Shown here one piece after another: positions 1-64,000 of a stretch of 64,000 nucleotides of DNA. Positions within the stretch are counted from its first letter, which is position 1; every line of letters starts with the position of its first letter. The translations under genes and the position numbers were made by a program. This DNA is from Microthyrium microscopicum (taxonomy: Eukaryota), in assembly GCA_010405405.1 (NCBI GenBank), contig MU004234.1, forward strand, positions 1,949,275-2,013,274, in the 5' to 3' direction. The notes under the pieces were generated by a model. It saw only the letters and a program-made list of their open reading frames with translations. It made no database searches and had not been told where the DNA came from.

Positions 1-53
1 AATGATCATTCTTCTTGACCTATTCATAGGTTTATGATAAATTACTAACAGAT

Positions 54-711
54 TCACGATCGACCAGCCTCCATCTCAATATACTCCAGCACGCCCTCCA
101 CCTTCCTCTTAAATTCCCCCCGTCTCAAATCCTCCTCCCGACAAGCAATCGCCATACAAACCAACGTCGAAATACTCCCAAACAGCAAAAACGCAAACAA
201 CACATCCGAAATCGCATACTGAAACCAACTAAACCCCGAATTCCAGCCCGCAGCCCCCAACAGCGCACAAAAACATATCACGTCTATCCCAATTATCCAA
301 CCAAGCACTGCCTGCCTCTTATACTCGAGGTAAGAGCCGCGCGCACAATGATATAAAGCGAAAGCGCTACCACCGAATCCGAGAATTGCCTATTGAAACT
401 ATCAGCATGATATAGGGGATATACGAGGGCATGGAAGGACGTGCGGCGATGATTTCCCATATTGGTAGTTGCACCATCCAGGGATATTCGTAGGTATTGT
501 AGTAGTCATAATCTTTGGTGATTGCTTTGCCGGGAAATAGTGTGACTGGAGACGCGAAGATGATTGTGCAGAGGATGAATACGTTGAATAGGAAGAAGAT
601 GTTGAGTTTACGGAGTAGGAGGTGGAGGGGGTGGGCGGTTGGTCGCCTCTTTTTTAGGAGGGGTCTTGATGGTAGGTCTGGGTTGATTTTGTTGTTGAAT
701 TTGCTGTCCAT
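54..711 (-). CDS. Hypothetical multi-pass membrane protein (2 exons)
   Basis: The ORF from ATG 711 (MDSKFNNK...WEIIA) joins in frame to AILGFGGSAFALYHCARG...LGWIIGIDVICF...EAGRS* across a 55-nt intron at 390-444 (GCACGT donor, GCTGAT branch, TAG acceptor). Several hydrophobic segments. Confidence 0.6.
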
Positions 712-2724
712 GGTTGCTGATGAAGGAAAGGAGCATATCACTGATTGTGGAATTGGTGGTTTTGAATTTACAGGAGATTAGAGATCACGGTTGGAGAGGA
801 AATGATGTGTACTTGAAGCTCTCATGACAATGAGTTCTGTACCTAATGAATAGCGCCTTGCAGGATTCACGATTGGCACAGCCTACTTCGTGCTTGACTG
901 CGCCGCACCGCCTGGGAGTACTTAGGACCTCTACAAGGGACATTTCGAATCTTGAGAGCTGAAGATCTTCAAACTAGCCAATGTCTTGTCGATCGAATAC
1001 TCCATATAATTGGCTTGAAGTAAGGCAGTCTCGTATTCCGAACAATTTTAGTGTCGAGGCTAGTTTCTTACCTCTTCTCGGAAATATTTGACCTTGAAGG
1101 TATTACTCTCAATTACACAAGCATAGAACACATACTTGTTTGATGATGGCGATGTATGATTCCCTTGTTTCTGAGAAAAAGGCGCTTGTAAACTTTGCAA
1201 AATGTCGGCTGTTGAAATACCGTTTACGGTGTTTGCTAACACGACAGTTGTGGGATCAATTGGTAGGATTCAGCCTACGGAGTATTCCAATAACATGCGC
1301 AAAGGTCCTTGCGATATGTGGTAGTAAGCTCAAATGCAACTGGAATAGTCCTTTGAGCATGGCTTAGATGCGAAGGTTGGTCAAGTTCGGAATGCACTGT
1401 ATCAGGTTGGCGGCCAGCCTCATGGCAAGTTGACCAATGAGCAGAGAGGATCCACGCAAGGCTGATTCCAACCTAGGCTATCCAACTTGTGACCTACCCC
1501 TAAAGCTTCAAAGTTCCTCTGTGGTACTAAATAAATTTAAGCTTATGCTTCAGATCATAACACTTATACAATAATATCATATGGCTGAAATGACCTCGCG
1601 ACCTATCTAGGGTGATCGGATGGTAAGTCGAGGCGAGGCGGCAGTCAGTGGAGGGCTATTGTAGGCGGTGTATATAGAACATCTACTTGTCTACAGCATA
1701 ACTAACTAGTTTGTATAGCTTTCGATATCATTACATTGCCACGATACATTGTTTTCACAAGCATTCATTCACTCGTTAGTTTGAAAGTATCGAAATGTTG
1801 GGGGCTTGCATATTCGAAGTTTACATAACTTAACCAGGTATTACCAATGACTCAATGTATTTCGCTAACAACTTCTACCCATAAGTCTTCACAGGTTAAC
1901 GTCTTGTCGAGTCTCGCTTTGTTAAGCTCGAGAGTTTCTCACACTGACAGAATCAATCCACGATGGTACTGGAAAGTTTATATAAGGCGGGATTGGCACA
2001 GGAATAGTTGAGCTGTATCAAAGCTCTCTTCCACAAGTAACAAGACACAAACCGACTCCCTTCAAGTTATGTGTGCTTATGAATAAATTCGAGCATTGCA
2101 ACTATTATACTTGGGTATGATTTGACTCATTTGAGTATATGGCATGAAGCAGAGTTCGAAAGTGATTGGAAAATAGCTAGATATGACACTGGCAGAAGTG
2201 TGCCATTTATACATCGACTCTGAATGTTCCATAAATATATGGAGAAATGAGGTTAAATGCACCCCTTTGGGCCAAACCACATGGCAAACTTAAACCCCAT
2301 GTTGATCCGTCCCCCAGCTCCACCTACATCATCGCTTTTCCAGGTCTTCATTGATGCGTACATGCACTTTCCACTTCCTCTCTTTCGCCCTGTTCATCAA
2401 AATATTTAACTTGTAAGCAGTGCTATCAGTTTCTCGATTGCCGACCCCTTGAACTGCTCGTATCTCTGCACCTCCTTACAATCCACCAATTGACCAGCTC
2501 TTGCCCCTCTTCTCGACCACCACCTCCAACTTTACCTGGTTTGAACCAGCCAGTTGTCTTCTCACGCTTAGTCTTTCCAAGTTGTTATCTCCAGCTTTGC
2601 ATATTGCTTCTTCAGCAAGTTCGAGAAAAGAGCTAGAGGAAGTAACTCCGAATCTAGCGATCCGTCACTGTCCAGTGCCCACCCAGCTCTAGCAACAAAT
2701 ACCGCCCAGCGCCCTCAACCCACC

Positions 2725-3171
2725 ATGTTCTCTCGCTCAACCATTTCCACTTCCCAACTTGCCGCCTCCGCCTCGAGCCGCATGGCCTACTATCGCGGCC
2801 TACGACGGTCCTGTCCACCAGGTACTCGCATTGCATCAGTAAAGCGTCAATTCCACGAGACGGCCACCACAAAATACGCTCGCAAAGACTCGCAGGATAA
2901 GGATTCCATAAAACCGGAGAGCTCAGAGTATGCGCAAGGCTCTTCCGATGATGTTGCGGCCAAGAAGGATGTCGCTTTCGATCCAAATACCACCGATCCA
3001 CATCAAGAGAAGAAAGATGCAGGCAAGGTAAGTTTGAACGGACATTACGCCTTCGCAAGGATGACACTAACAGCCAAACAGGGAGAAGAAGGCAATGCTC
3101 TGGAAAACAGTCCAGCGAACTCACACTTGGGCAAACCAAAAAAGCCAAAGGACCTTGGTCAAAAATCCTAG
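2725..3171 (+). CDS. Small hypothetical protein with mitochondrial-presequence-like N-terminus
   Basis: Arg/Ser-rich N-terminus, then an acidic/charged body (KDSQDKDSIKPESSEY...DVAFDP...GNALENSPAN). In-frame intron 3028-3081 (GTAAGT..CTAAC..CAG). Confidence 0.7.
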   Translation: MFSRSTISTSQLAASASSRMAYYRGLRRSCPPGTRIASVKRQFHETATTKYARKDSQDKDSIKPESSEYAQGSSDDVAAKKDVAFDPNTTDPHQEKKDAGKVSLNGHYAFARMTLTAKQGEEGNALENSPANSHLGKPKKPKDLGQKS

Positions 3172-3768
3172 AGTCAGCAATCTAGATCGCGCAAGACCAG
3201 ATGGAGAATACAATTAGACTCTTTACATAATGTCGCGGGTGTTTGAAGCTCTAATGTATATAGCGATGAGCATCAAGATGTGCTTCGGAGCTCGGTCAAG
3301 GTGTGTGAGGTCGCAGTAACTAAAGCGCGGGAGGCTAATAACAAAGTCCACAAGCTAGCGACTAATAATAATCCTAGAAATACAGAAAACCACGTTTCAC
3401 GAAATCAGAACTTTCAAACACAGCGATGGTTCAGTAAGCTTGAGATAAATGTGAAATGGTGGCGTCGTTGACGATCTAGAAAACGGTTAGTTCCTGACAG
3501 TCAACGGCCATTGACTAATCCCTGCAAAAAAGTTTTGAGCACGCAATTGATCAAGCACGCAATGCATCCACCGCCGTCCAGACCTCCAAATTTTTAATAT
3601 TATTTCCAAGCAGCTAGTCTTGCATTATTCTACCATTATTCTAGGACTTTAGAGCGCGTTGCCGATCTCGCCCCTCGGCTCCGTTTCTCCTCTCATTCCT
3701 ACAATTTCTCCATCTCTTTTATAACCTCTTATGCTGTAGGAAAGGAACGCATTCTTTGGCAGAACACC

Positions 3769-6700
3769 ATGTCTCCTACACATTCCAGTCTACCTTTCAA
3801 CAAGCCAGTATCGCTCAAGCAGCTCGATACTGGCAAACCCCAATATGTCACCTCTCAACTTCTCGCCCAGCAGGTAGCATATCTTTTCTCCGATAAAATC
3901 TTCACATACTCTCCAGACACATTCAACCTCGATGTCGCCTTACAACAATGGAACTCGGAAGACCAACAAAACACCTTTGGCTTCGTCCCAAGCGTCCAGG
4001 CGATGCAAACTCGACTCGGTGCCGGCTCCGCCGCTCTTGGATATATCTTTTCCTCAGACTTTGATATGAACAAGCGTCATGTTCCCCAATCAATAATAGC
4101 GTCTTCGGGAAGTTTGTTAGCGTTGCGAGGAATGCTGGATGAACTTTCGTTGTTGCATCAGTTGACCAACCCTTTCACTGCACATGTTGCTGCTGTTGAA
4201 TATGTGGCAAGTCAAGGTCTGGTGGCCGATTACTTGAAGCCAATGCAAATTGCAGACGAGTTGGGATTGGGATTGGTTGCCAGCATTTCAGCTCAGGATG
4301 CTCAACACATGGCTCTATATGCAACTGCCCTGGGAAGCGTACTACCCACTCTACATGTTTATGACGGTATTTCTGGTCAAGACACTGTTGAAGCAAAGGG
4401 AATTCTTGGAAAGAGCAACTTGAACAAGGCTTACGGATATCTCCTGGACGTAATCGAGAAGAACAATCTGGCCAAGGCGGATTACGAGCAAAAGGCAATC
4501 GTTACATTGCAAGGACTCAACAAGGTGCTGAAGACCAAGTACGAGCCTTTTGAGTATACTGGCCATGCTCAAGCCGAGCGGGTTTTTGTCACCTTCGGAT
4601 CCAGGGAAGCTGCAATCACCAAGCAAATAGTTGCAAATTTGTCCAAAAATGGTGCCAAAGTTGGTGTCGTCAATGTTCGTGTCTATCGACCATTCATCGA
4701 GGACAAGTTTCTGGAAACTCTTCCAAAATCTACCCAAAGCATTGAAGTTCTTGGCCAGGTTGATGATGAAGTATTGGTCCAAGATTCAGATTTCCACTCG
4801 ACTTTGTATCAAGACGTACTTGCAGCCTCCTTCACCAGTGACTTGACCGTCAATGATCTAAAATACCCAAAGCATCAGGCTTGGGGCGATGCTGAATACG
4901 TCAAGCTCGTGGAAGTGATTTCTGGATCGCCTGATCATGAGCTTACGCCGAATGAAGGCGTTCTTCAGGCTTCCATCTGGACTTTGGACAACTCACCTGT
5001 TGGAAAGACCGATACTGACATTTTCACGTATCTCACCAAATTCAAAGGGGGCCGAGTACATATTCGCAACACTCATGACAATCTCGTTCAAGGCGGTGTC
5101 TCTCGTACAGACATTGCCATTGGATTTGGGAAAGCAGACGAGATTACTGGACCATTCGCCGCAAATATAGCCTATGTTGGATCTGAAAAGATTTTGAGCG
5201 AAGTCGATGTGCTGCAGAGTGTCCGAGCAGGCGGAACAGTTATACTATCGCTTGCGGGAGTTAAGGATGAAGATTTGGAGAAGAAACTGCCGGAGGTTGT
5301 CCGGAACACCATCAGAAGCAAGAATCTCCGTCTAATCGTACTCGATTCAGCCGATGCCGCCATTTCTGGGGATGCCAATATCGAAACCTCAATCGTGCAC
5401 GAAACCATTCAGGATATTCTTGTTTCTTCACACAAGTCAACTGCAGACGCTGAACTGCGTGGCGGCCTTCGCCTAGTTGCGGTTGCAGAAGACTGGGAGA
5501 TTGTCAGCGAAGATACTAAGAAGATTTCGCTGAGATCAGCGCTCAAGCAAACGTCCTTCGCTCCATATGAACAGGTTGCAGATGATACATCCTCACTTCT
5601 CGAGGACTGGATCAAGGCTGCTCAGGGGATCGTCTTCAAGGAAGTTTATGATACCAAGGTATCTCTGCATCCGGAGGCAGGTGTTAAGACGTCGGTCGTT
5701 ACGGTCAAGGAGCATCGTCGGTTGACTCCAATGTCGTATGAACGTAACGTCTTCCATATCGAATTTGATTTGGGTGACTCGGGACTCACCTATGCCATTG
5801 GTGAAGCTCTTGGTATCCACGCTGAAAATGATCCCACCGAGATCCAAGAGTTCATCAAATGGTACGGCCTCAACCCGGATGAGATCGTCCAAGTTCCTAG
5901 CAAGGAAGATCACTCCATTCTCGAGAACCGCACCGTCTACCAAGCACTTATCCAGAGCGTCGACATCTTTGGCCGCCCACCAAAGCGCTTCTATGAAGCG
6001 CTTGCCGACTACGCCACCAACGAAGACGACCAAAAGAATCTCCTCACCCTCAGCACTCCCATGGGTGCCACAGAATTCAAGCGTCGCGCAGAAGTAGACA
6101 CTATCACCTTCGCCGACATCCTCGCCGAATTCCCATCCGCGCACCCAGAATTTCAAGATCTCATTCGCATAGTGTCACCCCTCAAGCGCCGCGAGTACTC
6201 CATCGCGTCCAGTCAACACGTCACACCCACTTCCGTCGCCCTCCTCATCGTCACCGTCAATTGGAACGACCCCAAAGGCCGCGACCGCTTCGGTCTTGCC
6301 ACACGCTTCCTCAACAACCTGCGTGTTGGTACTCCCGTGACCGTCAGCGTCAAGCCATCCGTCATGAAACTGCCAACATCCACCACCGCGCCAATCCTCA
6401 TGGCCGGTCTCGGCACCGGACTCGCACCCTTCCGCGCTTTCGTCCAAGAACGCGCCTACCAAAAGCAAGTCCTCAAGCAGCCCATCGGAGCCGTCCTCCT
6501 CTATCTAGGCTCACGACACCAGCGTGAAGAGTATTTGTACGGTGAGGAGTGGGAGGCGTATCAGGCGGCCGGTATCATCACGTTGATTGGCAAGGCGTTT
6601 AGTCGCGATCAGCCACAGAAGATCTATATCCAGGATCGTATGCGGGAAAGCTTGGAGGAGATTAGACAGTCGTATCTACGAGATGATGGTAGTTTCTATC

Positions 6701-6855
6701 TATGTGGGCCGACGTGGCCGGTGCCAGATGTCACGGAGGTTTTGGAGCAGGCTGTGGTGGAGGAGTCGAAGAGCAAAGGGGTGAAGAAGGTTGATTCTAG
6801 ACGGGAGATTGAGACTTTGAAGGAGGCTGGGCGCTTTGTGTTGGAGGTTTATTAA
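3769..6855 (+). CDS. MET10: Sulfite reductase [NADPH] flavoprotein (alpha) subunit
   Basis: 1028-aa ORF with a PFOR-like N-terminal region (VNVRVYRPF), FAD-binding domain (RREYSIASS) and NADPH domain (MAGLGTGLAPFRAF, FYLCGPTWPVPDV, C-terminal VLEVY). Confidence 0.95.
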   Translation: MSPTHSSLPFNKPVSLKQLDTGKPQYVTSQLLAQQVAYLFSDKIFTYSPDTFNLDVALQQWNSEDQQNTFGFVPSVQAMQTRLGAGSAALGYIFSSDFDMNKRHVPQSIIASSGSLLALRGMLDELSLLHQLTNPFTAHVAAVEYVASQGLVADYLKPMQIADELGLGLVASISAQDAQHMALYATALGSVLPTLHVYDGISGQDTVEAKGILGKSNLNKAYGYLLDVIEKNNLAKADYEQKAIVTLQGLNKVLKTKYEPFEYTGHAQAERVFVTFGSREAAITKQIVANLSKNGAKVGVVNVRVYRPFIEDKFLETLPKSTQSIEVLGQVDDEVLVQDSDFHSTLYQDVLAASFTSDLTVNDLKYPKHQAWGDAEYVKLVEVISGSPDHELTPNEGVLQASIWTLDNSPVGKTDTDIFTYLTKFKGGRVHIRNTHDNLVQGGVSRTDIAIGFGKADEITGPFAANIAYVGSEKILSEVDVLQSVRAGGTVILSLAGVKDEDLEKKLPEVVRNTIRSKNLRLIVLDSADAAISGDANIETSIVHETIQDILVSSHKSTADAELRGGLRLVAVAEDWEIVSEDTKKISLRSALKQTSFAPYEQVADDTSSLLEDWIKAAQGIVFKEVYDTKVSLHPEAGVKTSVVTVKEHRRLTPMSYERNVFHIEFDLGDSGLTYAIGEALGIHAENDPTEIQEFIKWYGLNPDEIVQVPSKEDHSILENRTVYQALIQSVDIFGRPPKRFYEALADYATNEDDQKNLLTLSTPMGATEFKRRAEVDTITFADILAEFPSAHPEFQDLIRIVSPLKRREYSIASSQHVTPTSVALLIVTVNWNDPKGRDRFGLATRFLNNLRVGTPVTVSVKPSVMKLPTSTTAPILMAGLGTGLAPFRAFVQERAYQKQVLKQPIGAVLLYLGSRHQREEYLYGEEWEAYQAAGIITLIGKAFSRDQPQKIYIQDRMRESLEEIRQSYLRDDGSFYLCGPTWPVPDVTEVLEQAVVEESKSKGVKKVDSRREIETLKEAGRFVLEVY

Positions 6856-7346
6856 ACTTGATGGTTATATGTTGTGGATTCAAAATGGTCAGAGCAAAAT
6901 ACACAGTAATAGACTTCTTATCCTTAATATTTGCTGTACCTGTTCCTTAAGTTCAGAAAGCTGTCAAGGCTGTCAAGTTTCTATAAGTTCTAGACTCCGA
7001 TGAGCGGCATGTATTTATTTAGAAGCCCGGGTCCTTGGTAGGATTACCTGATACCAGAGAATAGAGTGCCCAATATCCCATCTTCTAATCGTATATTAAA
7101 GAACATTCTACGACATCACGCTAAGCCCTACACAGCACCATACAAATCTAAAAGAGAAACCAATCAACCTCATCCGGTTTTGGTAGCGAGAAAGAAAAAA
7201 CACAACTACCGAGGAAGCATGTCGCAAAGTCCATATTTGTCTATAACTGCGATCTGTATAATTTGTTCAAGAAGGCAGTGTGTCCCAGCGTAGTGGAGAT
7301 ATTCTAGACAGCTCAGTTACTTTTTCACTTTGTAAATCTAATAATC

Positions 7347-8300
7347 ATGAAGACATTCGCTTATTTCCTTCTTTCTGGTCTTGCGGTGGCACAGGGCAGC
7401 ACGTCTGCAGATTGTCCCAAGTTGCCAGGCGGTGTTGTGATGGGCGTGCCTGTTCCTATGGTGAAGGAACATATCCCGACTGGATGTGCGGATCTTGAGA
7501 TTTTGGTTGGTTAGTGGTTTTGCCTATTCTTTATTTTTGTTTGGAGGGTTCTAATATGATGCAGCTAGAGGCACCAGTGAGCCTGATTATAAGGAAGGAA
7601 ATGGAAAGTTCGGCGTGATAATCGGTGGTGAGTACTGAGTAACATGAGATATCATTCTTTGGATACGATCGTATTGACACTGGTATTAGACCCATTGATC
7701 GGCAATCTTACGAAGACTCTTACTGGCGCTCGAGGATATCCAGTTCAGGTATGTGTCAATTTTCTAAGCTCAAGAATCCTGGCTTACTCTCAAGTAGTAC
7801 CCAGCCAGCAATCAGACCGGCGGTATTGTCCAAGGAGGCCTTGATGTCGCAGACCGCCTCAAGAAAATGAGCACCGAATGCCCCAAGATGAAATTCGTTC
7901 TAGTCGGCTACTCTCAAGGAGCTGCAGTAATGCACGCCGCGACAAACAAAAGGATTCCTGAAGAACTCTACAGCAAAATCATTGCTTTAGTGATGTACGG
8001 AGATCCAGTGTTCAAAATGAGTGCCATTCCCGCATTCCCAGCAGCTCTACAAAGCAAGCTTCTTGAAAACTGCGCCGTGGGCGATTCCGTAAGTCTTCAT
8101 AAGCTTGTGGTATGCGATTAGGAATCTCTCTGACAGGTCTGACATAGGTTTGCGATAAGACTGGTTGTTTCTTCTATCATCTTCAGTATATCCGGCAGAC
8201 ATGGGTTGATAAATCGATCAAGTTTATTACTGCTGCGTTCAATGGTTCTCCGATGCCGGCGAAGACCAGTGGAACAGGGCTCAATAATGATGGGAAATAA
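7347..8300 (+). CDS. Secreted cutinase (CE5), 5 exons
   Basis: Signal peptide MKTFAYFLLSGLAVA, ARGTSEP motif, nucleophile GYSQG, then CAVGDSVCD and downstream His (FYHLQY). Four GT-AG introns keep the frame. Confidence 0.9.
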
Positions 8301-9402
8301 GGCTGAGGTGGAAATAATGGGCGACTGAGTCGTGATAATGCAAGTAAGACAAGATCAAAAGGGTGATCCTGCTTGAAAGCATGGTTGGAGTTCTGTACTT
8401 ATCTTAATACAGCACTTTGTATTACTGTCCAGAACTTAGAAGTAGAATCTAGAAACAAACTCTAAGATATTTCCAAGTAGCTTGTCTCTGCTTAGTGTAG
8501 TCAGCATTTGGCTCCAACGATCGTTAGCTCGAAGTGTAAACATTGCGCAATGCCACGGCCACAATATTGTTCCCGAGACTATCAGCCGTCAATTGACGAT
8601 CAGATATCTTCCCCGCCTTGATATGCATCTGGCAGAAAGTAGTTCTCCTAGAAGCAAGCACGAACGTGGAAAGGTGCTGTGGAAGATGGAAGTCTTCCAC
8701 GTTTCCCATCCTCAGGAAGTTCAACCCCCGCCTCGTCGTACCATGTAAGTTGTAACTTGTGGGTGTCAATAACGGTATAGCGTGAACTTGGTATCGCATC
8801 TAACTGGTCAGGCGTGGTCCAGTTCTTGCGGAACCGCAATCGTGGCGCATTTGATGCACGACACTCGGTTCTTGCCGTTGAACACGAGCCAATGCTAGAC
8901 TCAAACAGCCAATTAAAATGAAGCAAATTCATTCTTTTGTTGGAGTTTTTGATCTACCACTGCGGAACTGTTCCGATTTTGCACGACGAGCAAACGACGA
9001 GTGAACTCGGCGCGCCTGGTCAGATGAGGCTGGTATATTTCAACCTGCTAACTCGCTCGAGGTTTAGTGACTTCATCATACAGCTTCTACGATGAACGCG
9101 GCTGTTTTCATTTGTTGAACGCAACTGGCAAGCTGTACCTTCATTCTTCAGACCTGAACCATGATAGGTCCGGTTTGCATCAGAGCATCAAATACAACAA
9201 CAATGACGATACAACATTGCCACGCAAGTATTCTCAAAAAGAGATGCATTATCGAGGGCGACATCAAGCAGCCAGTAAGGTACCTCCTGAGTCCAACAGA
9301 CCCGACTGCTGTTAGCGAAACTGGCGTCTGAATCCTCTTCCGACCTGTCAATCTGGAAATGCAGGGACGTGTCTATTGTTCTTCCTTTACGGATCCGCAA
9401 TG

Positions 9403-9762
9403 CTGGGGCCCCGCATTCTTCTCCAGACTTTCAAGACGTTAGTATAGAGATCCCCAGATTGCGTCTCCGCAGTTTTCCGTGTGACATGTATTCGAGAAGG
9501 GCAAGGTGGTTGGCAGTGGGGAAGTAAAGGACTAGCTGTTCAGGATGCATGAGGTTGTGAACTGGTTCATGAAGTTGATGTGATACAGGTATGGAGAGAT
9601 GTTGGCTTGCCGCGAAAATGATCCGGCGTAAACTTGGCCGCTTATAGTTCTGTAAGCGTACTACTATTGGCGTTCATTTATATGCAAAGCATGCTTTAGG
9701 ATGGCAGCCCGGGTTTTATCCCTGCTTGGGTTATTTCCCCCAGCGGCCATCGTGGTCCCCGC
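9403..9762. promoter_or_regulatory. Cluster of CreA/Mig1-type SYGGRG sites upstream of facB
   Basis: Eight matches on both strands at 9403, 9409, 9421, 9452, 9465, 9516, 9738 and 9757, including the back-to-back pair CTGGGG/CCCCGC. Confidence 0.55.
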
Positions 9763-9987
9763 AAAATCTCATATGCACTAGTGGGTGGTCACATTCCCTT
9801 TGGCTTTTGCCATTTAATATAGTGGCTGTCGCTGCATGAACCAGGTTGCTCGTGTGTTTCTTTTCCTCTCCACTCTTCGTATGCTTTTAAACCTTGATGA
9901 TAGTAAACACTGAACATTCTTGAGTTTGGTGAAATGCTACCTGGTCTATAAACAACTTGGTCTTGAACAGACTGATCGTCATCCATC

Positions 9988-12938
9988 ATGCCTGGAATAT
10001 TACCCATGAAAGTGATCAAGGTGGGCTCAAATGCTCAACCGAGAATCGCACAGGCTTGGTTTGTGCCCGGATGAAAACGTCTGCCGAAAATAGCTCTGTT
10101 TCTGACCATTGTAGTGATCGATGCCGTTCGAAAAAGATACGATGTGATGGAATTCGACCGTAAGAGGACTCTTCAGACAACACTGGACATTCTCTGACCT
10201 TTTATTACAGGAGTTGTACCCAGTGTCTTAACGTTGGGTTTGAATGCAAAACCTCGGATAGACTTTCAAGACGCGCTTTCCCGCGTGGTGAGCTGCAGCT
10301 GGAAATCGATCGTGGACATTTTTAACATGTGATAGGTTATACCGAATCACTGGAAGAACGAGTCCGAGCACTGGAATCCGAAGTACGAGAATTAAAGTCT
10401 TTATTAGATGAGAAAGAAGAAAAACTCGACATTCTCTCACGATGTCAATCTGGATCTTCGCAATCTTTTCCTTCTCCTAAACAGTCACATTCTACCTCTC
10501 CGTTATCCTCGGCATGCACGGAACGACACAGCCTCGATGAAGCCGACACTTTCAAAGTCGCACAATCGCCAATTCTCGTCCATGAATCAAAACCAAATAC
10601 ATATTTTATGGGAACTTCCAGTGGAAGAGCCTTGATTTGTGAGTAATTCACGCCTTCCAATTTGCTCGGAACTGACATTCTGTGATTAGGCGCACTGAAG
10701 CGCAAAGTACAGGAACATGGAAAAGCCTCCGATCCAATTGATGTCAATGCCTTCTTTGCTCTACCCAGTGAAAAGGGCTCAGATGCTACAGATCCAACTT
10801 CAATGTGCAATCCACCGCCTCGCATGTTGACTGACAGGTTCATCAACATTTTCTTCCAAGAATTTGCGCCAATGCTACCTATTTTACATCGCGGGTCATT
10901 CTTGAAAGTGTATAAAGAATACATCGACTCCCCAGAGATCGCTAGAGACAATCGACATGTTGCACAACTATTTCTTGTTTTCGGAATTGCTGCGCTATCG
11001 AAACAGTCTGGAGCTGGGCACAATGACATTGAGGCTTGCGAATCGCAATTCAGGCTATCTCTGGACTCATTCACGACCGACGAGACTCTTTTCTCTGTCC
11101 AATGTCTGACTCTGGCATCTCTATACTTTATGATCAAGGCTGATTATGCCTCCATGCTCAAGTATAAGGGACACGCTGTGAGCCTCGCTCAGAGACTGGG
11201 ACTTCACCAGGCGCAAAAGAGATTCACATTTGATCCATCGACGTCGGAGATGAGAAAGAAGGTATTCTGGTCGCTTTTCACGATTGACTGGTAAGATAGC
11301 GATATGGACAGGTGAAGTGTGTGTATACTGACTGGGTTATAGCTTCGCTGCAGCACATCTTGGATTGCCAACTTCCATGTCCGAAACAGACGTCTATTGC
11401 GAACTTCCAGTTGATGCGGACGAAGAATACATTACGGAAAAGGGATTCCTGCCAACTTTGCCGGGCGAATCGACGAAGATCTCCTCTGCCCTCGCATTGT
11501 TCCGACTGGCTCAGATCATGTCCAAAATTCTCAAGGAGCTCTATCCCTCAGCAGCGTCATATGAGCTCTCATTTCGAAAGATTGGCGCTCTACAAGATGA
11601 GTTGGAGAATTATCTGACGCATCTTGCACCCCATCTACGTCTACATTTCGACAACGATAAGCCGAGTACTCGAATAGTCTCGGATCGGTCCCCATTACTT
11701 GTAAGTTTGAGAATGAACTGAACGAGGAACATAAGCTAACACAGAACCAGTCTCTGGCCTATCAATATACCCACACCCTCATTTCTAGACCCGCCGTCCT
11801 TGCAACGAGCTCCTCACAAACTCGATCCACCCCGTCTATCATCAGCCTTGCTTCCGCCTCAAAACGTATGATACAAATTGTCGACTTACTACGCGAACGT
11901 AGCATGGCATTTGCATTTTGCCTTAACGAGAACGAGGTTCTTCTACAAGCAGCTTTTGGCCTTCTATTCGAAACGCTGGAACTCGGCCCAGAGAGTGCAG
12001 TACACAAAGACGATGCTAAACTAATGGCTGTGATCACACAGATACTCGAAGAGAATAATTTTCCAGGTTTGGAAGAGTTCAGAAAGATTCTTGACATTCT
12101 ATTGAAAAACAAAAATTCAACTGAGAACTCTGAATCGAGTCGACGACCTAAAACAAAACGAGGATTGAAAGCCTTTGCATCACGATTAACTGGCTCTTCA
12201 CAGAAGACTTCGAATCAGGACGAGAGAAGGGGTACATATCCATATCTAACATCCCCACATCTCGGACAACATGGAGAGGGTCATGCTGGAATGCAGGGTA
12301 CTCCACTGTTTGCACGATCTGAGCCAGCATTGTCTCCCCCACAACCTTTTCTCAAGCCCCAGATACCGAGGCAAGCTCGGCGAAGCATGGCGCTCAACGG
12401 CGCATCAGCTCAATTTGCACGTGCATCTTTAAGAACTCCGGCCCTCCCTCCCGCACTCTCTAGCAATGAAGAAGTGTCGAGTCCTGCTGACTGGGAGAGA
12501 CTTCTTTCCAACCTGGACAGTGGACAGGCCAATATCCACGATGGCATATATGGTGGCACGGGTGGCACTGGCGGCTACCCTCCTAGCCTGGGCGACTACT
12601 CCAGTCTCGAGTCATCGAGTCCAAAGGGTATCATGCCCGCGTGTATGAACGATTGCACACATGGCATGGACTCTTCAAAATCACCGATGCCAGAATACTG
12701 GGCTGGCTCTGATTTCCGATTATCCAATATCCATGTGCCGCAAAGTGTCATGAGTTTTACGAGTGATGAAACGCCAACCAGTATTGATGAGTTGGCTGAG
12801 ATGAATTTCTCTCCACAGAACATGGAGAATGCATTTGGAAAAGCTATTCTTATTCCTGGCGTTGATTCGTCGAGTGCTATGGATCCTTTGAGCGAAATGA
12901 ATCTGTTTGCTGGTTTGGATATGGGATTCGAGGTTTGA
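9988..12938 (+). CDS. facB: Zn2Cys6 transcription factor, acetate-utilisation regulator FacB/Acu-15 (Cat8/Sip4-like)
   Basis: Spliced N-terminus [78 protein letters not shown] matches FacB as I recall it. Fungal TF middle homology region (AQRLGLHQ, EMRKKVFW). Confidence 0.92.
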
Positions 12939-13098
12939 TGATACTGGCGTGTGTTGATTCATGTTTGCGAAATGATGCTTTCCGAGTTCAATATCCCGTC
13001 GCTATTGCGAGAACCTTAGTTCAGTACTTTTAGTTCTAGGCCTGACTGTCATTAACAGTCGTTAAGGAAATATGATATCCTTGTAAGAAAAAAAGACT

Positions 13099-13833
13099 TC
13101 AATCTTCGTCCAGAATCGCTTTCAGCTTCTCGTCTTCGCTCATTTTCAAGTACTTGTCGTTTTCGTCATTGTCGTCTTCTGGCTCCAAGGGATGCTTCAT
13201 TCCAGCAACGCGTCCCGCAACTCGATTTGCTAGGTTTCGAGTCTTTTCTAGCTCTTCAGCGAGAGGGCCTGTCTTTGCTGCCAAGTTTGGCTGAATGGTG
13301 TTCTTCGGGTTCTTGAGAAACTCTAATTCGGATTGCAATCGTCTGTACCGTTCCAGCTTTCGTTGTGCTTCCTTACGTCTTTGTGAAAGCAGTTTCAGTT
13401 CCTTGAACTGCTGCGAATACTCATCTCCGGTTGAGAAGTCTTCTGTAAGTTTGTCGATATTGCTAGACTTGGTGAGATCATCAGTCTTGCGTATTCTTCC
13501 AGCTTCCGCCTCCTCATTGAATCCACTTGGAGTAGCGGCTTCCCAGTAGAGAGTGTCGATCTGTTCGGCAACACTTCTGACTCCAGTCGGTAAGTAAACA
13601 GTGCTCATATGATTGTCGTGCACGCGATTCACTGCTCGCGTTAGCTAAATATGCTGAGATATTTCAATCAACTTACACTTGTTAATAATCACGTGCAGAA
13701 CCTTCTCAGGGATGTCTGATTGCTCCTCAAAGTCATCGGGAATTGTCAATTCTTCAGAAAGGTTGCGAATCTGATCATTGAGGAATTTTGTCTTTGTCGC
13801 GATGACGGTGCCGACGTTGTCGGGATTTGCCAT
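13099..13833 (-). CDS. fta4: Kinetochore Sim4 complex subunit Fta4-like protein
   Basis: Motifs TVIATKTKFLNDQIRNLS, VRSVAEQIDTLYW and IQPNLAAKTGPLAEEL, plus coiled coil. Intron 13632-13676. Confidence 0.75.
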
Positions 13834-13885
13834 CGTAAAAGAGTCAGTCAGACGAAAACGCTATGAAAATTTCTTGGTTGACGAA

Positions 13886-13915
13886 TGTTTTGGACAATTG
13901 TGTTTTGGACAATTG
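13886..13915. repeat. 15-bp perfect tandem duplication (TGTTTTGGACAATTG x2)
   Basis: Read directly; lies just upstream of the fta4 start. Confidence 0.9.
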
Positions 13916-14048
13916 CATTGATGTGTTGATGCATTGAGAGATGAGGACGCGATGACTTGGCGTAGGTGAAATGCAAGTCGCGCTCTGGTTGCGGTACAGG
14001 CACCTTCAAGTGCTAGGTATATGTACTTGTAACTTACGATTGTCCTTC

Positions 14049-14167
14049 ACGTACGGCCATAGGTCGAAGAATACAAGGCGTCCCGTCCGCTCCGCCCTAT
14101 TTAAGCTTCGAACCGGTAGATTAGTATTGCGGTGGGTGACCACGTGAGAATCCCTACTGCTGTACGT
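14049..14167 (+). rRNA. Dispersed 5S rRNA gene
   Basis: 119 nt. Terminal helix ACGTACGGC/GCTGTACGT, conserved TCCCGTCCGCTC, TTAAGC, TTAGTA and GGTGGGTGACCAC..GAATCC. T-rich terminator right after; TATA-like at about -30. Confidence 0.95.
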
Positions 14168-15612
14168 TTATTTTTTGCCTTTTGATGATGTTTTTTTTGC
14201 TTCATAACTTCATTCAATTGTTGTTGATGTTGTATTTTGGAGGTAGAGAATACCTGAAACGATCTGATCGGAAGGATTCGCTTTTTTGCTGGGATTGAAA
14301 TCCTTCTATATACAAGGGAGAGTACTATTACCCACAAAGTTGGGCTCATGTCTGCCAACCCTGTCGTTCATCCATTTACGGTACTGTACTTATGCTTCCA
14401 GGTACAGAGCAACAGGCTTGATTGGTCGCAATTCTCCATCAAATCAGCAATCCAGGCGCTGAACGCCACTCTTTTCCGGCTTGTGGGCCTTGTGGGCTCT
14501 GATTTCGTGTTTGCGGGCGGCGGCGCGAGCCTCCCGTGTCTTGCGCCAACTCCTTTCCCTCTGAAGATAACATTCGACGACTAAGTTATCAGAGCACCCT
14601 CTTCTGGTACTGAAACTATCACCTAGCCATCACTCTATCTCGATGTCCAATTTTGTTCCGTTCATATTGCAATTGTCGGTGCCGTGGCTGTCTAGACCCT
14701 GATGGCCATTGGATGAGCAAACCCCGAGTTACAGCACGTCGCGTGAGCGATACCTTACTATGTACCTATTCAAACAAACGGATAGTTTACATGCGCTTCT
14801 ACGCTCCTTTACCCTAAAGTCGAACGTTGGTTTCGTTATTCAGGTAGGTATGACCTTATCACTGGCTCTAAAAGGCTGTCATAGGCAAATAGTCTCAAAT
14901 TCCAGAAGCTCGATCACACAACTTACATAATGACCGCCTCAACCGACCACCAACCGCTTCATGGCCTTCAATAGGATTGAAGCGGCCTCAGCCCAGGCAG
15001 TCTCGAACTGTCATTGGTATGGGGTAGGAGCATGTTCGATGGCAGTATAAGCTTTCAGCCTCGTCGTCAGCTTGAAGACAAGACCACTATAATCTTGTCA
15101 TAAGCCTGGTCATTTTGTGACGCTAATAGGCTTTTTTGCTTGTTTCTATATGCGAAACTCCATGCAATACGGATCCTACATGCGGCCTCGTCGATATCGG
15201 CGATTGCCATCAGCCTGATCAGTTGAGCCGCAAATATGAGGGCGCAACTGGGCCGGCCAGTGGGAGCCAGCGCTTCCAGGTCGCATTTCAATCGAGCAAT
15301 AGTGTCCTGCAGCCTCTTCTGAAAGTTACCGAGAATCATAAAAGAGGCAACGAAATCGAACCACCGGCCACTTTTCTCCCCCTCTCTGGGCGCGAACAAG
15401 CCCAGCTGGTTGGTCACCACACCTTCAGTAGGCTTTCCGAGATGGACAGCCAGAAATGGGCCTCCAGCCTCACAATTATGGTCGCGTTCCTATTTTGCGT
15501 CATTAAAGCAGATCTTCGCTATTGAAAGGAACGCAAGATCATACTCTACTTCTTCTTCAAAGCTTTGAACGTTTCACTCCATATCACATATTGCAAGCTG
15601 GTCTCCGTTGCC

Positions 15613-18600
15613 ATGACTTCGCAAACCGTACGCGACAGATTGTCCGAGGTTGCCAAGAGGCACACATCTCTTCAAAAAGTATTGGCCGCGCTTGGGCGAT
15701 CAACCTCGCGACAGCCTGACCAATCCGATTTCAACACTACGAGGTCTGTCACCAATGATTTCAGCGCCCAAGCACAGCATGAAGGTCAGGTCGGACAGAC
15801 GGGTGCTAATGGCAAACCAAACTGGATAATCGAACACGGCGACGTGGAAGCCCAGGACGCTCAGCCTCACGAGGAACGCCCTGCTTTGCCAACTACTACC
15901 CAAAACAACGCACCAACTGAGGGAGTGGAGGGTCTTCCTATAACAACAGTACCCCAACGACAGAACACGAACTCAATACGCTCAGAGTATGACAAGCTAA
16001 AGGACGAAGTGAACCTGAAGATGGATGAAAACTTGATTGGATTGGATGGAAAGCAACATTACTTACCTGAACCTGATGCCGACTCTTTTGTTTTCGATAA
16101 GAGGATCAAGGCAGCATTGCCTGATGCTACAGAAGCGCTAGTTCAATTCATTGTTGAACAGGCGCCAAAGACTTTCTTGATTACGCTACTTTCAGTGGAA
16201 AACGCAGAAAAGGCACTACTAGCCATGCAGGCGTTTCAAAACCACAGTTTCACCGACAAATATCTTCCAGTTGCATACCTGACCACGACGGACACGACCA
16301 CACCTCTCAAGCCTACTCAGATATGCAGTCATGATTGGGAGAGCGAGGAGGATCACTGTCACCACTGCCACCCGGGCAGTGATGCTGTGTATTATGGGCA
16401 CCAATGTCAATACAAAGAGCCACTCTCCGCATTCCATCATGTTTGTTGGGGTCGTAGCCGCTTTAAGGATTTCTATACCAAGCAGTGGTCTTTCTGTTTC
16501 CAAAAGTTTGACACAGAAGTGTTCCAGTACGACCCAATCGAAGATAAGCGTGTAATTCCAGTCTTTATTGCCAAGGAAGCCAGTGGGAAAATGGGCAACT
16601 TCAGCGATGTGCAAGCGGCTTGGATGCTCAAGGATTACTTGATATTGAAAGATGAATTCATGAACCAAGGAAGTGAAGATACAACTCCATTAATACCCGA
16701 CATAGCTCCGGGACAGAAAACGCTGAGTGTGGCGATCAAGACCTTGAAGAATTTGCCTGAAAAAGACTACAACATTAGGCAGGAATGGAGGAGAGAATCA
16801 CAGGCGCACAAAGATCTAAACGAGCTTCGCAACGAACATATTATCAAGGGATTTGCGGCATTTGCGCAAGATGGAAAGTACCACTTACTTCTAGAGTGGG
16901 CGGACGGGGGCAGTCTTCAAGATTTCTGGAAAAGTAATCCCACACCGCAAATCAGTACATCTCATATGAAAGAGCTGCTCACTCAACTACTTGGTCTCGC
17001 GGATGCACTTCACTGCATGCACACCACGAAGCGTGCCAGATCACCTGGTGGCGGTCGCAGTCGTCGTGGCTCTTCAGTAAGCCATAAAAGTGCCAAAGAT
17101 TACCAACCTGGCGCAATGGACGGCAAAGACGCGCCAAGAGGACGTCCTTTTCCGACTGTACTCGTTGAGAGCCCCCCGGAAGAGGAGCACGGCATTCAGA
17201 TAAACATTGAAGGAGAAAACGGCAACCGGATTGCGCATAAGGAAAACTCGGGCTTCGAAAACTGGCGACATGGTGATATCAAGCCAGATAATATACTCCT
17301 TTTCAAGGACGATGCAAAATGGCTGGGTACTTTGAAATTGGCGGATCTGGGAAGAGCCAAGCTTCATAAGGAAGTCACCAGTAAGAGAAAATTTATTGAG
17401 ATTGACAAATGGCATACACAGAAGTATGAGCCGCCCGACGTTTTCATCGGTCAAGGCGATCACTCAATGTCACGACTTTACGACATATGGTCTCTGGGAT
17501 GCGTCTTCCTTGAGGCTCTTGTGTGGGTGCTCTATGGCGAGACAGAGCTGCATAAGTTTATTGCCACAACGGAGATCGCAGCCGCTCAAGGAACACCCTT
17601 CTGGACACGAAGAGGGCGGGCAGGTGCCAAAGTCAGTGAAATTGCAACTATGTGGATGGGGCACATTCTCGAGCTGGATCCTGAATGTTCAGGCGGCAAG
17701 CGAACTGCAATCAGTGAGCTTTTGACGCTAATCAAAGACAAGATGCTTGTTGTGAAGTTGCCAACAAATACTGACCAGCCAGCGAAGGGCGATCGAATCA
17801 ATGCCCAAATGCTGGAGGCTGAGCTCCAGAGAATTCTTGAACGGGGAGAACAAGATGAAACCTATCTATGTACGTGTCAGCTGCTTCGAGACAAAAGAAC
17901 TTCCGAGCACCTCTACAGGCCAAGCGATAGCTCGGAAACATCACTGCACATCTTATAATTGATCGTAGCCAAGACTAATTTTGACATAGGGACGAAAGCG
18001 GACCGAGCAAATGTCAGGCTTCCACCCTTTGGCACAGCAGCAATAGAATCGTTGGAGCAGACACCTCTGCATGCGAGTGACGGAGCTCGCCCAGCATTCT
18101 TAGAGATCCCGGGTAATGTCAGAAACCCATCTGCCACGACGGTACGGCGCAACAATACATACAGTCATAATATGAACAGTAGATGGGACCTCATTGTGGA
18201 TGATATTTTCTCAGAAGAGACACTAAAATTGGTCTTGAAGGATTCTCATGATCATTCTGAATACTTTGACGTTCAGAGCCAGATTTGCGACGTTTGCTCC
18301 AGTTTAGATCTAAGTCAGCCAGAAGCATATCCTACGCGCACAGTATCAAACCTCGAGCTTGGTTCCGAGGATGGGTGCGAGCTGTGTGGCATGATACTTA
18401 GGAAAGCAAAAGCTGCGGGACTTGGAGCTGATGATCCAGTTACCCTGATGCAAGGAGCGGGAAGAATCAATCTCAACGGGCGAGAATCGGCTGCTCTACG
18501 TGTCTGCTGCTATTATGGTAAGTTCACCCGCGGTTTATCAACTGCTACTACCAGAATACAAACTAACAGCAAAGTTAGATACATCATTTGAAGGCCCCCA

Positions 18601-20262
18601 GCCGGACATCAAATACCCACTCGGTTTGCCCAGGATTCCAGAAGCAGGGGACCAAACTCATGTGGAGATTCTGAAGGCCTGGCTCAAAGACTGCGACCAG
18701 GAGCATACATGTGTACCGCCAGCTAAAAGCTACTGCCCTCGAAGACTGATTTCTGTTGGCAAAGGCGGCGTCTCACCAAGCTGTAAGGTTGTGGAAACCA
18801 AGGACCTTACGCCTCAGGAAAGAATTGATCTCAAATATATCGCTCTCTCCCATCCATGGGGCACGTCCATTGATAATAACAGAAAGCGACAGCACTTCAA
18901 AGCAACGAAAGCGAAGCTTCCTCAGCTAAGAAAGAAAATCAAGGATTCTGATCTGCCCGCGAATTTCCGTCACGCTTTAACCGTCACTAGGTTTCTGGAG
19001 ATTAAGTATCTCTGGGTCGATTCTATTTGCGTTTTACAGAAAGAAGGCGACAATAAAAGTGACGACCAAGGCGACTTTTATGAGGAAGCACCATTTATGC
19101 AAGACATCTACAGTTCTGCTTATTGCGTGCTCGCCGCAAGCAGCGCACATGGCATGTGGACTGGCTTCCTAAACGAGCGTGAAGAGCGCTCAGTTGTTCG
19201 ACTTCCTGTGGACAAATACGACCCGGAAGCAAATTCTCACTACTACATATCGGAAACTGTAGATGACTTCGAGCGCGATGTCATTGAAAGCCCGTTGAGT
19301 CAACGTGGATGGGTACTACAGGAACGTGCCTTGGCCCGTCGAACTATTTATTTTACGAATAACCAGACGTATTTCGAGTGTGGACATGGCATCAGGTGTG
19401 AAACGCTAAGCAAACTGAAAAGGTAAGGACGCCCTTATTACTGGAGCTTTTTGACTAAACTTACGATAGCACGGAGGCTGCATTTCTAGGGGATTGCGAC
19501 TTTCCCACATACGCTGCAGAAGGCAACATTGGGGCTAAACTATATCTGTTTACGCGCCTCTATCAGGACTACTCCCGCCTTTCGTTCAGTGAATATACGG
19601 ACAGGCCTGTTGCGATCTCTGGTCTAGAACAGAGACTCACCAAAGCCTTTGCGAGGAATCACGGAAACGGAGGGAGTGGTGCCGGCATTTTCGAGCATCG
19701 AAGCCACCGTTGGCTTCTCTGGATCAGAGCTGCAGATGAAGATGTCAGCACACTCGAACGCGTCGTTTTCGATCCGGCGAACTTTAGCAGTGCTGGTGCT
19801 GTAACTGGCCAAGGACCCAGAATGCATGCCCCGCCGTCCTGGTCTTGGATGGCTTACAAAGGCGCCGTGTCTTTCTTAGAGCCTCCAAAAGGTAGTGTCA
19901 GGTGGAACAAAGCGTTACAAATCAACCTCACTGGAACTGAGACGACGTCCTGGCTACATGCCGCCGACAGTTTGTGGATCAAAGCCCCAGTTCTTGAGCT
20001 CGTAGAGGATGCTAGTCAGCTCTTCGACAAGATGAATCTTACGTATGACATTCCGGATGAAGCAAAACAGCGCACGAAGAAGGTCGTGGTCATAGGAACA
20101 TTAGGAAGGCAGGACGACCCGATAGCTACTCAATATGTGCTTGTCATAAGTCCCAAGGAGCACTCTGACACTGGAGTCTACGAGCGTATTGGTGCTGGGT
20201 ACATGCCCAACAAGTTTTTGAAAAGTGGTAGCACGCAGCAGGAGATGATTTTGATTCACTAA
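15613..20262 (+). CDS. Protein kinase - HET domain fusion protein (about 1470 aa, 4 exons)
   Basis: Kinase motifs VAIK, HGDIKPDN, DLG, DIWSLG. HET motifs YIALSHPWG, YLWVDSICVLQ, MQDIYSSA, RGWVLQER and C-terminal PSWSW. Introns 17870-17989, 18518-18578 and 19423-19469 join all pieces in frame. Confidence 0.88.
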
Positions 20263-21059
20263 ACTTAAAGACCATTTCGCATAGTAATATAGGATAGCGA
20301 AGGCAGACATTCCCAGCTGTCATGTAGAACAGAGTAGAGTATCTATCAAGTATCTAATCAGCGTAGAGACGGCCTTTCCATTCAAATGTTAATACCGGTA
20401 GAAGTGACCCTTTACTGTACCTCCTTTGCTTATACTCGATAACATCTTCGACAACTTGATTGTGGGGTCAATTTTTGCCCACGTCCTAACTGGTATTTGA
20501 GAGATAAAATGACCAGTGATGAAGGCCAACATTAGACGATACTTTCTTGCGCCAATAATTCGGTGGCTGGCAATCTTCCTAACAGGTATCGTGTTGGACT
20601 TCCGAGGAAGTATTCAATAAGCGCCAAGGGCTCTCGACCACCACATCTCAGACCGCAGCCTCACAGGATATCTAGGTCTGGACCGATTTGGTATCCGTCT
20701 TGACTGCATCAAGCAGAGCTTGTACGAAGCAGCGGATCCATATTGAAAAGGGCTAGAGAAGTCGCCATGGTCTCAACTTGGAAGAGGACTAGTTGCAGCC
20801 TAAGCTTTCAGCCTTATGGCAAGGCTGAGATAAGACTTTTCCAAGACTTCTCAGGGACAGAATGAATGCAGCCCCTAGCCAGGCTTCAAATCATAAATTT
20901 TCGTTTCCATGTTCCTGATTATGTAGCATGCCCACTTGCCCAGCTGTCCGAGTGTGGATTCTTTCCAAGATACAACAGCAAATGAAATGAAGCATCATGG
21001 AGTTGTCAAGAATATTCGAGACTACATTCTCGTACATATGGCTCTTATGCCTCTTTTAC

Positions 21060-22857
21060 TCAAAGATAATACATGAAATCGGGATGCTCTTCGTTGATTT
21101 CTTCAACACCTAGAGCTCTCTTCTCTTTCGCCTCCTGAGATCCTTGAGTGGCCAGTTTCTTCGCATTCTTCCACATCAGTACTCGAATTTGAATACCAGA
21201 AGCAATCACCCCAAACACCATCATCCCAAGAACAAAGCCATGGCCCGCGTAGTAATGTGGTGGACCGTTGTAAGCTTTTTGACTTGCGATCGCAAAAACC
21301 TGTCCGATCATTGATGTTAAAGCGTACAAACTGGCTCTGTTCCTGATTAGCACGTGTACACCCACCAGTGCCTGTCCATACCTTTTGGTATATCCTAGGA
21401 TATTGCTGGCAAACCATACTTGATAGAGGACCGTGGTCGGGAATGTGCCGATACCAACGAGAAAGACAGCCGTCAGCCCTGCCCCTTTAGATGGTGCGGT
21501 AAGAAGCACTATATAGCCAACTGAAGCAATTGTAAAACAGAGCATTATGAGCCAGCCGCGCTGCTTCAAGCGGTCCGACAGCAAGCAGCAGCCAATAGTC
21601 ATGACACCTGTAGCGACCCATACTGGAATAGTAAGAAGATTCGTGCTCAGGGTTGAATAGCCGAATTGCTTTACAATCACAGGCAAAAAGGTACTGAACG
21701 CACCTATCGAAGCATTCGTGGCACAGGCTATGACAACATATCTGATTTTGCTGGTTAGGTCTCGTCTTGATCTAAATCATCGGTGGTCAACTCACATCCA
21801 ACAGGAAGGATCTTTCAGTACTTTCCAGATGTGTCCAGGCCGCACTTTGGCATCACCAACTACGTTGAACGCTTCGTTGTATCTTCGAACCGCCATTTCA
21901 CGTTCCGCGACACTGAACCCTTTCCTGAACTTGTCAGGAGATGCTGGAAGACAAAAGTGGATAATTGGAGCAAAAGCTACCGCCATCAGACCTAAATTAA
22001 GTTAATAGTCATGAAATGTGTTGAGGACTTTTTGAATATAATAACTTACCTTCGATCAAGAAGACCCATCTCCACGCTAACCAGCCGCGGACATTGTTAA
22101 GATTCTTGACGATGCCATAGCCAAGTATGCCATTAAAACTTCCAGAGAGTGCAGTGACAGCATAGTAGATTGAGCCTCGCGTGGCCAACTCATCTCTTCG
22201 GTAGAGAAAGGTCAAGTACAGAGTTGCCACGCTGTTAAAAGCTTCCCCGGCGCCAATAAGGACTCTAAATCCAGCAAGAGTTTCCCAATTCTTTGCTGTG
22301 CACATTCTAGTTATGATTAGCTCAAGTCCATATCGCCATATAAGAGGACTGACACTGTAGTGAAGGTTCCCCAAACAACCAATGCCAGAGAGATTTGTGT
22401 ACCCGCTGTTATCCTCTTTAGGAAAAGACTGGCAGGAAATTGTAGGAGCAAATGCCCGACATAGAAAACTGCCGAGATTGTGCTAAGCTGATCAGCAGTT
22501 ATATTGAGCTCTTCTTTCAATCCCGCGTTGTATGCATAACCGATGTCTCCCTTGTCCTAGCAAACTGTTAGTATCATATTTTTTGATTGAGACTTTTGAA
22601 AGGAAGAAGGAGAGCGTGAAGAGATAGCTTGTACTAACAAGGGAGGCTAAAAATGTGGTCATGCTCAACAGAGGCAAGATCATGAAGTCGATTTTCCTGA
22701 CCAATTTCTTTTCAACCTGTCTTTGCTCTGGCGTACGAGTTGTTTCAAAGTGCTTGAGAAAGCCATTGGAACTATCGTTGTTTTCGGATTGTACAGGAAA
22801 TAGTTCAATATCTTCCAAGTCATGCACAGATGTGATAGTGTCTGTAGAACCAGTCAT
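21060..22857 (-). CDS. MFS transporter, anion:cation symporter (Dal5/Tna1-like) family
   Basis: EKKLVRKIDFMILPLL, DKGDIGYA, YRRDELATR, GWLAWRWVFLIEG, C-terminal HPDFMYYL; several introns. Confidence 0.9.
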
Positions 22858-24491
22858 ATTTGCATAAAGAAATTTGACCTAAAAAAACAACAAAAACTTG
22901 ATCTATCTCCAATAAGATATGGCTGCTTTATGTAACACAATGCGGAAAACTATATATCAATTGACTAGGGGTTGATTTACTCAACAACCTCTTTTCTCTC
23001 TCAGTTGCGTCACTGTACCATTTGGCGCCAGTCAAGGTACTCCGCGATCTAACATGTATGTAAGCATTAAAGCTAAGCCCCTGAAGCGCTGTCACTGGCC
23101 TGATAGATGAACATCAAGAGATGCTTGGGCTTACATGGCCACGTACTTCTGAGAAACACGACTCGGGGGATCAATTAGGCAACCGCGAAAAGTTGAACGG
23201 AGGCTGAACAATCGAGGCACGTTCTAAGTAACCTGTACTCGGCGTAATTCTTAGAATGTAACCAAGACGCGAGAATTGAGTGGTGATATTGAAGCTTATA
23301 GAGCGTCAAGAAACAATAATGAAGTACTATTTACTACTAATTGGGCGCATTACTGGGTTATAATTGCCTCTTATTTGTCACAGCCATAGAAAATTGACAT
23401 TGAAAGAAATTTCAAAGTTTTCTTGCAATTCCCATTGTCGGTTTTGACTAGTACAGAAGAACATGTTGATAAAGTTCGGTCTACGCACTCAACCAGCATT
23501 ATTCTACATGATGTATGTCTTGAATTACTACATATTAGACGGAATAATGGGCATTGTCAAAGGGAGACTGGCATGACAAGTGAAGTTTTCTGTCACTAGC
23601 AAGTGTCTGAGCTTAATTCGCATTTTGCTGATCTTATTGTTTGAATGAATGGACAAGAGATTGAGAATCCGGTCTGTGAAATAATGTGTAAATGGCTAGA
23701 TCGGTGAGGCTCGTAGCGGCTTAACTACTTCGGGTGGGGATCGATTCAAGGTATATTCTTGGGACCTCTTTTCCATCCCTAGCATTAAATATCTGACGCG
23801 TAATGGTGTTTTTTTGGTCTGGTTGATGAAACAAGGAGGAATGTATTGTGCATTTAGGCAACAGCCTATCTGCGTCCTCAAAATTGATTGTAGAGTTACC
23901 AGCAACGTGAAAGCCTGATTATGAGATATGGGAAAGTAGTATCGAGAATGCTTTATCTGATTTTACTTAGGTGTCCAGGTATAGACGGTCTACAAGTAGT
24001 CTCATTTTCTACTCAGATCTCTAAACATTCGAATAAATTACCCCTTGAAATTGGATATCGATCCTCTCATGACAAACTGAGGCACAAACCGCCCACAAAA
24101 GGCGTAAATACACTACTAGTACCTTATTCTTTAAGTCGGTAGGTATCCCTTATATGTCTGAAATAAGGTCCCTAACGTAAACAGGTCAAATTCTTCTCCT
24201 ATTCTCGGGGAGAAGTATGGCGTCCGTAGATAAATAGGTAAAGTTGTTACAAATAATGTAGTGAGTGCTACATACACAGTAATACTTTATATTGAAAAGA
24301 GGCTCGTAGACTTCCAATTGATAATAGTTGGAGTAGAAAGAGAATAATACAGGAAAGATAGTTTGATAGGGTGGGTAAATAGTGTATATAATATAAACAA
24401 AAACAGCAAAATTTTGGTTCATATTGTTCGTTGAAAGTACACTTTAAACGTCAGCTTTCTTGGTCTAGTCGGTTATGACGTCGGTCTCATA

Positions 24492-24520
24492 TAACCACAT
24501 GATTGCGTTTAACGCAAGCT
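24492..24520 (+). other. Canonical tRNA (TSEN-type) intron at position 37/38, 29 nt
   Basis: Starts one base 3' of anticodon CAT. Contains ATGA complementary to the anticodon loop and the inverted repeat TTGCGTT-T-AACGCAA. Confidence 0.85.
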
Positions 24521-24551
24521 ATCCGAAGGTCGCCAGTTCGATTCTGGCAGA

Positions 24552-24603
24552 GTAAGTTCTATCAAACAACTGATTTGAGTGCTTTATCTAACGATTTCAC
24601 TAG
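24552..24603 (+). other. Spliceosomal-type (U2) intron inside the tRNA-Met acceptor stem, 52 nt
   Basis: GTAAGT donor at 24552, CTAAC branch at 24588-24592, TAG acceptor at 24601-24603. Removal gives AGAGAGC-A, which pairs fully with GCTTTCT. Confidence 0.85.
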
Positions 24604-24625
24604 GAGCATATATCAAAGCAATTTG

Positions 24626-24634
24626 TTTTTTTTT
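24626..24634 (+). terminator. RNA polymerase III terminator (T9) of the tRNA-Met gene
   Basis: First run of four or more T downstream of the tRNA start, 17 nt after discriminator A73 (24608). Confidence 0.8.
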
Positions 24635-25599
24635 GGTCTTTAGAGTACGGTAGTCTCTAGAGTCTAAATACTGGTAGGTACATGGCAGTACATACCGGTA
24701 GCATCCTCCCCTTCGCAGTGCAGGGGCCAAACATCTTGATAGTAACAATCATGAGGCTCCTTACTCTATTATAGCTTTTAGTACCTTAACAGTTCTCTTA
24801 ATTTTGTGGATTTGCTCTGAGATAAGCTTGACCCCCCAATAACACTGTAGTAAGCACAAGGTTACGCTGACTCATTTACCCATTTTCGCTGTTTTCGACA
24901 ACCTCACCAGCAAGGACCAGCGGTTCAGCGTGTATGATAGGTTATTTTCAGCCATTTATGCGCCATGGATCTCATTAACTGGACCCTGACAAGGATGCGG
25001 TGTTAACAACCGAGATCTTTTACACTTTTACACGTTGAGAACGTGAGTCGCAAAAGCGATCTGCATGGGGCATTTCCCGAATTATCCGCTGCTTCATGAG
25101 TAAACCCCTCTGCGAACTACTCTCCTCCGTGACTCCATCCCTCATCTTGACCACATAGATTTTCCGTTTCTTATTGCTTGCGATTCGTATGTGTTTTGAC
25201 TTTCTGTCGTACTCTTATTTCCTCAGGAACCGCTTGTGACACAGACCTGCTCTTGCCGTATCACCTCTCTCCTACTCCGTACCCCACGATCAAAGACCTC
25301 CGATATCTTGCACCCATACACAACCACTTAGAAATAGTTTATCGACCTTGAGGGGCAGCCAATCCTACACTCAGCTATCCTGAACTCCTGCACTGATACA
25401 AGCTCTTTCATCGCTTGTGTATTCCTCAAAGCCCCACTATCCTCCGGGGATATCCGCACGGTGGCCGCGATCCAGACTTACAACCTATCGCCGTTGGAAG
25501 CGCTCATCATCCATTAAATGAGAGCTTGACATCAGTGGCAGATTTGTTAAACTTGAAACCTAAGGTTATCACTATCAAAAGAATTGCTGTCACGTCGCC

Positions 25600-28500
25600 A
25601 TGGGACCCGATGCAGTTCGTGAGAGAGACTTGAATCGGTAAGCTTGCTAATCACTCGCGTGAAAGGCACAACATTTACACACTTTCCAGATACTACCAAC
25701 CGTATAAGAATGCTCAATCCCTCAAATCCTACTCCCCTGCCGTAACTCCGGAGGAAAATCGGCACAATTCCCTCTGGTCAATTATTCCAGAAGATTACAA
25801 ACCACAGTTTAGTTCAGATCGAGCTCTTACAGCTTTTGCCCAGCTCGCAACTTTACGCCTGGGAGTAAGAAGATGTATAGTATCGCTCATAGACTCGAAG
25901 AACCAATACATCTTGACAGAGGCGACTCGAACACTAAGTCTCTCTCGGCACACCATCGACAATGATGATGACAAAGTCTGGCTCGGAAAGAGTGTTCTCA
26001 ATCGTGGCGATGCCATGTGCGAGAACGTTCTGGAAACTACATACACCGCGTACGACGAACAGGGTCGCCCATATACTGGAGATGGCCTGGTAGTCGAGGA
26101 CATGACTAAGGATGACCGCTTCAAAGACAAGCCTTTTGTCCTTAACGAACCATGCATTCAATTTTACGCAGGCGTGCCCATACGCTCAAGAAGTGGTCAT
26201 ACAATTGGATCATACGCATGCTCACATAACAAGCCACGACCTGGGGGACTTACCCTCGAGGAATTTCGCTTTATGCAGGATATGGCTGAAACAGTGATGG
26301 ACCACCTTGAGATGCTCCGCGATCGTGAGGATAGAACCAAGGGAGAGCGCATGATTCGAGGACTTTCCGAGTTCATAGAAGGCTCATGCGCTTTGGGACG
26401 TCCAGCCCCGAGTCAACCGAATAGCTACGCTACAAAATTAGCTCCACTGAACGGTACTCCGACCACTGCCGTCAATACAGTCTTAAACCGCCAGACGGAA
26501 AACCTGAGGACCTTGGAGGATGACTTGGAAAGTCCTCCAGCTTTAGTAGACACAGATGGTCCAAGTAAACTATCAGGACCAAAGGCTACCAAAAGAGTCG
26601 TGCAGCCTCCTCCATCAAACCCTACATGTATCTTCTATCGGGCTGCTGATCTGATCAGAAAATCTACATATGCAGATGGTGCCGTGTTCTTCAGGGCAAT
26701 AGGACCGACTCTACGAGCAAAGATTCCCGATAAGAATACTAGCAGTGATGAAACATCCTTCGATGACTCGCAGTCTGGGACCTCCGGCAGTGAGACTATC
26801 CTCTCTTCTGCAAGTGGCAAGCCTGTGCTATCAAGAGGACCTCGGTTCACTACTCAAAGGCCGAAGAAGATTAAACCTACGGAGCGCGAGGAAGTGAAGC
26901 ACTGCGAGGTTTTGGGTCTCTCAATATCCGAGAACGCTCCTGGAGAAGACAGTTTGGGAGTCAGGGACTTTCAATTCTCGGAACGCAGCATGGAGAAATA
27001 CATAAAAAAGTTTCCGTACGGCAAGTTCTTTAGCTTTACTGAGTTCGGATCTGGTGTTTCTTCTGGCGACGACAAGTCTGAGCACGAACCCCAATCTACG
27101 GAACCTGCAAGTAACGGCACGATAAACGGCCACAGGTTATCAAATGAAGTCGTCAAACCAGGTTCGAAGAAGAGACAGAGTTTTTTGCCCACTGAGCTTT
27201 TAAAGATTCTACCAGGAGTTCGAACATTAATATTCTTACCCCTTTGGGATCCAGCTGCTGAGCGCTGGATTGCTGGTGGCTTTATCTGGACAAGCAAAGC
27301 CGGTGCTTTACTGAGTCCTCACAATGAATTGCCATATTTGAAGGCATTTGGAAACAGCATTACCAGCGAGTATGCTCGAATGAATGCATTGATTTCTGAC
27401 AGAGCAAAGTCAGACTTCATCTCCAGTGTAAGTCACTCAATTTCTTTCAAGTTTCAGTAACTAATTGCTTGTATAGATCAGCCACGAGACTAGATCTCCG
27501 TTACACGGCATCCTTGGTTCAGTCGAATTCCTTCAAGAGACTGAGTTGAGTCAATATCAAGCCGGACTCGTGACTTCGGTCAACACGTGCGCCAAAACTT
27601 TGCTGGAAACGCTCGAATCTATACTAGACTATTCCAAAATCAACAAACTATATACTCGTGATCGTAATCAAAGACGCCTCGAAACACGATTGAAAAAACG
27701 GGATACCGAAAATTCCATCATGGGACCTGCTGCTGATGTGGACTTGCATCAGCTTCTCGAAGAAGTGGCGGAGTCTGTATGTGCCGGGCATGCATTCAGG
27801 GAGACCCATAATACCGGTGCTGGATATCCCACAGAAAATTCGAAAACGCCAGATAGCGCCTGCAACCTTCGGCACGTCGCTGTGTCGCTGGAGATTGCTC
27901 CAAAGATGAAGAATCTGGTCAGGACCCAACCTGGTGCGATACGCAGAATTGTGATGAACTTGCTAGGCAACAGTCTCAAATATACTCAAAATGGATATAT
28001 CTCAGTTGTCATGAAGGCCCAACAATCGCCCACGGATCCTACTATGGCTGATGTTGAAATGACGTTTGCGGATACTGGAAAGGGCATGTCTCTTGAGTAT
28101 CAACGGACACGAATGTTCTCGCCCTTTTCACAAGAGGATCCGTTCGCAGATGGAACAGGTCTTGGCTTGTCTATTGTACGCCAAATTGTCGATTCTCTCG
28201 GAGGACATATTGATATTTGCAGCACAAAAGACGTCGGTACAACTGTTGACGTTCATCTTACTCTTCCCTTGCCAGAAAATCTCCCGGCGGATGAGTTTAC
28301 TGAAGTCTACAATATGGCGAAGGGTAAGAAATTATCTCTGGCTGGCGCAAATGCCTGCCCAAAATACCTTGGTCCTTGCCTAAAGGCCCTCCAATGCAAC
28401 ATAGAAGAGTGGTTTGGCATGGAGCTTGTACCATGTCCGGATAGTTTTGACACTATCAATGGCGATGCTGTAATCTGCCATGAGACTCTCCCCGATTTCA

Positions 28501-29480
28501 ACAAGATGACTTTACAAGGAGCTCCTCTGATCGTCGTCTGCAAGAACCAGTCGAACCAGGTAGCACTACGAAAACATCTGCTTGCTACACTACCACAGTG
28601 CGCGAGAGCCAATATACAAATTGTGGCGCAGCCTCTTGGTCCGCAAAAGCTCGCTGGTGTTCTCAAGAACATATTCACAAACACACAGACCATAATGCCA
28701 CACCCCAAGGCACCTATATCGCCGCCAGCTTCGCCCAAGAAGGTTCAGTTTCTTGATCCAATCACCGAAAGCACCAATGCCCTTGGGGACGATGCTCAAC
28801 CACCCCGCCCAGGACCGGATCCTATTCCAAATGAGAAGATGGTCACAGAGGAGCATCACAGCTCAACTGCCATAGGTGAGCCTCCCAAGCGAGCATCAAC
28901 AGAACCAGTCTCGAACAAGGAAGCTCCACCACAACAACCCAAGCGACCCGTCCCGATCCGTTTCAAGAGCGGCCTGCACCATGACAATCCACCTGCCGCC
29001 CATCATGTCCTCTTAGTCGACGACAACGCCATCAACTTACAACTACTCACCATGTTCATGCGCAAGATCGCTCTGCCCCACGCCTCTGCGCGGGATGGTC
29101 TCGAAGCCTTGAATAAATACAAAGATTGTATAGCGTGTCTCGGCGACACCAACAACAATAACGGAGAAACTAACGATGAAACCAACGGAGCCACTATCGA
29201 CGGAGCCAACGGGACCACACAGCAAAATGGTGCAGCCAAACCGCCATCAGCATTCACGTATGTTCTCATGGACATCTCCATGCCAGTAATGAATGGCCTA
29301 GAGTCAACGCGGCGGATTCGCGAGTTTGAGCGCGAGCAGGGGCTGAAGAAGGCGATTATTGTGGCACTTACTGGGCTGGCGAGTGCTGATGCGCAGCAGG
29401 ATGCGTTGGATGCGGGTGTGGACTTTTATCTACCGAAGCCAGTGCGGTTTGCGGATTTGAAGAGGTTGATGGGTTTGTGA
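25600..29480 (+). CDS. Fungal hybrid histidine kinase (GAF - HisKA - HATPase - receiver)
   Basis: N-terminal DRALTAFAQLATLRL..QYILTEATRTLSL, GAF (FYAGVPI), H-box ISHETRSPLHGILG, N-box NLLGNSLKYT, DTGKG, GTGLGLSIV, receiver VDDNAIN..MDISMP..KPV. Introns near 25638-25689 and 27427-27476. Confidence 0.93.
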
Positions 29481-30298
29481 TGATGTTATTAGTGTATGAA
29501 TGGTTTGTAGGGACGCGGTGGCGTGTAATGAGATGATGTAGCGCATAGGTTTTATTGCATCTACATAAGTAGGTTGAAAATAGCATTTCGATCCATGTTC
29601 ATACATGTATCATCAGTACAAGATAATACGGCCTGATTGCCTCAGGAATAGGGGCAAGCAATGGCTTCGTAGCAAATTCCAGGCTACGTGAAGTGAGGCG
29701 TAGAAGTAATTGGTAGGGCAGAAAAAGAGGTAATGTTTGACATCTAACGCGTCTCAAATATTAAAGTAGATAGAAGAAAGTCTTGAAGGCGATGAGGTTG
29801 AGCAAGTGTGGTCGGTGGACGGTTTCAACGGGAGCTTTTCCCGATCACGCTGACCCTGTCATTGCCATCTGCTCACTTGACCTCCAACAACGACAACGAC
29901 TACCCGCCCATCATGGGCCATTTCCTCTCGCCATATTCACTTATCACTTCTCTATCTTGATCTTCCAATTCTTCGACCGCTTTCTCTATCTACTCCACCA
30001 ATCTTCGCCAAGATAAATCCTGTTTGCCAACTACATTCGGTGGCCGACAAGCTGTCATCAAACAGCGCCAACAAAGACCCCGTGAGTGCCCGATAACCTT
30101 ATTTGGCACGCCACCCGCCTTCTGACACGTTCCAGTCCCAGCACTTTATTGCGAATCGATCCGCTCCAGCATCGCCGAGAACACCAAGGCAGCCGTGCTC
30201 ATTCTTTGATCCTCACACCCCTACCAATCTCCAACCTACACTTCACCAGCACGCTCCACGAAGACTGCGCATATCGAGTACACTGATCGGAAGGCAAT

Positions 30299-31225
30299 AT
30301 GGCGAGCCCAAAGCGAAGAATCGAGACAGATGTAAGTCTCACTGGTTGGCCAGATTATACGTTGAATACTAGAGACTGACTTGGTGCTTTATCGATTAGG
30401 TCATGAAGTAAGGTGTTACTGAACCTTGTCATAAATGATGCTAACAGTTTATCAGGATGTTCGTCAAGTTCTACTTGTGGCCCTGTGTGTTAGCTGATCA
30501 TATCTAGGCTCATGAGCGACTACGAGGTCACTCTGGTCAATGACAATAGTATGTCCCTCAGTATCGCAGTATTGAGTTTCATTAAAATCGCTAACATTAT
30601 GATAGTGTACCCTTAACCCATCTGGCTGTTTTGTCTCATACTTACAGTCCATAGGCAGGAATTCTACGTCAAGTTCAAGGGACCAACAGAGAGTACGTGT
30701 TCTCAAGTTCACAGATAACTACAGATCTAACCGGAGACAGCTCCATTCACCGGAGGCGTCTGGAAGATCCACGTCGAAATACCCGACCAGTATCCCTATC
30801 GCTCTCCTTCCATCGGATTCTTGAACAAGATTTTCCACCCAAACATTGACGAGCATAGCGGCAGTGTTTGCTTAGATGTTATCAATCAGACTTGGTCTCC
30901 CATGTATGACATGGTCAACATCTTTGAGACCTTCCTGCCACAGCTACTGCGCTATCCCAATCCTACCGATCCTCTGAATGGCGAGGCAGCAGCTTTGATG
31001 ATGCGCGATGCTCAGATGTATGAGGAGAAGGTCAAAGGTACTGGCATTTCATGGCATTTTACGCGCCACTACTGACATAACGCAGAATACGTAAAACAGT
31101 ATGCCAGCCAAGAGGCTGCTGACGAAGCTGGCGAAGAGGAAGAAGAAGATGAGATGAGCTCCGTAGGCAGCTACCAATCCGATGGCGAAGAAGACCAGGC
31201 GGCTGGCGAGATGGAGGAACTCTAG
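30299..31225 (+). CDS. UBC8: Ubiquitin-conjugating enzyme E2 Ubc8/UBE2H, 8 exons including 8-, 3- and 1-nt exons
   Basis: Exons 30299-30331, 30400-30407, 30456-30458, 30508-30548, 30606, 30655-30692, 30741-31037 and 31086-31225 give [39 protein letters not shown]...[22 protein letters not shown]... plus an acidic tail. Confidence 0.95.
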
Positions 31226-31820
31226 CGAGAGTGTGCCTTCTCCTACCTTGCATGGATGTTTCTGATTGACCTCGCTTTCCTGCCCGACGAGCTTCGTTAT
31301 GTGAAAATGGCTGGCATGATACTCTTCTGGTTTTTGAAGAATCTCGTTACTGCCTTGTCAAGCCGATTCTCCACCCGAATACCTATATCTGTTCTCAGGT
31401 ATTGTGTATGGACTGTGCAGGCCATTTACATCACAATTCGGTGCTAGGAGATTTACGACTCTCCTTTGTTTCATGACGGGCATTTTCCTTTGATCTTCAT
31501 CTTATACCCCTATCCTATGAATGGAACCCTCTCAGCAACATATCTACTCTCACCCTGGTTGCATGGTGTCATGTAGCCGTATTGTTGGCGAAGAGATTTC
31601 TGTAGATACATATGCAATAACAACTCAATTCTTCAAACTCGACTTGCACCCTTAGTGCGCTTCCCTTGGCTTTTCCCCAACACACGTTCATGGAGCTCAG
31701 CACAATTTGGAAGGAAGTTCAATCATCATATGGACGTTTGTTGAGATACGACTCATACGCTAACTTTTATGTTCCAGATATCTGTGCCAGGGAAATTGGA
31801 ATCACCATCTCAAGCTCCGA

Positions 31821-34800
31821 TCAAAGCGATGCCTTCGCCCCCTGCATCAATTCCGCTGCTGCAGCAGAAATACACAACTTGCCATTCTCCTTGACCTTTG
31901 TCTGGAAGATCACTTTTCCTCCCTCCTTCCACATTTCTGTGACAATGGTCTGCCCAGGCAACACCGGACTCGCAAACCGTACCTTGATATTGCGATATGG
32001 CCCATACGTTTGCAATACATGCTTCGCACTAATGCCAAACGTACACAATCTACAGCATCATCAGCTCAAGGTCATCAAATATCTACTCATCATGACAAAA
32101 ACTCACCCATGTAAAATCGGGACCTCAAACCCACCAACTTTCGAAAAAGCCGGATCAATATGCAAAGGATTCCGATCCCCCATCAACCGATACAACACCG
32201 CCTGTTCCTCGCCCGTCCTCTCCTCCACCACAGAATCCGGCGCTCTCCCCGGCGGTTTATTCGCTGCCGTCGCCGCTCCACGATCAGCCACCGTTTTTGC
32301 ACCCCCAAAACCGCCTGCGCCACGAACAAAGGCGACGCTTTCGCCGTAAAACACTGTGTTTCCGGTGCTGGCGTCGACGGTAGTAGATGACCGTCTGACG
32401 AGCGCCGCATTGCCCTTGTCGACCACTTCCAGCAACTTCGTGCTCGTCTTGAGTGTCCCAGCAGTGGGCACAGGATACTGATGTACCTCAAAGTACTGTT
32501 CGCCATGCACGAGGAGGCGGGGGTTGAAGTTTGGTAGTATATCTGCCATGTTGTATGCGCTGCGTGCTTTATATGGTGGTATAACGCCAATGGTCGGCAA
32601 GACTTGAAAGTTCTCGTCATTTTCATATACGAATGGTAGCGCAGTCCGTTTGGCGCCGAGAGAGAGGTTGTAGAGGATGGAGTCGCGGTCTGTATAGGTA
32701 TATTTGCCTGGTGGACCGTCGAGGGCCATGGCAGCGGCGATTTTGGCGATATATTTGCGGTTGGCGCGGTTTTCGTTGGATGGGAGGGTTTTGGCGAGAG
32801 AGGAACGCATTATGTTGGCCATGCTGTATTTTGACGAGTCGGTGCCGTTGGCTGGGTGGTCGGTTTGATTGTTGGAGAAGTTGCAGATCTCGGAGAGGGC
32901 CTGGTTCTGGTCAGTGATGTGATACTTCTGGTGTAATTACAGGGTGAACTCACGGCCATTACGGCTTCAACTTTTGGAACTCCGTCGTCGATGGGGAAGT
33001 CGACGCCTCTTGCTCGTTCCCATCGAGTGGCAGCGAACCAAGCAACTCCCGCTTCATAGAGACCGCCGTTTGGAGTTGGACATTTGTTACTGCAGAGTAC
33101 TGCGATGAGAGGAGCGACGTATTCTGGCTTCATGGCATCGACGATTTCAGGGGCAGATACTGTAGCCGTCATTGCCGTTCCAGCGACTGGAGCGACAGCG
33201 TTGCAGAAGATGTTGTATTTGGCTCCTTCTTGGGCAATGGCTCTAGTGAATCCAATCATCCCGCATTTCTGTTCATGTTAGTATGGGGAAGCCAAAGAGA
33301 AGAAGCCGAACATTACCGCCGCAGCATAATTCGCTTGTCCAAAGTTTCCATATATCCCGCTCGTCGAAGTGATGTTGACGATCCGTCCATACTGCTGCTT
33401 GATCATATGAGGCCAAGCAGCCTTGGTGACTTTATACGTGCCCCTCAAATGCACATTGAGGACTGGGTTCCAGAGATCGTCTGTCATGTTCTGAAAAGCC
33501 TTATCCCGGAGGATCCCTGCGTTGTTAACGATAATATCGATCCGCCCATACGCATCCAGCACTGCCTTTACCACCTCTTCCCCCTTTTCCACCGACATGA
33601 CAATAGCAACAGCCTCACCGCCATCCGCCTTGATTCCAGCCGCAACATCCTCAGCGCCCTTCAGATCATTCACCACGACCTTCGCACCCAACTTCCCAAA
33701 CAGCTCAGCATATGCTTTCCCCAAACCCGCACCACCGCCTGTAACAAGCACCACTCTCTCCACAAAACTCATCTTTCCCCTTGGCCGATTCGGCTCCATC
33801 ATCCACGCCATCTGCAACCTCTCCTCCACATCCCTTGGCCTTTCCGCCGTACTCACACTCTTATAGTTCCCCACCTGCTCCCACTTCTCCAGCAACGCAT
33901 CCGGTCCAAATTTCTCATCCGGCCTCAACATAACCCCCGGACTCCTCTGCCATCTAATCTTACTAAAATGACCCGCAGCCGCCTCAAACAGCGCCCCATT
34001 CTCCGCACAGGAAGTGTGAACGAGGGCACCAACGAGCGGAACGACCCAGGTCGGCGCATACATATCCAGCATTTCCGGCGGCCAAACCGTCTGCGTCATA
34101 CGCGACGCTGCGGCGGGCGCGATGACGTTGGCGTGGATGTTGTATTTTGCGCCCTCTTTGGCGAGGGTTTGGGTGAAGCCTACGATGGCCAGTTTCGCCG
34201 CTATTAGCATACCACATTCGTTAGCTAACACATATCTCTCCCTCATCGCACCGGAATCGAATCTTACCTGCGTAATTACTTTGTCCAAAGTTCCCATACA
34301 ATCCACTACTACTACTCGTATTCACCACCCGTCCATACTTCTGCTTTCTGAAAAACGGCCAGGCTGCGCGCGTCGTCCGATATGTGCCTGTGAGATGGAC
34401 GTCGATGACAGTGTCCCAGTCGGTATCGGTCATGTTTTTGAGGGTGATGTCGCGTAGGATGCCGGCGTTGTTGATGAGGATGTCGATGCGGCCGAAGGCC
34501 TGGATAGCGGCGGCGATGATGCGTTCGCCATTGACGACGGAATCGTGGTTGGCGATGGCAATACCGCCGGCGGCGTTGATGGAGGATGTTACGATGTCGG
34601 CGGCCTAGGATACAGGTTAAGAGGATGGGGAGAAAGGGGGATTGGGGAAGGGGCTTACGCTGGAGTTGGATCCTTCGCCTGGGAGATGTTAGTTGGGGGT
34701 ATTGAAGATATGTGTATGATATGTCTTATGGGATTGTGAGACTATGCCAGAAGACATAGTGATGATTATAGCATTGAATAATGTGTTGAAGCACATCTGA

Positions 34801-35013
34801 TGCCCAGAATTGATTTCAAAGAATATGCCAATCAATCACCGAGAGCCAAAAAATAGCCATACACGAAATACTCTTACCTTTTACAGAACCTCCCAAATCA
34901 TTGACAACAACCTTTGCTCCCTTGGACGCAAAGAATCTAGCATATTCCCGTCCTAGACCACTCCCAGCTCCAGTAACCACAACAACTTGGCCATCATATC
35001 GTATCTCAGCCAT
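31821..35013 (-). CDS. FOX2: Peroxisomal multifunctional beta-oxidation protein (hydratase-dehydrogenase, MFE-2)
   Basis: Two SDR domains (VTGAGSGLG and [17 protein letters not shown] and GNFGQANY), then hydratase-2 ([22 protein letters not shown]); multiple introns. Confidence 0.93.
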
Positions 35014-35303
35014 GTTACTACTATCACCAATTCCAAGCTCTTATATCAATAATAGATTATAACACTTCACAATTCGGGTTTCAAGAAGTTCTTCACGCAT
35101 GAAATAATTCAAGTTTGCAAGCTGCAAAGGTCGTACATCAATGAGGGGACAAACGGTCGAACCGAGGTGGTCAACCCACAGCCTTGTCAGAATTGACGAA
35201 TGATATTATTTGAATATGCAGCTTGTTTAACCTCCTTGTTCCGTCGAAATATGTTCTGACCTATATATATTTGATTCTGGCGTGCCTGAAATCTCGAAAA
35301 TGA

Positions 35304-36979
35304 CTACACGACCAGTACGGCCGACTTTCCTTCAACGGTCGGGGGAGTCACCCGCATCCCACGGTATCTCATCACAACAGTAACCATAGTACAACCAAGA
35401 AATAGTCCAGCCACCGCGGCAGTGACCACTATCAATAGAGCATATAAGACATTGTGAGCTGATGGAAAGGTCACATGGCTTGCAAGGATGACTTTCAGAC
35501 CAAGGCGGAATGGCCAGCTAAAATAAGCCATCAGACAAACGGGGGTGACGATGAAAGCTCCAAGAATCAGCCAGGAGCCCGGGAAAGATGTTTTGACGAC
35601 CAGAACACCAAAGATGAAGGACATCGCTGCGACGAGCAAGTAGTTGGAAGTGAGATTGGCGATGATCTGAGCTTGATATTCCAGCTTCTGGGTGTTGATT
35701 GTGAGCTGTTTTTCCATGGCAGTGCTTGACTCTGTAATCATGCCCGAAAAGTTCTGCAGCTGAAAAGCAACAAAACCAATCATATGTTGGACGGTAGGAA
35801 CGTCAGCAGTGACAATGGAGTCCATCATTTGAGAGAGCTGAACAGTCTTGGTCGTGAGGTTTTCAATGGTTGCAGATTGGTGTAATTGGAGTTCGCCTTG
35901 ACGGCGAAAATGGCCATTGAAATGAGCTTGGAGACGGCTGTCGTGGTGATCGAGAGCTTCCAACGCACTGTTTGATATGTTGCGTAGGTCTGCCCGAGTC
36001 TGGTGCAAGTCCTATGACGACGTTAGTGACGTTGAGCAACGATCACGGAGTACACACCTTTTGAAACTTTGAAAGCTCAGAGGAAGTTCCAGCGACGCCT
36101 TGACTGACGGCGGTCATTGCATTCTTGACGCTTTGTTGGATGTTAGTCATGAGTTGAGTGAAAGTATTCTTCGACTCTTCGGCTTGTCGTTTCCAAGTGT
36201 CCATCATCTCGTTTTTCAGCTGGTCAGTCATTTCAGCGAACTCGGTAGAGAGCTTGACTGCATTTTCCAACGCAGCAGAGGCATCTTTAGTGACAGTCGA
36301 GCTCTTCTTGAACATCTCGATGAATTGTTCTGGAATGGTTAGCAAGATTCTGCTTGAAAAACGATGACTTACCCTTCTCTGCCGCTCCACGGCTTGCTTG
36401 ACAGACAGTCATTACATTCTGGAGAGCGTTACTGTAGCTAGTCCACCATTGTGGTTGTTCGCCAAGAGAAGACAGGCAGCGCTGAAGCTGAGAGGGAGGA
36501 ATTTCAGGATAGCATGCATCAGCAGTTGGTTCGAGCTCTTTCTCAGCGTGTCTGCCGAAGCGAAAGAAGGTTTGACCAGACGATCTTTTGCGACAAGCAC
36601 TCTTTGACGGTACAAATGATTGACAAGCTGGAGGACCAGGATGAGTAGCGCTTGTTAGCTCGCACATGGCCAGTCGAGCAGCGTAAGTTTCGCGGACTCG
36701 ACTCAGGGATTCCTCAACATGGCCGGTGTATTCCAGGGATTGACAAGAATCAATCAGTGATGTATGAGCAAAATGCTGACAAGATGGCGCTGAAGGAATG
36801 GTGGCCAGGATTTCCATGGCACGATGATGAATCACTGGATTGTGGATGGGGCTCTGCAATAGCTTGAGAGTAAGATCCTGCAAGGACACTTTGGGTATGT
36901 CGACCAGAACATCTCCAGATGCCTGAACAACATTGACAGTCAGAGCCATGAGGCATGGAAGAAAAGTAGTGAGAAACAT
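35304..36979 (-). CDS. KAR5: Nuclear membrane fusion protein Kar5/Tht1
   Basis: Signal peptide, Cys-rich domain (YAARLAMCEL, CLSSLGEQPQWWTSYSNALQNVMTVC), coiled coils and C-terminal TM helices; two introns. Confidence 0.85.
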
Positions 36980-37750
36980 GATAGCAAAATGTCCAGTAAG
37001 TAGAAGCCTATGGGTGTAGTCACAAGAAAATCACAGCGTTTGGAAACTTGGAGGATAAGATATATGAAGTAGTATTGCAGAAGCGTGAGAGAGACCAGTA
37101 TTTCGAAGCGTTGAGAAGTGGTGCGAGTGAGATTTTGATCAAGTGAAGCCAAGTTGCAAAGTTGAGAAGATCCAGCAGGCAGATAGAACGATGAATGAAG
37201 GATGAGGATGGGACTGAATGAGCAGATGAAGTTGGATCACGACTGTCCCAATGCAGAGTGGTGTCGCTGCCATGTTGGGAAGGCACGATAGGCTGCTCTT
37301 GCCTCTCCTGGAAGCTTAACCATCCGCTTTTCGACTTTGCTACCAATTTCGGCCGACTCCCAGCCAGTTTCCAGCAAAAACACCTGAATGATTTCTTCGG
37401 GATCCTTTTTGGATATGGGAATCATATCAATAGATGATGGACTTGAGCGTGATTGGCCACATGTGAGGATTAAAGTGTTTAAGCTCATGCGCTTACTCCC
37501 CAGATCTGGGTTTTGTTCTTACCTGTCTCGGCCATGTCCAAACATTCAGGAAATCATCCTGGAGCTCTCGATTCAGGAGTGACTAACAGCAACGGTAGAT
37601 TGAAGCATCATGAGAGCATCAAATTTCAAGGACGCGTGTTGGTGTTGAGTCGCATTGACTTACCAACTGGTCAACAAGATAAAATGGCGCGGTCCCATCA
37701 AATGCGGTGACTACCACCTGCTGGCTTTTAGCACGACGTCTTAATGCGTA

Positions 37751-37979
37751 CCGTAGCTTTCGCATCAAATGCAGGATTAATTAACCGCTTTTGGCAATCC
37801 CAAATTTGGGATGACCAATATCTTTCACCAATGATAAGTAGAGGATTAATTTCACGGGTGAACAAAAGTTAGCGCTAGGTAGGGTCCCCTAGGGTCCCCT
37901 AAAATTACTGAGTAGTAAGCCCAAATTTGGGATTGCCAAAAGCGGTTAATTAATCCTGCATTTGATGCGAAAGCTACGG
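37751..37979. mobile_element. MITE, Tc1/mariner-superfamily type (229 bp, 60-bp perfect TIRs, TA target duplication)
   Basis: 37751-37810 is the exact reverse complement of 37920-37979 (CCGTAGCTTTCGCATC...CCCAAATTTGGG). TA at 37749-37750 and 37980-37981; non-coding interior. Confidence 0.9.
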
Positions 37980-38248
37980 TAGAACCGCCAATTATCCATC
38001 GAATGCGTTGGGAACAAAAATATGTTCTCGTTAAAGAGTGCGATGGGAGAAACAATAGTAGAAGGGAGCGCGCCAATGGACTTACTAATCAATCGCGAGC
38101 TTATTTTGACCAATCGGAAACTAGCGACTCCGCGCCAAGACCTCAGCCATGGAGTATTCACGAAAAAGTTGACAGCTTCAGTGCTCCAGTCTATCATCAT
38201 CACCAGCTCCGATTTAGTCAATTGAGTGCCAAACCCCGGTTCCTCAAT

Positions 38249-39065
38249 ATGGCTCCTATATCGCATACCAAGGCTTTGCAAAGAGCATTAAACATCTCGC
38301 CCTCCACCCTCTCCGCCCCCGTCTTCCTCGTTCCTTCAATACAACGGAAACTCGCAATTCGATCCTTCAGCGCAACGACACCATGCTCCTCGAAACTCGC
38401 CAGAAAACTTGTTCCTGTCCCTCCAGAGGTGTCGCTGACCATGGTCTACCCTCCACCTAAAAAGGCGGTCCGCTCAATGACCATGCCTCAACCTGATCCA
38501 CCAACACTACGAGTCGAAGGACCTCTCGGTATGCCAGATTGTCAAGCAAATAAAACCGAGATACTAATAATCACTAGGTAAACTCGAGCTGACGGTACCC
38601 ACCTACATATCAATTAAACGCGTGAAAGAAGGCGGACCTATAGCCGTTTCAGTGGAAGACTCCAAGATTAAAGAACAACGCGCCATGTGTGGAACAACAC
38701 GCGCCTACATTGTCAACCACATCGTCGGCGTATCGGAAGGTCACATTGCCATTCTTAGATTAGTCGGAGTTGGTTATCGTGCAACCGTTGAGACTACCGC
38801 GACTACAGTCAAACCAGAGTTTGAAGGACAGAAGTTCGTCAACCTCAAAGTCGGCTATTCACATCCCATCGAGCTGGGAATACCAAAAGGAGTCGAAGCA
38901 AGCACCCCACAGCCGACAAGAATATTGCTACAGGGAGCGGATAAACACGTGGTCAAGCAATTTGCTGCCCATATCAGAGCATGGAGAGTACCAGAACCAT
39001 ACAAAGGAAAGGGCATATTCGTCAATGACGAAACGATAACACTTAAGGCGAAGAAGATCAAATAG
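38249..39065 (+). CDS. MRPL6: Mitochondrial ribosomal protein uL6m
   Basis: Presequence (RSFSATT), VEGPLG, LRLVGVGYRA, KVGYSHPI, RVPEPYKGKGI; intron about 38528-38577. Confidence 0.93.
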
Positions 39066-39100
39066 GCTTTTTACCAACTATATACCCACAATGCATACAT

Positions 39101-40207
39101 TTACAGCGTTTGTTTCTCAACGATTTCCCAATCCGACTTTGCCCCAAGCACCTTCTGCACTGCTGAAAGTATCGTAGCATGTAGCTGTGAAGGAGCAGCC
39201 ACAAATCCCTTGTTCTCGGTCAAAGTTCGCCCAGTGCCAAAGTCTATTCTCTTGCCATTGACATCTGTCACCATACCACCTGCCTCACGAACAATCAGAT
39301 CACCAGCCGCATGATCCCAAATCTTCTCCACGTAAGTCTTGCTAACTGGCAATCTCAAGTAGATCTCGCCCGCTCCTCGTGCAATAGACGCATACTTGGC
39401 CTGACTATCCATCCGCACACTCTCCCTCGTAATGCCCAATGCCTTTGCAATATCCGCCTGATCCCCATGATTGCTATGTGCCGCCTCCACGCTCTCACAG
39501 AACGTCGCGTCCGTCACCTTTTCCACCTTGCTCATACTGATCTTTCTCTCCTTCGCCAACGCGCCAGTAGTAAGAGGACGACTGAACGCGCCCTGCCCAA
39601 GCACCGCAGCTTCCAACACGCCCTTGCCCTCACCACCACTCGTCTGGTCCTTGCCAATATCCGCATCCAGTGGCGCAGTGTCGTCCACGGGGAGGTTAGG
39701 ACAACCCAGCACACCAACCTTGACATCCCCATCAACCATGAGTGCCAACGCAAGTGCATACTGCCCCATCCTCAAAAAGCCTTTCGTGCCATCAATAGGA
39801 TCCAGCGTCCACACTCGTCCCGATCTGCCTCCCTTACTTTTTCCCAAATCAATGACATTCAACATATCATCCACATCCTTCAGTCCAGAACCCAGTTTCT
39901 CTTCACTCTCTCTATCATCCAATTTCGTCTCCTTTACATAGCTCCACACCTTTTCGCGTAAACTCTCATTGTTGCGAAGGTCATCTGCTTCTTCCTCCGC
40001 GACGATCTGGTCAGAATGGAAATTGTGACGTAGGGCAGCGATGATGAGTGCTTGTGCGCCAAAATCGCCGATGGTGACGGGCGAGTGGTCGGATTTGGAA
40101 AGTGTGCCTTTTGAGGTCGTGGCCTGGACGCGTTGGGTGAGGATCGCGGCGCGTTGGACGGCAAGTTGGGCTATGTGGAGCTCGTGGGCGTAGTCTGAGG
40201 AGGCCAT
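39101..40207 (-). CDS. MET22: 3'(2'),5'-bisphosphate nucleotidase (PAP phosphatase)
   Basis: KSDHSPVTIGDFGAQA, VAEEE, WTLDPIDGTKGF, DSQAKY, EKIWDHAAG. Likely start MASSDY at 40207; in-frame upstream ATG at 40360. Confidence 0.93.
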   Translation of the reverse strand: MASSDYAHELHIAQLAVQRAAILTQRVQATTSKGTLSKSDHSPVTIGDFGAQALIIAALRHNFHSDQIVAEEEADDLRNNESLREKVWSYVKETKLDDRESEEKLGSGLKDVDDMLNVIDLGKSKGGRSGRVWTLDPIDGTKGFLRMGQYALALALMVDGDVKVGVLGCPNLPVDDTAPLDADIGKDQTSGGEGKGVLEAAVLGQGAFSRPLTTGALAKERKISMSKVEKVTDATFCESVEAAHSNHGDQADIAKALGITRESVRMDSQAKYASIARGAGEIYLRLPVSKTYVEKIWDHAAGDLIVREAGGMVTDVNGKRIDFGTGRTLTENKGFVAAPSQLHATILSAVQKVLGAKSDWEIVEKQTL

Positions 40208-40562
40208 GGTGCTGAATTTGTTGATTGTGATGCGGTTGGTGATGACGCGGTGGGTGAAGTGGGGGAGTTGGCGGGGTAGGAGGAAGATGCTGAGTGCCAG
40301 GACGACGAGTGGAAATAGTTGGAAGAGGATGTTGGTGGGATAGATAGAGGCGAGGGGCATGGGAAGATTCTGCAAAGAGCTTGTGGTGGTGCTAGGAGGG
40401 ATGATGGTGGCCGAGTATCGGATTGGTGCAGGTGGTGATGTGATGTTGAGGCTCAAGGTGAGCTTGCCCTCGTTGAGCTTAGATCTATCTCTGTTTGTGT
40501 GACCACTCGACGACGTCAACCTCTCAATTTTTGTAAACAATACCAAGTAAAGGCTGTGTATC

Positions 40563-42379
40563 ATGCCTCGGGATCCATTGATTGGTCTATTTGGCAAACC
40601 GTCCGCGGGTAAAAGCAGCACATTGAACAGGTAGCATTTGCGCTTCAATCTGTCCTATCAAAAACTAACTCGATGACAGCTTGACGGACACTCTTGCGAA
40701 AGTTGGTACGGAATAAAACAGTCCTTAGAAAGTCAAGATCGCTGAAACTGGAACTTGTCTGTAGGAAATTTTCCGTAAGTTCGGTCAACTGCAAATAATT
40801 CTGTTCTGATAGGAAAAGATTCACAACCATCGAACCAAACCGAGCTATTGGATATTTACAAGTCGATTGTGCATGTATCCGTTTCAATCTACAAGACAAA
40901 TGTGCTCCAAACTACGGCTCATGTGTCAATGGGAAGCGCAGTGTTCCAATCGAGCTCTTGGACGTTGCTGGACTAGTCCCAGGTGCACATGAAGGACGAG
41001 GTTTGGGAAATCGTTTCCTAGACGACCTGCGAAGGGCCGACGGGTTGATACATGTTGTTGATGTCAGTGGGACTACTGATGCTGAAGGTATAAAAATTTC
41101 CAATATCGTTGGCACACCAAGCTTAGTGCAGAAATTCAGGCAAAGAAACTCGAGGTTATGATCCAAGCAATGATATCGTCTGGCTTCGTGGGGAAATTGT
41201 TCGATGGATTCAAGGAAACTTGATGGAAAAATGGTAAGTTTCTCTGTCACTTATTTGCATGTTGCTAAATCTCCAAAGGGGCTCTATCAAGAGACGACAT
41301 ATGTCGACTAGTAAGTGGCATATGTTAAGATTCATATCATTCTGCCAGCGTATAGCTGATCTAACAATAAGACTCGTAGAGGCCCACCCAGTGGACACAC
41401 TTCAAACCCAATTCTCAGGATATGGAAGCACGTCAAAAGTAGTCGCGCGATGTTTAGAACGCATAAACCTCAAAGAGCCGCTCGAGAACTGGTCTGATGA
41501 AACCATCGAAAAAGTTGTCAACGCGTTCACGGATGAGAAATTTCCAACTGTCATTGCACTGAACAAAGTCGATCATGGCGACTCAGACAAGGTAAAGCCA
41601 GACCTTCCATATGATTAAACCTTTTTCTAAAATTTCTCAGAACATTGCCAAAATCTCGAAACAGAATCCACCAGAGTCATTGGTCCTCACATCTGCAGTG
41701 TCAGAGATATTTCTACGCAAATTGGCCAAGCAAGGCTACATTCGCTACACAGAGGGCGAAGAGTTTGTCGATACTCGGGAAGATTTGATAGATCAAGGCG
41801 ATCCGGATGGCGGAGGCTTAAAGGAGATGGACGACAAACTAAAGGAGCGCTTGGAAAACCTTAGAGATCTGGTTTTATATCGCTTTGGAAGTACTGGTGT
41901 GGTAAGTATTGCTCAGCACACTTTTATGCTATCAAGGCCGGTTGTGAATGTAACACACTTCATGTTTGTTGAGACTGACACTAGTTCCAGGTCCAGGTTC
42001 TATCGAGAATCGCGAAGCTGCTTGGTCTAGTGCCCGTATTCTCGGTGAGAAATGTCCAAAATTTTGGAGCAACAGGGTCCGACCCCAGAGTGTTTCGCGA
42101 CTGTGTATTAGTCAAAAAGTACACCTGAACCCTGTCTCTTATTGCCGGCATCTATTTTGCTAACACTTCCAAGAAACTCTACGGTTGGCGATGTCTTTCG
42201 TAAAGTCATGGGCGACGTTCCATTAGCATATGTAGAAACTGCGGGTGGCATCCGAGTCTCGGAAGACGATGTAGTAACAGTCGGCAAAAACGATGTGAGT
42301 AGTAACCATGTGTCTGATGAGAATAGTACGATGTTGACTGACCATTCAGATCCTATCTTTCAAGCTCGGTCGGGCATGA
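40563..42379 (+). CDS. Obg-family GTPase (yeast YGR210C-like), many introns
   Basis: Spliced [71 protein letters not shown]-terminal [13 protein letters not shown]. Confidence 0.9.
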
Positions 42380-44023
42380 AAAGCGTTCAGGGTTTAGGTT
42401 CATTGCTTACTGTTCAATAATGGGACCATTTGTTCCAGTTCCCGAGCAGCTCTGCAACCAGACGATCAAACCACGCGTTCTGGCTTCTCCACGATGCTGC
42501 TAGACCCAGGAAGGGGTGGTGGTTCACCCCAGAATATGCAGATTCCGAGTGGATTTTGTGGAGGTTACAGCAGATGACAGGTTACACCACTAGCAAGGCT
42601 CAGGATGCCAGGTTCGCGGTTAGCAACGCTCAAAAGCGTAGAATCAGTGAAGGTTGATGGGTTTACGGGGAATGCTGGGCCTTTTGTGGCAAGATGCAGA
42701 CGTGGGCGACATGGGTAACTCGGCTCGAGTTTGTCGATCATGGAGAAAACTGTAGCAATTCACGAGGTGCTTGAAGCAGCATGTTCAAGTGTTGTGCAAG
42801 GAGTTCTTCAAGGTCCCCATGTGCGATCTCCCGGTTTATTTGGCCGTTTAATATGGCACCAGATTCCGAGTTTGTATGACCACAAATATACCTCTCGCCC
42901 CCGGAGATTTAATAGAGTTACGCAGCTACCTCTTAAGGGCAAATGCAGCACAAGCTTTTATATTAAGCTATAATAAGATGCGCGGCTGAAAAACCTTATG
43001 CTCGCAGCTCGCTGGTCTCGCGTGTACTTGATGAAATGGATCAACGTCTGTCGTCAGTGGCGTTGCTGGGCTGCCTTCGTGCAGCTGGCCGCTCCCGTCC
43101 CCACAAACCTTTCTTTTGGCGACCAGTAGTACCTCCTCTCTCTTCAACTACATTCTCATGACCTGTCAGAGATGTCGAGTTTACCACGGTAAGCAGGCGC
43201 TCGCGAGATATTTCGCTACTATTGCAACATCAAAAGGGCATCGTGATAAAGCATTGAACGCCATGACGACTGAGCTCTCCGTCCGCCAGCTACTCAGCGC
43301 AGCGCTGCAACTTGCAAGCGCGTCGAGGTTTCCTAGACATTGTAGGTGGAAGTCTTTCCAAATACCTCGAATCCTTTTAAACTACAACTGCATGTTGCGT
43401 CATATCCGGGAAACCGGCTCTTATTAGGGTAGAATATGACTATTCTCGTCACCTCGTGCCGTCCAAGCTGCTGGTACTCCATAGCGGTAGCAATGTGGTA
43501 CTTACTGCAAGTGAAGGCGCTAGAAACAACGAAGAACACAAGATATCCATTCTCATTCGCGGTATGAGAGCATCTTATGCAAAAACGGAAGTACCTCCGT
43601 GGATCCAACCTACCGATGCAAAGCCAGCACTTTACTCTACTCCAACGCTGATCTTCATTACTACTGCAGTGCTACTGTCTGTGCATGCTCAGGAGACTTG
43701 CTCCATGTCCCATTTGTTAACGAGGGCAGGCCGTCAAGCACATCAGCAAGAAAGATGAAGTGACGTTCCTTGCCAAAGCTGGGGATGAGTGGATCAATCA
43801 GCCCATGTCCACACGAATCATATGCTTAAAGATGCACTAGGAACCGTTGCATCCACTACCTAACTGCCGACCAGGAAGAGCTCAAAGGTTGCAAGTTCCT
43901 CGTCGCTCTTATATGAATCACGTCCGTGGAACGACACCCGCGTCTTCTTTTCGTTTTGCCCGAGTCTCTTACCACATGGAATTTTGCTGAAGGGCTAACT
44001 TCAGTTCATCCAATACCGCAAAC

Positions 44024-45863
44024 ATGGCTATAGGAAATGTAAGTTTGGTGGTTCTCGAAACATTATTTACTTTGATGCTCATTGAATACGATAGATCTAT
44101 TTCATTGCAGGCATCGCCGTGATAGGCGGTGGCCTTTTCGGTTTTGACATTAGTTCCATGTCAGCCATTATTGGCACTCAACAATACAAATGCTACTTCA
44201 ATCAAGGTCCTGTACCATGTCAAGGCCCAACATCAAGCACTCAAGGAGGAATCACGGCCGCCATGGCTGGTGGTTCATGGCTCGCTGCTCTTATTTCGGG
44301 CTACATCACTGATCTTTTTGGTCGCAAGAAGGCTATCATGGTCGGTGCAGTCATCTGGTAAGTGATGTTCCACAACTTGTTCGAGCTTATACTAATCTAT
44401 GAAAAGGGTCATCGGTAGTATCATTGTTTCTGCATCTCAGAACATCGCTATGCTCATTGTTGGACGTATCATCAATGGCTTCAGCGTTGGTATCTGCTCC
44501 GCGCAAGTTCCAGTATACATTACCGAGTTATCACAACCCACTATTCGAGGGCGACTTGTTGGTGCTCAGCAGTGGGCTATTACTTGGGGGTAAGGTTTTC
44601 AATTTTAAGCATGCTCGAAATGTTTTGATACTAATACCTGACAGAATCATGATCATGTTCTACGTTTCATATGGCTGTTCATTCATCAACAGCTCTGCGT
44701 AAGTCTAACTTCGGGAAGAAAAGATTTCTTACTAAATTTCTACAGTGCCTTCCGAGTTGCCTGGGCTCTTCAAATGATCCCAGCTATACTCCTATTTATT
44801 GGCATGATTTTCCTTCCAGAGTCTCCTCGATGGCTGGCACGCAAAGGAAGATGGGAAGAGTCATTGGCCGTGCTCGTCTTGGTTCACGGCAAAGGGGATC
44901 CCAACAGTCCTTGGGTTGCAAAAGAATATAAAGAGATCCAAGAATACTGCGAGATTGAAGCTGCCAACGCCGATGTCACCTACTGGGAGCTCCTAACACC
45001 ACGTTATCTCAACCGCACCCATATCGGTAAGTCATTCAAACTCCCTTTATTGATCGCCGTGCTCACAATCCATAGGCGTCTTTTGCCAAATCTGGTCTCA
45101 GCTCACTGGAATGAATGTCATGATGTACTACATCACCTACGTTTTCACCATGGCTGGCCTAACTGGCAACAACCTGCTCGTCTCTTCCTCCATTCAATAC
45201 GTAATCAACGTCGTGATGACCATTCCGGCTCTTATCTTCGTCGACCGCTGGGGCCGCCGTCCAACTCTACTCATTGGCGCCGCCCTCATGATGACCTGGC
45301 TTTTCGCAAACGCCGGCATTCTCGCGACCTACGGCACACCTATGCCCAACGGCATTGACGGCACCCGCGAAGCCACCACAAAAGTCACCGGTGCCGCTTC
45401 CAAAGCCGTCATCGCTTGCAGCTACCTCTTCGTTGCCTCGTACGCGCCCACCTGGGGTCCCGTATCCTGGATCTACCCGCCAGAACTGTACCCACTGAGA
45501 GTACGAGGCAAGGCAGTGAGTCTGGCAACGTCGGCGAATTGGGCGTTCAACTTTGCCTTGGGCTACTTTGTACCACCAGCATTTGAGAACATTGCGTGGA
45601 GAACATACATCGTGTTTGGCGTATTCTGCATTGCCATGTTTATTCATGTGTTCTTCATGTTCCCAGAGACTGCAGGCAAGCCGCTCGAGGAGGTGACGGC
45701 TATCTTTGAGGATCCGAATGGTATTCCAGGCATTGGTACGCCGGCGTGGAAGACGCGCAATACGTATAGCAAGACGGCGAGGGAGGAGAAGGGAGAGATT
45801 GACGACTTTGTGCCTGCGTCCAAGGTCGCTGATACGACACCACCGGCTAGCGAGAAGGTCTAA
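44024..45863 (+). CDS. High-affinity glucose transporter (HGT1/HxtA-like sugar porter)
   Basis: GGGLFGFDISSMSA, PESPRWL, QLTGMNVMMYYI, DRWGRR, PPELYPLRVRGKA, PETAGKPLEE; 5 introns. Confidence 0.93.
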
Positions 45864-46188
45864 TTGTGTAATGTAATCGCGGATCTGAAGCTCATGGGGC
45901 AGTGTTATGGTTTTAGTTTGTGTCGGACCTGAGGAGCTTATACCCTTGAATTTGAACTTGAATTGCTTGATAATACCAACTTGTCTTATAGTAAGTGAAA
46001 TCACCGGACTTTGAAATATCTTTTCATATCCTCTTTTATCGCTTGTATGTTGGCTTACTTCCCATGAAATTCTATATCTATCATGGGATCTACGAGCTCC
46101 ATGAGCCACCAGACCGCTGAACCTAACTCTTACACTAAATTGGTGCACCCATTACGTCAAGACATCAGCAACATACAAACAAAGCAAA

Positions 46189-47510
46189 CTACGACGGGAC
46201 CGTAGGCCGTCCCTGCGAAATTGGTAATCTCACAGGTGCCTCAACCCTTCCCAACGCAATACCCAACTCCTTCACCCACTGCCACGGCCCACCTCTCGGC
46301 TCATTCATGCCCGCATTAAAGTACTCCCAGCCCATAACACCGCCAAACGCCTCGCCATACTTGGCCTTCAGTCCCCGCACCACGGTCGTGAGGCGCGGCA
46401 AACTAATCCAGCCTGCACCATTCGATGGATTCGTCACAACTCCAAGGACCACCTTCTCGCTTTTCCAGCCCGCATCTACCAGCGTCTCATACATGCCAGG
46501 TCCACTAGGGTCGCCCCAGCCGCAGTAGACTTGCACGTTGTACCAGTCGATTTCATTGCCGAGCGTCGCTTCGAGCTGCAGGTAGTCGAAGCCGCTGAGA
46601 TTGCGGCGAGTGCGCACACCATTTGCGCGGCAGAGGCTGTTCATGACTGGGTCTGGTGTGGGCATGCTAGCAGAATTGAGAATTCGGCGGGATATACCGA
46701 GATAGGCTCGTCTGCGTGGTAACATGGCGGGATAGACGGGGGCAAGGGTGATGATGAAGGTTGGTCCAAAGTCCTGGCGGAGACGTCGGATGAGGCGCTG
46801 GACGTGTACTTGCATCATGGGTTCTTCGACGTCAAGATCGATGCCGTTGATGCCGTGTTTCTCGATGAGGGCACGGACGGGCGAGTAAAAGGACTCAAAC
46901 TGGGCATGGTCGTTAGCATAAGTTTGTAGGAGGTTGGAGCGAGAAAGGACTTGGGGAGGGAACTTACTGCGGCAGATTCGTTGGCGCTGAGTCTCTGATA
47001 TGTGCCTGGGGCCGCACCGCCGAGCAGAAACATGATCTTGATGCCCTGCTCTTGTAACGTGCGACATTCGGACCACATTTGATCGAAGCGTGTGTTGTTC
47101 GGCGTGTGGTCGTTGAGCGTTATCTCACCAGGTCCGTTGACATGGAGGGCAGAGATGATTACATGAGTTACACCTGTGTTCTGTTGGTACAAAGGCAGAA
47201 GGGAGATGGGTGCCTCAATCCCGTTGGTCGTGACATGGTGAGTCTGTTGGTAAAGCACAAGGCGTGGCATTGCGGGTACGAGAGTGACGTTTGGGCGATT
47301 CTTTAGCCACTCTCGCTGGTGTTGATTGGCTACACTCGGGAGTTCGCCCCAGTGAGTATTGTTTGGAGCTACCTGAGTCCACTCTACAACTATCTTCCCG
47401 TTTACTACTTTGATAGTCTTCTGAAATTTAGGAGAAGGCGGAAGAGCAGTTGATAGGACTGCGAATGTGGTCAGCAATAGCCATAGTCGATGCCACAATA
47501 ACAGAGCCAT
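46189..47510 (-). CDS. GH18 glycoside hydrolase, most like fungal endo-beta-N-acetylglucosaminidases (Endo-T/Eng18 type)
   Basis: Signal peptide, RLVLYQQTHH, VTHVIISALH, ITLNDH, LLGGAAPG, catalytic GIDLDVEE, WYNVQVYCGWG, GGVMGWEYFN; intron 46900-46967. Confidence 0.85.
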
Positions 47511-48249
47511 CGTGAGCGGTGAAGAGAGAGAAGAAAGTAGGCGTGAAAGAAATCAACATAACGACGAGAGGATCACATAATATGGATACTCATCTACAGT
47601 ACAATTCTTGGGACAACAAATTTAGCGACTCGAAGATTTGCAGAGTGAACCAGAGATGAGGATAATTTGGAGGCCACAACGAACCAATTTTGTGCTGTTG
47701 GGTCAGATAGCGTTCACCCTGGTCCCGCTATATATTTCCATAGGCATGTGTAAGGTACGGCCTATTTAATAGTCAGATATGTATCGCGGGCTGTTTGAGC
47801 CTCAGCTTACCGACTTTGTGTTCGAAGTTGAAGTTGGACGGTTAGTAGTGGGATTTCTGGGAGAAAAGGAGCCTAGCTGCGGGTCAGCACCGTGCAATTA
47901 GCCATCCACCCACAACCCATAATTTGATGACAAGCTGCTAAAAGCAAAGCTACTTTGGGTTGCCTGGAAACATAATTCATAGCTTATAGAAAGGTAAAGA
48001 CCTAATTCCTACAATGTTTTCCTATCGTACATATCCAGACAGTCATTTGAGCGATTCAAGTCAAACCCAAGGCCAGACAGACGCCGTTGGATCTCTATCA
48101 CAAAGGAAAACCGACAATTGTACGCCTCGACGCCCACAGTTTCCTGATCCCATGCATGTCTAATGAACCAAGCCCAAACAAAAAAACAATGCCAGTCATC
48201 ATCGCTCATATGCCCGTATCACTTCACGCATCGCACTTATACACGTACC

Positions 48250-49398
48250 TTAGAAAGTTCGCATAACCGTGTTGGTATAGATGAAGCTCGGGTTGCTATG
48301 CATCGGAATGTCTCCGAAGAACTCGTGTCCACAGGCTTGTTTGGCGCTGACGCGGCTTGCTGGATCGTAGACGAGGAGGCCTTGGAGGAGATCGAGGCCG
48401 GTGGCATCAAGAGCATCAATGATGGGCGCATGGCTCTTTTCCCACTTGGGGAAGGAAGGCTTGTAGTCGGGAAGTGTAGTTACACCAGGCCATTCAGCCT
48501 CATTGGGTGTACCGAGAACCCTTGGAAAATGTGAGTAACAGGGAAGAAGTTTGAACAAGAAAAACGTACTTGAAGATCTTGAAGATCTCGTCAATCTCAG
48601 AATCACCTGGGAAGAGAGGCTTGCGAGTGCACATCTCGGCAAATATGCATCCGACTGACCACATGTCGACACCAGTAGAGTACTGGCGACCTCCCAACAG
48701 GATCTCTGGAGCACGATACCACAGAGTCACGACCTATAAAAATATTTGTCAGACCAGTCTTCCTGCAACAAGGAGGCTCATCTCACCTCATGAGTATAGG
48801 TCCGTAGAGGTACACCAAACGCGCGCGCAAGACCGAAATCCGCCAACTTCAAGTTTCCGTCCCGATCAATCAGAAGATTCTGAGGCTTCAGATCGCGATG
48901 TAGAATGCGATGGCTATGACAGTAGCGTGTACCCATCAGTAGTTGAGCCATGAAGCGCTGAATGACAGGCAGACCCATGCCCATGGTGCGCAGTTCTGGA
49001 TTGACCCCCTCAGGAAATGCCTTGCCGCGTCCGCCTTGGCTCACTGGAAGCGCTTCCATGAACTTTTTGAGATCGAGATCTAGGTATTCCATGACGAGAT
49101 AGAGTTTGTGACCGTCGGCGTGGACGATGTTGAGTAGACGCACGACATTGGGATCGTTCATTTCTTTGAGGAGGGAAATCTCCCGAATAGCGGTGGACGG
49201 GACGCCTTCATCTTCAGCTTCGAGACGGATCTTTTTGAGGGCGACGATGCGGCGGTCTTTCGTAGAGAGATCGCGGGCTTTGTAGACGACACCATAGGTA
49301 CCTGAGACGTTACTGTTAGCATTGGTCTGATCAGTGGTTGAGGCCATTGGCGCAGCCTTACCTTCACCGATCTTCTCGAGTTTCTCGTAATTCTCCAT
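48250..49398 (-). CDS. cdc2: Cyclin-dependent kinase 1 (Cdc2/Cdc28/NimX)
   Basis: [76 protein letters not shown]; 3 introns. Confidence 0.97.
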
Positions 49399-49538
49399 GA
49401 TTGTGGAACAGGTGCTGGAGATAATTGGTCGTCAATGTTGTGTCATTCGCTGTGGATGGTTAGTAGAGTCGGATTGTCGCAGGTCGAGTTGTGGAGTTTG
49501 GGTGGGCCAGGAAATCTAGCAGATGGAAGCTTTTGTTG

Positions 49539-49616
49539 ACGCGGGACACTGCAGGGAGTGACAGCGGTTGTCCGTAAACATCGCGTCTTGCGCGCCTAGG
49601 CACGGGCCAATCGCGT
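49539..49616. promoter_or_regulatory. Cell-cycle-type elements (MCB-like ACGCG cores, forkhead GTAAACA) upstream of CDK1
   Basis: ACGCG at 49539, GTAAACA at 49574, CGCGT at 49582 and 49612, all within about 220 bp of the ATG. Confidence 0.4.
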
Positions 49617-50093
49617 ATTGCTCCTTCCTATTTCGAACCTTTAAGATCATCAAGATAAGATGCTAATGTCTAATCTTCAGCCTTGTTCAGCCTTGTTGAT
49701 AAATTCGGGATGGGAATGTGGGAATAACAGGTAAGCAAAGGAGGCACAAATGGTTGGCAATATGCTTCATGTGAACCGCAGCTTCAGGTCACGGTTTTTT
49801 TAATTACTGTATAGGATCAAAGCTGCAACTCGGACTGCGGTTAGATTTTAGATCTATTGCTTCCTTCGCAGACGATACAATGGCAGTGCAAGCAGAGGCG
49901 GGAATTGTTGATGCCCGTTCACTACCTTTTTGCCCGCTGATACTGACACTTAAACAAGCGCTACATGGCAATGGACGATGGAGAATATCTAAAATTGTCA
50001 ATCGTTTTAGCAGCAGCAATAGAAAGTATGATTGAATATAGATGCAATCAATACGCTAACGAAAGAACAGCAAAATGCCCTGGGTATCTTGAA

Positions 50094-53000
50094 TCATGCA
50101 ACGCCAAATCCAATACTATGCTCCAGCGCCATCGCAAGCTTCGCTTCCAACTTCTCCTTACTCGAGTACTCGGGCAGCGAAAGTTTTGAAAAACACGTAG
50201 AGCTTGTTGGTAGCATCTCCGAGTCGTCTCCCATCTTGATGATGGAAATAATCGTCAGCCCACTGACCGGCATGCGCTCATTGCCCGTAATAAAGCCCAG
50301 TAGTGCCTTCCTCCGTTCCACTCCGTAGCCCCTTACACTCTGCCAGAACCATTGGATGACTTTGTGCTCGCGATGGTATGGGTGATCGTACTTGGCAAAC
50401 GCCCGTACCTTATCCATCTGATCCTCGGTGATCTCGCCAGCACCTTCTGCTACGCGCTGTAGCTGGCTTGGCGATATCACCGACAGGGTGGTCTTGTCCA
50501 GGATGGTGTGGAATCCAACAGCGAAGGCACTTAGAGGTCCACGTACGGTTTGCACCACGAGGTTGCGGGTATACTGTAGGACATATTCGTCAATGTTTGA
50601 CCCTGTGACAGGGCGGCTTTCCAACATGGGCTTTGAGTCAGGTGGCTCTGTGATGTGATCTGGACCTACAATGCGTTAATACAAAATTATGATTAGAGCT
50701 GACATGCGTGAAAAGACTATTTGGGGGTTTCGGCAAAACCCGTGAAACACCCATCACATCCGATGGCATCCATTGCACTCGAACGTAGAAGAACACCTTA
50801 TGGTAGCCATCGAGTGCGATGTGAAACACGCGGCTTTCGGGTTTGTTGGATATAGTCAGGAAACGTGGTTTCGCATCGGTAAATCTCACCTCCTTCGAAC
50901 GCGTCCATGTCGACGTGGTAGCGAGTGCCATTTGCCTCAAAGCTATATGTCCAGTCTAACTCCAAGTCCGCGACACTCTCATAATCATATTCGAGCAAGT
51001 GGCCAAGGCTTTCTGCTACTGTAGGCCTAGAAAGTGTCAGATGGGAACCATAGGTCGCATGGAAGATGTCTTACCAGCCATCAGCGATCGCCACAAGACG
51101 CTGCTTAGGGTCAGTGTGGAGATCGAGTTCAAAATTATCGATGAGGTGACGATAGAGGAAAAGAGGAAAAGATATTGGAAGAGTGATCCCGTTGTATATG
51201 CCTAGTGCCACAAGCAGCCCCAGCAGGATGTATGTTGACAGTGGCTCGTGAGATTGTGGGTGGAACCAGAGCTTGTTGTTGCGATCATCGGTTTTAACAA
51301 ACAGACCTGTATCGGTTAGTAAGAGTCATGCATTCGTCAAGTGAGGTTGGATTTACCACTGTCAGGATTGAAAACCTTCTCGAAAACTAGAAGAAAGTAT
51401 TCTTGGGAAACACCACCTTGGTCCACACCAGCTTCACCCGAATCTTGCCCCAAGCGGACTTTCAACGGTCGTAGCAACTCTCGTGGTTCGCGGCCCCACA
51501 GCTGATCGAATGTGTCTTCAATCAGGTAATCTCGACGGACGTTGAGCAATAGATACTTGGAAGCTGCTTTTTCCATTCGATCCTGGAGGTACAACCGGCG
51601 TTGCTCGTCATGCTCAGGCATTAGACGCCTGGTCAGGCCCTCCATATACCCAGCTTTTCGAAACGCAGCTGTCATACGCGCATAATTGAGGGTGCGAAAG
51701 GACTTGATTTGTCGATACCAAGGATGCAAGTCAGCAAATTGCATAACATGCAGTGTATTATGGGTCTTCCAACTGCTGGTGTCCTGAAAGTCGAGCAACC
51801 ATTTAGACTCATACTCTGGCCAAAGCCGATCGAAGTGGATGAGTTTGGTAGGACTCCCAGTGAACTTTGACCACTCGTTAAGTAGCTCGAGGGCGGCTCC
51901 GCATGGCTGCCAACGATTTTGAATCAGCGAGCCATCCCAGTTCTTGTACAGAATGGTCATAAGCCAAGTCGCAAACACAGTATCCGGGCTATAGTTGAGG
52001 TCCTCTGGAAAGAGTGCTTGAAGGTATTTAAGCGTCTCCGAGAAATCGGAACTGTCTGCTCCTGAATGCTCAGCTTCCTCAAAAGCACGCCTAGCTCCAC
52101 ATATCCTCACTATCTTTGTCGCCAATTCCACAGCTGGCTCTGAGTTCAGGAAATCGAGTTGGTCGATCAAGGCTGATGGTAACGCTCTAGTCATTCCGAG
52201 GCTATAGTCCTCGAATTGATGGCCTTCAGCAACGGATGCATGAAGATTCCAATCCCAGGATTCCAGAGACTCGGCGTTCGCCGGAATCAATGGTGCGATA
52301 AGAGCGACCATGGCGATGGCGAGCAACGGAATTGCTGCTCCAACGTAAACATGGGCCGGAGTATTACCATTAGCTGAAGCTGGCAGATCCTGGAACTTCC
52401 ATTCGGAAGGAGGAATAAACAATTGGTCTAGCCCGCGACTGATTTGATTGAGAAGGAAGCCATGAGAAGGCAGGCCTCGCCTAAAATATGTTAGAAAGAT
52501 TGATACAGAATATTATGGCATCTCGAGTTTCATGGAATGAAATACACGACTTGTAAAGTACCAGAAACCGGCGAAACTTTATGTGGGAATCGAAGAACAA
52601 AACAAGGACAGATCAACTTACCAATCCAAGGCTTCCATCATATCTTCGAAAGTCCAGTGCCAATTTTTTCTAAAGAGCCGCGCTGTAAAGGGCAACCCTT
52701 CAGGCCCGAAAGCCAGCTGTAAAGAAGTCTTGATATAAGTATCTTGAGATTTGCGTTTTCCTTCGTCGAGTACCAACGTGTTATCTCGATCCTGGGCTTT
52801 CAATCGAATTGCACTTTCTAGATCAAGTGAAAACTCATAACTAGTAGCCCCAGCCATTTGAAAGGAAGCCACTGAATCACTACGAATAGTGGGAGGCGAG
52901 GGCCTTTCATCATCATTCTTTGCTGGCTCGGTAGGCTGGACCTTATCATAATCGCTCAGGAATAGCCATTGTCCATGGATAACTTGGCGTGAAGGTGATA

Positions 53001-53610
53001 ATCCCAAGACGTCTCTCATAACTTGAAAGGGGACACCCTGCGGCATCTTCCAAAGAAAGTTTCTCACGGATCGAGTCGCAAATAACTTCTGGACCAGGGA
53101 CTTACGGTCCGGCTGAATCCCCGGTGCATGTTGAAAGCTATGTGCCCAATAGTCCTGCAAAGCTTTCTGGTTTGATACCACCTGTCGACCACGAGGATCG
53201 CTAACCGATCGCATAGCGAAAGCAATCGGACGAAGCTGCATATTGATTCTCCCTGAAGCTTCCTTGAAAAGTGTTTCCATGGTATTCTGCTCGATACTCA
53301 AATGCTCGGGAAGGATGACGGGCTCATTCGCGCATAACTTGTCGTACGGTTCTTGTCCAGTAGCCAGATGGAAAGCCATAATGCGCGAGGTCAAAGGAGA
53401 AGGCCGGCGTACGGGCGGCGTGGCATTTTGCTGGCGACAGCTAAAGCAATATCTTGCTGAGCAATGGGAGCTCTTGCAACCATATCGTATTTGTATCTCG
53501 AATCTTCTGACGAGGTATTGAAATTCGTATTGCTGGGCAAGTAGATCGTTCTGTGCCCCATCTCTGACAGCGCTTTCATGACTGCCATTCGTGGCATTTT
53601 CTGGGGCCAT
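50094..53610 (-). CDS. HECT E3 ubiquitin ligase with N-terminal AZUL-like zinc motif (Hul4/Mug30/E6AP-like)
   Basis: QIRYGCKSSHCSARYCFSC, LLLNVRRDYLIEDTFDQL, GEAGVDQGGVSQEYF, LGFITG, catalytic LPTSSTCF, terminal GFGVA; 4 introns. Confidence 0.9.
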
Positions 53611-54006
53611 GACTCCGGTATAACTGGTAGAACGAAAGATTTCGCGTTAAGGTGACGTGCATGCTTGATGCTGTGCTCAGGGCGTTAGACGCGGAGAAGG
53701 CGTTGGAGAATCGCGCATGTTATTCGAACATGTGTTGGTCACAGCGTATGGGGTGATTGAGGATAGTCTTGCAGTGTCTGGATTGATACGGTATGTTCCA
53801 AGGTCTTCGAGATGAATTAAGAATTGAGATGAGATATATGAAGAAAGGATTCCGGAGAGTTGGTACATGTGCGGAGAGGGAAAGGTCCGATTGGCAATGG
53901 TCAAGCTCAAGCTCGTCAGCTCACACCCCTCTCCTCTACAAACTCAACACCAGAAAACTTCTCCTTCTTCTCACCAACACAACTCTTACACTATACCAAC
54001 GCAATC

Positions 54007-55049
54007 ATGGTCGCCGACACCTACGACAGTGACTATACACCACCATCTCTCTATAAATCCAACTAACCCTCCCAGAACCCGTCCACATCGCCGTAATTGG
54101 CGGCACAGGTACACACACCCTCCCAACACCAACACCATCACAATCCACCCAACTAACTCCCCTCCCAGGAATCCACAACCTCCCCAACTTCACCCACGTC
54201 GCCACCCTCACCCCAACAACCCCCTGGGGCACCCCCTCCTCCCCAATCTCCATCCTAACGCACCCATCCCCCACCACCGGCTTACCCATCCCCATCGCCT
54301 TCCTAGCCCGCCACGGTCTCTCCCACCAATTCGCGCCCCACGAAGTCCCCGCGCGCGCCAACATCGCCGCCCTCAAAAGCCTCGGCGTGCGCAGCATCAT
54401 CGCGTTCAGCGCAGTCGGTTCGTTACAAGAAGGCATTAAGCCGCGCGACTTTGTCGTGCCTGATCAGATCATCGATCGGACGAAGGGGATACGGCCATTT
54501 ACGTTCTTTGAGGGCGGGATTGTAGGACATGTTGGTTTCGGGGACCCGTTTGATGAGGGATTGAGTGCAGTTGTGCGGAAATGTGGACACGCATTGGAGG
54601 GCGAGGGTGTGGTGTTGCATGATAAAGGGTTGTTGATCTGTATGGAGGGCCCGGCGTTTAGTACGCGGGCGGAGAGTAATTTGTATAGACAGTGGGGTGG
54701 GAGTGTGATCAATATGAGTGCGTTGCCGGAGGCCAAGTTGGCACGGGAGGCGGAGGTTGGGTATGTGATGATTTGTATGAGTACGGATTATGATTGCTGG
54801 CATGCGACGGAGGAGGATGTTAGTGTTGCGTTGGTCATGGAGAATATGGCGGCGAATGCGGCGAATGCGCAGAGGTTTGTGGGGGCGGTGCTGGATGCGT
54901 TGAGTAGTGAGGAGCATAAGGATTTGGTACAGGCGAAACATTTGGTGGGGATGGGGACGGGTGGGATTAGTACGGCTAAGAGTGCTTGGATGCCGGAGGT
55001 TATTGAAAGGATGGAGTATTTGTTTCCAGGCCAATTCAAGGGGAAGTAG
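54007..55049 (+). CDS. MEU1: S-methyl-5'-thioadenosine phosphorylase
   Basis: IAVIGGTG, TPWG.PS, FLARHG, MEGPAFSTRAES, INMSALPEAKLAREAE, STDYDCW; two 5' introns. Confidence 0.95.
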
Positions 55050-55255
55050 ATGGACGCAGTAGGTGGGCCAAAAGCGGTTCAACATGATTTATGAGCGACG
55101 AGGCATGATTGAAGCGGTTATTGTATGCACTTCAACACAGTGTGTGAATGTAGACTATTGAAGAGCGGATATGTTGACCGTGTTTTGATCTATCAAATGT
55201 ATAAAGCCACCAATTCATGCAATGCAGTCATGAGCACATCATTCGCTGAGACCGA

Positions 55256-57293
55256 TCAACGATATTCATCCATAAATTTCTTGTGGAAATCAGCGATACG
55301 GCCAACCCATTCAGTTCCAGGCGGAAGGAAAGTAGTCCGGAAATGTAAAGTGCCTTCAGCTTGTCCGAATCCTGAGCCTGGAATGACACAGATGCCAGTA
55401 CTGTCAAGAAGCTTGATGCAGTAGAACTGGTCTGCAGACATTTTCTCTTCCTTTGCCGCCTCTTGTGCCTTCTGCGGAAGCGTGATACTAGGGAAGAGGT
55501 ACATAGCGCCCTATTGAAAGTTAGAAAATGGTTTGATTCGGAAAGAGGAAAGAGGAAAGAGTTGGGTACCTGAGGATCTTGACAACTGACACCCTCCATC
55601 TTCTTGAAAGCATCAAAAAGAGCATTCGCTCGCTTCTTAAGACCTTCGTAAGTCCCATCATACTCTTGCTTGTACTGCTCATAGCTCTCTTCGCCCTCCT
55701 TCGGTGGGTTCGTCATCAGCTCAACCATACACTGCCCAACAACAGGCGGACAAAGCATGATGCTGATAAACTTGTAGATCTCCGCTTCAACCTTTGGGTC
55801 GAACCCTACCAGTTCAAAGTAGCCACCTCGGTGCCCACACTCACCTACCATTCCCTTGGAAACGCTGTGCAACGAAGCAAGCTCGATGTGATCATACTTA
55901 CCAGACTCCTCCTTCTGTAAGTCACGCAAGCACTTCTTGAACGAGCTGAATTTCCCAATGAAGACGTTGGTTTGGTAAACTTCATCAGCCATGACCACCA
56001 GTTTTTCTTCAGCGGCGAGCTTGAGGACTGCCTTGACATCATCTTCTGAGAGACTGGCGCCGGTGGGATTGCCTGGATTAATGATTACGATGGCTTTGAC
56101 TTCTGTTCCCTCGGCGCGAGCGTCATCGAGAGACTTTTTGATAATTTCAAGGTTTGTGCCCCATGCTTTGCTTTCGTCGAGATAGTAGGGTACGCATTTG
56201 GTGTTGAGGACGGCCAATGTTGCAGTGTACAAGGGGTATTGTGGGATTGGGACTAGGATTCCGGTGGATGGCGAAGAGCTGATTACGTTGAGGAGAGTGT
56301 TCACGCCAGAGGATGCACCGGCGGAGAGATAAATATGGGCAGGGTCGGCGGAGTAGCCATCGCGGCCTAAAGATGGTTAGAAAGTTTCAAAGCAGCATAC
56401 CTGACCGATCATGAGGCTGTAGACAAGGCTGAGCTTGCAGTCAATGCTCCCAAGCATGGAGGGGAGAGTTCCGACATCGCGAGTCGCAAGGAAATTTTCC
56501 GATCTGACAATGTATGAAAGGATCAAAATGGAGTAGACTCACGTTCAATAAAATCAGCAACGCTTTGCTTAATTCCTGGAGCACCGGAACTATTGCTGTA
56601 TGCGCCGACACTCTTGACTTCTTTTAACAAAGTTCTTGCGCGCGCAATTGCATCCTTCTTGTAGCCCAAGCCAATCAAAGCATCTTCTTTTTCTAAAAGA
56701 TCTGGCCATTCTAACAGACTAACAACCTGGCGAAAGAAGGTAATTGGCTTTTGGTCGAGTTGCTGTGGGTTGCCAATGTTGGCGAAAATGACTTGATCGA
56801 AAGGTAGATCTTTGCCTTCGCCTTTGGCTAGAGTGGCGCGATACTGCTCAGCGCGCTGAGGAATGACACCGCGCACAGCATATTCGGCGGTGCGAACATG
56901 AGGATTGATGGTATCGATGGTGAGAACGTTGGTAGAAGTCATGGCTGAGGGAACACTGTAGTGTCTACGTTGAATGTTGTGATTGAGGCGACGAGTATTA
57001 GACTTTATATGGGAAGAAGCTGGCCAAGAAGAGACAGCGGATCGCGCCGAGTACAGGCTGGGATCAGGCCTGCGGTATTTATGGGCAAGAGTGAGAGACT
57101 TTGGCAGATTGGAGTGGGGTTTGGGAAGAGCTTGAGAGAATAGAGAAGAGGCAATGGGCGATGATAAGAAGGAAGAGTGATTGAGTGGTGTCAGTGTCGG
57201 AGCATAAAGCAAAGCTCCTCGCCAGGATAGGCTGCCAGTAGTTGTCCAGACGGAACCACGGATTCGATGACGGATACACGTCAATGGAAGCAT
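55256..57293 (-). CDS. ALT1: Alanine aminotransferase (PLP class I), long N-terminal presequence
   Basis: AEYAVRG, FANIGNPQQL, PIPQYPLY, INPGNPTG, ADEVYQ, SVSKGMVGECGHRGGY, PGSGFGQ. Introns at 56367-56542 and about 55512-55569; second in-frame ATG at 56943. Confidence 0.95.
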
Positions 57294-57785
57294 CTTGATA
57301 GCGCTTTGCCGAGCAATAGGCTAGTAAGATGGTTGTTGATAATAATGTCCCGTTGTGAGTCTTTCAACATGCAGCATGAGCTCACCTCTCAGCTACATGC
57401 AGAACAAGACATTGTGATCTTGTTTGAAAAGGGCGAAGACCTTCAACAGTACTCTAGAGTCTAGAGTAAAAGCAAACGACAGCTTGAGCTTGGAAAGTCC
57501 ATGCAGCAACATCCCACGTTCCAAAATAACTCCCCGCTCTCTGGAACACAGTGCACTAACAGCTACTAAGACTTGTCAACGCTATTGGTCCGAGAGCTCT
57601 AGACCGCATCAAAACGGTGAGCACCATAGACATGAGCTAAGCTCTCTGATATCACACTCGATGGGCAACTGAGCTAATCGTCAGCCTGGATGGACTTACA
57701 ATGTTTGCAAATATTCATCATTCAATGTCTATCTAGTACCTTGTAGTGGTAGTTGAGCAACATATATTGCCAAGACGACTCGCCT

Positions 57786-59378
57786 TTAGCCTCGTTCGCT
57801 TCCTCTCAGCCTGACCGACTGACCGTATTTTTGTAGCTTGGTGATAAGTTGATCACCTTGTTTGACCACATCTGCATATTGTCGGTTCTTGTCACCCGGT
57901 CGGTTTGTCTCAATCACTTCGTTGACTCGATCAATCGTACACGGCACACGATCAGTTGCGATGAAATTGGACAGATCCCTATCCTTGTCAGCAAACTACT
58001 TCCAGTTACATATGGGTAAACTTACTTGTCCAAGAAGTCAATTGTGACACCAAAGTCCTTGGCCATGCTTCGAAGCCCCACCACGCGATAGCTCTGAAGA
58101 AGCTGTTGATAGCCTCGCAGCCGCATTTCGCGTATGAACCAGTGGCGATGCTCATATAAGTACCGATCCTGGCTAAGGAAATTGGTTTCTACCGTTCCAA
58201 GAGAGTCAAAGAACTTGGTATAGGTGCCAGTGTACAAGCTACCAACCAGATCGGCGAGAGATGAGAAATCAATCGCTGATTCTGCGTCTTGCTCCTCTGC
58301 CGTTGACTGTCCAAGAGTTGTGAGATTGACTGCTGCGGGACGTGGTGTTGCTGAGGTTGTAGTGCCAGCGTCTGGCATATCTTCATCTCCGGCCGATGGC
58401 CCAGCTGATAGAGCACCAGAAAGCGCTGCCAGTTTGTCGCTGCTATCACCTAAAATAGCCTTGATCTCAGGTGCATCTACCACTTTTGTTTTGAAATCCA
58501 CACGCTTGAGTGACACAGAGCCTGCGAGCACAGCGTAGACGACCAATGACGAGTAGTTGCAGAGCTCGTAACTGGTAAAGGTAGACAGGCTGTCGAGGAG
58601 TAGAGGGGCTGCGAGAGAGTATGATCGAACGGTGAGGAGATGAAGACCTTGATAGGCCTTTAGACGGTTGCGGCGATCCCAGTCACCACCGCTTTCCACC
58701 AAAGCGCTGGCTCGGTCAATGGTCTTCTTCACCAGAAGCTTGTCTCCAAAGAAAAGTCCAGTGCGAATAATGGCGAGGACGATGTCAATCTTGGTGCCTA
58801 GTATGCTGGTTTTCTCAAATAGCGTCTCGTACTCGGCGATGCCCTTGTCCTGTTGTCAAAGAATCAGCAGTTGTGTCCATGAGCGCATTTGCAATATATA
58901 CCTTGTGGCCCACTCGTGTCCAGAACTCGGCTCTCTTGCCCTTTGCAGACTGAACTTCAGTGTCTCCAGCCTTTTCCACAGCTTCTTCCTCCTCCTTTTT
59001 GATAGCTTCAAGCTCAGCCTCATTCGCCTTGACCAGCTTTTCATACAGCGCTTCATCCCACGGTAGACTGACAGTCAAGCTTGGCCGCCGTGTCGCGAGT
59101 AGATTTGTAGCGTTGGAAGGTGTTCGTCGGATAGCTGTCATGCCGTAGCTATCTGCAGTTGGCTGAGCAGAAGTACCTTCCCCAAGCATGTTCAGGATGC
59201 CTTCGGTGGGATGGGCTAGGTATCGATATAGAGGAGCCATCTCCTTCTCCTCGATGGCAGTCTGCAGGAACTTGAGGGACGCATTTTGGACAATCTGAGA
59301 GGACGAGGGATTCGTTAGATGGAAGATATGCTGGGAGAGGGTGAGGTCGGGGAATTTTGAATAGAGAATGTCTCCCAT
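57786..59378 (-). CDS. RPN7: 26S proteasome lid subunit Rpn7
   Basis: MAPLYRYL, GGDWDRRNRLKAY, DSLSTFTSYEL, REMRLRGYQQLLQSY, TNRPGDKN, QGDQLITKLQKYGQ; 2 introns. Confidence 0.95.
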
Positions 59379-60256
59379 GGCTACTGATTGAGGCGGAAAG
59401 CCAGTAAATGGTCCAGAGGTGGTTGATTATGAGGCTATGAAGCAACCAGAAAAGCTTCAGACGCACGATGAGATGGTGCTGAATGTGTTGTGGAGAGAGC
59501 TTTTGGTGGTTGGAGCGGGAGCTTGTCTCGTCAGCCACGCGTTTCTTGTGCCTGGACGCTGTAGGAAGGAGCGACGTTGGCCAAGGGAGGGGCGCCACAC
59601 CTCTCAATGAATTGGCTCCCCAGCACTACTGAATATAATATGCTGCATTTCACAACCCATTTCATGAAATTTCAAAAGATTAGCGGTATCTTGGGAAATT
59701 AAAGCACTCGATCATAGAGCGTAGCCTATGAGAGCCAGCGAGGTTGATGGGACTAAATATCTTGGGAGCTATCCATATTCAACCAGGTTGGCTGAGGTTC
59801 CGAAGTTGTCAGAAGCAACCTTGGAACGGTTGAGGAAGGCGCGCCACACGCTCTTTCCTTCATAAACTCCAACGCCCTTGCCAACCAACATCGTATCAAA
59901 GATCACATTCAACCTATCCAAATACTTCAACTCACCTGAAAGAACTTCACTCTCTAGGCCGATATATGATTCAACCCCTCTCGATCATTCAGCCAATCGT
60001 ACAAAGAGCTTCGTACTAATACCACGAGTTACCATAACGTCTCTTTTTGACAACCCCTCACCGACAAAGCTGAGCCGCATTGCTCAGTTTGATATCCTAT
60101 ACAGTCATCAAATCAGTTTGCCTTTGAAGTTCTACATCTGCGTCGAAGCACAATACGAAGCACGGAAACGCAATAAGTCGATCGGTCATCCTAACCTTAC
60201 CTCCTCAACATCACCAATACTACAGCCTTACAGCATCGAGTCATAAACACATAGCA

Positions 60257-61690
60257 ATGACCGAAACAAAAGAAGGCACCAGTTCGAGCCGCAAACCGGC
60301 AGAAATGGACCGCGCTCAAAAGCGAAAGCGCGATGGTTCTGTCACTCCACCACCACGATCCCCTCCCCGCGAGAGAAAGCGTCCTGGCGCCTCCTCTGGC
60401 CTTCCCAGCGGCCGCGTCGAGAAACGCCGACCCGGACCCTCACAACCACGCAAAAGAGATGGATCCGTAACCCCTCCACCACGCTCTCCTCCCCGCGAGA
60501 GAAAGCGCCCAGGCGTCTCCGCTCGCCTCCCAACTCGACGTCCTGAAGCCTTATCCCGCGACGCACCTCGAGATCAAAACCCCCCAGACATGATGTTACA
60601 GCGCGGCGTGCATAATGTGGTCGCCCAGCACTATAACGCTGTCCCCGAGCGTGGCCGAGCATGGCGTCAGACCGACAGCAAGATCAAGGGTCTGCGCAGC
60701 TTCAACAACTGGGTCAAAAGTGTGTTGATCCAGAAATGTGCCCCTAAAGAAGACGGCAGGGTCATGCGCAATGCCAAGGTTCTGGATATTGGCTGCGGAA
60801 AGGGTGGTGATCTGATGAAATGGCAGAAGAATCATATTGAACTGTATGTGGGCATTGATCCGGCGGATGTGAGCATCGATCAAGCTCGCGATCGGTATGA
60901 GCAAATGAAGCGTAAAGATCGAAGGCTTTTTCATGGAGAATTTATTGCGAGAGATGGATTTGGACAGTCGCTGGACGGTATTGACATCGTCATGCGCGTC
61001 GGCTTCGACAAGGGACTGGATGCTCGTTGGGGCGGTGGTGGGTTTGACATTGTTAGCATGATGTTCTGCATGCACTATGCCTTTGAGACGGAAGCAAAAG
61101 CGAGACAGATGTTGCAAAATGTCGCGGGTGCACTTCGCAAGGGTGGCCGATTTTTGGGTGTCATTCCAAACTCTGATGCGCTCTCCGAGAGAGTCGAAGA
61201 ATACTACAAAAAGCACTCCAAAGCTGCTCCTCCGGTCCAGGATGACGAAGACGATGACTGGGATCCAGAGAAGAGCTTGGACACCAAAGAAGAAGAGCCC
61301 GCTGCCAAAGACAAAGAAGAGTCGGAGGAGATCGGCTGGGGCAACAGCATCTACAACGTCAAATTTCCCCAAGGTGCACCAAAGGATGGTATCTTTCGAC
61401 CTCCATATGGTCACAAGTATTTCTTCTTTCTGGAAGAGGCGGTGGATGAGGTTCCAGAGTTTGTTGTTCCATGGGAAGCTTTCAGAGGACTGGCTGAAGA
61501 ATACAATCTTTCAATGGAATATCGAATGCCGTTCAGAGAGGTTTGGGAGCAAGAGAGGCACAATCCAGTTTTTCGAGAACTCAGCGAGCGCATGAACGTA
61601 CGAGACCGGAATACAGGAGAACTGCGCGTCAGTGAGGAGGAGATGGAAGCAGCTAGTTTCTATCATGCATTTTGTTTCGAGAAGGTCTAA
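60257..61690 (+). CDS. ABD1: mRNA cap guanine-N7 methyltransferase
   Basis: VAQHYN, LRSFNNWVKSVLI, VLDIGCGKGGDLMKW, FCMHYAFETE, VPEFVVPW, FY.AFCFEK. Confidence 0.95.
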   Translation: MTETKEGTSSSRKPAEMDRAQKRKRDGSVTPPPRSPPRERKRPGASSGLPSGRVEKRRPGPSQPRKRDGSVTPPPRSPPRERKRPGVSARLPTRRPEALSRDAPRDQNPPDMMLQRGVHNVVAQHYNAVPERGRAWRQTDSKIKGLRSFNNWVKSVLIQKCAPKEDGRVMRNAKVLDIGCGKGGDLMKWQKNHIELYVGIDPADVSIDQARDRYEQMKRKDRRLFHGEFIARDGFGQSLDGIDIVMRVGFDKGLDARWGGGGFDIVSMMFCMHYAFETEAKARQMLQNVAGALRKGGRFLGVIPNSDALSERVEEYYKKHSKAAPPVQDDEDDDWDPEKSLDTKEEEPAAKDKEESEEIGWGNSIYNVKFPQGAPKDGIFRPPYGHKYFFFLEEAVDEVPEFVVPWEAFRGLAEEYNLSMEYRMPFREVWEQERHNPVFRELSERMNVRDRNTGELRVSEEEMEAASFYHAFCFEKV

Positions 61691-61716
61691 TTCCATCGAG
61701 ATACAAGCCTGTCATA

Positions 61717-61745
61717 CAATCAACCAATCAATCAATCAATCAATC
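61717..61745. repeat. (CAAT)n microsatellite
   Basis: caatcaaccaatcaatcaatcaatcaatc downstream of ABD1. Confidence 0.8.
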
Positions 61746-61901
61746 TTATTTGACTGAAAACCTCTTATGTACACCCCATTAATCGCTGTCGTGACACCCA
61801 TCTCACATTCTCCCAATTCTGAGAAACCGCCAAGCCTCCCCAACTTCACCCCATAACCTCTCTCCCATGCCACCATCTCCTTCCACCTGTCTCCCACAAA
61901 C

Positions 61902-62801
61902 ATGACGAAATTCCGCCCCTGTATAGATCTTCACGCCGGCCACGTTAAGCAAATCGTCGGCGGCACACTCACAGACTCTGACGCAACTCTCACCACCAAC
62001 TTCGTCTCGGAACACAGCGCAGGCTACTATGCGAAACTGTATAAAGAGCATGGACTAGAGGGCGCGCATGTCATTATGCTGGGGCCGGGGAATGAGGATG
62101 CGGCCAAGGAGGCGTTGGCAGCGTGGCCTGGTGGATTACAGGTTGGGGGAGGAGTGAGTGCTGAGAATGCGAGGAGTTGGGTGGAGAGGGGGGCAAGTAA
62201 GGTACGTGGTGGTGATGAAGGGCGGGAAATGAAGGGGAGAAGAGAGAGGGGAGAGCATGGTGGCTAATGGATACAGGTCATCATTACGAGTTATCTGTTT
62301 CCGGAGGGCAAATTTGATCTCAAGAGATTGGAGAAGACCGTGGAAGCGTTGGGAGGGAAGGAGCAGTTGGTGATAGACTTGAGCTGTCGAAGACGGGAGA
62401 ATGGATGGTTTGTGGCCATGAATAAGTGGCAGACGATTACAGACTTTGAGGTTTCACACGGTAATGTTACAGGAACATGATCTATGACATATATCACTAA
62501 TAGCGGTGGAACAGACAACATCCGCATGCTAGAGGACTACTGCTCCGAATTTCTCATACACGCAGCAGACGTCGAGGGTCTCCAAGGAGGAATCGACGGC
62601 GACTTGGTATCAAAGCTGGCAGAATGGTGTACGATCCCCGTCACATATGCAGGCGGCGGTAAACATTTAGATGATCTCAGCCTTGTGAAAAAGCTTAGCA
62701 ATGGCAAAGTCGATTTGACAATTGGCAGTGCGCTGGATATTTTTGGCGGCAGTCTGGTACGGTTTGATGACTGTGTGGCCTGGAACCGGGAACAAGAATG
62801 A
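61902..62801 (+). CDS. HIS6: ProFAR isomerase (histidine biosynthesis)
   Basis: [62 protein letters not shown]; 2 introns. Confidence 0.95.
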
Positions 62802-63327
62802 TGGATAGATTGATGCTAATATGGACTTGGCTCGTGGACAGTCAATTATAGAAATCATACAAATCATGGGCCACCGAGGCTTATAAGATATATGATAGAA
62901 AGGTTTGAACACTGGTAGAGAAGCATTGGACATATTAAAAATATCATGGATAGCCCGGTGGAAACCGTTTGTTACCGAACGATTGGCATCAAGCGACATC
63001 GGGGCATGCGTATGCGGTCGATGTTTATAGATTATCGACGATTTGCCGCTTCGGAGCTCTGAAGGCGCGAAGCTCGTTTGTATATCATTTGACCTTGCGC
63101 TGTGGAAATAACCTTGGATCTGATACCTCGGTCTTGAACTCATATCGCAAGCGATCTAGAATCTGACATCACGAATGACATATCAATCCATCGTACAACA
63201 GCCAATTGTCAAAACGTCGGCCTTACGATCTTGTCTCTCTCGACGTTCATATAGCAACTCACCTGCTGCTGTCTCAAACATCATTTCACGACAATTACGT
63301 CCAAGACTACCCACCCAGCCCCGAATC

Positions 63328-64000
63328 ATGGCAGATAGCAGAGAGCAGTCTTTCGACAAGACCTACTGGCGCACGCCAAAATCATTTAGATTCGAAGCCG
63401 ACGAACGCTGGTCCGCCGTCGACAAATACAACTGGTCTCATCTGCATGCCGGTAACACCAAGCCCGACCCCGACATGCTCGAAAAAGTGCTACAAAGCTC
63501 CACAGACGGCGGTCTCCCACCCATCGCCGTCTCACCCGCACATGGCAAATTCCTACAGATCCAAGCGCGTCTAATGGGCGCAAAGAATATCATGGAAGTC
63601 GGCATGCTAGGCGGCTACTCAACCATATGGCTCGCCTCGTCCAGCCCCGACGCCAAAGTCACATCCATCGAAATTGACGAGGACTTTGCAGCGCTGGCTA
63701 AGAAACACTTTGGATGGGCGGGCGTAGAGAAGCAGATTGAGGTCAAGGTAGGAAGCGCGATGAGCGAGATGCCGAAGCTAGTGGAGGAGGTTAAGGCAGG
63801 GAAGAGGGAGAAGATTGATCTGGCGTTTATCGATGCGAACAAGCCAAATAATCTGGAGTATTTCAATTGGTGTGTCGAAATGGCTAGACCGGGAGCGTGT
63901 ATTATCATTGATAATGTGGTACGAATGGGGCGGGTGGTTGATCCGAGTGCTTTTGAGGATCCAAATGTTGCTGGAACGAGAAGGGCGATTGAGGCAATTG
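63328..64000 (+). CDS. O-methyltransferase family 3 (CCoAOMT/COMT-like), runs off the window end
   Basis: Open frame from ATG 63328: LPPIAVSPAHGKFL, MEVGMLGGYSTIWLA, LAFIDANK, IIIDNVVRMG. No stop before 64000, so it is absent from the ORF track. Confidence 0.9.
   Translation, partial: MADSREQSFDKTYWRTPKSFRFEADERWSAVDKYNWSHLHAGNTKPDPDMLEKVLQSSTDGGLPPIAVSPAHGKFLQIQARLMGAKNIMEVGMLGGYSTIWLASSSPDAKVTSIEIDEDFAALAKKHFGWAGVEKQIEVKVGSAMSEMPKLVEEVKAGKREKIDLAFIDANKPNNLEYFNWCVEMARPGACIIIDNVVRMGRVVDPSAFEDPNVAGTRRAIEAI

Follow-up and report, generated by a model that had tools for sequence, protein, structure and literature searches.

A tRNA-Met(CAU) gene with two introns of different kinds

The 64-kb window (i.e., the whole stretch of DNA that was analyzed, 64,000 nt in length) carries an elongator-type tRNA-Met(CAU) gene at positions 24454-24608 of its forward strand, and this gene contains two introns of different kinds. 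The intergenic spacer around it measures about 2.3 kb, with an MFS transporter gene on one side and a histidine-kinase gene on the other. The first intron occupies the canonical place in the anticodon loop and was delimited according to the 37/38 convention; ARAGORN sets it one base further to the right, with an unchanged length of 29 nt. The second one directly follows tRNA positions 66-68 (A, G, and A, at 24549-24551) and thus splits the 3' strand of the acceptor stem. The coordinates of all features are collected in Table 1.

Re-reading of the sequence confirmed the coordinates that the first-pass annotation of this region had given for the insert, its GTAAGT, CTAAC, and TAG signals, the GAGCA segment, and the T9 run. 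The same annotation had described a complete cloverleaf running through the T arm. The elements of this cloverleaf are indeed intact, but they are not continuous, as the 29-nt anticodon-loop intron had been overlooked.

Table 1. Features of the tRNA-Met(CAU) locus (positions refer to the window).
Feature	Position	Strand	Content and basis
TATA-like A/T element	24385..24398	+	56-69 nt before the first tRNA nucleotide; read from the sequence
Spliced RNA contig, extent	24442..24869	+	376 nt; contig ends are not transcript ends
Exon 1	24454..24491	+	5' acceptor strand, D arm (A-box region), 5' anticodon stem and loop to position 37; ARAGORN after in silico splicing, Rfam RF00005 alignment
Canonical anticodon-loop intron, 29 nt	24492..24520	+	37/38 convention; ARAGORN and Rfam
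Exon 2	24521..24551	+	Position 38, 3' anticodon stem, variable loop, T arm (B-box region), acceptor positions 66-68; ARAGORN, Rfam, homologue alignment
mRNA-type GT..AG intron, 52 nt	24552..24603	+	Between tRNA positions 68 and 69; GTAAGT, CTAAC, TAG; skipped in the RNA contig
Predicted branch-site motif CTAAC	24588..24592	+	Branch A at 24591; sequence motif
Exon 3, GAGCA, 5 nt	24604..24608	+	Acceptor positions 69-72 and discriminator A73; completes 7/7 acceptor pairs
3' trailer (17 nt) and T9 run, candidate Pol III terminator	24609..24634	+	T9 at 24626-24634

The interrupted gene escapes the standard search tools, as had been anticipated. ARAGORN, with introns allowed or not, called no tRNA in the unspliced window or in the segment 24400-24700, and the Rfam tRNA model, applied to the whole window at its gathering threshold, passed the locus over. 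The unspliced locus DNA itself scored 36.1 bits with this model (RF00005), with non-standard pairs flagged in the acceptor stem. After in silico deletion of 24552-24603, ARAGORN called a 74-nt tRNA-Met(cat) with 7/7 acceptor pairs (one of them G-U) and the discriminator A, which is the restoration that the first-pass annotation had predicted.

Initiator tRNA-Met is distinguished by A54, A60, and the A1:U72 pair. The ARAGORN drawing of the spliced molecule presents the features of an elongator, namely the T loop TTCGATT (with T54 and T60) and the G1:C72 pair. The sequences of the D and T arms fit the A-box and B-box regions, respectively, and the T9 run lies 3' of exon 3, where it is the sole T run of at least five residues within the 1.2 kb between 24000 and 25200; the sole RNA contig of the locus reads through it. 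We regard the locus as a nuclear gene for elongator tRNA-Met(CAU), the product of which would be a functional tRNA. The source fungus can be placed in Ascomycota; for sulfite reductase, its best named relatives, which are Dothideomycetes, showed 54-57% identity. The TATA-like element may, judging by its sequence, constitute an upstream promoter element. A motif ATATAAT is present at a similar upstream distance in a homologue (L001, see below), and the region preceding a 5S gene within the window includes a TATA-like element, at a distance of about 25-31 nt.

The 52-nt insert opens with GTAAGT (24552-24557), in agreement with the fungal 5' splice-site consensus GTRAGT, and it ends with TAG. The distance from the predicted branch A to the 3' end of the intron is 12 nt, the range for the 10 intron-like matches in the window being 8-15 nt. 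These 10 matches (43-96 nt long) were obtained with the strict motif GTAAGT..CTAAC..YAG in the 64-kb window, compared to a mean of 0.4 and a maximum of 3 in 50 first-order Markov simulations, and therefore the splice signals exceed chance. The match in the tRNA gene is positioned exactly where its deletion restores the acceptor stem, and its length may be compared with the 52 and 49 nt of two RNA-confirmed introns of a neighboring gene. The insert thus combines the attributes of a U2-type GT-AG intron, i.e., a GTRAGT-type 5' site, a CTRAY branch motif, a YAG end, an appropriate size, and excision in RNA (described below).

The first-pass annotation had adduced the lack of any T run longer than T3 as an argument related to Pol III transcription; this argument carries little weight, since T4 or a longer run occurs in only one of the 10 intron-like sequences of the window. 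The minimum-free-energy fold of the unspliced precursor was uninformative (z-score -1.29). Searches of the remaining part of the 64-kb window for copies of the intron, the tRNA halves, or the flanks yielded chance matches only (up to 16 nt), and for a near-identical copy of the 52-nt intron no match longer than 13 nt was found there.

Excision of the 52-nt intron in RNA

The crucial evidence comes from sequencing run X5, in which a 376-nt contig (mean word depth 25.1) joins position 24551 to 24604, i.e., it skips exactly 52 nt with GT..AG borders. The two sides of the joint, 110 and 266 nt long, are locus-specific and contain no other letters and no gaps in comparison with the window; the position of the junction carries one letter of ambiguity. 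The earlier proposal, that the insert is an mRNA-type intron excised at GT and AG, was thereby supported. It should be stressed that the contig gives neither the ends, nor the strand, nor the abundance of the transcript. X5 was taken as RNA because two GT..AG introns of the neighboring gene are spliced out in its 8.6-kb contig (25636 joined to 25689, and 27427 joined to 27477). The evidence for excision accordingly consists of one contig, from one RNA-type run of one study, whose RNA nature is deduced from the spliced neighbor, the index label of the run being a guess.

The anticodon-loop intron (24492-24520) is retained in the junction contig. The 52-nt intron is therefore excised precisely from an RNA that still carries the canonical intron, which means that the two introns are removed separately, the GT..AG one first. 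This order fits with the action of a nuclear spliceosome followed by tRNA splicing.

The junction contig also passes the T9 run and continues for 235 nt, up to position 24869, which would not be expected of a Pol III pre-tRNA; the molecule could therefore stem from low-level transcription by Pol II or from read-through. No open reading frame longer than 38 aa was found in the spliced RNA. Within run X5, RNA cover was absent in 23000-24183, 24382-24441, and 24870-25146, and the depth equaled 25 at the tRNA contig vs. 1005 at the neighboring gene.

Related genes and the interpretation of the locus

A scan of metagenomes with a 21-mer common to the interrupted and uninterrupted forms of the gene returned 22 loci. 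Three of them (L001, L009, and L019) are fungal homologues, and the remaining 19 are unrelated (17 resemble other uninterrupted tRNA genes and two are unclear); a second intron-bearing copy was not present among the 22. As expected, prokaryote contigs scanned for the T loop followed by the 5' splice site gave no matches. In all three fungal homologues the tRNA is devoid of the GT..AG intron, and anticodon-loop introns are located at the same place (33, 31, and 31 nt in L001, L009, and L019, respectively). The mature tRNA shares 70 of its 74 positions with each of them, and the four differences are two compensatory swaps, in the pairs 2:71 and 3:70, which read C2:G71 and U3:A70 in the present gene and whose 3' partners (positions 71 and 70) lie within the 5-nt exon 3. 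On this sequence comparison, the GT..AG intron is a putative lineage-specific one, without a counterpart in the three related genes.

In our view, the best explanation (with a probability of about 0.7) is that this elongator tRNA-Met gene has two introns, the usual anticodon-loop one and a 52-nt mRNA-type one, and that the latter is excised by the spliceosome, so that a mature tRNA is presumably produced. Transcription of the precursor, by either Pol III or Pol II, would extend across the two introns and exon 3. GTAAGT, CTAAC, and TAG would then be read by the spliceosome, whose joining of position 68 to 69 would complete the 3' side of the acceptor stem. This joining would have to come before RNase P, RNase Z, and the CCA-adding enzyme find a normal acceptor stem to work on, and the anticodon-loop intron would be removed afterwards by the tRNA-splicing endonuclease and ligase. 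The anatomy of the gene and the joint in RNA are observed, whereas the spliceosome as the cutter, the order of the later steps, and the mature functional tRNA are inferred, and either polymerase may make the productive precursor.

The alternative that deserves the most attention, although we consider it rather unlikely, is that the locus is a disabled copy, i.e., that an intron-like insertion killed one of several tRNA-Met genes and a weak Pol II or read-through RNA is spliced there incidentally, without yielding a functional tRNA. The passage of the contig across the T9 run and its low depth relative to the neighboring gene are what such a copy might present, the intron is missing from all three related genes found, and uninterrupted elongator tRNA-Met genes beyond the 64-kb window may make this locus dispensable. 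However, the cloverleaf, the canonical intron, and the discriminator are all intact, and the mature sequence departs from its relatives by compensatory pairs only. Moreover, a random insertion would hardly bring GTAAGT, CTAAC at a 12-nt distance, and TAG, all placed so precisely that their removal re-forms 7/7 pairs, and the T9 run follows exon 3 rather than the T arm.

It is highly improbable that no splicing took place and that the genome of the RNA-run strain simply lacks the 52 nt (a presence/absence polymorphism). The uninterrupted state does exist in nature, as the three related genes exemplify, and the DNA used for comparison comes from a sample other than the RNA-run strain, which is represented by RNA only. 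Yet the X5 contigs, covering about 3.4 kb including non-coding flanks, match the window without other letters or gaps, and therefore the two strains must be nearly identical; in addition, the 52 nt absent from the contig are bounded precisely by GT and AG, as are the two neighboring introns skipped in the same run.

Even less credit can be given to the idea that the insert is a non-canonical tRNA intron, cut by the tRNA-splicing endonuclease via a bulge-helix-bulge-like fold, with GT..AG being coincidental. Acceptor-stem introns of the bulge-helix-bulge kind are described in Archaea (according to PMC3978253). When the criterion was defined as two 3-nt bulges with cut sites, a 4-bp helix between them, and flanking helices, the insert reached at best 6/8 pairs, a score equal to the mode for 2000 random position pairs (a scale without a positive control, on which the canonical intron of this gene scores only 5). 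Apart from this, the insert carries a complete set of spliceosomal signals, and the canonical intron, which should be a substrate of the endonuclease as well, is still there in the spliced contig.

Finally, a chimeric join in the assembled DNA, a possibility already raised by the first-pass annotation, can be practically dismissed: in the DNA runs X1, X3, and X4 (one sample, not independent of each other and possibly the source of the window) the joint does not occur and contigs of 9-20 kb are colinear with the window across the site, with no differences, and an artefact would hardly carry perfect splice signals honored by an RNA run. DNA contigs lying only partly on the tRNA were not found either; matches shorter than 40 nt may go undetected in such a search, so this result has no bearing on paralogues.

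Comparison with known introns and significance

A close parallel to the spliceosomal intron proposed here for the tRNA-Met gene is offered by fission yeast and other fungi, whose U6 snRNA genes contain an mRNA-type intron (Tani and Ohshima 1989, 1991; Canzler et al. 2016; as cited in PMC5855946). In both cases, a GT..AG intron that is short and has the signals usual in fungi resides in a small structural RNA gene of Pol III-type architecture, and its removal is needed to restore a conserved helix or sequence. On the other hand, the host is here a tRNA, not a spliceosomal RNA, and the rationale of reverse splicing beside the active site, put forward for U6, is not obviously applicable. The tRNA-Met gene additionally requires the tRNA endonuclease pathway, and the Pol III origin of the spliced precursor is only a candidate one.

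Spliceosomal introns are also mentioned for U1, U2, and U5 snRNA, U3 snoRNA, and ascomycete rRNA genes (Takahashi 1993, 1996; Bhattacharya 2000; as cited in PMC5855946), and a further source on such introns in fungal non-coding RNA genes is Canzler et al. 2017 (PMC5832005). Similarly to the 52-nt insert, these are normal spliceosomal introns in fungal non-coding RNA genes, often representing lineage-specific insertions; in contrast to the tRNA, their hosts are transcribed by Pol II or Pol I (or their polymerase is disputed) and do not contain a second intron class. In the accessible text of both sources (PMC5855946 and PMC5832005), tRNA is absent from the lists of non-coding hosts of spliceosomal introns.

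With regard to tRNA introns, the canonical eukaryotic ones at position 37/38 are removed, according to PMC13149111 and PMC12530127, by the tRNA-splicing endonuclease and ligase. The intron at 24492-24520, present also in the three relatives, is of this kind; the 52-nt insert differs from it in its location in the acceptor stem, in having GT..AG borders with a branch site, and in being removed with the canonical intron still in place. Bulge-helix-bulge introns and permuted tRNA genes, reported for Archaea and the red alga Cyanidioschyzon merolae (PMC3978253), share with the present case the breakage of a tRNA gene outside the anticodon loop, including the acceptor stem, and the fact that standard finders miss them. 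Those, however, need an RNA fold and a protein endonuclease, whereas the 52-nt insert exhibits no such fold above chance and carries spliceosomal signals.

In the literature searched, which comprised mostly articles outside subscription journals, we found no description of a spliceosomal intron in a tRNA gene. It seems somewhat better than an even chance that this is the first tRNA needing two unrelated splicing machineries, with the spliceosome acting first (either directly on the product of Pol III, as with U6 of fission yeast, or on a precursor made by Pol II, from which the tRNA is released), and end-processing and the endonuclease/ligase pathway following.

A 2026 review (PMC13149111) describes tRNA splicing as independent of the spliceosome, and textbooks say likewise. 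A working GT..AG intron in a tRNA gene would break this rule, and tRNA would join the non-coding hosts of spliceosomal introns, i.e., U1, U2, U5, and U6 snRNA, U3 snoRNA, and rRNA (as listed in PMC5855946). The locus would also offer a natural substrate for the questions of whether Pol III transcripts besides U6 can be processed by the spliceosome, and how structured RNAs gain new introns. Moreover, it exemplifies a blind spot of annotation: fungal tRNA censuses may undercount such genes, because the one described here went undetected by both ARAGORN and Rfam when default thresholds were applied. If the reading with two machineries is true, a spliceosomal class would be added to the known kinds of tRNA introns, and the fungus would rely on its pre-mRNA splicing capacity for its elongator tRNA-Met.

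Anatomy and detection of the interrupted tRNA-Met gene

Re-reading of the region 24300-24800 confirmed an interrupted tRNA-Met gene, in which a 52-nt insert separates the last five bases from the rest of the acceptor stem, and the coordinates of the first-pass annotation were all reproduced. That annotation had described a cloverleaf complete up to the T arm; the arms are indeed present, but it overlooked an ordinary anticodon-loop intron, seen in both the Rfam alignment (a 31-nt insertion is needed there) and the ARAGORN prediction (29 nt).

Features of the tRNA-Met locus and of other genes in the window
Feature	Position	Strand	Remarks
Sulfite reductase flavoprotein subunit	3769-6855	+	intronless, 1028 aa; protein search
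Dispersed 5S rRNA gene	14049-14168	+	Rfam, 85.9 bits
MFS transporter gene	21060-22878	-	ORF pieces; one side of the spacer
5' acceptor strand GCTTTCT	starts 24454	+	sequence reading
D arm, anticodon arm with CAT, variable loop, T arm with loop TTCGATT	3' of GCTTTCT	+	sequence reading
Canonical anticodon-loop tRNA intron	24492-24520	+	placed by 37/38 convention
A, G, A, first three bases of 3' acceptor strand	24549-24551	+	sequence reading
52-nt insert	24552-24603	+	GTAAGT at start, TAG at end; sequence reading
CTAAC in insert	24588-24592	+	sequence reading
GAGCA	24604-24608	+	directly 3' of insert
T9 run	24626-24634	+	17 bases between GAGCA and T9
Hybrid histidine kinase gene	25147-29480	+	GAF, HATPase_c and receiver domains; other side of the spacer
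Histidine-kinase intron, 52 nt	about 25637-25688	+	RNA-type run; GT..AG cut matches if shifted right by one base
Histidine-kinase intron, 49 nt	27428-27476	+	RNA-type run

Across the whole window, ARAGORN reported no tRNA, whether or not anticodon-loop introns were allowed, and none in 24400-24700 either, as the first-pass annotation had predicted of tRNA finders. After in-silico deletion of 24552-24603, it returned a clean 74-nt tRNA-Met(cat) in which 7/7 acceptor pairs form (one being G-U), along with discriminator A and the canonical intron. At the gathering threshold, Rfam reported only the 5S rRNA gene in the whole window and did not call the tRNA locus; with relaxed filters, its tRNA model matched 24454-24554 (36.1 bits, non-standard acceptor-stem pairs flagged), the sole tRNA-like match across the 64 kb.

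The tRNA gene lies outside any protein-coding gene, in an approximately 2.3-kb spacer. An A/T-rich TATA-like element (24385-24398) lies 56-69 nt upstream of tRNA position 1. Some 25-31 nt ahead of the 5S rRNA gene is a TATA-like element, and a T-rich run (TTTATTTTTT) follows the gene directly; these flanks suggest that Pol III promoters of this fungus are TATA-assisted. The closest database relative of the sulfite reductase was just 62% identical (best named relatives, Dothideomycetes, 54-57%), so that no close sequenced relative is present in that collection; the protein atlas placement was Ascomycota, and the host is an ascomycete.

Splice signals and the junction in RNA

The window contains 10 matches to the strict pattern GTAAGT..CTAAC..YAG (43-96 nt long), compared with a mean of 0.4 and a maximum of 3 in 50 first-order Markov simulations, which indicates that the organism uses such introns and that the 52-nt insert is typical of them. 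The branch A of the insert is placed 12 nt from the 3' end (8-15 nt across the 10 matches). Deleting the insert brings back four acceptor pairs and the discriminator; chance placement of such an element exactly at the stem-restoring site is very unlikely (odds below one in a million, by our rough estimate). The lack of T4 in the insert, previously put forward as an argument for Pol III transcription, carries little weight, since T4 occurs in just one of 10 local intron-like sequences. A search for an introner-like family revealed no second copy of the 52-nt intron within the window.

Words of the locus were found in five sequencing runs. Four, all DNA runs from a single sample, contain all sampled words and may have been the source of the window, while the fifth (X5), from a separate study with a separate organism label and a guessed 'RNA?' label, contained 0.54 of them. 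Contigs of X5 and of three DNA runs (X1, X3, and X4) were mapped to 23000-28000, where the DNA contigs were colinear, with zero joints and zero differences. X5 behaves as RNA, in that an 8.6-kb contig spans the histidine kinase gene with two GT..AG introns skipped (25636>25689, 52 nt; 27427>27477, 49 nt). X5 cover is absent from large parts of the spacer. The histidine-kinase RNA contig begins at 25147, about 490 nt ahead of the first intron. Over about 3.4 kb in total, the X5 contigs never differ from the window, so that partial transcription, rather than divergence, accounts for the 0.54 share.

The predicted junction with locus-specific flanks was found in one X5 contig (record 7; 376 nt, mean word depth 25.1), which covers 24442-24551 and 24604-24869. 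Its joint 24551->24604 skips 52 nt bounded by GT..AG, with 110 nt on the shorter side, 0 other letters and 0 gaps. This exact RNA junction supports the core of the first-pass annotation, i.e., a GT..AG intron in the acceptor stem that is spliced. The contig has no joint at 24492-24520, and thus the GT..AG intron is already out of molecules keeping the canonical one, as expected if two different machineries act, the nuclear spliceosome first.

A Pol III pre-tRNA should end at T9, the sole T run of at least 5 in 24000-25200. Record 7 crosses it and extends 235 nt further; therefore, the molecule may stem from Pol II or read-through transcription, and long-RNA libraries would favour such a product over a 200-nt pre-tRNA. 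The contigs carry no information on ends, strand or abundance, and the spliced RNA contains no ORF above 38 aa. Upstream of the tRNA gene, X5 has a separate contig of low depth (24184-24381, +/-; 198 nt, depth 4.4), and the 60-nt uncovered A/T-rich stretch between the two contigs includes the TATA-like element.

Homologues and origin of the intron

Metagenome contigs scanned with a 21-mer common to the interrupted and uninterrupted gene forms yielded 22 loci, of which three (L001, L009, and L019) are fungal-type tRNA-Met(CAT) genes and the other 19 are unrelated. All three have an anticodon-loop intron (31-33 nt), uninterrupted acceptor stems and T5-T6 runs starting 4 nt past the discriminator. 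The deduced mature tRNA is identical to each at 70/74 positions, and the four mismatches constitute two compensatory swaps (pairs 2:71 and 3:70), whose 3' partners fall in the 5-nt last exon, 3' of the insert. The gene therefore truly ends with this exon. On this comparison, the exon has co-evolved with the 5' acceptor strand (the swaps may predate or postdate intron gain), and the 52-nt intron is lineage-specific, having been gained by a gene that is otherwise standard.

The anticodon-loop introns of the four genes are unlike in sequence and length (29 nt in the window gene vs. 31-33 nt), and each, as judged by eye, has a short hairpin as well as a segment complementary to the anticodon, features typical of eukaryotic pre-tRNA introns. 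A TATA-like element was also noted in L001 (250-256), 63-69 nt upstream of the tRNA; together with that of the window gene, it may represent a conserved promoter element whose upstream distance from the gene is unusual.

Competing explanations and a proposed new intron host

Our confidence is about 0.7 that the tRNA gene is maintained and that the spliceosome assists in its maturation. The main rival left, a dead tRNA-Met copy crossed by a weak Pol II transcript that is spliced by chance, is unlikely, as the cloverleaf and canonical intron are intact, the acceptor pairs are compensatory with respect to the homologues, the splice signals are perfectly placed and T9 stands 3' of the last exon. 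That the strain behind X5 has a genome without the insert, or that the insert is an assembly artefact, is highly improbable even when both are taken together; a genome short of just those 52 nt is unlikely given the identity of the X5 contigs to the window. An endonuclease-cut, non-canonical tRNA intron found no support, its bulge-helix-bulge score (6/8, scored without a positive control) being the commonest value among random position pairs.

A full-text literature search, with most subscription journals outside its scope, found no paper on a spliceosomal intron in a tRNA gene, a silence that is no proof of novelty. Hosts of spliceosomal introns among non-coding RNA genes include U6, U2, U5, and U1 snRNA and rRNA, as listed in an excerpt of PMC5855946, and fungal U3 snoRNA (excerpt of PMC5832005), whereas the acceptor-stem or otherwise ectopic tRNA introns described in the excerpt of PMC3978253 are of the bulge-helix-bulge type, from Archaea and Cyanidioschyzon. 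The intron reported here resembles the former in lying inside a structural RNA gene but differs in its host; maturation by the spliceosome would thus make tRNA a new host class for spliceosomal introns, with consequences for tRNA biology.

Follow-up and report, generated by a model that had tools for sequence, protein, structure and literature searches.

The reading that we favour, with moderate confidence, for a 155-bp gene in the window (the whole stretch of DNA analysed here, 64 kb) is that of an expressed elongator-type tRNA-Met(CAU) gene, from an ascomycete resembling Dothideomycetes, with an intron at position 37/38, a genuine spliceosomal intron that splits its acceptor strand between tRNA positions 68 and 69, and an RNA that matures by a spliceosome-first pathway. 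The tRNA-Met encoded there probably requires the mRNA-splicing machinery for its maturation. The support is drawn from one locus and from one contig of one public run, X1, in which the molecule type is a guess (RNA). The gene is located in the spacer between a transporter (MFS) gene on the reverse strand on one side and a hybrid histidine-kinase gene on the forward strand on the other.

Layout of the gene and its metagenomic relatives

The gene was delimited at 24454-24608 of the forward strand, on which all of its parts lie, from the sequence and from the ARAGORN cloverleaf; tRNA numbering was taken from the cloverleaf of the variant without the 52 nt discussed below. Exon 1 (24454-24491), placed by ARAGORN in the same variant, contains tRNA positions 1-37, which comprise the 5' acceptor strand, the D arm with the A box, and the anticodon CAT. 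It is followed by the 37/38 intron of 29 nt (24492-24520), which contains a 6-bp hairpin, was assigned from ARAGORN, folding, and the relatives, and is kept in the X1 contig. Exon 2 (24521-24551; ARAGORN and alignment) contains positions 38-68: the 3' side of the anticodon stem, the variable loop, the T arm with the B box, and 3 nt of the 3' acceptor strand. The 52-nt GT..AG insert (24552-24603; sequence and X1 joint) separates positions 68 and 69, and exon 3 (24604-24608; ARAGORN and X1 contig) has just 5 nt, positions 69-73, which are the final four nucleotides of the acceptor stem and the discriminator A. Downstream in the sequence are a 17-nt trailer (24609-24625) and a T9 run resembling a Pol III terminator (24626-24634). 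An earlier reading made from the sequence alone had described a 155-bp gene with both introns, a 5-nt last exon, and a 17-nt trailer, and all of these are present where it had placed them. The 7-nt inverted repeat that it had noted in the 29-nt intron is also real; in RNA form it is limited to 6 bp round a 3-nt loop.

This arrangement conceals the gene from routine detection. In the untouched 64-kb window, ARAGORN reported zero tRNAs, either in default mode or with introns allowed. When four in-silico variants were submitted, a 74-nt tRNA-Met(CAT) was called in two, exactly those without 24552-24603, and no tRNA was called in the two that retained these positions. The Rfam tRNA model in sensitive mode matched 24454-24554 (101 nt, 36.1 bits versus a gathering score of 29), and the match ends at the insert. 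The gene was missed by Rfam at default settings, which use fast filters, and no additional tRNA emerged when Rfam was run over the entire window at E up to 1. Once the 52 nt are taken out, a 7-bp acceptor stem and a cloverleaf with anticodon CAT are present according to ARAGORN. The cloverleaf assignment relies on ARAGORN and not on minimum free energy folding, since the minimum free energy fold of the 74-nt mature form has the acceptor and T arms and a D/anticodon region that is not a cloverleaf. As a separate observation, the minimum free energy fold of the unspliced precursor pairs 24454-24464 (the 5' acceptor strand and positions 8-11) with 24599-24607 (the end of the intron and the 3' exon); this helix, which is a prediction only, would enclose the 3' splice site and bring the two ends together.

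Relatives were sought in metagenome contigs with 28 nt of exon 1 as the query, which yielded four loci (L001-L004) with three distinct sequences. ARAGORN called a tRNA-Met(CAT) with one intron in each of the four. This is the intron at position 37/38, one base 3' of the anticodon, which is the ordinary position of eukaryotic tRNA introns; it is present at the same place in all four relatives with a length of 31-33 nt (alignment and ARAGORN). Across the five tRNA-Met genes, the sequences of these 37/38 introns differ (29-33 nt), and each has its own short hairpin in the 3' half. The second intron is absent from all four relatives, in which a T run directly ends the gene, and the insert accordingly appears, from the sequences compared, to bear no sign of being old or conserved. 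From position 4 onward, exon 1 is identical to that of L001-L004, with differences at positions 2 and 3 only.

The comparison identifies exactly two acceptor pairs that differ between the window and all four relatives, 2-71 and 3-70, and both are changed on both strands. The relatives have T2-A71 and C3-G70, and the window has C2-G71 and T3-A70, with the 3' partners located behind the 52-nt intron. Two compensated pairs indicate past selection for the pairing of the separated strands, although these changes could predate the intron and would then prove past, not present, function.

This evidence bears on an unlikely alternative that nevertheless deserves weight, namely that the gene is a retired tRNA copy that now supplies exon 1 of a short non-coding RNA made by Pol II (approximately 24442-24869). 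The intron would then be real, no working tRNA would be made, other copies would supply tRNA-Met, and the acceptor stem would be restored merely because the gene had been intact when the intron entered it. Several elongator tRNA-Met genes are usual in a fungal genome, and the four relatives do without the second intron. However, decay would be expected in a retired copy, and the tRNA body is undamaged: positions 4-69 are identical in L001, L003, and L004, the T31/T39 mismatch included, and in L002 the T stem alone differs. The compensation of both acceptor differences likewise argues against retirement.

Splicing signals of the 52-nt insert

The insert begins with GT (24552-24553) within a GTAAGT donor (24552-24557) and ends with AG (24602-24603) within a TAG acceptor (24601-24603). 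A CTAAC branch motif is present at 24588-24592, with the branch A placed 12 nt before the 3' end. The placement is ambiguous by one base, as 24552-24603 (GT..AG) and the same interval shifted by one to the right give an identical product.

These signals resemble those of introns elsewhere in the window. Matches to the strict pattern GTAAGT..CTAAC..YAG number 10 in the window, whereas 30 shuffles gave 1.2 on average and at most 5. A loose intron pattern is unenriched (63 in the window versus a mean of 69.7 in shuffles), and thus weight is given to the strict pattern alone. Its nine other matches are 43-96 nt long, and their branch-to-end distances are 8-15 nt; the tRNA insert, with 52 and 12, falls in the middle of these ranges. 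Five of these nine connect open frames that reach 61 aa or more to either side, and hence they are in all likelihood genuine introns of protein-coding genes. The frames that flank the tRNA insert have just 16 and 15 aa, which amounts to no coding frame.

The short GTAAGT..CTAAC introns, a HET domain gene, and a lone 5S rRNA gene (14049-14168; Rfam, 85.9 bits) identify the source of the window as a filamentous ascomycete; dispersed 5S genes are usual in this group. The best named relatives of a cap methyltransferase encoded in the window are from Dothideomycetes (such as Lepidopterella, Aplosporella, and Coniosporium), with only 57-61% identity. Two further features were observed in these surroundings. 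Three T runs follow the 5S gene: T6 immediately at its end, T4, and T8 22 nt downstream (14049-14198). Between 15526 and 19426, a frame with a protein-kinase domain is directly followed by a HET (heterokaryon incompatibility) frame, with a likely 61-nt intron at 18518-18578, and the two may be one kinase-HET gene.

The role of chance was assessed with 40000 shuffles of 24549-24720, the 172 nt behind the T arm. Some insert of 30-120 nt completes the 7-bp acceptor stem in 7653 of the 40000, and stem completion by itself therefore means little. An acceptor-completing insert with GT..AG ends was obtained in 86 of the 40000 shuffles. With a GTRNGT donor the number is 0 of 40000, and it is likewise 0 when CTRAY..YAG is added. 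Additionally, the four bases past the junction fixed by X1 pair with positions 4 to 1, as would 1 in 32 four-base words. It is highly improbable that the locus is a broken tRNA pseudogene in which the splice-like signals and the completed stem are coincidental. The frequency of stem completion would allow it, as that result is weak alone, but no shuffle also had the donor, and the exact joined form is found in the X1 contig.

Introns outside position 37/38, including some in acceptor stems, are known from archaea, red algae, and nucleomorphs (PMC3978253, PMC4090602). If the 52 nt were a non-canonical tRNA intron of this kind, they would be cut by the endonuclease at a bulge-helix-bulge, an explanation to which we give hardly any credence. 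Among the 10 best of 154 registers scanned at the junctions, none has both sites in bulges. The best register, with 7 of 7 pairs (two of them G-U), breaks the T stem and leaves a product that lacks an acceptor stem. The insert also has a full set of donor, branch, and acceptor resembling those of mRNA introns in the window. From these signals, we infer that the 52-nt insert is a genuine spliceosomal (U2-type GT-AG) intron, for which the spliceosome would be the remover. The earlier proposal that the gene needs two unlike removals is upheld, given an ordinary 37/38 intron shared with all four relatives and a 52-nt insert that has spliceosomal signals and no bulge-helix-bulge.

The origin of the insert was considered separately. 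Introner-like elements of Dothideomycetes are recognised by many near-identical copies in a genome, and no second copy of the insert was found within the window (one match at up to 3 mismatches, and otherwise 11-nt chance hits). Intronization, by which the old 3' end and trailer would have become the donor site, was rejected as an origin; the sole hint, a shared TTC after the acceptor, is too weak.

A spliced contig across the locus and its polymerase

Run X1 is of type RNA by guess and may be DNA; it holds 0.54 of the words. Its contigs were placed on 23800-25300, and three fit without any difference. One of these (record 2; 376 nt, word depth 25.1) aligns to 24442-24551 and 24604-24869 with no extra letters and no gaps. 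At its joint, from 24551 to 24604, the 52 nt with GT..AG ends are skipped, with 110 letters on the shorter side. The same contig is unbroken across 24492-24520, and the 29-nt intron is thus retained. Among the X1 contigs placed at the locus, none contains the 52 nt. No X1 cover is present at 23800-24156 and 24871-25125, and such holes prove nothing. Contigs lose rare variants, do not show ends, strand, or level, and can merge overlapping transcripts.

The sequence-only reading had predicted RNA species that keep only the 37/38 intron, and the single X1 contig over the gene has exactly that form. Its further claim, that spliceosomal splicing comes first, is borne out in part: the contig, from which the 52 nt are gone and in which the 29 nt are kept, agrees with this order, but the RNA type of X1 is itself a guess. 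For instance, X1 could be a DNA library of a strain or allele without the 52 nt, in which case the joint would be a presence/absence polymorphism and not the product of splicing. The absence of a library on record and the guessed type leave room for this, although it is quite improbable. The three contigs on adjoining single-copy DNA have very unequal depths (4.4, 25.1, and 1005.1), and an 8596-nt contig begins at 25147, with the start codon of the histidine-kinase gene approximately 450 nt further on. For these reasons, X1 appears to behave like RNA, that is, like a transcriptome and not a genomic library. Moreover, a DNA deletion with exact GT..AG boundaries would in its own right be the mark left by a spliced RNA that had re-entered the genome as a copy. 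If X1 were nevertheless DNA, the contig would represent an allele without the intron, and the 52 nt would still be a precise unit, although splicing would not be demonstrated.

Two of the neighbouring contigs have features of their own. The histidine-kinase gene (GAF, HisKA, HATPase, and receiver domains) apparently has a leader of approximately 450 nt in the region 25147-25700, followed by a first coding exon that is very short (ATG near 25601) and, right after it, an intron (GTAAGC near 25639); its X1 contig, at a depth of 1005, has the highest depth seen. The third contig (24184-24381; 198 nt, depth 4.4) is upstream of the tRNA gene, where neither an annotated feature nor a long frame is present. 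Possible identities are a promoter-associated RNA or the 5' end of the transcript from the divergent transporter gene.

Returning to the tRNA gene, the spliced contig starts at 24442 and thereby defines a 12-nt leader (24442-24453). This distance before the mature 5' end is a usual leader length, although the position is a contig end and not proof of the RNA 5' end. A putative promoter-like element, AT-rich and resembling a TATA box (24385-24397, forward strand; 45-57 nt before the first base of the contig), is present upstream, and comparable AT-rich elements occur upstream of the relatives' genes. At the other end, the T9 run is 17 nt past the last exon, not past the T arm. Only two runs of at least eight T occur on the forward strand of the 64 kb: this T9 and one located 22 nt past the 5S rRNA gene. 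The absence of TTTT from 24442-24625 is insignificant (P = 0.24, shuffles), as is its absence from the intron (P = 0.57).

A T9 run is expected to stop Pol III. The spliced contig crosses it and continues for 235 nt beyond, which is 261 nt beyond the 3' end of the tRNA, and the RNA observed is therefore not the short Pol III species. The earlier suggestion that the transcript is made by Pol III, is uncapped, and has a very short 3' exon is still possible, but it is not what this contig represents. Contigs can be merged, so that the junction and the far end need not belong to one molecule. The precursor could come from Pol III, in keeping with an internal promoter whose A-box and B-box regions are identical to those of L001, L003, and L004, and with the intact T9; from Pol II or read-through, in keeping with a contig that crosses T9; or from both.

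The extent of the contig also bears on the retired copy introduced above. A Pol II non-coding RNA would account for its passage through T9 to 24869, for an AATAAC motif at 24838, approximately 30 nt before the contig end, and for the TATA-like element upstream. However, the T9 run is placed just past the 3' exon in the fashion of a Pol III unit, and the contig offers little that would suggest another role. Its longest ATG frame has 38 aa. The part past T9 (24635-24869, forward strand) has no reading frame and belongs to no known RNA family, and Rfam on 24100-25200 at E up to 10 returned, apart from the tRNA, chance-level matches only (DUF805b, NEAT1_2, and U6; 12-14 bits). In the same Rfam search of 24100-25200, no snoRNA partner was found. 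Furthermore, a tRNA fold within a Pol II RNA remains a substrate of RNase P and RNase Z.

Proposed maturation and known systems

RNase P, RNase Z, the CCA-adding enzyme, and the tRNA exportin recognise the folded tRNA body, including the acceptor stem. Before the 52 nt are removed, the 3' acceptor strand of this gene has only 4 of 7 pairs by sequence. The primary transcript, having no acceptor stem, would not be a proper substrate for these enzymes or for the export machinery. The spliceosome would excise the 52 nt in the nucleus and join position 68 to position 69; the acceptor stem would form next and the ends would then be trimmed; and the 29-nt intron would be removed last by the tRNA-splicing endonuclease and a ligase. 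The spliceosome is nuclear, and the tRNA-splicing endonuclease of those yeasts that have been investigated works late and outside the nucleus. The proposed order of spliceosome, trimming, and endonuclease follows from these two facts together with the need for an acceptor stem. The spliced RNA would presumably go on to function as a tRNA, and the later steps are likewise putative. We consider it an even proposition that this is a working nuclear tRNA gene which matures obligatorily via the spliceosome, by two machineries in a fixed order and possibly from a transcript made by Pol III whose 3' exon would be approximately 26 nt; it would be the first tRNA for which a spliceosomal intron is demonstrated. 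It may be speculated that the supply of tRNA-Met is coupled to spliceosome activity, which hinges on the number of other elongator tRNA-Met genes.

No paper on a spliceosomal intron in a tRNA gene was found in the literature covered, most subscription journals being outside that coverage. Spliceosomal introns are placed in Pol II transcripts in one account, which describes the three intron types as unrelated (PMC12530127). Such introns have nevertheless been reviewed for U6, U2, U5, and U1 snRNA genes and for ascomycete rDNA, and tRNA is absent from the list given in that 2018 review, which calls the determinants of these insertions into non-coding RNA genes unclear (PMC5855946). Among the nearest precedents is U6 of fungi, for example Schizosaccharomyces pombe, in which the spliceosome excises the intron (Tani and Ohshima 1989, 1991, via PMC5855946). 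In both cases, a small non-coding RNA gene of the class usually assigned to Pol III has a short intron whose donor, branch, and acceptor are canonical and which shows no other conservation, and many of the fungal U6 introns look like species-specific insertions (PMC5855946). However, U6 sits within the spliceosome's active site, which has led to an explanation by reverse splicing through proximity, and tRNA has no such proximity. The tRNA-Met gene also differs from U6 in that it has a second intron of another class and in that the spliced RNA crosses a run resembling a Pol III terminator. The spliceosomal introns of Rhodotorula hasegawae U1, U2, and U5 snRNA and of ascomycete rDNA (Takahashi 1993, 1996; Bhattacharya 2000; via PMC5855946) are similar in being GT-AG introns of fungal non-coding RNA genes, and the rDNA cases are from ascomycetes, as is the window; none of the cases described there is a tRNA gene.

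More than one intron per tRNA gene, with one in the acceptor stem, is described for archaea, Cyanidioschyzon merolae, and nucleomorphs (PMC3978253, PMC4090602, PMC4033280). Those introns form a bulge-helix-bulge and are cut by the tRNA endonuclease (PMC3978253). In contrast, the insert described here has spliceosomal signals and no bulge-helix-bulge fit.

A tRNA-like RNA can also be released from a longer transcript, as mascRNA is from MALAT1. The tRNA-Sec of Trypanosoma brucei is derived from a Pol II transcript (PMC2943599), and the present case would be alike if the X1 contig were one Pol II RNA from which the tRNA is cut by RNase P and RNase Z. In the cases of tRNA-Sec, as described there, and mascRNA, there is no spliceosomal intron within the tRNA fold, unlike here. 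Overall, an mRNA-type intron in a non-coding RNA gene is already known, and here it would appear for the first time in a tRNA, beside a tRNA-type intron.

Spliceosomal and tRNA introns are currently treated as separate worlds. If the favoured reading is true, then tRNA joins the few non-coding RNA genes into which mRNA-type introns have moved (U6, U1, U2, U5, and rRNA), and the usual explanation for such invasions, proximity to the spliceosome's active site, is inapplicable to it. The gene would provide a natural test of spliceosome action on Pol III products other than U6 and of RNA folding as a gate on the order of processing steps. As ARAGORN and Rfam at default settings miss it, genes of this kind are absent from routine annotation, and tRNA counts may be too low. 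Split tRNA genes may then be more widespread in fungi and algae than one locus suggests.
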